Below, one piece after another: positions 1 to 64,000 of a stretch of 64,000 nucleotides of DNA. The notes beneath the pieces were generated by a model that was not told the DNA's origin, made no database searches, and worked only from the letters and a program-made list of their open reading frames with translations. The first letter of the stretch is position 1; each line of letters begins with the position of its first letter. The stretch spans positions 166,718,001-166,782,000 of the forward strand of contig OZ024741.1 in assembly GCA_964016885.1 (NCBI GenBank). The letters are read 5' to 3'. This stretch comes from Eledone cirrhosa. Taxonomy: Eukaryota. Made by a program: the position numbers and the translations under genes.

Positions 1-195
1 TAGAAGTTGGTGTTGGTGTTCGTTAAACGTTGATCGTTTTGACTGAGTGATATATATATATATATATAAACAATGAGTTATACGGTTTGTTGATTATTAT
101 TCAACAGAGTTAATTTTATAACAGTTTTGAAGCACACTACAAATTTTACCTGGAGTATTATTAATAAATGGAAAATATCTTTATAATACCATATT

Positions 196-255
196 TATTT
201 TATTATACGTATTTCAAGGACAGTAAATCTTAGTGTGCTTTCATCAGATAAAATA
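196..255 (-). ncRNA. Type I hammerhead ribozyme motif
   Basis: Minus strand TATTTTAT-CTGATGA-(stem II AAG..CTT)-GAAA-TACGTA-TA-ATAAAATA; intact core, 8-bp stem I, palindromic stem III. Confidence 0.75.
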
Positions 256-438
256 TAATATTTAGTGTTAAGATATTGACATACCTTAGCGTAAACTTAA
301 TAGTATAAGCCCGCTATCGGCAGTGAGGTAAAAATTCTTATATCCCTTGTGATTTTGAACTTTTACCTCACTGTCGATAGCGGGCTTATACTATTAAGTT
401 TACGCTAAGGTATGTCAATATCTTAACGCCAAATATTA

Positions 439-498
439 TATTTTATCTGCTGAAAGCACACTAAGATTTAGTGTACTTGAAATATGTATAATAAAATA
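439..498 (+). ncRNA. Hammerhead ribozyme motif, core mutated (CTGCTGA)
   Basis: TATTTTAT-CTGCTGA-AAGCACACTAA/TTAGTGTACTT-GAAA-TATGTA-TA-ATAAAATA; inverted copy of 196-255. Confidence 0.6.
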
Positions 499-533
499 AA
501 TATGGTAGTATAAAGATATTTTTCATTTATTAA

Positions 534-720
534 TTGTTTCTACTTTTGGCACAAGGCCAGCAAATACTCAGTGCATTACTGGTACTTTATTTTATCGACT
601 CCGTAAGGATGAAAGGCAAAGTTAACCTCGGCGGGATTTGAACGCAGAATGGCAAGGGCCGTAACTCTATGCGTCAAAGCATGGCGTCCGACCCTCTACC
701 GATACTGCCAATCCACCAAC
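534..720 (-). mobile_element. tRNA-type SINE with Deu/Nin-like central domain
   Basis: Matches the family repeated through the window (GTGGATTGGCAGTATCGGTAGAG...GTTCAAATCCCGCC...GCCTTTCATCCTTACGGGGTCGATAAAATAAAGTACCAG). TSD TTTCATTTATTAAT at 521-534 and 723-736. Confidence 0.85.
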
Positions 721-743
721 CGTTTCATTTATTAATATTGTTA

Positions 744-775
<32 letters not shown>

Positions 776-825
776 TTTGTGTTAAGTATTTAAGAAGAAA
801 AAGCAAAGGAAAAAAGAGTGTTCTA

Positions 826-1085
<260 letters not shown>

Positions 1086-1671
1086 TAAACAAAATTTGTT
1101 TAATTTTTTGTTTAATATTTTATCTTGACTCTGTATACCGTTTATCTTTCACCGAAAGTGATTTTTCATTACATCTCTTCTTTCCATGATATCCGGAATA
1201 CATTGAGTTCTTCATACGGATTGGACACTACCGTAAACTCTTGGTAGATTTATCTACATATATATATATATATATATACACACCCACATTCAACACAGTA
1301 GGGAGTTTGGAAGCAGGTCAGTGACTTTAGTCTAGATAGGTTGGGCTTGACTTGTATGAGTGTAAATGTGGTGGTCGGGAGAGTGTAGACGTAATTGTGG
1401 TGATGGGAAGCAGAGAAATGTATCTATTTCATTCGTCCGTTTTCTTTTCTTTTCAAAATTTGAAATTTAGCCATGTTTGATTAAAATGCATTAGAGTGTA
1501 AATAAAATGTAAACGATTGCATTGGGAAAAAATGTAAAAGTATTTATGCAACTTTCACAACTTCTGTCAATTTGCAGAGTCTAGTGGGGCAAACATTTTG
1601 TCGAATTTGGATGTGTGAGAAGGCAAAAAGACAGTGTGTGTTATCCAATCTAAAGCTCCCTACATACATAC

Positions 1672-2280
1672 ATGGTGGCTGCCAACTCGTTTTCGAGTAC
1701 GGCCACTACTTTATATCCATGTAGGAGAACCCCTACCTATGCGCTGAACGAGTGTGACTTTTTAGTCCAGCCAGCGACTTGAAAACTCTGGTACAAACAC
1801 TACACTTGTGACAATTATTGACACATAGTGCTGGGCCCATGGTACCATGTGATGACAAGTGCAGAGAGATCTCCAGATATAAAGCAATGCCTGTGCCGTG
1901 AAGCTTTTATAGTGAGCAAAGGCACTGCACAAAGCCAGTCCCACTCTCTTAACCAAGATGATATTTACCAAAAAGAAGAACAAGTCAACATCATTGGATA
2001 CGATCAGAGTTGCAGGTATTATATCAGAGTTTTCCTTCTACTAGAATTCTGCCTTGACAAAGGCTAAGGGGTCATCTTTCCCGGTGATTTTGGATGGCCA
2101 TTGACTCTTAAGAGCTCCTTTGCCCTTTGACAGGTTTTGGTTTTAGTCCTGCAGGATGTCCAAAGTCACCCTCCTCACCAAGAAACCTTGGTGGGGTTGC
2201 CAGTTTAGTCGCCAACGATCCGACCATGAGACAGGTTGTACTGGGATACATGTTACCAGTAGCACCAACTGGTGACCTGA
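1672..2280 (+). mobile_element. Degenerate Penelope-like element 3' fragment
   Basis: Peptide CLCREAFIV...HSLNQDD resembles the PLE GIY-YIG C-terminus; flanked by (TACA)n. Confidence 0.4.
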
Positions 2281-2356
2281 CATACATACATACATACATA
2301 TATACATACATACATACATACATACATACATACATACATACATACATACATACATA

Positions 2357-3182
2357 GTTGTGCATGGATACTTGAGACGTAAAACACAGACCATAGAGGG
2401 GATAAACCACTCAAAAAGCCTGGCATGGAGTTCCGACAAGTTTATGACATCACACCTTGAGGGATATCTCTATGCAATACAGGAACAAGAACTCCCTACC
2501 AAATATCTGCTGCACAAAAGGGGAGGGCCATCAGCTGACAATAAATGTAGGCTATGTAAAACAAAGATCGAGGATGTAAGCCACATTGTCGCTAGCTGCG
2601 AAAGAATGTCATCTCGCTACTACCTCCCCATGAGACACGATGGGATAGCTAGAACCATCTGGAACGCACTTCGGAAAACAAAATTAACATCAAACGAGGA
2701 AGAATATATTGAGACAGATGGCACTAAGGAATACTGGTGGAACCTGAAAATAAAAACTGCCACCAAATTAAAGCACAACCGGCCTGATATTGTTGTTTGG
2801 GACCACACATTGAAAACGTGTTCTGTTGTGGAGATCAGCTGCCCACTTGTTGTAAACGTTGTCAAAAAAATACAGGAGAAGGAGGACATCTACGGACCAT
2901 TGATGAGGAGTTTACAAATCCAGTATCCAAGATAACCTTTAGCTTCATACCCATCATTATTGGAGCTACGGGTTATATACCAACCCGCTTGGACCAAAGT
3001 ATCACTGAACTTGGATTTGCGGACAAAGAACGCAGCTCCCTATTTCATAGTCTACAAATGGCTGCGATAGCTGGCACCTTCAAAATTTGCAAAACATTCT
3101 TGCGATTTCTCTTCTTTTACAACCTTGCCACCAGGAAGGTGGCCGGTCAAAAAAATATACTCGAAATTAAGAGAAAGAGATA
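2357..3182 (+). mobile_element. 5'-truncated RLE-type non-LTR retrotransposon (R4/Dong-like), copy 1
   Basis: AIQEQ, CCHC knuckle CRLC..EDVSHIVASC, RHD, HNRPDIVVWD..VVEISCP (PD-(D/E)xK nuclease), IPIIIGATG..KICKTFL; one frameshift; flanked by (TACA)n. Confidence 0.85.
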
Positions 3183-3207
3183 ACATACATTCATACATAC
3201 ATACATA

Positions 3208-4034
3208 CATGATTCACAAAAGAGATAGGGATGCAGGCAAAACACCTAGATGTGACAACATATGCATACTCTGCAGAATTAACATCGAAGATGTCACCCA
3301 TGTCATCAGCAGCTGTCCAAAGATGTCATCGCGGTACTATCTACCTATGAGGCATGATGTAGTGGCCAAAACACTATAGAATGCATTCCGTAGAAAAGAT
3401 AGCCCCGATAATAAACACATTAAAATCTACAGCAATATGGAAGACATACATATACATAATATGAAAGAGTACTGGTGGAATTTTCCAGTAAAAACCCAAA
3501 TAAAATGCAAGCATAACAGACCAGATATAATAATATGGGACAGGGGAAAGAAGGCATGCACAGTAATGGAAGTTAGCGGCCCAGTAGATGCCAATATAAT
3601 ATTAAGGATTAGCGAAAAGGAGAATATCTATGCAGAACTAATGAGAAATCTGCAGATACTCCACCCTGATTATACCTTCAAATTTATTAGGGTACTGGGA
3701 TATGTTAGTAACTGCCTCAATACAAATCTTGAGAAGCTAGGCTTCAAAGAAACAGAAAGAACACGACTAGTTACGAAATTACAAGTACAGTAAAAATATG
3801 GAAAAAATTCCAAAAATTTTGCATCTAATAACTGCATATACACAGTTAAAGATACAAAGCATATACACATGCACACATACAACTCAACACATACACATCC
3901 ACACATAAAATAACATCCATACCTGCACACACATGCATGCATACATATCTATGTAGTTGATGTGTTAAATTCCAATGAGAGTCTGGTATATATGTTAGAA
4001 ACCGACTGTTTCTCGATTGGCAAACATTTGTGAA
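3208..4034 (+). mobile_element. 5'-truncated RLE-type non-LTR retrotransposon (R4/Dong-like), copy 2
   Basis: CILC..EDVTHVISSC, YYLPMRHD, EYWWN, HNRPDIIIWD; in-frame stop; flanked by (TACA)n. Confidence 0.85.
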
Positions 4035-4247
4035 CATACATACATACATACATACATACATACATACATAGGTACATACATATATACATGCATAACATAA
4101 ATGCATACATATACTATTATAATAGTACCATTAAATAATTCATTAAAGGTTAGTACTTGACGTTGCTCGGAGAATGAGATTCAGTCCGTAGATAATTATT
4201 TGGAATATAATAATTGCAACTCTGCATAAACATATTATTTGAAACCC

Positions 4248-4398
<151 letters not shown>

Positions 4399-4941
4399 TC
4401 TTGCTTTTGTCCCGTAATAGTAATTCTTCAAATACCGATCATCGATAATAAGTCATAGATTGAAATAAATGCTAGCTTCGATATGATCACTGAAACTCTT
4501 TTTAAGACATTGCTCCTGTATGTTTGCAGCTGAATCGAATGATAGGAACCAATTCAATGAAAGATCGGATTCATTTTTAACGGCTATTGTTAACTTGCTT
4601 TGTTGATTGTATGTGTATAGAACTAAAATACCACTGCACCTCACAAAGGAAGATGACAAGTAGGATATAATGAATGTAAAGAGAGTGATTTAAGAGAGAT
4701 AAGAAGTGAAAGAAATGTCATGGGTGCATGACAATTATGGTGGAATTTGACAGTGATGTGAGAAGGGAAAGAGATGGTGTAAGATGGGATAGGGTGGGAT
4801 ATAGGGTGTTGATAAAGAGCTGTGAGGTAGAGATGAGGATGTGAGTGACACTGGAATAGAATGGGGGCACAGTGGTTGTGGGAATAGTTACTAAGATGCT
4901 ATAGTGGAGGAGAGAAGTGCCTGTTACCAGGCTGTGAAGGT

Positions 4942-5289
4942 CAGACCTGTCGACTCTCCCCGTCGGACGGGGAGATCTCCCACCCATTTGTGAAAATGGG
5001 TGTAGCTTTCATTCAGTATCGGTAAAGGGTCGGACGCCATGCTTTGTAGCATAGAGTTACGGCCATTTACGGTCTGAGTTCAAATCCCGCCGAGTTAACT
5101 TTGCCTTTCATTCTTACGGGGTCGATAAAATAAAGCACCCGTAATGCACTGGGGTAATTGCTGGCCTTGTGCCAAAAGCAGAAAAAAAAACATGTAAAAT
5201 CTTCCAATTTAGCCTTATTTCTCCTCGTTTAGGGACATTTTCTTTCATGGCATTCCCCGTTTGTATTTTTTTAGAGATTGACAGGTCTC
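4942..5289. mobile_element. Non-autonomous TIR element with 6-bp TSD, SINE nested at about 5013-5190
   Basis: TIRs CAGACCTGTCGACTCTCCC and GAGATTGACAGGTCTC; TSD GAAGGT. Confidence 0.65.
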
Positions 5290-5363
5290 GAAGGTGGAGA
5301 TAGGGTGACTGGATCAGATCATATGTCTATATCAATGCAGTCTTCTCTCTGGAACATCTAAAT

Positions 5364-5653
5364 CAGTCATGGGGAACCTGCGGCCCGCGAAGCTTTCTGA
5401 ATGGCTCGCTTAAGTCACCGAAGTGAAATCTTTCTGATTTTTTTACCCCAACTTTTCAGTCGTAATTTATCTTTAATTCATTTTTACGATCGAGGAAAAC
5501 AACATGTACCAATTCTGAAGAAACAAATCAAAACAACCTGAGTTACCGCCCTGTTTTTAATGTGGGCACGAATGTAAATTAGCGCTTGCGGCTCGCCTGA
5601 TGATGAGCCATATCTCATGTGGTGCGCTTCTCGAAAAAGGTTGCCCATGCCTG
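5364..5653. mobile_element. hAT (Charlie-like) MITE
   Basis: TIRs CAGTCATGGGGAACCT and AGGTTGCCCATGCCTG; 8-bp TSD ATCTAAAT. Confidence 0.85.
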
Positions 5654-6448
5654 ATCTAAATCCTTTAATCTTAACTTTCTCTCAGCTCGCTTATGATACG
5701 TCGTTTATGCTTACAACTACCGGAAGGTACTCGCTTCATTACTTTCAGGCCTTCGTCGGACTTCTGAAATCAAGGCTCATGTCTCTCTGTTTTGTTGCAT
5801 CGCAGTATTCATGCAATCATCATACAGTTTACTCTTCACTCTAAGAGAGAAGTCCTTTGTTGTCAGCAGGGGTACTAGTTCCCTAAACTTCTTTCAGCCT
5901 CTTCTAACTCTAGCTATCATATTTTGAGGGCATTCTACCCAAGTACTAATTAGGTCAACTCGGTAACAGAAGCTGTCAACAACTTCTAAGGAGTCTCCCT
6001 GGTAACTATTTCAAATGTGCTTTTATTGCTTACTTCTGCTCTGCATGTCACATACTATATCTATCTTCGTTGTTAACTTGCCCGTACTCTCACTACAACT
6101 CGGAGTGTGGTGGGGGGCAATTCACCACCATGTGCGACAATCAGCCACACCTGACACCTAGGGGTTAACTACACACTCTGAAGCAAGCCAACACGTTCTC
6201 GGCATTACCACGGGTGGAATTGCACACTCCTCTTTTTTTCTTTCCTTTATCATTATTGTTCAATGAATTATACTATTATATTTTTATACACATTGATAAA
6301 ATAAAAATGTGGTATATATATAATATATATATTTATATAATAGTATTGAAGTTTCCGTTGATAATTGAAAAAAGTCATAGGAGTGAAGAGTGCTCTATGT
6401 AAGTTACAGAGCTAAATTTAATGTATAATAAGCAATACAATATAATTA

Positions 6449-6515
6449 CCTCATTACCAGAGGTTTCCCGAATAAGACGATACAAGAAACGTCCTCATTC
6501 GTTCGTCAGACAAGG
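6449..6515 (-). ncRNA. Type I hammerhead ribozyme motif
   Basis: Minus: CCTTGT-CTGACGA-A-CGAATGAGGACG/CGTCTTATTCG-G-GAAA-CC-TCT-GG-TA-ATGAGG; intact core, GUA cleavage triplet. Confidence 0.7.
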
Positions 6516-8002
6516 CAATTTAAAACAGTGAAATATTTGAAAAATCTCCTCAAGAAAGGCAAAAGTTTAACGGGCAAAAAAAATATATAAATAAGAGTAA
6601 TGCAAGAGATATATAAAAATAAAATAAGGAAATATAGTAAAAGTATGTGTATAAATGTGTGTATATGCACCTACAAATGTACATATGTGTGTATGTACAA
6701 ATGCATGTGTATAGTGAAAAAATGTGTGCGTAAGTACATACACGAGGGCAAGCATACCAGTGTATGTGTGACCACAAATACCTATATAATATATGTTGAA
6801 AAAAGAAATTGTAAGATAATAGAGTTAGCGTACATACAGACTCAGGGACTAAGGATTGAAATATATACACATACAAGTATGAAAGCACGCGTATAACACG
6901 CACACACGCGCAACTACATACATGTATGTCATATATACAGGGAAGTGTGTGTGTGTGTGTGTGTGTAATCTTTTATTTATTTTTTTACAGTGCAACTTTT
7001 TAGCGATAGGGACAATCAGTTTAAGAGGAATACATTGTTCTGAGAATTATCATGTATAAATTAGGTTACCCCTTGTGTTGCACAACATTGCAAGATAGAG
7101 TTTGTTGGCTAACGATGTAAAGGGAACGTACCTCTGAATCATATTACAGGAGAGTATTCTACATATTAAATGCACTTGCATGCACTATGTTCTCATGTGT
7201 AAGATAGGTAAAGTACCCTTAATTATTTATGAAGTCCTATGACAGTGGGCTGTCCTGATACATAGCGTGTCTTGGGCATTTGAAACCTGGTCGATAACAT
7301 CACCTTCCGGCTCGGAACGCACTCGATTTCTTCCAGAGAAGAAGAGATAGAATCGACCCCAGTACTGGTCAGATACTTTATTTATCAACCTCAAAAAGAT
7401 AAAAGACAAAGTTGACTTTGACAGGATTTTAAGCCAGAACGAATACCAAGGCATTTTTAATCTAAACCCAAACGACTCCTGCCAATTCATCACCTTCGTA
7501 TGTAAAATACTGAATTGAAAATACTTCGATTAACCATGCACTTGAATCGATATAGACTGCATTATTTATATTGCCTAAAAAAAATGCTGTTGTCTATCAT
7601 TGAATATTTTTTGTTTCATTTATTGTTGTTTTTTTTAGATTTAAACTCTCCTAGAGAGTTCTTGCCTACTAATTCAGGGGAGGTGGAAGCATTTCTGAAT
7701 TGGAAGGTGTGTGTGTAAATTATGACAATTTAGTTGTGATTAATTTAGCTCTTTGCATTCTAAAATGGTCAGAAAACTACGATGTGCGATGAACATAACG
7801 TGTACATAAATTGTAGCGCATATCCAAATGGCTGTGTTTTAGTAGTTTGGGTAGAAAATATGATTATTGGAGTGGGGTATTCCCCTCCAGTTCCACCGCC
7901 ACTGTATATAATTTTAAAAAATTATGCACACTGCCCTTTCCTAAGGGGTTAATATATCGAGCTTCTTCACATTTGGTAATTATATCCAATTTATTCATCT
8001 CC

Positions 8003-8051
<49 letters not shown>

Positions 8052-8608
8052 TATATGTGTTTGTGTTTTCGTTCTGTAACCATTATATTATATTTTTTAT
8101 TCGACTGTGAATAAAAGATTTTCCATTATGCTAATCACACAGAAATAAAAACTAGAGTCAATATAACCGATTGTAACAGAATTCTTGTTTTACCTGGCGG
8201 AGATTCGAAATCGAATCCAAAATGTTTCGCCTCTAAAACACCTATTGTTAGGAATTCTCACTATTGTCCTGTCAGAAGACAACTATGATAAACGTATATA
8301 CCACTTGACCTGTGACCCCAGACGCTTGACAGATGATACACACATGTCCACTATTGTTTCAAAAACCATATACACATCCTTCTAGCTATAGTATTCTTAT
8401 AAATACAATCGCTTCGAGAACCGAACCAGAGAAAGTTATTAACACAGACGACAGAAGAACGTTCTGCTAACACTATGAAGTTCTCTCCACGAATACAGTC
8501 TTCTAGTTACTATTCTCTCACATTTCATACCAGCTCGACAGATTGACCACTACTACAGAAACTACATATGTTAAGGATAAACACACACACACAGTAGGTT
8601 TCATTATC

Positions 8609-8793
8609 GGTGGATTGGCAGTATCGGTAGTGGGTTGGACGCCATGCTTTCCAGCATAGTTACGTCTCTTTACGATCTGAGTTCAAATCCCGCCGAGGTT
8701 GACTTTGCCTTTCATCCTTACGGGGTCGATAAAATAAAGTACCAGTAATGCACTGGGTAATTGCTGGCCTTGTGCCTAAAGTAGAAACAATTA
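8609..8793 (+). mobile_element. SINE (Deu/Nin-like family)
   Basis: Full-length copy of the family consensus. Confidence 0.85.
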
Positions 8794-9450
8794 TATTGTT
8801 CCCTACTACACTTTATCTATCCTTTCGACTTGCTGTCATTTCTCTACTACTGAAAAGTATAACACAACTTCTACTGTATCGTTTTATTTTATACATGCAT
8901 TTACGCTAGCTCGAAGTAGCTAGTAAGACAATTAATGTAGTGATAATTACTGTCACGATTGTATTACTCAATATTCGATGTACCAGCAAGTGAATTTTAT
9001 TATTATAAAATAAACATTGTCAGCATCACAATTCTTCATCATTCTTTTTATCGTTCATCCTGCAAAGAATACATCTATTCGCTACATAATGGTGACTCTT
9101 ATCACTACACCGATTAATACTTAAATGTATCATAGCAATCTAATGAGAGAATCTAATAACCAACCATAACAATACGTCGCATACGTTCTAACCATGCATT
9201 TGTCCCTGTAAATTGTTATTTCTCCAAAGATACTCATACATTTAATTCTGTATGTCATTTATACATATATGTAATCATATCATAAAAATAAATGATTAAA
9301 CTATCATTAATTACTTTCTCGTGTCAGTAAACACCTTAAAGCATAGGCTTTCTCTTATTCAAACCATTAATTTATCAAAAACGCAAATTTCCCATATTGT
9401 ATGTATGTTTATAAATCCTGTAATTCTGATACACAATATTTTATTTACAA

Positions 9451-10925
9451 CTAGCTGAGGTACCCAGCTTCGCCCGGGAGAACAGTTAAGAGAAGACGGA
9501 TAAAAGAGAAAACGACTGTATTGGATGTGTTGTCTGGTATTAGATGAGACCGTAATGTGTGTGTCTGAGAGAGAGGGAGGGAGGGAGAGAGAGAGAGGGG
9601 AGAGAGAGAGAGAGAGAAACAACAGCTCCTAAGACTTCATCTGAAACAGCAATATACCGCATAACATTGCTTCTGAAGTGTTGCTTCGTTAGTACGGTCT
9701 GTAAGTCGTATATGGATAAAAGCTGGGGGGTAGATTAATTTCAAATAGTATCAATTTTTCTTTGTTCTGTAAAATCAATGACTGTAACACGACTTTATAA
9801 AAGCTAATGCAATATTGTTAAACCTTCAACTGATACTTTTGTGGGACGTCACTCTCTCTCTCTGAATATCTAACACTTTAATTGTATCTCTCTCTGTATA
9901 ACAGCCTATCTCTCTATGTAAACGGCATATCTCTCTCTGCCTATCCCTCTGTGTGTCTTTCTCTTTGGATGTGTGTGTGTGTGATTCAACCAACCAACCA
10001 ATAACCATCTTTCTTTTATCTACTATATAAATTGGAAGTGGTCGGACGTTGTATATTTAAGTAAGTAAGTGTAGTCGGATAAACGTCGAAACGGCTTGGT
10101 GGAATGCAGCGAAAATTTACAGTTATGCAGAATGACACGAAAAATGAAGGAAAAAAAAAGCGAGGATATGCGTCGTTATGTGGAGCGAGAAGAATAATTT
10201 CATACAAAGACAAGACCAAGTTTATGGTATAAATGTTATGTTAAATAGAATATTAGTCTAACGACTAATATTCTATTTAACATAACAGAATGATTTCCAG
10301 CCCCGGAGTTTAAGAATGATGTAAATAAAATTGAAAACGAAAATGACAGAGGATATTAAAATAGTAAAAGTAAATAGTGAAGATTTAGGCCAGTACATAC
10401 GTATGCCCCGACGGACATACACATACATACGCACACACAAATACATACCCCCCCCCCCCCCACGAGCGCGCGCGTGTATAAACCTTATGCATTTCTACAG
10501 TATTTTCACCAAACTTAAAACATAGGTTACTTATGTACTCCGGATGGTCATGGGCACTTTCATTTTTCCAGATATTGATTATAGGGCCTCCCGGCAGATA
10601 ACCCCCTTTAACCACTTCCTTGGAGTCGACTGAAGAACTGCAGTGCAATGCAACAAAACGTCATAACTTCTGGAGTTCGCAACCGATTTTCACAAAACTT
10701 GACACATGAGCTACGTTTGTCCTACAGATGAATGTGGACTCTCAGAATTGGCACATATTGAGTAGGGGACCCCTGGGGGAAAGAACCCTCTTTTGGAAAA
10801 AGCCGATGATTTTGTAAAAGTATAGTTTTCGAAGTAGCACTGAAGTATTGACATAAATGGTATACACAACTGCTATTTAATACCCGAGCAACGCCGGGTA
10901 CCTCTGCTAGTATTATATATATAGA
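9451..10925 (-). mobile_element. Non-autonomous Helitron (outer element)
   Basis: Minus-strand 3' hairpin CCCGGGCGAAGCTGGG then CTAG (9451-54); 5' TCTATATATATAATA at 10925; interrupted by a second Helitron. Confidence 0.65.
10019..10910 (+). mobile_element. Non-autonomous Helitron nested in the opposite orientation
   Basis: A|TCTACTATATAAA 5' end; 3' hairpin CCCGAGCAACGCCGGG then CTAG|T. Confidence 0.75.
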
Positions 10926-11502
10926 TTGTATAAAGTTACAAATGCGTAAATGACATTATAAATTGCTCGCAATTCGTTCAGAAGAACATTACAATATAAT
11001 GTCTAAACCGTGTATAAAACTATAATAATAATATTAATTGTAATGTTATTTATGTATATATTTAAAACATATGTGTAATGTTATTCAACTGTAAATTTAT
11101 ACAATTGTAAATCTGTCTATACTTTTTAAAGAAAGAAAATAATAATTCATCGGTTTATTCATTTATAGTCCTTTCCAATACTGCTGTCTTTTTCTGTATG
11201 TTTGACCAAATTATAGTTATATCAACAATAAATATCTACGTATATTCATTATTCTTTTACTAGTTGACCAGTGTCGTCAATAATGACGCCAGTACCATTG
11301 AATGAATGTTATTTAATTTTTTGGAGTCATGGATTGCTATCCCATACAATCGTTCAATGAATTATATTATTATATTTTTATACACAGCTTATACATTATA
11401 TTTGTAATGTTCTTCTGAACGAATTGCGAGCAATTTATAATGTTATTTAAGTATTTGTAATGTTATTCAACTGTAAATTTATACAATTGTAAATCTGTCT
11501 AT

Positions 11503-11830
11503 AGGTGGCGAATTGGCAGAGTCGTTAGAACGTCGGATAGAATGCTTTGCAGTATTCGTTCCGGCTCTCTGCTCTCTGAGTTCAAATCCCACCGAGGTCA
11601 ACTTTGCCTTTCACATGTCGATAAAAAAAAAGTACCAGTCTAGTACTGTGGTCGATTCTTCCTCTATATCTCTTTCTCATTTCCTCTCTCTCTCACTTTC
11701 TATCTGTTTCTGGAAGAAATCTGTTGTACTTAGGCCTGGAGAGGGATGGGCTCCGCCAGTCTTAAAATGCTCAGAAACGCCATTTGTCAATATGCCGCCC
11801 CTAAGACTCTACCAGGAGTTACGGGACCAT
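11503..11830 (+). mobile_element. Older SINE subfamily with extended 3' tail
   Basis: GGTGGCGAATTGGCAGAGTCGTTAGAACG...GTTCAAATCCC; relatives at 7230-7495, 19030-19315 and 29885-30640. Confidence 0.65.
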
Positions 11831-12782
11831 ACCATACATACAAATGTGTTTATACTTTTTAAAGAATGAATGAACTAAGTCAAACTCGTCGGACGAATAA
11901 AGAATCTCCGGACGCCGCACATCATAAAAACAAATCTCTCCGCCGGACGCTAAATAAACAAAATCAGAAATATTCGTGTAAAACTAACTTCTGCTTATAT
12001 TATTAACCATTAACGAAATATCGAAAAGGTATGGCACGTAAATATTTATTATTTCAAATGTTTAAGTGTTATTTAAATAGCTTTGTATCTATATAATTTT
12101 TGTTATTATACGTTTCATTATGTTTTTATCCACCTGAAAGTTGTTACGACTTCCAGCTTTCTCCAACGATTCCGGAAAATGTAAAGTATTTCAACTAATG
12201 TATGGAATACGAGCTAGTCCCAGCATGTATGGAAACAATGGGACCGCGAAGCATGAAATGAAATTGAAGGGGACACGGGAGATCCCTGAATTATTTCATA
12301 CATACACGCAGCTAGAAGGTTGGGTGAAATATTCTATGTATAGATGATCTATATACTGGATTCTCCATCTTATTCTCTGTGTTTTTAATATTTTGTTAAT
12401 AATTCTTTTGCAGAATTATAATCTCCTACGTTTAAAACATATAATTCAGGAAAAAGAATCGGATTTAAAAAAAAAAAGTTTAAAATCGGATTTAAAAAGT
12501 TATGTAATGTATTATTTTATTTTGAATCATTTTTTGTTTTTGTGTGTTTAAAACATTAATCTGAAGAAATAAAAAAAAAATCAGTTTCTATTTGTATTAA
12601 TTACAAAATACACTACAAAATCCTTTCATTTTCCGTCATTTCACTTTCATTTTCGATGTACCACCAAAGAAAGATTATTAAAATACCCAATAATAAAGTT
12701 TTCATTAAAATCTTTCTTATCTTATTTAACGTTACAATATTTGCTTAGATCAGTGAAGTATTGGTTGTTTATCTCCACCAAA

Positions 12783-12964
12783 ATGGCAGTAAAAGAGGCC
12801 CCTTTTGGAAAGAGGTCAGTCTTAAAAAGGCCGTCCGTAAGATATGATGACATGGAAGGACCTTCCAAAATTGACATGGAAAGACGTTCTATATCGTCCA
12901 CTGTGGCTGATGACTTAGAAAGAAACGACACGAATAAACAGGTTATTGTCAACCTTCAATATTG
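12783..12964 (+). CDS. MIEN1: MIEN1-like selenoprotein coding exon 1 (M1 to Y60 plus TG of C61)
   Basis: ATG in AAAATGG context. Ends ...GTTATTGTCAACCTTCAATATTG|GTAAAT donor. VIVNLQYC fits the first beta strand of the Rdx fold. Start codon uncertain (M1, M24 or M32, or an upstream exon). Confidence 0.8.
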
Positions 12965-15900
12965 GTAAATATAATTATATATTTCTTTATAACTTTCTGG
13001 GTAACTTGTTATAATGTCTTTTTCATTAACTTACCTCGGGTTTATATATTGCCTGTAAAAAGATTTTAAAAATTCAGTCACATTTAGTGGATTAATTAAT
13101 ATTGCCTATCGAGATCTTTTTATCGATTTCCTAAATTAGAATGTCTACACTTGTATAAAGGTAAGATAGCAGTTTTAGGGCGTCTTGTGTTATTGTTATT
13201 GTATATATGAATGAATCCAGTATATACGTTTGTCGCTTTAACGACGTATCCAGTGATGTTCGCGAGGGTTATTTAGGTGCCTTAGCCTCGCTATCACATG
13301 CGGTAATAACTGGCGCCGTTACCCGTAGTGCAGAAGAGAGGAAGTTAGCTAATGACCGAGACGTGAACGACCGTTTCCCTTTCAGGTCGGTTACCATCGA
13401 GACCTTGGGTTTCCTCGGTCCCCAAACTGCCGTTGTCCTTTGCAAGATCAGGAGGAACACATCCCGCCTGCGGAATGAGCCCTGTGAGTTTGAGTGGCTG
13501 ATGCAGCTAGTTTCGCTGGTTATTTTCCCGATAGGTGAATGAAAGTAGTACAGCATCCGGTATTATTATAGGAAGACACCCCCACTTGTTTTTTCGTGTG
13601 CTTACCAACTAATCTTACCTCCGAACATGCTGCAAAGGACTTTTCCCATGGAGAGCGGCATCTCGGACTTTACCCCATAAACCCAACCCCCGGGGAGGGG
13701 TGCGTGAAAAGAAAACTCCGGGAGGTGGAAGGTCTAAGGACCTTGCCCCTTCATTTTCCGGGGAAAAACGTCCTTTGCAGCATTTTCGGAGGTAAGATAG
13801 CACACGAAAAAAAAACGAGATAATGAAATGGTAAAAAAAACTCGGTGTATGTATGTGAGGAGAGTTCGAGCGTTCCTATCCCTCTACCCCATCTTTTTTA
13901 CAGGGTAAAACATCCTTAGGACTATATTAAAAGGTAAGTTTATTTGATAATACCGAAGAAAAAAATTATTTCCCATTGAAATTGGTGGAGGTGTCTTTCT
14001 ATAAATTTACACAACACCTATCCTACAGCTCTGGCCTGGCTCCTTGTTACTGCTTCCTGTTCCCACATACGAAAGACAGCCTCACAGGAATCAGATTCAA
14101 GTCAACACAGGAGCTAAAGGAGAATTCCCTAATGGGACTGCAGAAAAAGGACTGGGAGGGTCTTCCATGAGTGGGGAACATTATTTTGAAGGGCAGTGGA
14201 TTGGCAGTATCGGTAGAGGGTCGGACGCCATGCTTTGCAGCAAAGAGTTACGACCCTTTGTGGTCTGAGTTCAAATCCTGCCGAGGTTAACTTTGCCTTT
14301 CATCCTTACGGGGTCGATAAAATAAAGTACCAGTAATACACTGAGATAATTTTGGCCTTGTGCCAAAAGTAGGAACAATTATTTTGAAGGAGATAAAGTT
14401 TTGTAAGGTTATGAAAATAAATAATGTTTCTCCTGAAATTTTCTCATTACTTATTGAACATATCTTTTCCACACTTTCATGGGTTGGACAAGTCCTCAAC
14501 ACAACCTCCCTCCACAATTTTCCTTTGTCATCTCCTCTATGAGGTTGTTTATATTTTGAGATCAGCTTTAACCACCTCTGCCCAGGTTTTTCACATCTTC
14601 TACTACAGCTTCTTTACATTGGCCTTACCTGGCACTTCTTCACCCAGTGTTTCTCATCAATTTGCATAACATGTCCAAACAAGCACATATTTCATATTTT
14701 AAAAAGGCTTTATTTATTAACTTCACTGAGAGTAATTTCTGTTATCAACAAAATAAAGTGCGTAGCTTGGAGATCAGAGTGTCACTTTAGATAGAACCGC
14801 TTCTTCTCCGAATTGAGAGATCACAGCTCTGATACTATGGTCATGTGGTTAGAATGTCTCAGGAAAGAATTGCTGGACAGACTTTATGGGCAAAACCAAC
14901 CCACAGCAGACTGAGGGGTAGACCCCCAAGTAAGATGCTTGGATAACATCCATGAGTTTGGCTGGTCACTCTTTGGGATCCAGCTGGACCAGATGGAGAC
15001 GATTACTTCTGACAGGACCGACTGGAAGGAGTTTTTGAGGACTCTACCCCCACAACAAGAAGAAGAGACCTGAACATACTTTGTGCATTCTATCTTGTCA
15101 GTTGGTGTGCCAGCATTGAGGGGAATCAGCTTATATACTTAGAGGTTTGCTTAAGGACTTTCCCATACCTCCCACTGTTTTTGCTGGGAAGTGAACTCAG
15201 AATACACAATGCTGAAACAATGCAAGGAATTTCCTCCATTGTTGGACTGCTATTTTATTTTGTCCACTTCAAAAGGATAAAAAGCAAAGTTGACCATGAT
15301 AAGATTTGAACTCAGAGCACAGAGCTAGATCAAATACCGCAAAACATTTAATCCAACACTTTAATGACTAATTAAGTCATCAACATCTCTGATTTTCATC
15401 TATTTTCCATGGGTTAGAACAGATTGCCACATTATGAAGCTAGCCCGCATCTTGCTTATACATTCTATGTTGCAGTTTTTATAGCTGGATGCCTTTCCTA
15501 ATGCAAACCACTTCATAGGATATACTAAGTGTTTTATTGTGGCACTGCCACTACCACCTGGTAGGGGGGACTGGGTGCTTTTATCTTGGCACCGGCACAA
15601 CCATTTTGCAGAGTAGGCTGGGTGCATTTATCATGGCACCAGTACTACTATTTTACAGTGCGGTCTGGGTGCATTTTATTGTGGCACCAGCAGTACCATT
15701 TTCAACATTTAAGTGCTTGTTGTGTCCTCATCTAGGCCGGAGGGGCAGTGATAGAGTTGAGGAACAAGAGCATGGGACTACATGTTGCTGATGGGTGGGT
15801 TAGAGGGAAAGGTGGCCTTAAGAGTGACAATTCAAATTAATCTATTTATAATCTCGCTTATGTGTTGACTATTGTATGAACCTCTCTGAAAAATATGTAA

Positions 15901-18257
15901 AAGTTAAAACTAAAATGAATGCTTGAAAACAATGTTCTTTGAAAATAGAAATACAAAGAAATATAAAAGAGAACTGAAGTAAAAAACATTAAATGATAAT
16001 TATTTTTTTCATCAGGCTAAATTCCAGAAAAGGATATATATATATTAGTCTTCTGTACAATTTCCATCTCAAATACTGATAATATTTAATAAGAGAATAT
16101 CAAATCACATGTTTGTGATTATTGTTAAGGTAGTAAGAGTCCTTTTGTTGTTATATTTCTAATGAAATACACTCTATTCAGTTAATTAATGAAGAATTTG
16201 GAGGGGTTTACTAAAATTATAAATTATTTCTATAAATGTGGTTCTGATATAAAATTATATTGGAAGATTTTAATTTAAATAAGAATCCTTTAAACTGGGT
16301 GCTTTAGTTCAGTTTGGTATGAAAAAGGCTAACATCCTGTAATGATTTAGCAGAAAATATCTAAAAACTGGTTGGTTAACTTAGATGTTTAATAGTGTCT
16401 TTACTAATAGACAGATTGCTGTGAAAATTTGCAGTTATAGTGCTGTTTTGTACTTTTCAAGTATGCCTGGGTATTGCGGTTTCATGTTGTATGGGATTTC
16501 AAGGGTTAAGATATACATTTGGATTGCACCTACTTGTAGGCCTTTCACCCTTTTGATACCAACCTGCCCCAAACCACCCCAAATCTATGACAACTTTTGT
16601 TTTAAAGTATTCCTATTTGAATAAAATCTTATAGAAGAATATTTTTGTTAAGCTATGTACTAAATGTCAGCTTAATAATGTTTAGATCAGAGGTGTGCAA
16701 CATATTCCATTGGTGGGCCACTTTTTGAATATTGGAACAAAGGCCTTATCTTACATAATATCTCACATAATATTGAATCTATGAGATTTTGATATTATTT
16801 ATTTTGAGAACAATACCTTAAAGTCAGTATGAGGGGCCGGTTGGGATCAGTTTGAGCAGAAAAAGTTGAGAGAATTCTGGCCGGATATGGCCGGTTTAAA
16901 TGCTAAAGGGTTAATATTTATTAAGCATTATTCCAAAGATTCACCACAACTTCTATCCATAACAAGGAACCGAGAAATTATAACACACATAACCCTATCA
17001 GTGAAGTATAGGTCAACTAACAAAAAATTGTATTATGGTTACGAAAAAATTCTAAATAAGCCTACAAGGTAAAAATTAAAAACGGTCATCGTGGGCTGCT
17101 CTGACTGGTCTGGCAAGCCGGATTGTGGCCCATGGGCTGCCTGTTGCACACCCCTGGTTTAGATAGTTTACTAAATCCTTTCAAATTGTTGATTATTGAC
17201 AAAATTAATTAAAAAGCAGGTGGTGTATTTCATTAGAAATATGGCAACGAAAGGGTTCATCATTATCTTCTTTCCCACTTTGATTAACATGTCTCAGATT
17301 ATCCCCCTCCCCAGCCTCTTGTAATCCTTCTGAGATAGTATATGATTTTGTCTCATAGTGACACCTGAAGTAGTTGGAAACGTATGGAATCACTTCGTAT
17401 AGCCATCTACAGAGAGTTTCCTGAAGTCACCGTAGTAGACATAATTAACAAGAGACGTGGTAAGATCATTTTTTTTGTACATTGCCTCATACATTATTCT
17501 TACAGAGCATTGGTTGACTAAAAGGGTAATAGAGAGTATTATGTAAATAACTGTAGTATACTAAGTATTCTGTACATACCAATCTTTAGTATAACAGATT
17601 GCACATAAAGTTTAGTGTAGAGTTTAGAAAGAGAAACAATTGTGATGGTTAAAAGCATACTAGTTAGGACAGGGTGGCACAGCATAGTTTTGTATCAAAG
17701 GCTAATGAAATAAAACTACTTTCATGGTACAATATAGGATTCTATAGAATATTTCAACCACCAAGAACTTCAATAGAAATAGAACTATTAAATGAACTAT
17801 AATATATTATATAAAAGTATGTCATGCTGTGGAAGGGGGTTGGTAAGAGTGTTTGTGAAAAATATCAATTTAAAGTATAAATGCATAAAATATTTCATTT
17901 TGGTAGCTTCATTCATTAAACTTATTTTGTTGTGTAATATATATATAATCAAGTACTGTATATATTATTTGTGAGTATATTAGATTTATTTGATTTAACA
18001 AACAATGTACTAAGCTGAATTTTTGGCTTTTGAAGCGCTGAGAAGATATATATGTATATATATATATATATATATCTTCTCAGCGCGTCAAAAGATATGA
18101 ATTTCGATGTTAAATCGTATTCATACCCATTCAGGGTTCCTAATTAAACCCTTTACTTTCCTCTGAGCTTCTGAGGAGCCCAACTTGAGCGTAACATGTG
18201 TAAAAGCTCCTTATAAATATATTTTAGTGGTCTGCTTCTCTTTCTTCAATTTCTTCG

Positions 18258-18295
<38 letters not shown>

Positions 18296-21200
18296 GCTCA
18301 AGTGCAGAAATGCTATAAAGATACCTTATAAAATAGGGTGAACAACCAACCTTAAAAGATGGAAAAAGAAGTTGCAGCTGGCCACTATGTGGAAACGAAT
18401 CCCCATATCTTCCATATACTGGCTCGATGCTTTAACCATTATGCTAAGGAGCCTTGACAAATCCCTTCCTGTCATTTTAACTAGATAACTGGACAACTTT
18501 CAGATGTCAGCAAGCAGGCAGACAGACATCCACATCTAAACAAACAACATACAAAGCTGAATTTTTGGCATTTGACATGCTGAGAATATATGTATATATA
18601 TATATAAGTATAAAGAGTGTGTTCAAGTGTAGAAAGGCTATAAAGATAGCTTATAAAATAGGGTGAAGACCCTTAAAAGACAGAAAAAGAAGTTGCCACG
18701 GCCACTATGTATTATATATCTATCTATGCAATTAATTATATATTATTTGTGTGTATATATAGCTTATAAATAAAACATTTAAAATGTCATATTGTTCTTT
18801 GATATTTGGTGGTTGTTTCTGATTAAACTGGGGAATTTCCACAGGGTCACTAGTTATAATTATAGCTCGTATTTTGTGGTATTTGTATTTATGAGTAGGT
18901 TTTTTTTAGTCAAAATATTTAATAAAATTTAATTTATTCATATATTTATTTATCTTTGTCAGAAGCATGACTGTTTCCATAATTTTATTGCCTAATTTTG
19001 TTTTTGTATTGACCTATAACTCCATCATGAATCATAAGGGGTCCATTGTGACATATGGCCTATATTAGGCACTTTAAACTTGGCAGAGCCCATCATCTCT
19101 CCAGGTTTGAGCCCAACTGATTTCTTCCAGAGAATGAGAAAGTAAGAGGAAGAATCCACCCCAGTACTGGACTGGTATTTTCTTTTTTTATTGACCTCAA
19201 ATAGATGAAAGACAAAGTTGGTTTTGGTAGGATTTAAACTCAGAGAAGGCAGAGATGAAACGATTACTGCATACCATTCTATCTGATGTTCTAACGACTC
19301 TATCAATTCGCCATCGGATGACATGCTGTGTGGCATGTAGTTATGGCCCTTTACATTCTGAGTTCAAATCCTGCCTTTCATCCTTATGGGGTTGATTAAA
19401 TGAAGTACCAGTAATGCACTGGGGTCGATTTAATTGATTTTACCCTCCCCTAAAATTGTTGGCCTTGTGCCTAAATCAGAAACAATTATTTAAGAAATAC
19501 TCTTAATTCAAAGCTAACATTTTAAATTGTATCCTCTCAATTTTTAGGTGCCTTTGAAGTTAGCATTAATGGCAAGTTGGTTTTCTCTCGTCTTCAGTCT
19601 CGTATGTACCCTGAGTCTGAAATGGTCAGTATTTTCCATTTGATTAACCGTTTGTTTTTTTGTTTTCCTCATCATCATCATCATTTTAGGTCCACTTTTC
19701 CCTGCTTGCAAGGATGGGACGGGAACTGATTCTGGCTTGATTTCTACAGCTGGATGCCCTTCCTAACACCAACCTCATTTACAGTGAGTGCTGGGTGGTT
19801 TTTTGCCATGGCACCTCCACGACCACTTTGCAGTGGAATGATATGGACCCCAGTCCCTATCATCTCATTTCTACAGCTGAGTAAACTGGAGCAATGTGAA
19901 ATAAAGTGTCTTGCTCAAGGAAACAACACATCACTCGGTCTGAGAATTGAACTCACAACCTTTCGATTGCAAGGCCAATGCTCTAACCACTAAGCCATGT
20001 GCCTCCATAAACATGTAATCCCAAAAGAACAATGAAGGTATCTCATAATATGGTACTTTGTATCTCTGTTTCTTTATTATGTCTATCATTTTTTTATGAC
20101 ATTGTAATAGTGTTTGAATTGTTAAGAACAAATATACTTCTGCCACCAACTACAAACAAGATGTCTTGTCCATATTTACATCTCAGAGTTGCCACACTTT
20201 ATGTTGGCACTTTAACAGGTAGATCTGGTGAGATAGCAGAGATGCTGGAGAGAAGGCATGGATGTGTGCTGTGTGCAAGAGGTGAGATGGAGAGGTGCCT
20301 CTGCAAGACTAATCGCAAGCAAACATCGTAGTTATAAGCTTTTCTGGGTGGGTAATGATGATGGGTTAGGTGGGGTGGGCATATTACTGGTTGAGAGATG
20401 GATCAATAAGACAATAGAGGTGTTAGTGTTAGTAATAGAATAATTAAGCTTAGGTTAGTTGTAGGCAAGAGACTACTGACAATCATTTCTGCCTATACTC
20501 CCCAGGCAGGCCAAAGTAAAGAAGAGAGACTGCTTTTACGAGCAACTTTTACAGACAGCCTCAATGACAGAGACATCGTTATGCTAGCAGGGGACTTCAA
20601 TGGACATGTTGGACAGCTCCAGGATGGATACACTAGGATACATGGTAGGCACAGTTACGGCTCAAGAAATGAAGAATGGGTGAGGCTTCTTGAATTTTGT
20701 GATGCAAATGCACTAACCATTTGCAACACTAACTTCCAGAAGCCTACCAACCACCTAATAACCTACAAATCAGGCGAGCACATAAGCCAGATTGACTTCC
20801 TGCTAGTTAGACAGCGGGACAGACAGATGGTGTCAAATAATAAGGCATACCCTGGGGAAGAATGTACCCCACAGCATAGGTTAGTCATTAGTGACATCTC
20901 AGTAAGCAAGACAAAGAATGAGACATACAGGAAGGTGTGGAAAAGAAAGGTCTGGAAGTTAAAAGACCTTTCATTAAAATATAAATTTAGCAAAGCCCTT
21001 CAAGATGTGTACGATGAAAAAGAAGACGATTTAGAGTTGAATGACATAGATGATAACTGGAATTTCTTACATGACAACTTACTGCAGGCTAATGAAGAAA
21101 CTTGTGGTTGGGGCAGAGCTTCAACCAGACAGAGAGTGACCTGGTGATGGAACAGCACGGTAGATAGGGCCATTAGAGACAACAGACTGGCATGGAAAGC

Positions 21201-23699
21201 TTAGAAAATGGTGGGAGTAGAGAAGGATACACAGCCGCTAAGAGAGAAGCTAGACGTCAGGTGTACTTAGCACGCAGGGAGGCTGAGAGTAGGAGGTTTG
21301 CCAATGTTCTGCAATGGGAAGATCAGAGACGTGTGGTGGTCCGCATTGCAAGGCAGTGTGTCAGTGCAAATCAGGATGTTGTTGGAGATAAATGTTTCCG
21401 GAACGATGCTGGTGTACTTAGTGTCACGAACGATCAAAAAAAGGAGGCCTGGAAATGTCATTATGAGAGACTGATGAATGTAGAGAATGATGGGACAGAG
21501 AGGAATTACCCCCAGTAGACCTGACAGAGGGACCAGATATTGAGATTGATGAATATAGGGTACAAGAGGCAATTAAGGAGATGAAGAACGGTAAGGCTGC
21601 TGGACCGTCGGGGATAGTTGTTGAGATGCTGAAGGCATCAGGAGAAGTAGGCACTAAACTAGTTGCACACATCATTAATCAAGCTATATATGGTGGTGTC
21701 ATACCCAAAGACTGGTGCTGCAGTATTCTCATAAATTGCTACAAAGGTAAAGGGGATGCTCTAGAGAGGAGCAATGATAGGGGTATAAAGCTGATGGATC
21801 AGGTTATGAAAGTGGCAGAGAGAATATTAGCGCAACTGATTAAAGAAAGGGTAAAATTAGATGAGATGCAGTTTGGTTTTGTGCCTGGGAAAAGTACAAC
21901 AGATGCCCTCTTCTTAGTGAGGCAACTACAAGAGAGGTTCTTAGAGAAGAATAAGCCACTATACTTAGCTTTTGTTGACCTAGAGAAGGCCTTTGATAGG
22001 GTACCCCGATCTGTCATCTGGTGGTCCCTAAGGAAACTAGGTGTAGAGGAATGGCTTGTGAGGACAGTGCAAGCTATGTACAGGGGTGCTGTCAGTAAAG
22101 TGAGAATAGGAATGGAGTTTAGTGAGGAATTCCAGATAAAAGTAGGTGTACATCAGGGTTCGGTCCTCAGCCCGCTCTTGTTCATTATAGTCCTCCAAGC
22201 CATAACAGAGGAGTTTAAGACTGGATGCCCATGGGAATTTCTCTATGCTGATGATCTGGTTCTTATAGCAGAATCAGTAGCGGAGCTAGAGAATAAATTC
22301 TGGCTATGGAAACAGCAGTTGGAATCAAGAGGCCTGAGAGTGAACATAGCTAAAACAAAAGTGTTGATAAGTAGAAGAGAGGACAATACGCTGATTCCTT
22401 CAAGGAAATGGCCATGTTCGATATGTAGAAAAGGAACTGGCATAAATTCCATAAAATGTACGCAATGCAGATCTTGGGTACACAAGAGATCTAACAGGTA
22501 GGGAAAACTATGTATGCAGTAGATGTACAGGGAAGTTGGCAGTAGTAATCGCAGTGATAGACACATTTTTCCAATGCAGGTGGGTTCTATAGAAGTTGTT
22601 GATAGCTTCCGGTACCTAGGTGATCAGATTAGCATGGGAGGGGGTTGTTCTTAGGCCATGGTATCTAGAATAAGGATGGGTTGGAAGAAGTTTAGGGAGC
22701 TGCTTCTTCTGTTGACAAAGAAGGGTTTCTCTCTGCGTACGAAAGGACGGTTATATGATGCCTGTGTGAGATGAGCGATGCTGCATGGTAGTGAGACATG
22801 GGCAGCAACTACAGAAGATATGTGACGGCTGGAGAGAAATGAAGCAAGTATGCTCCGTTGGATGTGCAATGTCAATGTGCGTGAACGACAAAGCATAGAC
22901 GAGTTGAGAAAGAAACTGGGTATAAGAGGGATAAGTTGTGGTGTGCAGGAGAGAAGGCTGAGATGGTATGGACATGTGATGCGCATGGAGGATGACTGCT
23001 GGATAAAGAAGTGCCAAGAAATCCCAGTAGAAGGAAGACGCAGTAGAGGTAGACCACGAAAAACATGGGTGGAGGTATGAGAGCAGACCTCAGATCGCTG
23101 AAACTCACCGAGGAGATGACGAAGGACCGTGACAAGTGGAGAGATGCTGTGTTGAATAGGACCCGTCCAACCCTTGCAAACAGGGAAAAGCGGACGTAAA
23201 ATGATGATGAATTTTATCAACCCTTGAAGGATGAAAGGTAAGTTGACCTTGGTAGGAATTGAACTCAGAGTATAAAGAGCAGAAAAATGTCACAAAGCAA
23301 TATTAGTAATTAGACATAAATAGATAACCATAGTTTGACAGACAGACAAACAGATATATGTTGTTGGTTTTATTGTCTGAAGATCTAGGTAGATAGCTAC
23401 TGCTTGATCACTGATAATTTTATCAACTCTCTGATAGAGGAAGGGAGAAAGATATCAAATTCCCATAAATCTGTCATTTGACTGTTGTGTTTTATTATAC
23501 CGATATTCTGCATTTTTGTAATTCTGTCAGAAAGAACTCAATATTTCCTCAATGAATAACTTTTTGATTATTCTATATTAGTATTTAATTCTTTTCTTTT
23601 TTACAGATATTGAGTTTAATACGTGATGTCATGGCAGACAAACCAATCACCGCTCTTGAGGAAACTGAGACAAGCTGCTCGAAGTGCATTGCTTTATAA
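12783..23699 (+). CDS. MIEN1: Spliced 4-exon CDS of a MIEN1/Rdx12 (SelW2)-like selenoprotein, 150 aa, Sec at residue 64: join(12783..12964,17359..17459,19548..19624,23607..23699)
   Basis: All three introns are GT-AG and phases match (2,1,0); 182+101+77+93=453 nt. Translation: MAVKEAPFGKRSVLKRPSVRYDDMEGPSKIDMERRSISSTVADDLERNDTNKQVIVNLQYCDTUSSWKRMESLRIAIYREFPEVTVVDIINKRRGAFEVSINGKLVFSRLQSRMYPESEMILSLIRDVMADKPITALEETETSCSKCIAL*. Shows Rdx CxxU, GAFEVSINGKLVFSRL (human MIEN1 recalled as GAFEIEINGQLVFSKL) and a terminal CaaX (human CVIL). Confidence 0.9.
13250..13560 (+). mobile_element. CRE-like non-LTR retrotransposon 3' fragment (intron 1)
   Basis: AEERK..F.SVTIETLGFLG...WLMQLVSLVI resembles the CRE endonuclease C-terminus. 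Confidence 0.6.
13990..14190 (+). mobile_element. Mariner transposase C-terminal remnant
   Basis: HLSYSSGLAPCYCFLFPHTK..GIRFKS resembles HPPYSPDLAP.D..LF..LK..G.RF.S. Confidence 0.7.
14196..14381 (+). mobile_element. SINE inserted in the mariner remnant
   Basis: Family consensus; ATTATTTTGAAGG duplicated on both sides. Confidence 0.85.
14700..15065 (+). mobile_element. Degenerate RTE-type LINE 3' fragment
   Basis: QL*YYGHVVRM..R..GRP-like RT tail motifs. Confidence 0.5.
16688..17156. mobile_element. hAT (Charlie-like) MITE in intron 1
   Basis: TIRs CAGAGGTGTGCAAC and GTTGCACACCCCTG; 8-bp TSD GTTTAGAT. Confidence 0.85.
17359..17459 (+). CDS. MIEN1: MIEN1-like selenoprotein coding exon 2 with in-frame Sec TGA (17366-17368)
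   Basis: Acceptor ttttgtctcatag|T GAC ACC TGA AGT...; reading stays open after the TGA (SSWKRMESLRIAIYREFPEVTVVDIINKRR); donor G|GTAAGA. Confidence 0.9.
19140..19490. mobile_element. Two opposed SINE copies just upstream of exon 3
   Basis: Minus-strand older copy (19140-19315) and plus-strand copy (19315-19490). Confidence 0.7.
19548..19624 (+). CDS. MIEN1: MIEN1-like selenoprotein coding exon 3 (GAFEVSINGKLVFSRLQSRMYPESEM)
   Basis: Branch-point-like GCTAAC at about 19513, pyrimidine tract, ttttag| acceptor, ATG|GTCAGT donor. Carries the Rdx signature GxFE(I/V)xxNGxLxFS. Confidence 0.92.
20161..23208 (+). mobile_element. Near full-length decayed RTE-clade LINE (APE + RT) in intron 3, sense orientation
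   Basis: LRVATLYVGTLTGR, DVCCVQEVRW, AGDFNGHVG, SQIDFLL (APE). GKAAGPSG, QFGFVPG, AFVDLEKAFDRV, GVHQGSVLSPLLF, LYADDL (RT). Cys-rich CSICRKG..C..C..WVHK, RLRWYGHVMRM, (GAT)n tail. Multiple stops and frameshifts. Confidence 0.95.
23607..23699 (+). CDS. MIEN1: MIEN1-like selenoprotein terminal coding exon (ILSLIRDVMADKPITALEETETSCSKCIAL*)
   Basis: Strong acceptor ttcttttcttttttacag|, phase 0 matches exon 3, ends in CaaX CIAL then TAA (23697-23699). Confidence 0.88.
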   Translation: MLSLIRDVMADKPITALEETETSCSKCIAL

Positions 23700-24359
23700 A
23701 ACTAATTTGTCTATATAACACTGCTGCAATTATGTTAAAGCGTATACTCTCTGAGATTAAATTTTCTTCTTTCTTTCTAAGTTAATATATATTAAAGGCC
23801 TTGACTATCATATTTCTTTTCTATATCCTCATAACACAAATACCCAGGCTTATTGACTGGTTTATATTCCAGGATTATGTTCCATTGTAAAACCTGTCTT
23901 GTCTCAGTGAACACATCTACCCAGCATGTCTTGTTACTCTTACATATTACACACATATATTTCCACAATCAACAATAACAACAGTTAATCTCATTGAATG
24001 AGTTAAACTTATTGATTGGAGTTAGATCTTGTGATGTTTACTTCATTATGTATATTTAGGTAGCAGCTACTGCTACAAGCACAGGCTAATGATAAGAAAG
24101 GTGTTGTGATTGTATTAAAACATGTGTGTTGAATAAATGGTCATCCTTAATTCCATGTGACTTACAAATATGAGTGTTTATACTCGAACTTGGGAAAAAA
24201 TCATTCAAGTTCTTGCATGCATCATAGATGTGTTGTATTTATTATGTTGCTTCTTCACTAATTGAATAATAGACATTCATTATATTTTTTTGTTTCTATT
24301 TATTTCTATAATCATCTTGTCCCTTCTTTTCTCTGCTTCTGTTGTCTTTTTTTTCTCTA

Positions 24360-27300
24360 TCCTGGCTCCAATATTTTCCATGTCCATGTTTCTTTTTCTC
24401 TGATCCAATATTGTCCTTAGTCAAGTTTCTTTCTCCCTAATCCAATACTGTCCTTAGTCAATTTCTCTCTCCCTGTTCCAATATTTCCCATGTCCATGTC
24501 TCTCTCTCCCTGATCCAATACTTTCCTTAGTCAATTTTCTCTCTCCCTGATCCAATACTGTCCTTAGTCAAGTTTCTCTCTCCCTAATCCAATACTGTCC
24601 TTAGTCAGGTTTCCCTCTCCCTGATCCAATACTTTCCATGTCCATGTTTCCTTCTACTTGATCCAATACTTTACATGCCCAAATCTCTCTCTCCCTGATC
24701 CAATACTTTCCTTAGTCATGTTTCTCTCTCCTTGATCCAATACTGTCCTTAATCAAGTTTCTCTCTCCTTGATCCAATACTTTCCTTAGTCAATTTCTCT
24801 CTCCCTGATCCAATATTTTCCATGTCCATATCTCTCTCTCCCTGATCCAATACTGTCCTTAGTCAAGTTTCTCTCTCCCTGATCCAATACTGTCCTTAGT
24901 CAAGTAACTCTCTCCCTGATCCAATATTTTCCATGTCCATGTCTCTCTCTCCCTGATCCAATACTGTCCTTAGTCAAGTTTCTCTCTCCCTGATCCAATA
25001 TTTTCCATGTCCATGTCTCTCTCTCCCTGATCCAATACTGTCCTTAGTCAAGTTTCTCTCTCACTGATCCAATACTGTCCTTAGTCATGTTTCTCTCTCA
25101 CTGATCCAATACTGTCCTTAATCAAGTTTCTCTCTCACTGATCCAATACTGTCCTTAGTCATGTCTCTCTCTCCCTGATCCAATACTGTCCTTAGTCATG
25201 TTTCTCTCTCACTGATCCAATACTGTCCTTAGTCATGTTTCTCTCTCACTGATCCAATACTGTCCTTAGTCATGTTTCTCTCTCACTGATCCAATACTGT
25301 CCTTAGTCATGTTTCTCTCTCACTGATCCAATACTGTCCTTAGTCATGTCTCTCTCTCACTGATCCAATACTGTCCTTAGTCATGTTTCTCTCTCACTGA
25401 TCCAATACTGTCCTTAGTCATGTTTCTCTCTCACTGATCCAATACTGTCCTTAGTCATGTTTCTCTCTCACTGATCCAATACTGTCCTTAGTCATGTCTC
25501 TCTCTCACTGATCCAATACTGTCCTTAGTCATGTTTCTCTCTCACTGATCCAATACTGTCCTTAGTCATGTTTCTCTCTCACTGATCCAATACTGTCCTT
25601 AGTCATGTTTCTCTTTCCCTGATCCAATACTGTCCTTAGTCAAGTTTCTCTCTCCCTAATCCAATACTGTCCTTAGTCAGGTTTCCCTCTCCCTGATCCA
25701 ATACTTTCCATGTCCATGTTTCCTTCTACTTGATCCAATACTTTACATGTCCAAATCTCTCTCTCCCTGATCCAATACTTTCCTTAGTCATGTTTCTCTC
25801 TCCTTGATCCAATACTGTCCTTAATCAAGTTTCTCTCTCCTTGATCCAATACTTTCCTTAGTCAATTTCTCTCTCCCTGATCCAATATTTTCCATGTCCA
25901 TATCTCTCTCTCCCTGATCCAATACTGTCCTTAGTCAAGTTTCTCTCTCCCTGATCCAATACTGTCCTTAGTCAAGTTTCTCTCTCCCTGATCCAATATT
26001 TTCCATGTCCATGTCTCTCTCTCCCTGATCCAATACTGTCCTTAGTCAAGTTTCTCTCTCCCTGATCCAATATTTTCCATGTCCATGTCTCTCTCTCCCT
26101 GATCCAATACTGTCCTTAGTCAAGTTTCTCTCTCACTGATCCAATACTGTCCTTAGTCATGTTTCTCTCTCACTGATCCAATACTGTCCTTAATCAAGTT
26201 TCTCTCTCACTGATCCAATACTGTCCTTAGTCATGTCTCTCTCTCCCTGATCCAATACTGTCCTTAGTCATGTTTCTCTCTCACTGATCCAATACTGTCC
26301 TTAGTCATGTTTCTCTCTCACTGATCCAATACTGTCCTTAGTCATGTTTCTCTCTCACTGATCCAATACTGTCCTTAGTCATGTTTCTCTCTCACTGATC
26401 CAATACTGTCCTTAGTCATGTCTCTCTCTCACTGATCCAATACTGTCCTTAGTCATGTTTCTCTCTCACTGATCCAATACTGTCCTTAGTCATGTTTCTC
26501 TCTCACTGATCCAATACTGTCCTTAGTCATGTTTCTCTCTCACTGATCCAATACTGTCCTTAGTCATGTCTCTCTCTCACTGATCCAATACTGTCCTTAG
26601 TCATGTTTCTCTCTCACTGATCCAATACTGTCCTTAGTCATGTTTCTCTCTCACTGATCCAATACTGTCCTTAGTCATGTTTCTCTTTCCCTGATCCAAT
26701 ACTGTCCTTAGTCATGTTTCTCTCTCACTGATCCAATACTGTCCTTAGTCAAGTTTCTCTCTCCCTGATCCAATATTTTCCATGTCCATGTCTCTCTCTC
26801 CCTGATCCAATACTGTCCTTAGTCATGTTTCTCTCTCACTGATCCAATACTGTCCTTAGTCATGTCTCTCTCTCACTGATCCAATACTGTCCTTAGTCAT
26901 GTTTCTCTCTCACTGATCCAATACTGTCCTTAGTCAAGTTTCTCTCTGCCTGATCCAATACTGTCCTTAGTCATGTTTCTCTCTCACTGATCCAATACTG
27001 TCCTTAGTCATGTTTCTCTCTCACTGATCCAATACTGTCCTTAGTCATGTTTCTCTTTCCCTGATCCAATACTGTCCTTAGTCATGTTTCTCTCTCACTG
27101 ATCCAATACTGTCCTTAGTCAAGTTTCTCTCACTGATCCAATACTGTCCTTAGTCATGTTTCTCTCTCACTGATCCAATACTGTCCTTAGTCATGTTTCT
27201 CTTTCCCTGATCCAATACTGTCCTTAGTCATGTTTCTCTCTCACTGATCCAATACTGTCCTTAGTCAAGTTTCTCTCACTGATCCAATACTGTCCTTAGT

Positions 27301-27480
27301 CAAGTTTCTCTCACTGATCCAATACTGTCCTTAGTCAAGTTTCTCTCTCACTGATCCAATACTGTTCTTAGTCATGTTTCTCTTTCCCTGATCCAATACT
27401 GTCCTTAGTCATGTTTCTCTCTGCCTGATCCAATACTGTCCTTAGTCAAGTTTCTCTCTCCCTGATCCCATACTTTCCAT
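24360..27480. repeat. 37-bp minisatellite (CTGATCCAATACTGTCCTTAGTCATGTTTCTCTCTCA)n, about 84 units
   Basis: Period 37 (CTGATCC at 25212 and 25249). A block of variant units recurs about 1072 bp apart (24581 vs 25653). Confidence 0.95.
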
Positions 27481-27752
27481 GTCTGTGCTTTCCTTGGTCC
27501 TGTTTCCCTCACTCTATATTGTGTGTTCCAGCTGTCTTTTCTGTTATTTCTTCTTCAATATGATGGTGATGAATTTGTTTTGCAAGTTTTTTGGTATGGA
27601 ATCCTGGAATACTAAGGACAAAAAGTTGATAGTCAAGGCTGAACTCTAAATTATTGATAATTGTTTTTTCAAATTTTGTGTTTAACTTTTGTTAAACAAA
27701 AAATATTTTTTATTGTGTAATTTTAAACTTTTCACTTGGATTTCTTACTGAT

Positions 27753-27818
27753 TATTTCTGCCTATGAAAATACTGGTCTAAACCTCAATCGACCAGAGTT
27801 GGATAAATTTGAGAAATA
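27753..27818 (+). promoter_or_regulatory. SECIS element (type I) in the putative 3' UTR of the MIEN1-like gene
   Basis: Helix I TATTTCT(27753-59)/AGAAATA(27812-18). Core ATGAA(27764-68)/GGAT(27801-04). Helix II AATACTGGTC/GACCAGAGTT (9 of 10 paired). Apical AAA (27780-82) lies 12 nt after ATGA. Same strand as, and downstream of, the TGA-containing gene. Confidence 0.85.
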
Positions 27819-27856
27819 GCCAGTGAAAAACTCAACTGAAAATTATTTGTTTGGAG

Positions 27857-27862
27857 ATTAAA
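27857..27862 (+). terminator. Candidate polyadenylation signal (ATTAAA) just after the SECIS
   Basis: ATTAAA followed by a TG/T-rich tract. AATAAA hexamers also occur near 28836 and 28863. The region is AT-rich, so this is weak evidence. Confidence 0.3.
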
Positions 27863-28289
27863 TTAAAAAAAATTATAATGTGTCTGTATTTATTTTTTCT
27901 GAAATGTATTTTTGACAATTTTTTTTACCAACATGTTGCCCTTGCTATACTCCAAGACTCCAAGGTAACACTTTATTCTCTCTGTTGGGACATTGTGGAA
28001 GCACACACCTGGAGTTCTGCATCCTGGAAAAGCAGAGCGGACGAACTGTAGGGCATGTCAGCCTTTCATCAACTTGTTCATGCTGTTACTGTTGACCACT
28101 ACATACAAACATACATGTGTACATATGACACTATGAAGCTAAATTTTTCATGTAGAAAGTGTATGTACAAACATCAGTTAAATTGCAAAACTAATTGTTC
28201 AGATTTTGTTTACATTATGTATAAAATGTTCAATATTGGGACAAGTAGAGTGGGTGTGCAAATTTAGACAGTTGTATGCATACAGATCA

Positions 28290-28481
28290 CAGACTTGCCA
28301 ACCTCTAAAAACCCAAATGGGGAGTATCATGAAAAAAGTGCCCCAAAAATGGGGAGAAATGAGGCAAAATGTGAAGATTTTACATAATGAAAGCTATACC
28401 CATTTTCACAAAAATGGGGAGACAGGGAGAAATGAGCTAAAATGAGATCTCCCTGTCAGATAGGGAGAGTTGACAGGTCTG
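28290..28481. mobile_element. Non-autonomous TIR element with 6-bp TSD (same family as 4942-5289)
   Basis: TIRs CAGACTTGCCAAC and GTTGACAGGTCTG; TSD AGATCA. Confidence 0.7.
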
Positions 28482-28909
28482 AGATCATTGCAGTTGACTT
28501 CAAAAAAACATATGACTGCCCGGCATGGAAATCTTTAAGCTAACCTACCCTTCAGTGTGCTTCAACTATTTTTCAGATTTTGTATTAGAAGCTTCCTATC
28601 AGATTTCTGTGTGCACTGATATGGCTGTCACTCTCTTACCCACACTTTATAAACTCTGGTACGCCCCATTCTTCCTCCACAATATTAATAACTTGCTGAA
28701 GATAATATCAATTTTCATTTCCTTCCAAACTTCTGCACACACATTTATAACCCTCACAGCAGACCTGCATTGCCTCCATGAATTAGGATCTCAAAAGTAT
28801 TTTGCTGTTGGGACATAATCTTATTTCATTTAACCAATAAAGATACCTTTACAGCTGATGTAAATAAATCACTCGTATATCTCACCATCTCTAGTCTTGG
28901 ACAATACCA

Positions 28910-29790
28910 TCATAATCATAATCATTTAACGTCCATTTTCCCTGGTAGCAAGGGTTGGATGGATCTTCACAGACTGAATCAGTACTCAAATGGAGTCACT
29001 GACCTCTCCAATAAGCCGGGTGTCTGCATCTTGCTTATATACATTCCAGTGCTCTACCAAATGCATTTTATTCTTTAGATTCCTTACCCTCCGCTAAAGT
29101 TTCCTACATTTCTGATTTGCCACCCCAATATTTTCATAATTGTCTCTTATCTTTAATGACTGTCTATGTTACTGTTCCACCACCAGGTTACCTTTTGTCT
29201 AACTGGTGCCTTGCTCCAGCCATTAGTCAATAGCCTGTTGTAGGTTGTCATGTAAGAACTTCCAATTATCTTCCTCTATAATATGTTTATCCTGTGTGCA
29301 TCGTAGAGCTGAAATTAAATTTACAGAAAAGTCCTTTTGGTTTCATTCCCTCATTTAGATTTTCCTGTATGTTTGATTTCGCATGGTTTTTATTCTAATT
29401 TCACTAATAACTAATGTTCTTTGGTGCATTCTTTCTTGGGAAAGAACTTAGTTTTCACAACCATCTGTCTATTCAGTTTTCTAATGAACAAGAAATCAAT
29501 ATGGCTTGTGTGTTCACATGATAGGTAGGTGATCAAGTGGCTAGTTGGTTTCCTGAAGTTAGTATTGCAAATAGGTCATTTACAGCACAGAATTCTAGAA
29601 GCCTTGATCCTTCATTTTTTTAGCCATATCTATAGCCACTATGTACTCCAGTGTGCTGTCCAACATGTCCATTGTAGTTGTCAGCTAGAATGATGTTTAT
29701 AACAACATAAGGATTCTGTAGAAATGGTCTAATATAACACGCATAACAAAAGCATCGAGGTCCTTGCTGAAGAGCAACAAGAATAATTGA
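28910..29790 (-). mobile_element. Internally deleted RTE LINE remnant
   Basis: ILADNYNGHVGQ (APE) and an RTE-like 3' tail similar to 23140-23208. Confidence 0.7.
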
Positions 29791-30031
29791 AATGCCTTGC
29801 ATGTAAACAATTTAGTAGCAAACTATTTTTTAAGGAAAGTACTACAGACGGAAAATTCGTAAATACAATATATGTATATATATGGGCATGTAACTCCTGG
29901 TAGAGTAGTAAAGACACCGTAGTAACATATGGTGCGTCTTTGTATTTAAATCTGGTGGAGCCTATCCCCTATCCAGGTATAAACACAGCTGATTTCTTCC
30001 AGTGGGAGAGAGAGGAGAATGAGAGATATAT

Positions 30032-30128
30032 ATACAAGGTATCCTAAAAAAATGTATACAGCATTCTAATAAATATTGCCTGTACAGATAATAAAAGTGT
30101 GTAAACATTTTCTTTGGGACACTCTGTA
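30032..30128. mobile_element. About 100-bp Tc1/mariner-type MITE (second copy at 42366-42468)
   Basis: TIRs resemble CAGGGTGTCCCAAAA with TA flanks; both copies share the core ATTCTAATAAATATTGCCTGTACAG. Confidence 0.6.
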
Positions 30129-31456
30129 TATAGAGAGGAAGACTCTAGTATTGGATTTGTATTTTATTTATCGATCTCGAATGGAACAAAGGAAAAGTTG
30201 ACCGCGGCTTGATTTGGACTCAGAGATCACAGAAAGATGGAACGAATACACAACGTATTCTATCCAACGCTCTAACAATCCTGCCAACGCACCGCCGCCT
30301 CGTAAATACACTTTTCTTCTTTCTATCCTTTAATCTGTAACTCCTGGTGGTGGTGTAGGGGTACCGTAGTGACATACAGCGTTTCTTGGGAATTTTTAAA
30401 ACCCGGTGAAATCCGTTTCTTCTCCATGTTTAAACACGGCCTATTTCTTCCAGAGAAGGAGAGAGAGTGAGAAAGAGATACAATTGAGCCCAGTTCTAGA
30501 CTGGTATTCTATTCATCGACCTCGAAAGGATGAAAAACGAAGTTGACCTCAGCAAGAATTGAATTCTGTGAGTAGCAAACAAGAACGAAGATCACAAAGC
30601 ATTCTAACGACTTTGCCAATTCGCCGCGTTCGTAAATACACTCAAGCGATAAAAAGTTAAAAAAAACAAGCTTTAAGGGAAATAACTAAGAAAAGAAAAA
30701 AGAAAACACTTCAGGAGTAACGTCCCTTTAAATATATTTTTTTAAATAATCTGATTGAAATAAATTCGGGATTTGTTGATATGTCAGTCAGAGTTTAGAA
30801 CAAAATGCATTGCAGTATTTGTTCCTGCTCGCTACGATCTAATCTCAAGTCTTACAGAGATCTACTCGGCTTCATGGATTTGTTAGAGTATCGGAAACGG
30901 TGTGTTATCTATATTCTCCCTCACAACGTTCTTTAGTCCAAATCGCACACGCCCCGAAGTTTATACCTTTCAGACATTTAGTGACTGATTAAATGAACTA
31001 CCATCCCAATACTAAATTATTTTAGCGTCGGACAGTGAGATACCCTGAGGTAATTGATCAAGCTATTTATGTTCTGAGTTCCCAGATGGTCGACTCAATC
31101 CGTCAGCCATTTGAACATCACCGCGTAAACCTCGGCTACCTTTAGCATAGCTCACTCAATGGTAAGCATGTTGACCAGGCCTCCGGATTGAGAATTTTTT
31201 CTTCCCTATCAATTTCATGGTTGTTGCCTTTCGCTTATAAAAAAAATACCCCCCCCCCCAAAAAAAAAGACAAAAACATACCCCCTCCCCCAACCAACAT
31301 ACAAAACAAACAAATAAAAGACGATGAAAATAAATTAACCGCAACTCTGTCCAATACAGCAAATCCCGTTTACATAGCACTATGGCTAATGACATGACGA
31401 CTTTAACATATAGTATGTAGAGAAGTACAGGCGATCAAAATCATCATTAACAACAA

Positions 31457-32330
31457 ATAATTGTTTCTACTTTAGGCACAAGGCCAGCAAATTACCCAGT
31501 GCATTACTGGTACTTTTATTTTATCGACCCCGTAAGGATGAAAGGCAAAGTGAACCTCGGCGGGATTTGAAATCAGATCGTAAAGGGACGTAACTATGCT
31601 GGAAAGCATGGCGTCCGACCCTCCACCGATACTGCCAATCCACCGCCCTATAGTAGATAGCCATTATCATTAACAACAAATAATAATGGCTTCTACTATA
31701 GGCACAACTCTAGCAATTTTTAGGGAGGGGAAAGTCGATTAAATTGACCCCAGTGAAATGCTGGTGCTTTATTTTATTTACCCCGCTAACCTTTATTTAC
31801 AAAGCTAACCTCGGTGGGATTTGAACTCAGACCATAAAGGGCCGTAACAACATGCCGCAAAGCTTGGTTTCCAACGCTCTATTGATACTGTCAATCTACC
31901 GCCAAATAATGATTTAGACACAAGGCCAACAATTTTGGGGGAAGGGAAGGTCGTTTAAATCGATCACCAGTGTGTTAGTGGTTCTTTATTTTATTGACCT
32001 CGGTAAGGTTGAAGGACTAAGCTAATCGGCAGGATTTAAACTCATAATAATAATAATAATAATCTCGACGGGATTTGAACTCAGAACGTAAAGGGCCGTA
32101 ACTCTATGCCGCGAAGCATGTTGTCCACCACCCCCATTAACAAATAATTGTTTCTACTTTTGGCACAAGGCCAGTAATTATCCTAGTGTATTACTGGTAC
32201 TTTATTTTATCGACCTCGTAAGGATGAAAGGCAAAGTTAACCTCGGCGGGATTTGAACTCAGATCATAAAGGGCCGTAACTCTTTGCTGCAAAGCATGGC
32301 GTCCGACCCTCTACCGATACCGCCAATCCA
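31457..32330 (-). mobile_element. Cluster of about 5 SINE copies and fragments
   Basis: Family consensus repeated on the minus strand; CATTAACAACAAATAAT flanks the first copy on both sides. Confidence 0.85.
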
Positions 32331-32807
32331 GTGTAAAGATATGATGCGAAACCGTTACTGCAATAATTATGTACTGGGTATGTGTACTCTGAGTGCTGTT
32401 TTGTGTGTTTATATGTTATTAGCAATATGTTAAGTTTAGAAGTTAGTTTGATTTGTCAGTAAATCCAGTGTATGATATGATATGACAATAATCAGTGAAC
32501 CATTTAACCTAAAGTAATTAAAGTGGATGTTTGGATCTCCTAAACTGAACTTCAGTTATGCATTATATATTATTTAGGGTGAGTTTGGGAATAAACACCC
32601 CACACTTTAATGTAGCGTGTTTGTGTTTATGTAAAAAAAAGTGATCAATAAGACAAGTATCTCGAGCTACTCTTCTGAGAAATGTATTAAGTGGTCGATA
32701 ATCAATAAAAACATTCATGTGAAATTTCGCCATATTAAACTTTATATATATATATATATATAGTGACGAAACATAAGTCAATTTCATGAACTCATAATCC
32801 TTTATTT

Positions 32808-32863
32808 ACTGCTATATATATTTCGATGATAGCCATTGAATGACTATGATCTCATCAGACAGT
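32808..32863 (-). ncRNA. Type I hammerhead ribozyme motif
   Basis: Minus: ACTGT-CTGATGA-GATCATAGTCA-TTCAA-TGGCTATCATC-GAAA-TATATA-TA-GCAGT; intact core. Confidence 0.78.
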
Positions 32864-35426
32864 TAGTCAGTTCTTAGATATGCTAGCTCTGTGTTTATAG
32901 TGTTGATGGTATCAGAGCCTTGGGACATATGAGCTTGTTAGGAATAATTTAATGTTGTCAGCAGGAATAGTCTTGATTCTCATTGGTCAGTTTGTAGATG
33001 GTAGTAGGGTTGTAAAGAGGCAGGTGGTGTTGTAAAGTTCAAACCGTCAGGCAAGATGACAATAGTTCCATATGACTGATTTTCACACAAAGCATTCCTG
33101 GTCAGATATATATTCAATTAAGGTTAATAGTATGAAATAGATACTACAGGTCATTCTTAAATTGAGGAATTTATGTGGAGTGGTGCTACTCAAATTTATG
33201 GTTAGAGTAGGAAATTTACAAATAAAAAGACTTATGTAGGTTGGCTTGCACGTACACTCACACTCACCTCCAAAGACACACACACACATCCACACATACA
33301 AGATGTGGAGTGGTAAAACTTAAAATAATGGTTAGAGTCCAATACTTAGATAGTTTAGAAAATTTAAAAATAAAAGGTTTATGCTGGTTGACTTGTACAT
33401 ACACTCACACCTACCCCCTCAGACACTCACACATCTACACACACAAATCCATACAGGTGTGTATATATAGTATGTACATATGTACGCACAAGTATATATA
33501 TATATAAAATATATATTTATACACAGAACATACATATATATAAAATATATATATATACATAAAATACACACATACATAAAATATATACACACATAAATCA
33601 TACATACATATATATATATATAAAATACACATACATATACATATATATATAAAATATATACATATATATACATACATATATATATAAAATACACATATAT
33701 ACACACATAAAAAATATATAGATATACACATGATATATATACACATGATATATATAAAATCAGGTTCAATAAAACGTGGTTTATATGACTCCTAACCAGT
33801 AGAGGATCCGGTGGACCATCCACCATGGGGACCCCAAACTATGGGTGGTTGTTGTTGTCCATTGGTCATTGGTACGGGGTGTAGGGGACCTATGCATTCA
33901 TTACTATATATCCAATGATAGCACTTCACACAGAAATACATTTGCACAAATAATCCATTGTCGAATATGGCACTACACCTCAGTGGCACACCTTACACCA
34001 CAACTCCACACTCACTGATCCACCCTATCTTAACACAAATCGTTCCACCTATCTATAACTTTGTACACTAGAAATATCCCCATGTACACCTACTTTTAGT
34101 ATAATTACTTTCAATTACTTATAATTATATAGTGATACAATACAGTCTATGTAAACTTTAAATACCAGATTCGACAATGGATTATTTCTATGTGTGGAGT
34201 GCTATCATTGGATATATATAAAATTTATTTATTAACATAAGAGATCTGTATAACCTATATGTTGAGTGCAATGAATTGTGTATGAGTGATATGTGAGTCA
34301 TATATGCATGTATAACTTGATGGATGTATTAATGACATTGTAGGTGAGAGATGCTTTTTGGTCTGCCCTAGAGATGTATTTAGCTTTGCCATGTAGTCAG
34401 CTATACGTTGCCCCAGAGCTTACCAGGGGTTATATAGACGTAGTTCTAATAGGTCCCCTGGCAGGTACTGTGAGTAGACTACATTTACATAGATCTTTGA
34501 TATAAGGATGTGGCTCTTTGTATGGAATATTCAGTTGTAGCACTCTGTGATAGGGAGTAATCATCCTAATATAGATACCTTTAGTACTTCAAGATAGAGT
34601 AGACTGTAATTAAAAATATGATACCTAAAATTGGATACTGAGTATATAACCGTCTATATAAGGGACTCAATTGAGACACCTTATATTGTATGTTGGAATA
34701 ATAAATTTAGTTATAGAAATCAGCGAGTTACTTCCCCTTACGCATTAACTCCCCTTAATCACACACATACTTCCGGATAATATACCGATGTAAATTCTCG
34801 CAACAGAAACAACCTGCTCTATAAAATTGGATTAAAGTTCACTGAGCCGCAGCAAGCTAAAATAATTTTAATTTAATGCATCAAACATCCAATGCGAAAT
34901 CATCGTTAATTATGTGAAGGACGTATAAACTATATATTACGTTTCTTGAATATGAAAATGGTTGTGGATACAAAAACCATAACTTTATTTTGCTTCTCCT
35001 TTATACTATTTTTCTGCACGCATACTTCTGTATCATATACAAAAAAAATACCTTACCACTACAACCTCCATAATACTCTTACTTAACCGCTTTAAGTGCT
35101 TCTATTACATGTAACACTCTGCCGCATAATAATCATATATAAATGAGACACACGTGCATGCCTCACGTGTAACTAACGCATAAAATAACTAAAATAACTA
35201 CTACATCTGACTAACAAACTATCCTCTTGCATTATCTATGTTAACTGCCGATTGTATTTTGATTTTGCTTTGATTTTGTTTTAATGTGATTTTGATTTTG
35301 TATTTGAATTGCTATACAGAAATATAATATAATATATGTCACTCCACTGTACGTCAATATATACATATGTATCTATGTCTCTTGCGTTGCAAAGGAGGTC
35401 AATCATGTGTACAAACATTGAAAAAT

Positions 35427-35471
35427 GCTCCGAAGACCTCAAGCCTAGGTTTGGATGAAACAATTGTAAGT
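35427..35471 (+). ncRNA. Degenerate hammerhead motif
   Basis: GCT-CCGAAGA-(stem II)-GAAA-CAATTG-TA-AGT; core U changed to C, short stem I. Confidence 0.45.
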
Positions 35472-35668
35472 GAATAAATGCTTTGAACACAGCTTTGATT
35501 CTTGTGAATTCTATATAACTGCTCTGTAGAACAACTGATGTTATTACATTGAGCTATTTATCTTACTGGTAATAAGGTAGTAATAAATTACTGACCTTCA
35601 CTGTTTAGGGTTTAAAATATATATAACTATAATAAGTTTTAGTATATACATAACCATAAATAGTATCC

Positions 35669-35767
<99 letters not shown>

Positions 35768-36457
35768 TACATAGATACTGTATATATGTATATAACAAGT
35801 AGTAGGTTCGATATGATCGACTAAATCCAAATTAAATCGTCACCCCAGAAGAATTGCAATATAATGACTGAAAGAATAAAAGAAAAGATATACTCCCCCC
35901 CACCTCACACACACAACCATACAATCACACAGAGCAGTTGATACCTAACATATTTTGTTGCGGAACTCGAATTGTAATCTCTAAACAATCGTAGAACCCT
36001 AACTATATTTTCCGGAGACTTCCTATTTCATTAAGTTCAATGTTAAAAGAAACATTTATTTTAAAGAGAATATCTATTAGTATATTTTAAAAAAATGTAT
36101 AAAATTTAAAAGTTACCCTTTCACGCAAAACTGATTTCAAGGGAAATAACTACAAACATTCTTGACAAGTAATTTCCCTTTGAATGTTATATTCTCAAAT
36201 TGGTTGAAATAATTTTGACATTTGTTGGCATGTCAATGCCACATGATGGTATTGAGATGGCAATGCAGTATAGGTCGTAGTAGTGTGGTGGTATATTTGC
36301 AAGTAGTTATGCAGTAGTAATAGGGGTTGTCTATATATATACTATAATATGCATATATACAAATAAGGCTGTCCTTGCCTTATTTACACTAGTAGAAAAA
36401 CCACCCCCCGGGTGGTTTTCTGCTAGCACGTGTAGTGTGTATATTGATATTATACGC

Positions 36458-36502
<45 letters not shown>

Positions 36503-36807
36503 GATATGATACATCAAATAAAATCTTAATTGACAATATATAATACACAGAAATTGAGCGAAGATTGCGTTACACTGTCCTATTTAATCAGTAACGTAAT
36601 CTATGATACATTAAAAAAGACGATATTATATATAAACTGCATTAGGAGAAAATTAGTATGTTTATTTAAGCGATGGCCAACCGGAAATGTTGACATTTCA
36701 GAAATTTTAAACAAGTGAATCTTTAAATAAACAAAATATATATAATCAACAGCCACGAAATTTAGTAGATACATTATGTAATATTCATTCATTATTTATT
36801 CTTGGCA

Positions 36808-37110
36808 GAATTCAAATCCCGCCGAGGTTGACTTTGCCTTTCATCCTTACGGGGTCGATAAAATAAAGTACCAGTAATGCACTGGGTATTTGCTGGCCTT
36901 GTGCCAAAAAGTAGTAACAATTATTTATTCTTGGCAGTATAGGTAGAGAGTCGGACGCCATGCTTTCCAGCATAGTTACGTCCCTTTACGATCTGAGTTC
37001 AAATCCCGCCGAGGTTAACTTTGCCTTTCATCTTTACGGAGTCGATAAAATAAAGTACCAGTAATGTACTGGGTAATTGCTGGCCTTGTGCCAAATGTAG
37101 AAACAATTAT
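36808..37110 (+). mobile_element. Tandem SINE pair
   Basis: Two family copies, each preceded by ATTATTTATTCTTGGCAG. Confidence 0.85.
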
Positions 37111-37689
37111 TTATTCAAAGTAATCCAACTTATTTTACAAATGGCGTAAAAAAAAAAAAACCCGTACGCAATCCCGCAGACCTTCCTTTATTATAGTTTA
37201 GATACATGCATATTATAGTATATATTTATTTAATCAATTTAAATGTCCGTATAGAGCTAGTAAGGCACGAGAAACCTGGGGAAGTATCCAGTATTTCTTA
37301 CAGCTGAGAACAAAAAACAAGATGCACAGAGATAAGTGAATATAAAAATTAAAATTAAAATTAAAAATAACATAAAATGAAATAAAAATTAAAAAAAGAA
37401 GGCCAACAGAAGATGGGGGGGGGGGGAGGCAAAATAAACATTAAAAAAAGATAAAGAAAAATGTGAAGCAAGGGAAGTTGTAAAGTAACTAGGATGTTCT
37501 ATTGTTGAATCTTTTTATAACCTCCATGCACTCTATTATTTTGTTTATAGTGGGTAGATCTTTTACAATAGACTGTATCTCCAATTCTGTTACCTTTTTA
37601 ATGATTAGCTTGAAGATGTCCCCTCTCACATATAATACAGATCTCACGGATTCTTCTAGTGACGCTAAATTCTGCCAGTTGTAGACGGC

Positions 37690-38130
37690 GTATCAACATG
37701 TGATATCTCTCTCCACAAAGTTCCATCACCAGCAGCAAAGATCAAGTCTAGTCCATAAGTTGACATTGTCAAGCCATCGTTTTGGTTACCGGCCTCTGCT
37801 TCTCTTACCGGCTAACCTTCCTTCCAGACATAACCTACTCACACCACGTGTTGATCTCTTTATATGGCCGTATAGTTTGAGTACTCTTGACTTGACATTT
37901 GATGTAATTGGTCTAAGTTTACCAAACTGTTGAGCAACTCACTGATACAGATACGGTCGCTGAGCAGCTTGCCAGTCATAAGTCTCATGATGCAATTCTG
38001 GAATGTAGAGAGCTTCTGAAGTGACCTTGTCGTCCAATTAACACAGTCAAGACCGTATAACACAACTGGTAGGATGTAAGTATCAAAGATCTTAGTCTTC
38101 AAATGGTAGGAAACTCGTTTTGATCTCACG
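37690..38130 (-). mobile_element. RTE-like LINE 3' fragment
   Basis: KTKIFDTYILPVVLYG..W...LSTFQNCIMR, YGHIKR, G.R.RGR..KRWLD. Confidence 0.75.
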
Positions 38131-38149
38131 GATTACATTGGCGCAAATA

Positions 38150-38940
38150 GTACCAAAGAGTTTAAGGGAAGTCACCTCAAGAACATAGAGGTGATTCTCT
38201 ATGACCACTTCGTAATAAAATGTAATTCAATTGTATATTTCCATTTCAATGCCATCATAGTTTTGTTTTTATTAACGTTGCTCAGTGTCTGATACGTCTT
38301 AAATGCTGTCAGATCTAGTCGAGAAAGTGGAGGATTGCAATTTGAGATTCTTCTCTGGATTCTTCTCATTTTCTTTTCCACTCTTGATTTTTGCTAAAAG
38401 ATTTCATTTGCGATAGATTTGCGATGTAGTCTATATCTATTATTTCCCTTTGTACACCTTCCTTCGCTAATTCATCAGCTTCCCTATTTCCTCTAATATC
38501 TGTATAGCCTGGTATCCAAATCAATGTTATTTGTTTATTATTTTCTGAGAGATAGTTATCTATTCTTATCAGAGTACTCTCAATATCTCTAACCTGACCC
38601 ATTTTTCTTGATTGAAACAGTTCTAGGTTCGATAAACTATCAGTAAATAGGAAACCATTTTCCCAGGACATTTCTTTAGTTGAATCTATGGATGATATAA
38701 TTCCCCACCACTGTACGTCAAATATTATGAAATCACGATGTAATCTGAAGCTCATAACTCTATTATTATTTTTTAAAGGCCAAGTAGCTCCACACCCTAC
38801 TCCTTTGTCTGTGTGTACCCCATCTGTGTAACTGACCCAGTCGTTAAAACTGATTGATTGTGTGATAATGTTATGGAATTCTTTTGATTCCACTTTTAAG
38901 TTTTCAACCGTAATTTTAAACGATTTTAATTGTTCTACGA
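38150..38940 (-). mobile_element. RNase H domain fragment of a non-LTR retrotransposon (I/R1-like group)
   Basis: YTDG..GVGCG, FTDSLS, LIWIPGY.DIRGNREADELAK. Confidence 0.8.
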
Positions 38941-38955
38941 ATGGAGGACACACAC

Positions 38956-39054
<99 letters not shown>

Positions 39055-39139
39055 TATATATATATATTTATACACAGACACATGTATATATATGTATTAA
39101 TATATATATATGTATCTATATATACATACATGCATAAAA

Positions 39140-39211
<72 letters not shown>

Positions 39212-40089
39212 GTGTGTGCGTGTGTGTGTGTACGTGCGCGTGCGCGTGCGTGTGTGTATCTAAATTAAAAAGGATGATTTGTTGTCTTCATTACTTTTAT
39301 TGAGTAGTGACGCGCGTTTCGCTATTGATGAGCTCAAGGTTTGATCTGTATCGATCTAGCCCGACTCTGGAATCAAAAGCTAGTCGGACTTCTGTATATC
39401 CGTATGTGGTTGACATTCGAGAGAAAAGAATTAAAATATTCATTTTACTAAAGCTAAATAGTGACAAAACTCCCTATAACGACCGTTTCTGGTTCTTTAA
39501 TCGTTTTCAGAGGGGTTAACTCCACTTGGATGCTAAGACGAAAATGAACTAAAAGCTTACAGTATTTATGTTTATGAACATCGTCTGATGAAGTTCGAAT
39601 GCATACAGAATAAAATTCTGTTTAATATTTGATGGAAGCAACAGGGCATTCTCCCCACCGCCCCCGATAAATCTGGCCCTGTTTGAGGGGGAATACCCAT
39701 AGGAAAATATATATGAATGTAAAGTTTATACCAACAACAGGCTATATAGGCACACAGGAGCGACCACAGCAATGTTCAAGGATAGATTGTATACCCATTG
39801 CCACACGTTTAAAATGTTTGATAAGATAAAACGTACAGCCCTATCGGGATTAGTATGGGAGCTAAAACTAAGAAATAAATTATACTCCTTGTCGTTGTCT
39901 AAGATTAGATCTGTACAACCATAGACTGCTGGCTCGGCTATCTGCAACTTATGCGTAACAAAAACTATAAAATTAACAGAACAGACCGTTTTAGTACATG
40001 CCTCCATACACTAACTAGAACCTTCCTAAAAATCTATAGATAGTAGTCAAATAATTATCTCCTAGCTATAGGGCCTAAATTATTATTAT

Positions 40090-40742
40090 TGTAGATTGGC
40101 AGTATCGGTAGAGTGTCGGACACCATGCTTTGCAGTATAGAGTTACGGTCCTTTATGTTCTGAGTTCAAATCCCGCCGAGGTTAACTTTACCTTTCATCC
40201 TTACGGAGGTCGATAAAATAAGGTATCAGTCACGCACTGGGGTCGATTTAATCGACTTTTCCCCTCCCCCAAAATTGCTGGCCTTGTGCCTATATAAGAA
40301 ACAATTATTATTATTGTGGATTGGCAGTATCGATAGAGTGTCGGACGCTATGCTTTGCAGCATAGAGTTACGGCCCTTTATGATCTGAATTCAAATCCCG
40401 TCGAGGTCACCTTTGCCTATCATCCTTTCGGGGTCGATAAAATAAAGTAGCAGTCTTGTACAGGGTTTAGTTAATGAACTTTGCCTTTCCCTAAAAGGTT
40501 TGCTGACCTTGTGTCTAAATTAGTATTCTATGTAGGGTGGCGGGTTGGCAGTGTCGGGAGAGCGACAAATACTTGAAGGAATTTAGATACAACTTTTTAC
40601 GTTTTGATTTCAAATCCTGTCGAAGGTGACTTTGTCTTTTATCTTTCCGGGGTGGATTAAAATACCAGTTAAGTACTGGAGTCGATATAATCGATTTCCT
40701 CCTTCGCCATATTGCTAGGTCCGTGCCAATTTTAGAAAGAAT
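40090..40742 (+). mobile_element. Three tandem SINE copies
   Basis: Family consensus three times, separated by (ATT)n tails. Confidence 0.85.
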
Positions 40743-40903
40743 TATTAGTCATTTCCTCAGTTAGTTTAGCAAACAGATGGTTATTTAATTGTTAAATGTC
40801 TTTCGTCATACATTTTGTAGGTAAAAGAAAATCAAAACGGATAGGCGCCACAGAGCGGCAAAACTATTCATTGAGAAGGTCACGTAGATATAAATAATAG
40901 TCT

Positions 40904-40952
<49 letters not shown>

Positions 40953-40979
40953 GCACACATGCACATGCACACCCACACG

Positions 40980-41021
<42 letters not shown>

Positions 41022-41858
41022 ACACTCATATATATATATACAAAATTGAAATATGTAAAAAAATTACTGGTTGTCCTTTTTCATTTTTGTCTCGCTTACC
41101 CCTTTTCTCTCTCTCTATATATATACAAGTCTCTCTCTCGCTCTCTCTCTCTATATATATATATATATCTCTATATATATATATAGAGAGAGAGAGGGGA
41201 GAGAGAAGGAGAGAGAGGGATGGGAGAGCTTATATAGATAGAATTGTAGAAATTAGGGAAGCGAGAAACAAAAAATGAAAAAGGAAACCCAATATTTTTA
41301 TTTCCATTTTGTTTTTGTTTCTATTTTTATTATCATTATTATTATTATTAATATTATTATCATTATTATTATAGCAAGGATCGGTGGGGAGGGGGGTTGT
41401 GATAAACATATCTGATTACTCCCATGTGATACCCTTTTCTCTACATTCTAAGATAGTACTCAGGTGATGCTTTACACATGCGCAACTCGAGAAATCTGAG
41501 CTCATACCCTCAAACCACTCTCTTTCTCCACCCTTTTACTCTGCAGCTATATATGTTGTTGTTGTTAGACAGTGAAGTAGTTTCAGTAACAGTTGTAGGG
41601 CGACATCTATTAATAAGTTCTACCAACAGAATTGCCCCTACTTGCCCACCTGCCCACCACCAGCCTTGCAACCACCCAATCTCCTCTATACCACTATATA
41701 CCCCTTTATATACAACCTCCTCTATATACCCCACTATAAACTAAATACGAAAAGTATTTAGTTTTAGATATTCTTAATAGGTTTTATTTAAACAACAATA
41801 GAAATAATAGAAATATCATAATTACTATAGTCTAATTATAACTATTGGTTAATTAGGT

Positions 41859-41918
<60 letters not shown>

Positions 41919-41939
41919 ACCTAATTAACCAATAATTAT

Positions 41940-42332
41940 AATCGACCTTCCCCTCCCACAAATTGCTGGCCTTATGCTTAAATAAGATGTTTGTTCTAGC
42001 TCTTTATATTATCATTAATCCCGCCGAGGTCAACTTTGCCTTTCATCCTCACGGGGTCGATAAAATAAAGTACCAGTAATGCACTGGGATAATTGCTGGC
42101 CTTGTGCCAAATGTAGAAACAATTATTATTATTGTAAAAGGGCGGTGGATTAGCAATATCGGTAGAGGGTCGGACGCCATGCTTTGACACATAGAGTTAC
42201 GGCCCTTGCCATTCTGAGTTCAAATCCCGCCGAGGTTAACTTTGCCTTTCATCCTTACGGGGTCGATAAAATAAAGTACCAGTAATGCACTGGGTAATTG
42301 CTGGCCTTGTGCCAAAAGTAGAAACAATTATT
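41940..42332 (+). mobile_element. SINE cluster
   Basis: Family consensus: fragments plus one full copy. Confidence 0.85.
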
Positions 42333-42495
42333 ATTATTGTATATATATATTTATATATATATTTATAAAAGGTGTCTCAAAAAATTATAGACACTTTGAT
42401 TACCTGTACAGGCAATATTTATTAGAATGCTGTTGAAGTGTGTATAAATTTTTTGGGATACCCTGTATATGTATGTATATATGTATATTATATAT

Positions 42496-42579
<84 letters not shown>

Positions 42580-42699
42580 GTGTCTTTGATGAGTCGAAAC
42601 GTTCGAGACCAACAGTAGACAACTGAAGAGAGGATTTGTCCTTTGTGTTTTCCTTGTACTTTTAAACACTCGTTTTTATTGACCACACAGCATCTCGTC

Positions 42700-42801
<102 letters not shown>

Positions 42802-42832
42802 GGAGAGAAATAGATAGATATCGATATATATA

Positions 42833-45800
42833 CTAGCAGTTTAGCCCGGCGTTGCTCGGGTTTATTCATTTGCTATGAAAAGTTACATACAGGTAAACGT
42901 GGCTTGAAAGCGAATAAGCTTATCAATTAAGTGCATAAAGCAGTTGAACCGGTTATTAAAAGTTACGAACGAATTACCATTTTGGACAATCAATGATGGG
43001 TTAATAATCTTCCAATAGCGAATTTAGCAGACCAAAGTTGCAAGATGGTGGCTCTGATGCCGCTGGGTGTCAGATCTGTCCGCCATGGGTGACCCTACCA
43101 GGAAATAGTTTTCCAGACGGCATAGCTCCAACACCGCCAACACCTGCACCAACATCTATAGCACCTCTTTGTAGACGATATTGCGTGTCATCCCTTGAGG
43201 AGTGTAAGCAAAAAGTCCATTCCTGCTCCCTACGCGGGAACAGGCAACATAAAGTTGACCATGGGAGAAGCATGGCTCCCATAAATGGATGCCCGCCACC
43301 GACAATGTTTGCACTTGTGACTTGTTAATGGACATAGCAAAACATGGTCTCATCGGGAATTGGGATCGCCGGAAATCGAACGGGATATCTGATGCCGAGC
43401 GGAAAAGGTTCATCCTTGGAATGAAAACATTCTCCCCTCTCCCGCACACCGTTACAATGGTGGCCTCAATAGAGTGGGGCGTCAGTAACTTGACGACCAT
43501 GCGAGTACAGTTGCACTGTTTGGTGGACGCAAGTTCCTTATTAGCATAATGAGACAGCCAACCCTAAGCTTAAGAATGTGAAGTGGGAGCCCTGGTGGCT
43601 CAAGGGAATTTAATAACTCAACCGGATAATTAACGATATCGTCGGGGTCTGACGTCCGGTCGATAGATTTGAAGATGTGCTCTTTACCGGGAATTTTCTC
43701 AATCAGCTGCTCGTTAATAAAATTAACCATGGTATTTTTCGGAGCAAGGATGGCTTTAAAGTTAGATGAGATATTAGGAAAAACTGCCTCCCAAAGGTCA
43801 GAAGGGCTGCTCACAATGTTGCACAGGGAGTCGATTGCTATGCCGCCCTTGTCATCCGCAGGGACCTTGCCCTCATCAAGTGCTAAAATGTTCTGAGCAA
43901 ATGCTGCAGAGATGTTGTCACCATGCAAATGGGCACGCATATTTGTGCTCAGGTACAAACTCTTCACCTGGGGCCACAACGTGGACGACTTAAGGCAGGC
44001 ACGCACTTCATCAGCTCTTGTCCCTTTGGGGATGACAGGCAGCGTTTGCCGAAAATCCCCTGATAGCAGAAGGGTTACGCCACTCATAGGAGCCGTAGAA
44101 TCCCTAATGTCTTTCAGGGTCCAGTCCAATGCCTCATTGGCACCCTTGTGTCCCATTGTGCACTAATCCCAAACAATGAGGCAACATTTTTTGAGAACCA
44201 GAGCTTCGTGTGAGCTCTTGCTGATATTGCATGTTGGTGTCTCAGTTTTTACTAAATCCAAGGGGAGTTTAAAGGTTGAATGTGCTGTCCTGCCTCTCAG
44301 CAGCAAAGTAGCAGCGATCCCGGACGATGCAACGGCCAACGCAATTTTTTTCTCCTGACGAATCTTAGCGGGAATCAATTGTGTTACAAAAGTTTTTCCG
44401 GTACCCCCAGGAGCATCGAGAAAGTATATACCCCCAGTCTGTTTTTGAACCGCGTCAATGATAGTTAAATAGGCCAACCTTTGATCCGACAGACGTTTGG
44501 GCTCATTTTCCTCTAAGTATTGGGAAAGAGATTCGATGTCATATGCTGTTTCCCGCAACAAATCTCGATATCAATGAGTGCCCTGTTGTAGATAATGCCG
44601 CTGTAAGCAACTTCCACTGAAGGATACTGCAGATCAGCCAGCCGGAGGAAATCCTCAGACATGAAGTCTCTGTACTTGATCCATAAAGATTTGGGATCAC
44701 CCAATTCACACTTTTGAAGCAAAATGGCAAAGAGTTCCCGTAGACCTTTAGGTGATTTCAACAAAGTGAAATCCCATTGCGAATCATCTTCCAAAAGACC
44801 ACGCTTAAAGCAGGCTTCTCGGTACGTATCACATATTTCTCCATCAACAGTTTTGATGTCCTGAAAACTTTGTGGGCCTACAACTTCATGCAGGAGAAGG
44901 CGGAGATGAAAGCACTCATACTGACTTGGGGGCACAGTGTAAACCCTTCCAAGACAGCTGTCAAATTTTACACCAGGATGACTTTCTTCGCACCCAAGTG
45001 TTTTTCGACCATATAAAGTCGGATGGAACTTGGGGGTACACAATTGTTTGCACAAATGTATCGAACAGGCAAAGTTTGAAGAAACCCGACTGAGTGGTCT
45101 CTTTCGGATCGGCGGCCAACTTGGCGGCGGTTTGGTCCGTAAAATAAACTCTTTGCCCATTTTCCAAATGTACCGCAAGCTGTACGATAGCGGGGTGCCG
45201 TTGGTGTAGGGGGAAACTAAATAGGCGCCAAAAAGCTTCATTGCTACTGATGTACCGCCCCGCCAGGTATTCTGTGACCTCATCAGAGTCCGTTTTTACA
45301 TATTTGCATATGTATTTTATTGACTTGACGGAGTTGCAAAACTCAACGTTGACGTGGGCGTTGAACATCTTCAAGAGAAGCGAGCAGTAAGAGACCACCC
45401 ATCTATTGTCGACTTGACCTCCCTTTACTGTTGTGGTGAAGCCACCGCTCTAGGGCCGTCTCCGCCTGTACAAGGGGTACCCATCGCCACCAGTCTGAGT
45501 CTCGTCAACAAATTTTTTTGGGTATCCCTTACTGCACGACCCCCCTTTCAGACACGTGTGATGCTCATTAGGACCCGACGCACACGGACCATGTTAGCTT
45601 TGACGATGTCATGTAATTCTTGGTCAGTTGCTGGGTTAGGGATTTCAGCCGAAATGAAGCTGTCTATGGCATTTGAACTGATTTTATCAGCTAACCAAAT
45701 CAAAATGTGAGCATGTGGCAGCCCTCGTTTTTGCCATTCGACGGTGAACATGTCACATTTTACAGCCCCAAATACCTGACCTTTTTATTAAAGCCATGAG

Positions 45801-46798
45801 TTTACCAGTTTCAGTCTGAACACTCTGGCAATGAGGTCATGTCTGTTCGAATAATTTTGCCCAGGAAAATGTTCACGGGTTACATTCCGATTCATATGTC
45901 TATAGCATTAATCTGTTATATGAAGTGTTATTTTTCGGGTTGTTATTTGCAATAAACCGATTGAAAATGCTCCAGATAAGCCGTATGCCAATACGGAACG
46001 CTCAATACGGAACGCTCCACTGCAGTGTTGTCATATAGGGAGTGAAGAGCGACAGAGAGAGTAAAGCAGTTAAATTATAGAGAGGGGGAATATACGGAAC
46101 GCTCCATTTGATCATATACATTGTTTCTCTCTCTGCAGTGTTGTCATATAGGGAGTGAAGAGCGACAGAGAGAGAGAGAGAGTAAAGCAGTTAAATTATA
46201 GAGAAGTCGTTATTGTTGCATTTGTTGTTTTATAAATTCATCTGTTGCTTTTGAATATTTGTTATTTGATGTAAAATGTAACGTTGAGAGAGCAGTATGT
46301 ATTTAGTGTTATCGGCTTTTTAAATTTTGATATTTGATGTATGAGTGTCTTTATGACTGTAGAGAGGGGGAATAATCTATTGTAGAGAGAGGGAAGAGCG
46401 ACGGAGAGAGTAAAGCTATGGTTGTTGTGTTGCTTAGGTTTCAAAGTTTGTGTCGCATTCCTTCAAAAGAAGTTTTGTTGTTCTAAACTGTACAGGGTAG
46501 TAGACGGAGGCAGTAACCTTTTAAAGAGAGTTGCAACATGTATGTAGTTTCATATATTTTTGATGGTAGTAGTGAGAGGAATGAAGCGTGTAAGAGAGAG
46601 GGTTACAGCATGTATTTAGTTTTATCGATGTGTTTCATAGAAGCAGGACATTTTTGGCAAAAATAATTACGTGCTGACCTGCCCTGGTAAATTTAGAGCA
46701 CATTGGAAAAAAATTCATCAAAATCGGTAGAGAAATGTGGAAATGCATAAAAATCATACACACACACAGACAGACATCTACCGTTTTATATATATAGA
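42833..46798 (-). mobile_element. Internally deleted Helitron with Rep/Pif1 helicase pseudogene
   Basis: 5' A|TCTATATATATAAAA at 46798; 3' hairpin CCCGAGCAACGCCGGG and CTAG|T at 42833. Rep motif EWQKRGLPHAHILIW. Helicase motifs FLDAPGGTGKTF, AVASSGIAATLL, GRTAHSTFKLP, GDFRQTLPV, QFP..FAMSINKSQ, HGQLYVACSRV. Fragmented by stops and frameshifts. Confidence 0.95.
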
Positions 46799-46803
46799 TA
46801 TAT

Positions 46804-48436
46804 ATATTGTTATAATTGGGGAGGGTCATATTTGTGTAATAATATTGCCAGAATTAATAACAGAACACACTCACTGTTTGGTTGGTTTTCGCTTCTGTGT
46901 CTTTTATATCGGTTAATTTAATTTATTCGGTCCCCAATGTTACCATTGACTGACCAACGGTAAAAAATACAGATATAATATAGACACAAACACATATATA
47001 TAGTCTAACAAAGTACTTTCGTTGTACATCTGCAACATCGTCAGTGGTGCTATTATGTTTCCTCCCGTTGTATTGTATGCCTACGCCATCTTTATTTAGT
47101 CTGTTTATTTATTTATTTATTTATTTATTTATTATTATTTTTTGTCTTCTCTGCGCATGCGTTTGCATGTGTGTATAGTGTTTGATGTGTGTTTGTGTTT
47201 GGGTGACTGTATATTGGTAATTGTATTCTATCTTAGTTTACTAGTGTGTGTTTATATGTGTTTGTTGTTATTGCGCTTGTGTATGTATTTATTTATTTAC
47301 TTATTTATACTTCTCTTAGGTCAGTATTGTTTTTTTGGGTGTTGTTATTCCATTCATTTTTTCTGTTTAGCCTTGGCCTTCTAAGTTCTATTACGCTGGC
47401 CTCTCTGATTTGCCTATCTGCTGGGTCATTTCTATGTTTATATATTATTCTAATTTCTATGTTGTCTATGTTACCGTCGTGTTGTTGTCTGGCATGTTCG
47501 TATAGTACTGAACCGTTTTTTCGTCCTTTTAGTTACCCCCAGTGTTGGTCTATCCTTTCACCTATGCTACGAGCTGTCTCGCCTATGTATGTTGTCATGT
47601 TTCTGCAAGTACCCTCTGTACATCTTATGCTATAGTCTAGTTTCTAGTTTTACAGTTTATCCGGGGGTTTACTTTACATATAATACATTTCCTATTAGTA
47701 CAGTGGGTTTTCTTAAAAGGGTAGGTTTTGCTGATCAGGGATTTTATGGTGGTTCCTTGCTTTTCTACCACCTTAATCTTTAAGTGGGTCTTTGTCATGG
47801 CCTTTCTACACTGGTTAGCTAATTTCCCTCCAGGGGTAGCGTCCACAAACATGACACTCTGGTATCTCTGGTTGTCGTACCATGAGGTGGCTTTCCCTAT
47901 CTTATGTCTAGTCCTATCTAAGCTATTCCATGATTTGGTCCTGTATAATGGGCAAATTCCTTTCATGTCCAGTTCTATGAGGGTCTTATGCCAACAAACA
48001 CATTTAAACACACACTAGTATACTAAGATAGAATACAATAACCAATACACAGTCACCCAAACACGAACACACATCAAACACTATACACACACGCAAACGC
48101 ATGCGCAGAGAAGACAAAAGAAAGAAAATAAATAAACAGACTAGATAAAGATGGCGTAGGCATACAATACAACGAGAGGAAACATAATAGCACCACTGAC
48201 GATGTTGCAGATGTACAACGAAAGTACTTTGTTAGACTATATATATGTGTTTGTGTCTATATTATATGTGTATTTTTGACCGTTGGTCAGTCAATGGTAA
48301 CATTGAGGACCGAATAAATTAAATTAACCGATATAAAAGACACAGAAGCGAAAACCAACCAAACAGTGAATGTGTTCTGTTATTAATTCTGGCAATATTA
48401 TTACACAAATATGACCCTCCCCAAGTATAACAATAT
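46804..48436 (-). mobile_element. 5'-truncated Penelope-like element (GIY-YIG 3' end) bracketed by about 450-bp inverted pLTRs
   Basis: Minus: FVDATPGGKLA..KIKVVEKQG..C..C..C..C, then after a frameshift YSIRC..C..YIGETARSIGERIDQH..RQIREA..I..RPRLNRKNEW. 46804-47267 is the reverse complement of 47992-48436. Confidence 0.9.
48187..48240 (+). ncRNA. Hammerhead-like motif in the PLE pLTR (mirror copy at about 47000-47053, minus strand)
   Basis: CTGACGA-T-GTTG/CAAC-GAAA-GTAC-TT; stem III lies within the palindrome AAAGTACTTT; stem I is weak. Confidence 0.55.
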
Positions 48437-48530
48437 TTGTTTCGACACACGATTTCATATCAAAAACCTCGCAAAACTAATATATATATATATATATGTT
48501 TGGATTCTGTCGATCGATTGGTTATTGATT

Positions 48531-48653
48531 AGGCGATACCCGCTGATGAAGCCGCATAAGCCGATTGTGCATTGTTGCATAATATATGCAGACAGATGGT
48601 GCAGTGCACCTTACTGCTGCATTAGTGCGGCAGAAACTCGAGTCCGGGAACCT
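48531..48653 (+). ncRNA. Type I hammerhead ribozyme with long branched stem II
   Basis: CCCG-CTGATGA(48543-49)-A-GCCGCA...TGCGGC-A-GAAA(48633-36)-CTCGAG-TC-CGGG. GUC triplet, predicted cut after 48644; distal AGG/CCT pairing. Confidence 0.78.
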
Positions 48654-49005
48654 TATAGGCACCCGTTTTACGTGTGTTGTGTTGAGGCAAATAACTATGT
48701 GTATACTCTGGTAATGTATCTTACATTGCCCATTGAGTGCGCTGAGATACAACCGGTACTGGCATTGATAAATATGCTGGGTCCGTCACCACAGACCCTC
48801 CATCTCAACTCACCTTTTGAAAAGCAGAAGAACTGCGAAACCGGTAAAGGAACCAAATAAATATATATATTTAAAAAAAAAATAAGACTTCAGTTGCATT
48901 TTCGATTTCATCCCTTTTTCTTTATACTTCCACTCGTGTAGGACACCTCGGTTATTTTTCATTTTGTAAAAAAAACCTCACTTTCTAATATATATATATA
49001 TATAT

Positions 49006-49084
49006 ATAGGAACCAGTAAGACCCCGACAGCTGAGCTCAAGCCGTTTCGACGGCTAATTCTGTCGGGGTCTTACTGGTTCCTAT
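49006..49084. repeat. 25-bp perfect inverted repeat enclosing a TTCG-capped hairpin
   Basis: ATAGGAACCAGTAAGACCCCGACAG and CTGTCGGGGTCTTACTGGTTCCTAT around AGCCGT-TTCG-ACGGCT. Confidence 0.85.
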
Positions 49085-49160
49085 TACCCACTCTACTACC
49101 TCAAGTATTGAGTACTTTGGTGCGTTATGGTCCACCTGGTTCCTTACCACATTTCCTTCG

Positions 49161-49214
<54 letters not shown>

Positions 49215-49258
49215 AAGTTAAATAAAAGTCAAATGATTAAAATTTAGTTTCGTTTATT

Positions 49259-49313
49259 ACTGCTATATATATTTGAGTGACAGCCATCTTTGGCTGTGAC
49301 CTCTTGAGGCAGT
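49259..49313 (-). ncRNA. Inactivated hammerhead motif (relative of 32808-32863)
   Basis: ACTGC-CTCAAGA-stem II-CAAA-TATATA-TA-GCAGT; both core segments mutated. Confidence 0.5.
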
Positions 49314-49424
49314 TTGAATTAGTATGGTATAGACAAGTACATATGTTGTTTAGGTGTATGATATTGTCAATACTGTGATATGCCCAGTTCCTTGTTGGGT
49401 TGTTAATTCACTGGGGAACTGGAG

Positions 49425-49489
<65 letters not shown>

Positions 49490-49572
49490 CATATATATGT
49501 ATGTGTGTGTTTGTGTGTGTGTGTAAATAAATTTTTATTAACTGATGCGGCTGGTATCACTCATTCGGAAAT

Positions 49573-49644
49573 CTTCTTCTTCTTCTTCTTCTTCTTCTTC
49601 TTCTTCTTCTTCTTCTTCTTCTTCTTCTTCTTCTTCTTCTTCTT

Positions 49645-49675
<31 letters not shown>

Positions 49676-49720
49676 ATCTTCTTCTTCTTCTTCTGTTGCT
49701 GTTGCTGTTGCTACTGCTGT
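49573..49720. repeat. (CTT)n/(GCT)n microsatellite
   Basis: Seen directly. Confidence 0.95.
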
Positions 49721-50319
49721 GGGTCTGGCAGAAAAAAAAAAATCATTTTTTAACCTCTATTCTGTTACACTGAATGAAAGCACAGACAAATATTCATTAG
49801 AGTTGTTTGGCATCTACAGATACAGTCTTCAATAACTATATAACATTAGCAATAAAAAGAACTAAAGTAATTTATCAGTAATTATGTCGATACCTAATCT
49901 TTATATTATCTAATTAATCTAATATTATGTATGGGGAAAGAAATGGAAAACAACAAATCAAACAATACAGTACAATGAAGATATATATTAGTTTCACACT
50001 TGATATAATAGGAAAAGAGTCTTAATGTTTCAGATTTATCTGAGTGGGGGTGAAGATTTCGATAATAAAATCATAGGTGTTGGCTACAAAATTGATACTT
50101 GTATGTTGGTGACACTCTGTAGCACACAACACCCAAGGATATCTGCTGCATGAAAACTTAATCATAAAATAGGCGGTGGTATTCTTGATGTAATTAGATA
50201 ATGAATTTTAATTAACAAAAATTATGCTTTTTGTAATGATAATACTTACTGTCTAAATAATTAATTCACAAAGTATGGTTCCAAAGGGAAGAAACACGCT
50301 AGAAGCATACAAGATTATA

Positions 50320-63399: not shown

Positions 63400-64000
63400 A
63401 CTATAAACAGTGTTTGTTTCCTTATTGTTCCAAAGACTTTACTAATCATACAGTAGAGTACCATTTTAAAGGGGAGTTGTTATGTTATAATAAGAATACT
63501 TCAGATCTTGAAATTCAAATGAGGTTTAAAATAAACGTAGCGTGCGTGTCTCTAAAGATGTCTATTCTCTAGTCGATGACCCAGAGCATAACATTTCTGA
63601 AGGGGTATTGCTACCAGGAATTACTAAAATAGTCAGTGTATTAGACTTAAACCCTGATATAACTGTAAAATATTACGGGTGGTCATTTAACATTTTAAAT
63701 GCCGTCCATTATATTGAGATCGACAAGTAAAGCTCTACCACAAACTACAAAATGTAGTTTGGAAGGAAGGAAATTCTTTACCTGAATCAAAGAACAATTT
63801 TGAAGGATTGGAGTCGGTAGAGGAGAACGCTACAGTCATAGAAGAATTTTCAAAATAGGCAGGAAGGGCTGGATTGTATGTGGTTACGGAAGATAACATT
63901 ATACAATTGAATATTGATAGGTAGAGAGAAAAGGGGGATTTTTTACCGAAGAATTAGTAGATTTGACAGACAACATGGCTACAAAAAAAGTGGAGAAGGA
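63400..64000 (+). mobile_element. Highly decayed pogo/Tigger-like transposase C-terminal remnant (runs off the window)
   Basis: LVDDPEH..VLLP (like LLDNAPGH..VFLPP), YYGWSFNILNAV, NNFEGLESVEE..IEE..AGRAG..V.ED. Confidence 0.45.

Follow-up and report, generated by a model that had tools for sequence, protein, structure and literature searches.

A diverged SELENOW2/MIEN1-like gene copy in Eledone cirrhosa with a probable selenocysteine codon and a distant SECIS element

The human protein MIEN1 (C17orf37, Rdx12) has been studied in cell migration and cancer. It has a thioredoxin-like fold and a CaaX box, CVIL, for which geranylgeranylation has been predicted (PMC3527542). In amniotes MIEN1 carries a CxxC motif; the gene has been proposed to have arisen from SELENOW2 by duplication in jawed vertebrates, and the invertebrate members of the SELENOW2/MIEN1 group sit on the SELENOW2 branch and carry selenocysteine (Sec) (PMC13134290). 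Three SelW genes are on record for Lottia (PMC3473315), fishes have undergone lineage-specific duplications (PMC3316567), and SELENOW proteins with a UxxU motif are known from amphioxus and Ostreococcus (PMC7539508). The kind of gene reported here is already known, invertebrate Sec forms of SELENOW2/MIEN1 having been published; beyond that there is a four-copy, fast-diverging expansion with a possible UxxU paralog, and no new mechanism is required.

The locus lies on the forward strand of Eledone cirrhosa contig OZ024741.1, within an analysed stretch of 64,000 nt (the window), positions in which serve as coordinates throughout. It is probably a duplicate of the animal SELENOW2/MIEN1 (Rdx12) gene that has diverged but remained intact, with the UGA at codon 64 likely read as Sec by means of a SECIS element at 27746-27825. 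With the SELENOW2 of invertebrates and fishes (SelW2; PF10262/TIGR02174) it shares the CxxU motif, the Rdx core and a SECIS, here predicted to lie in the 3' UTR; unlike in these, Eledone has four copies dispersed along one chromosome, only 33-48% identical to each other downstream of the Sec site, and the window copy has an N-terminal insertion of 41-47 aa, U-S-S-W in place of U-G-Y (the usual G-Y after the motif being lost) and a minisatellite in its predicted UTR. With human MIEN1 (PDB 2LJK) it shares a similar Rdx sequence and a CaaX tail (CIAL versus CVIL), but it possesses CxxU where MIEN1 of amniotes possesses CxxC, and in our tree the MIEN1-like rows from vertebrates group in a clade of their own.

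The preliminary description of this DNA had proposed four exons spliced in phase into a 150-aa protein, with the redox motif spanning intron 1, and both proposals are borne out: the introns are GT..AG throughout, and the spliced frame amounts to 150 codons plus TAA, encoding an Rdx-family protein, with a single internal stop, the TGA at codon 64 (17366-17368), in the context Y-C-D-T-U. Exon 1 (12749-12964 including UTR) has its coding part at 12783-12964, from the ATG at 12783 through 60 codons plus TG, the Cys codon of the motif being split TG|T across intron 1; exon 2 (17359-17459, 101 nt) completes this codon; exon 3 (19548-19624, 77 nt) encodes the conserved Rdx core GAFEV..LVFSRL; and exon 4 (23607-23699) runs to the TAA, with CIAL at the end of the protein. 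The frame is open from the TGA to CIAL and TAA, and CaaX ends are also found in paralogs. The coding part of exon 1 measures 182 nt versus 41-59 nt in the paralogs, i.e., the insertion is specific to the window copy. An AG acceptor at 12747-12748, separated from the ATG by 34 nt of UTR, is conserved and therefore points to a further, non-coding exon upstream; a search for such an exon shared among the paralogs located none.

The assignment to the MIEN1/Rdx12-like family was correct. Exon 3, the one exon of the four to match, scored 21.5 bits (E 2.7e-4) against Pfam Rdx, just below the cut-off of 22.6, and its region scored 24.8 bits, above this cut-off, in a profile search of the genome (Rdx, PF10262); the best PDB match of exon 3 is 2LJK (E 0.007). 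The spliced model is 44% identical over 89 aa to the database protein P0121, which itself scores 54.5 bits against the Rdx profile and matches 2LJK with an E of 4e-11 versus 0.25 for mouse SelW, and Y-C-D-T-U aligns with the paralogs and, via P0121, with C-E-P-C of 2LJK. Similarity to 2LJK suggests a thioredoxin-like fold for the window copy, and Rdx clusters in the ESM Atlas at 0.85-0.86 provide a lead only. The gene belongs to the known SELENOW2/MIEN1 group, nearer to MIEN1 than to SELENOW1. In a tree of 42 rows and 101 columns, whose backbone is without resolution and which has no row labelled SELENOW2, one side of a branch with support of 98/88 is made up of the four copies plus four relatives from the database. 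Among 45 CaaX-ending database matches (P0010 being left out as a bacterial-type match), the Sec site is occupied by C in 14, by W in 15 and by K and S in one each, and it was not found in 14. Neither exon 1 nor exon 3 with its intron flank matched any protein in word-index searches, and a metagenome scan returned mostly bacterial-type Rdx genes; of its 80 loci 27 were translated, and none of these was a close transcript.

The decisive evidence for the window gene as a selenoprotein is presented by three diverged paralogs (A, B, and C), in all of which the inner exons measure 101 and 77 nt, the TGA occupies the same codon and the same hairpin follows the stop at a distance of 0.9-1.7 kb (941 nt in paralog B). 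All four copies retain the TGA of the CxxU motif, the exon phases and the SECIS, the last count being partly built in, as it was by similarity of the SECIS that the paralogs were identified; a search from the last exon of paralog B recovered the same four loci. The paralogs end in CLIL and CTIL, and paralog C is truncated, with the CaaX tail lost. In paralog A, which lies outside the window, a TG|A junction would read U-S-A-U, and this copy may carry UxxU, the first UGA arising only by splicing, with a tandem acceptor 3 nt further on that would give C-A-U. The UxxU proteins of amphioxus and Ostreococcus provide a precedent, and differ in that the first UGA of paralog A is solely splice-made; the window copy itself is CxxU. 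Three database relatives, P0121, P0017, and P0273, from short contigs (980-1316 nt), run contiguously over the paralog B junctions and have W at the Sec site, presumably the gene-caller's reading of TGA. The genome also encodes tRNA-Sec (2 copies, 77.7 bits, TCA anticodon) and SepSecS (six exons without stops). Recoding of the UGA, as originally claimed, is supported by the conservation across the copies and by this machinery; for the window copy itself we infer it.

The SECIS had been described as complete and on the same strand, and it does possess the AUGA core (27764-27767), the AAA (27780-27782), the 3' GA (27802-27803) and helices I and II on the forward strand; on the negative side, its Rfam score is below cut-off and it lies 4065 nt past the stop, behind a 3.1-kb array. 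The Rfam SECIS_1 match (27756-27815) scores 26.7 bits against a gathering score of 35, with an E-value of 0.6 across the whole window and 0.0096 within 1 kb, and none of the three paralog hairpins was listed at E<=0.5. Across the two strands of the window, a SECIS pattern matched this hairpin alone, and the pattern was met in 0 of 300 resampled sequences, an optimistic null, as its thresholds were chosen knowing the element. The hairpin folds at -18.8 kcal/mol (z -3.2; 1 of 200 shuffles equally good). In the four-copy alignment 97.8% of cells are paired in the RNAalifold structure, versus 30-42% in slid controls, with compensatory change in 2 of 23 pairs and covariation not above that of shuffles (125/500); identity among the copies is 81-85%, versus 60-85% in the flanks, i.e., only modestly better kept. 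The proximal 3' UTR (23700-24160), 70-86% identical in blocks to the paralog UTRs, is collinear with paralog B, as is the SECIS block, an arrangement that would place the hairpin in the UTR of the window gene by descent. The distance from UGA to SECIS, 4325 nt, falls inside the mammalian range of 207-5207 nt (PMC3316567). As to excision of the array as a 3' UTR intron, no donor matched the patterns in 23700-24400, and a weak donor is still possible.

An alternative that we consider unlikely is that the window copy is expressed but mostly Sec-free, either because the mRNA ends at the AATAAA at 24132-24137 or because splicing occurs 12-15 nt downstream, yielding a one-cysteine protein. The early AATAAA, a possible poly(A) signal at +433, is absent from the homologous place in paralog B, the repeat has pushed the SECIS away by 3.1 kb, and in-frame AG acceptors skipping the TGA exist at 17371 and 17374 (their AGs in 17369-17373; +12 and +15). 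However, both acceptors stand behind the first AG and have weaker pyrimidine tracts (7/15 and 6/15 versus 10/15), and paralogs B and C also have an AATAAA ahead of the SECIS, the hexamer being a frequent one in UTRs as rich in AT as these. The hairpin of the window copy is intact, and a doubled ATTAAA, a likely distal poly(A) signal (27857-27867), follows 93-98 nt past the SECIS core, as ATTAAA does at +94 to +99 in paralogs A and B. On the early-end branch, with no SECIS, the UGA would act as a stop; lying 168 nt ahead of the last junction, it would set off decay of the message.

We consider it quite improbable that the window copy is a duplicate in decay, with selection relaxed and no disabling mutation so far. 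The dN/dS downstream of the UGA versus the paralogs is 0.68-0.86, with bootstrap intervals that include 1, the branch is long (0.55, versus 0.035 for paralog B), a C-terminal tail has already gone in paralog C, the UTR has undergone repeat expansion, and intron 3 harbors a degenerate LINE. Against this, the TGA, six splice dinucleotides and the SECIS core are kept in all four copies at a dS of about 0.5-0.7, and in a neutral simulation these features plus an open frame of 86 codons were retained with a probability of 1e-4 to 3e-4 per lineage, which argues against decay begun at duplication and is compatible with recent relaxation. In addition, an Octopus vulgaris protein groups with the window copy (96/78, below the starred level), suggesting that this copy has persisted across species. 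An Octopus vulgaris relative of the window copy, P0185 (72 aa), is annotated only from the Met after the Sec site, in agreement with the earlier expectation that pipelines truncate such genes; such annotations, apparently cut at the UGA, can now be corrected. For the TGA as a sequencing error, or as a private nonsense mutation in a Cys codon, nothing in favor was found, and this reading is refuted in practice by TGA at the same codon in three paralogs. Short-read contigs from three DNA-like runs of one sample cover exon 2 with the TGA unchanged and, as they may come from the assembly's own sample, exclude assembly error without being independent. Four read runs behaved as DNA, with introns covered and no splice joints among those listed (to 24380), and no RNA runs with exon 4 plus UTR were among those listed.

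If the window gene is an intact selenoprotein gene, as we favor, its mRNA would extend through the minisatellite to the distal ATTAAA, with a 3' UTR of about 4.2 kb, and SBP2/eEFSec would insert Sec at the UGA. The product would be a thioredoxin-like thiol/selenol oxidoreductase, possibly prenylated at CIAL and attached to membranes on their inner face, as human MIEN1 is reported to be. The long branch and the N-terminal insertion suggest that partners or tissue changed after duplication. A broader scenario, which we offer as speculative and rather doubtful, is that octopods possess an undescribed, fast-diverging SELENOW2 expansion whose members all retain Sec while differing in form: a conserved one with CxxU-GY; one with UxxU and an intron-created first UGA (TG|A), switchable to Cys by the tandem acceptor; an unanchored one that lacks CaaX; and the window copy, with Sec insertion tuned by the lengthened UTR, the early poly(A) site and the UGA-skipping acceptors. 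In any case, a likely cephalopod expansion is added to a selenoprotein family with a human relative, MIEN1, and the four copies present a natural series for the roles of Sec versus Cys, of the membrane anchor and of SECIS distance.

As to the remaining contents of the window, the LINE (20410-22501, forward strand), with endonuclease and reverse transcriptase frames, has no part in the mechanism, and the miRNA matches, all below cut-off, were microsatellite artefacts. The 37-bp minisatellite (24385-27478) comprises about 84 copies, with an internal higher-order duplication of 1072 bp (97.7%), and is specific to this locus, as all 57 exact genome matches of its 24-mer are at this array.

We consider it likely that the SELENOW2/MIEN1-like (Rdx12) gene at 12783-27825 (+), the window copy, is a genuine selenoprotein gene, with frame, motif, CaaX box, hairpin, paralogs and machinery observed and selenocysteine (Sec) insertion itself inferred. 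The four-exon splice model proposed in the preliminary description is borne out, with coding exons at 12783-12964, 17359-17459, 19548-19624 and 23607-23699 (+), all introns GT..AG, and an open frame of 150 codons whose sole internal stop is a TGA at codon 64, in the context Y-C-D-T-U, the C-terminus being CIAL, followed by TAA. The Pfam Rdx profile matches exon 3 (one of the four exons), which also matches TIGR02174 (30.7 bits, below the cut-off of 34.2) and human MIEN1 (PDB 2LJK), and which is single-copy in the 3.0-Gb genome. At the TGA no difference is seen in the contigs of three runs of DNA-like character, all from one sample, possibly the assembly's own. An acceptor approximately 35 nt upstream of the ATG is common to all four copies of the gene, and thus a further exon probably precedes the first coding one. 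A 10-nt direct repeat at 12848-12881, within an N-terminal insertion specific to the window copy, suggests that this insertion grew partly via local duplication.

The three further copies reside on the same contig. A genome search with the SECIS region returned three more long matches there (74-78%), one of them adjoining an Rdx profile match, and a search from the last exon of one paralog recovered the same four loci. Paralogs A, B and C each possess four coding exons with the phases of the window copy, and in all three the inner exons measure 101 and 77 nt and the TGA occupies the identical codon. Paralog A (G000:C2:74100277-74115061; 74.10 Mb) ends in CLIL, with CaaX and SECIS intact; at its first acceptor the junction TG|A would produce a second UGA, reading U-S-A-U, and a tandem acceptor AAG 3 nt on gives C-A-U instead. 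Paralog B (G000:C2:205089087-205098077; 205.09 Mb), reading C-N-S-U-G-Y and ending in CTIL, is the conserved copy. Paralog C (G000:C2:160905872-160920317; 160.91 Mb), reading C-Q-G-U, has kept the TGA and the SECIS; its frame stops early in the last exon, the old tail is out of frame, and the CaaX anchor is thereby lost. Had decay begun at duplication, the probability that a lineage would retain the frame, the TGA, the splice sites and the SECIS core together is approximately 1e-4 to 3e-4.

The SECIS of the window copy, a hairpin at 27746-27825 (+), is listed by Rfam as SECIS_1 (27756-27815, +; 26.7 bits, below the cut-off of 35), and in the fold of an 81-nt stretch two helices form while the AUGA and GA core stays unpaired (z -3.2). 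A custom pattern (AUGA, 11-12 nt, AA, GA, both helices), with thresholds chosen with the element known, has this hairpin as its single match when both strands of the 64-kb window are scanned, and no match among 300 resampled sequences of 1.9 kb. The SECIS cores of the paralogs lie 941-1665 nt past the stop, and none of these three hairpins is listed by Rfam at E<=0.5. When the four hairpins are aligned, 97.8% of cells are paired and two of the 23 pairs are altered on both sides; the pairing far exceeds slid controls, but the covariation does not exceed shuffles (125/500), as expected with four rows only. The window copy has 4065 nt between stop and SECIS, including a 37-bp tandem array (24385-27478, about 84 copies). 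All 57 genome matches of a 24-mer from the array fall within it. As the equivalent place in the paralogs holds CT-rich sequence, the array likely arose by local amplification. The SECIS block and the proximal UTR are collinear with the short UTR of paralog B, and three of the four copies have an ATTAAA past the SECIS, at +93 to +99; judged by this sequence comparison, the hairpin is the gene's own by descent. Read on the strand of the gene, the 37-bp unit resembles a 3' splice site (a pyrimidine run, CTGAT, then TTAG), so that about 84 acceptor-like units stand downstream of exon 4. The array also holds a 1072-bp higher-order duplication (97.7%), either real or an assembly feature.

The profile for the protein search was made from the four copies, and the match list is biased towards them. 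Close to paralog B are the database proteins P0121 and P0017 (77% and 69% identical), from contigs of about 1-1.3 kb that, against the 9-kb span of B, must be spliced. Both have W at the Sec site, which we infer to be TGA rendered as Trp by gene callers; of the 45 CaaX-ending matches, 15 have W at this site and 14 have C. P0185, from Octopus vulgaris, has its annotated start at the Met following the Sec site. In the tree it groups with the window copy (96/78), and the two share a branch with A and C (98/85), next to which stand B and its relatives. The genome encodes SepSecS and two identical tRNA-Sec genes (anticodon TCA); the latter, at G000:C23:15059770 and 15118228, are in opposite orientation, 58 kb apart.

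Some observations speak against Sec insertion or constraint. After the UGA, dN/dS of the window copy versus the paralogs is 0.68-0.86, with intervals including 1, and thus the values do not establish purifying selection at the level of the protein sequence; they would fit relaxed as well as positive selection. The UGA lies 168 nt upstream of the last exon junction and, if taken as a stop, would make the transcript a likely decay target. In the window copy an AATAAA at 24132 precedes the SECIS. Splicing to the in-frame acceptors at 17371 and 17374, whose pyrimidine tracts are weaker, would bypass the UGA.

In the favoured reading, the mRNA would have a 3' UTR about 4.2 kb long, which places the SECIS 4325 nt past the UGA, inside the mammalian range of 207-5207 nt (PMC3316567), and Sec would then be inserted at the UGA. 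The product would be a small, prenylation-anchored, thioredoxin-like oxidoreductase, by likeness to MIEN1 as described in PMC3527542.

Genes of this kind are known: Sec-containing SELENOW2 in invertebrates and Sec-containing MIEN1 in fish (PMC13134290; PMC3316567), three SelW genes in Lottia (PMC3473315) and UxxU SELENOW in amphioxus and Ostreococcus (PMC7539508) are already published. What the present locus adds to these is modest: an expansion to four copies, and a paralog in which splicing may create UxxU. Among the records listed in searches on selenoproteins of octopuses, cephalopods and molluscs, which covered few subscription papers, none deals with an expansion in cephalopods.

Elsewhere in the window, a (GTT)n array spans 57134-60054, with about 974 units. 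Broken PIF1-like helicase frames at 43156-45449 (-) are probably a Helitron remnant. Retroelement fragments at 2276-3793, 38366-39067 and 50803-51615 comprise zf-RVT, RNase H and a PHD-like frame, the last resembling a LINE in intron 3 of the window copy.

Follow-up and report, generated by a model that had tools for sequence, protein, structure and literature searches.

The tandem G.A core of a SECIS element is a kink-turn to which SBP2 binds; together with eEFSec and Sec-tRNA, SBP2 brings about the insertion of Sec. Elements of form 1, as represented in Rfam family SECIS_1 (RF00031), combine a helix I, an AUGA/GA quartet, a helix II about 10 bp long and, in the apical loop, an unpaired AA 11-13 nt past the core, with a poly(A) signal shortly after. 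In mammals, the distance from UGA to SECIS runs from 207 to 5,207 nt with a mean of 872 nt, and the 3′ UTR of DIO2 averages 5,174 nt (extracts of PMC3316567). The same extracts report that the 3′ UTRs of vertebrate SelH, SelT, SelV and SelW are split and that their last exon contains the SECIS. For SELENOS and SELENOP, 3′ variants lacking the SECIS are known (PMC5133445, in extract). In lamprey SELENOP2, a CA-rich tract of about 1,500-1,800 nt lies between two SECIS elements, and the relevant section of PMC13134290 gives its significance as unknown. Of the Rdx proteins, MIEN1 (Rdx12, C17orf37) has a thioredoxin-like fold and ends in the CaaX motif CVIL (PMC3527542, in extract), and invertebrate members group in a Sec-containing SELENOW2 branch (PMC13134290).

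The DNA analyzed here is a window of 64 kb (64,000 nt) from Eledone cirrhosa, whose features are collected in Table 1. On its plus strand, a hairpin is very probably the SECIS of an upstream Rdx gene, to which it is assigned because the gene needs one, because it is the only good candidate and lies on the same strand, and because ATTAAA signals and a GU/U-rich tract follow it. This upholds the preliminary description, which had taken the hairpin for the recoding element of that gene. Most of the 4 kb that separate the SECIS from the stop codon are due to a 3-kb tandem repeat, which appears to have expanded there. With this element recognized, the selenoprotein gene can be annotated correctly; pipelines are prone to cut such genes short at the UGA or to overlook them, since SECIS searches often cover a limited downstream distance. 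A literature search of open-licence papers found none on cephalopod SECIS elements.

Table 1. Features of the Rdx selenoprotein locus (window coordinates)
Feature	Position	Strand	Description
Rdx gene coding exon 1	12783..12964	+	start ATG, first strand of the Rdx fold
Rdx gene coding exon 2	17359..17459	+	in-frame TGA 17366-17368; AG/GT borders from sequence
Rdx gene coding exon 3 (Rdx core)	19548..19624	+	Pfam, TIGR02174 and PDB matches; 25-aa fragment
Rdx gene coding exon 4	23607..23699	+	CaaX motif CIAL, then TAA 23697-23699
Proximal unique 3′ UTR	23700..24384	+	685 nt; weak possible splice donors
37-nt minisatellite	24385..27478	+	83.9 copies, 3,094 nt, 71% C+T on the sense strand
Higher-order tandem duplication in array	24549..26692	+	24549-25620 and 25621-26692
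SECIS (form 1, helix I extended)	27745..27826	+	core 27753-27818; AUGA 27764, AAA 27780, GA 27802-27803
Likely distal 3′ end	27857..27900	+	ATTAAA 27857 and 27862, GU-rich/U-rich tract from 27879; from sequence only

The preliminary description had listed a helix I of 7 bp, an ATGAA/GGAT quartet with tandem G.A, a 10-bp helix II with one mismatch and an apical AAA 12 nt after the ATGA, and each of these recurs when the hairpin is read pair by pair. Helix I consists of seven Watson-Crick pairs (27753-27759 with 27812-27818) and continues outward through a U-G pair (27752/27819), an A.C mismatch (27751/27820) and six further pairs (27745-27750 with 27821-27826), giving an extended helix that is paired at 14 of its 15 positions. 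The core is a UGAN/NGAN quartet with tandem G.A after a purine, in which AUGAA (27764-27768) faces GGAU (27801-27804) through U27765.U27804, G27766.A27803, A27767.G27802 and A27768.G27801. Helix II joins 27769-27778 to 27791-27800 with nine of ten positions paired, one of them as U-G, and a single mismatch, A27772.A27797. The two helices are separated by an internal loop, and the apical loop of 12 nt carries its AAA 12 nt past the AUGA. As in form 1 elements, this AAA is unpaired in both the MFE and the centroid structure, and there is no additional mini-helix. A region of 91 nt around the hairpin has an MFE of -20.9 kcal/mol (z -3.2), and none of 200 shuffles is equally stable. With local folding, in which the pair span is held to 150 nt or less, both helices form with probabilities of 0.83-1.0 in all four sequence contexts.

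How specific this structure is was assessed with a SECIS descriptor of our own, whose thresholds for an equally good match were taken from the 27753-27818 element itself. In the 64-kb window, the element is the single plus-strand match, and the minus strand holds one match, at 62206, which is weaker by the same descriptor. Among 1,000 dinucleotide shuffles of both unique UTR flanks, 16 contain any descriptor match and none an equally good one. The absence of an equally clean candidate nearer the stop, as first noted by eye, also holds: a loosened scan of 23700-27478 gave no candidates, Rfam likewise gave none in the proximal UTR, and a single weak candidate lies at 27569 (7 of 10 pairs, -3.5 kcal/mol). 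Separately, a weaker descriptor match occurs in intron 2 (19134-19194, plus strand) and four weak ones occur in intron 3. These SECIS-like stretches, as well as that at 62206 on the minus strand, would be useless to the spliced mRNA.

A covariance model had been proposed as a check on the element, and its outcome is divided. The SECIS_1 model aligns over its full length (model positions 1-64), at 26.7 bits, but does not reach the RF00031 gathering score of 35 bits, which is a curation threshold and stands for no biological feature; the element is no curated Rfam member. The match has an E-value of 0.0076 in 801 nt and of 0.13 in 13.5 kb, both over 4227 families, and SECIS_1 is absent among the 150 of 242 Rfam matches listed for the entire window. 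In contrast to the RF00031 members, the hairpin scores below the gathering level, extends its helix I and contains an A.A mismatch in helix II, while it shares with form 1 the remaining features named above, including the poly(A) signal shortly after. In its structure and position it is a standard form 1 SECIS, and its mechanism is presumably the standard one. The miRNA matches that Rfam returns in the window are microsatellite artefacts.

The gene upstream, in a model read from the DNA, consists of four coding exons with GT-AG borders that join into a frame of 150 codons with one internal TGA. Exon 1 ends within the codon for the first Cys of a CxxU motif, C-D-T-U (codons 61-64), which follows the first strand as expected for an Rdx protein; the TGA is codon 64, the fourth residue of the motif. 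The hairpin lies on the same strand as this UGA, which aligns to the Sec/Cys site, and 3′ of it. Past the TGA, the frame stays open for 86 further codons across three exons to its CaaX end. The intact frame, the CxxU and the CaaX argue for production of a full-length protein.

The family assignment comes from searches with exon 3 alone as the query. Aligned to profile positions 43-66 of 74, exon 3 matches Pfam Rdx (PF10262) with an E-value of 2.7e-4 (21.5 bits against a cut-off of 22.6) and TIGR02174 (CXXU_selWTH) with an E-value of 3e-6 (27.4 bits against 34.2). These scores fall just below whole-protein cut-offs, as would be expected of a 25-residue query. Its sole PDB match is human MIEN1/C17orf37 (2LJK; E 0.0071 over 21 residues). 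No Pfam or NCBIfam match was found for exons 1, 2 and 4, no PDB match for exon 2 alone, and no homologue for the 60-aa peptide of exon 1 or for exon 3 with its in-frame intron flanks; the last three are weak negatives from short queries. The first 50 or so residues, encoded by exon 1 (12783-12930), form a charged N-terminal extension, rich in Ser and Arg, which has no relatives in the profile and homologue searches.

By these features, the gene appears nearest to SELENOW2/MIEN1 and is here called SELENOW2/MIEN1-like; a closer relation to this subfamily than to SELENOW1, SELENOT or SELENOH is tentative. It resembles MIEN1 in the CxxU after the first strand, in the exon 3 match to 2LJK and in a C-terminal CaaX followed directly by the stop (CIAL here, CVIL in human); by analogy with MIEN1, the CaaX end may be prenylated. 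It differs from SELENOW2/MIEN1 in its 150 codons, its N-terminal extension and a diverged exon 2. Amniote MIEN1 has Cys, whereas the Eledone cirrhosa gene has a predicted Sec.

An element about 4 kb downstream of the stop codon and, with it, an unusually long 3′ UTR of about 4.1 kb had been proposed at the outset. The measured distance of 4,053 nt bears out the first; the second is not upheld in that form, because 3,094 nt of this genomic distance (76%) are minisatellite, which leaves 959 nt, an ordinary spacing, without the array. Spliced, the distance from UGA to AUGA would be 4,325 nt with the array and 1,231 nt without it. Both values fall within the mammalian range, so that neither distance is outside what is known. 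That 4.1 kb of UTR would be carried in the mRNA is read from genomic DNA. As in the DIO2 mRNA, the SECIS lies several kilobases from the UGA, but, unlike in DIO2, a single tandem array fills most of the intervening distance. The nearest precedent for such repeat padding is lamprey SELENOP2, with its long low-complexity tract in a selenoprotein 3′ UTR. There the tract is dinucleotide-rich and lies between two SECIS elements of a multi-Sec gene, whereas here a 37-nt minisatellite, itself organized at a higher order, precedes the only SECIS. A search of open-licence literature for minisatellites lying between a stop codon and a SECIS gave no paper.

The array is degenerate at both edges and homogeneous in its interior, where two blocks of 1,072 nt, each with 29 units, stand head to tail and differ at three positions. 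Together, the degenerate edges, the homogeneous interior and the duplication point to expansion in place, possibly with length variation of the array or a duplication in the assembly. Between 24385 and 27478, there is no poly(A) hexamer and no SECIS candidate, and the anchor motif of the array is absent from the rest of the 64-kb window. An origin of the array from the 5′ arm of the SECIS is no more than a lead: the best alignment, chosen post hoc, has 18 of 25 identities and is equalled by 17 of 738 other 82-nt windows.

The two ATTAAA signals and the GU/U-rich tract stand 40-80 nt past the SECIS and likely mark the distal 3′ end; such an arrangement is usual for a last exon that stops just beyond its SECIS. 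The hairpin being the SECIS of the gene and the array being carried largely intact in the main mRNA are, taken together, the reading we favor with reasonable though limited confidence. The last exon would then start at 23607 and continue without splicing to cleavage near 27875-27890, leaving the minisatellite in the mRNA, where it would serve largely as a passive spacer. Unequal exchange would have expanded the CU-rich 37-mer in situ within a UTR that until then measured about 1.1 kb, with the 1,072-nt duplication as the latest step of growth; array length would probably vary between haplotypes. Folding locally, the hairpin would bind SBP2, and eEFSec and Sec-tRNA would insert Sec at UGA 64 (17366) of this SELENOW2/MIEN1-like gene, to yield a prenylated thioredoxin-like oxidoreductase of the CxxU type. 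The SECIS would still work at this distance because it folds locally and because SECIS action tolerates kilobases. Should the mRNA contain the array, and should array length vary between individuals, the locus offers a natural allelic series for relating the length and content of a spacer to Sec insertion.

The strongest alternative, in itself unlikely, keeps the same SECIS and gene and adds an intron in the 3′ UTR that removes most of the array, for a mature UTR of about 1 kb. The split 3′ UTRs of vertebrate SelH, SelT, SelV and SelW (PMC3316567, in extract) provide a precedent. Most array units contain a CTGAT about 18 nt before a CTTAG; the CTGAT is, in our own reading, branch-point-like, which would make the array a run of weak 3′ splice-site look-alikes. 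Candidate donors lie at 24060, 24101, 24124, 24157 and 24904, the last a donor-like site in one variant array unit. Against this, no strong donor is present, with no GT[AG]AG in 23691-27760. In a crude count of matched consensus positions, the best cryptic UTR donors reach 5 of 7 and the three donors of the gene itself 4, 4 and 5 of 7; the counts overlap, and the cryptic donors are therefore not separable from genuine ones. An intron lying at least 360 nt past the stop codon is, moreover, expected to trigger NMD.

Public sequencing runs bear on this intron and on the assembly. Four runs of one study, none of them recorded as RNA, were compared over 27470-29900: X1-X3, which derive from one sample and are DNA-like, and X4, from a second sample whose type is not on record. 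In X1-X3, the array edge, the SECIS and the downstream DNA lie in one contig with no differences from the window; this is probably the window's own sample, and the runs hence check the assembly at this array edge only. X4 gives one contig of 418 nt over 27470-27856 at a depth of 5.6, with the differences G27717C, A27719T and A27751G. At the AG sites 27531 and 27632 it is continuous, and such jointless passage over unique AG sites into the array speaks against the UTR intron, provided that X4 is RNA.

By their length, the contigs of X4 and of X1-X3 overhang by 31 nt into the array, to 27439, the position of the first unique 31-mer after the array; six further occurrences of its 30-mer lie at 24856-26742, where another base comes next. 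The overhang suggests that X4 holds inner array units too, which, if X4 is DNA, says nothing about the mRNA. The X4 contig ends at 27856, adjoining the two ATTAAA signals. Of 30 bins, 14 have depth in X4 and all 30 in X1-X3. An RNA run would look like this; the pattern, which comes as contigs from one study and from a run of unrecorded type, is not counted here. Of the words of 23607-24350, X4 contains a fraction of 0.51, where 0.59 would be expected with a donor near 24060 and 0.69 with an end near 24130. The value fits a donor, an early end or full cover with polymorphism or drop-outs, and decides nothing.

Two further alternatives appear about equally doubtful, and more so than the intron. 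In one, the array is over-represented in the assembly, for example because two haplotypes of the 1,072-nt block were placed in tandem, and the UTR measures about 3.1 kb at most. The near identity of the blocks is what allelic copies would show, and in the flank 3 of 387 nt differ between X4 and the window. Minisatellites, however, normally undergo higher-order duplication through unequal exchange, and removal of the duplicate would still leave about 2 kb of array. That short-k contigs break at the array edge weighs neither for nor against over-assembly.

In the other, most transcripts end at 24114/24132 and hence without the SECIS, so that they are either translated only as far as UGA 64 or degraded, and the long form is minor or regulated. 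Upstream of the SECIS, poly(A)-signal hexamers occur at 23756, 23791, 24114 (ATTAAA) and 24132 (AATAAA), the last a perfect signal against the ATTAAA variants of the distal site, and SECIS-lacking variants of SELENOS and SELENOP (PMC5133445, in extract) set a precedent. Yet AATAAA is frequent in AT-rich DNA, with further copies at 28836 and 28863, the downstream GU/U-rich tract is clearer at the distal site, and the intact frame with its CxxU and CaaX tells against a transcript class that stops at the UGA.

A role for the array beyond that of a spacer is less probable still. Under this proposal, which we regard as very unlikely, the array in the mRNA would act as a length-variable dial on selenoprotein output: array length and the base at 27751 would jointly set Sec insertion. 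As improbable is its mechanistic form, in which some 80 CU-rich units compete for the 3′ strand of the SECIS and part the proximal poly(A) site from the SECIS. With unlimited pair span and the array included, ViennaRNA displaces helix I of the window allele in favor of array-to-SECIS pairing by 5.8 kcal/mol, the displaced part being the purine-rich 3′ strand of the SECIS, paired with array units, in a folding model that takes no account of the G.A core, of SBP2 or of folding during transcription. The X4 allele keeps helix I at a probability of at least 0.9 under the same unlimited span. The complementarity between array and SECIS is no better than chance in controls. An action of the array as antisense decoy of the SECIS was rejected as not specific, its duplex of -19.9 kcal/mol being equalled or beaten by 8.9% of 1,517 window 32-mers and by 21% of 500 shuffles.

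The base at 27751 is of interest for the hairpin itself. None of the X4 differences falls in the SECIS core, helix II or the AAA; G27717C and A27719T lie 5′ of the hairpin, and A27751G turns the A.C mismatch into a G-C pair, which yields a helix I of 15 bp and lowers the folding energy from -19.9 to -26.9 kcal/mol. As a structure-compatible change in one low-depth contig (5.6x), it is anecdotal. Either an allele or an A-to-I edit would explain it, the former being at least as likely because the other two differences are of non-editing types. A paper on A-to-I editing and SELENON exists (PMC9076623, in extract).

It is highly improbable that the hairpin arose by chance or is left over as an orphan, with a TGA that truly ends translation and a gene that is truncated or dead: although the SECIS_1 score lies below the gathering level and single-exon searches retrieved no orthologue, no shuffle gave an equally good hairpin, the single plus-strand match in 64 kb stands just 3′ of a CxxU gene, and the frame runs open past the TGA through three exons to a CaaX.

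The window contains several other elements, in a repeat landscape reminiscent of coleoid cephalopods. A tRNA-like stretch in intron 3 (19940-19997, minus strand; Rfam tRNA 28.1 bits against a gathering score of 29) is probably the head of a SINE. Intron 3 also holds a broken LINE (20410-23200, plus strand) with frames of 245 and 336 aa from stop to stop, which we take to be endonuclease-like and reverse-transcriptase-like, and a similar LINE 3′ fragment lies at 50803-51615 on the minus strand. Several broken frames at 43156-45710 (minus strand) presumably belong to a Helitron Rep/PIF1 helicase, and a GTT/AAC-type trinucleotide array of about 3 kb, open in several frames, occupies 57100-60150. 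About 450 nt past the likely poly(A) site, 28290-28480 is a dispersed element of very high copy number with short internal repeats, over which the summed contig depth reaches about 1e5 in X1-X3.
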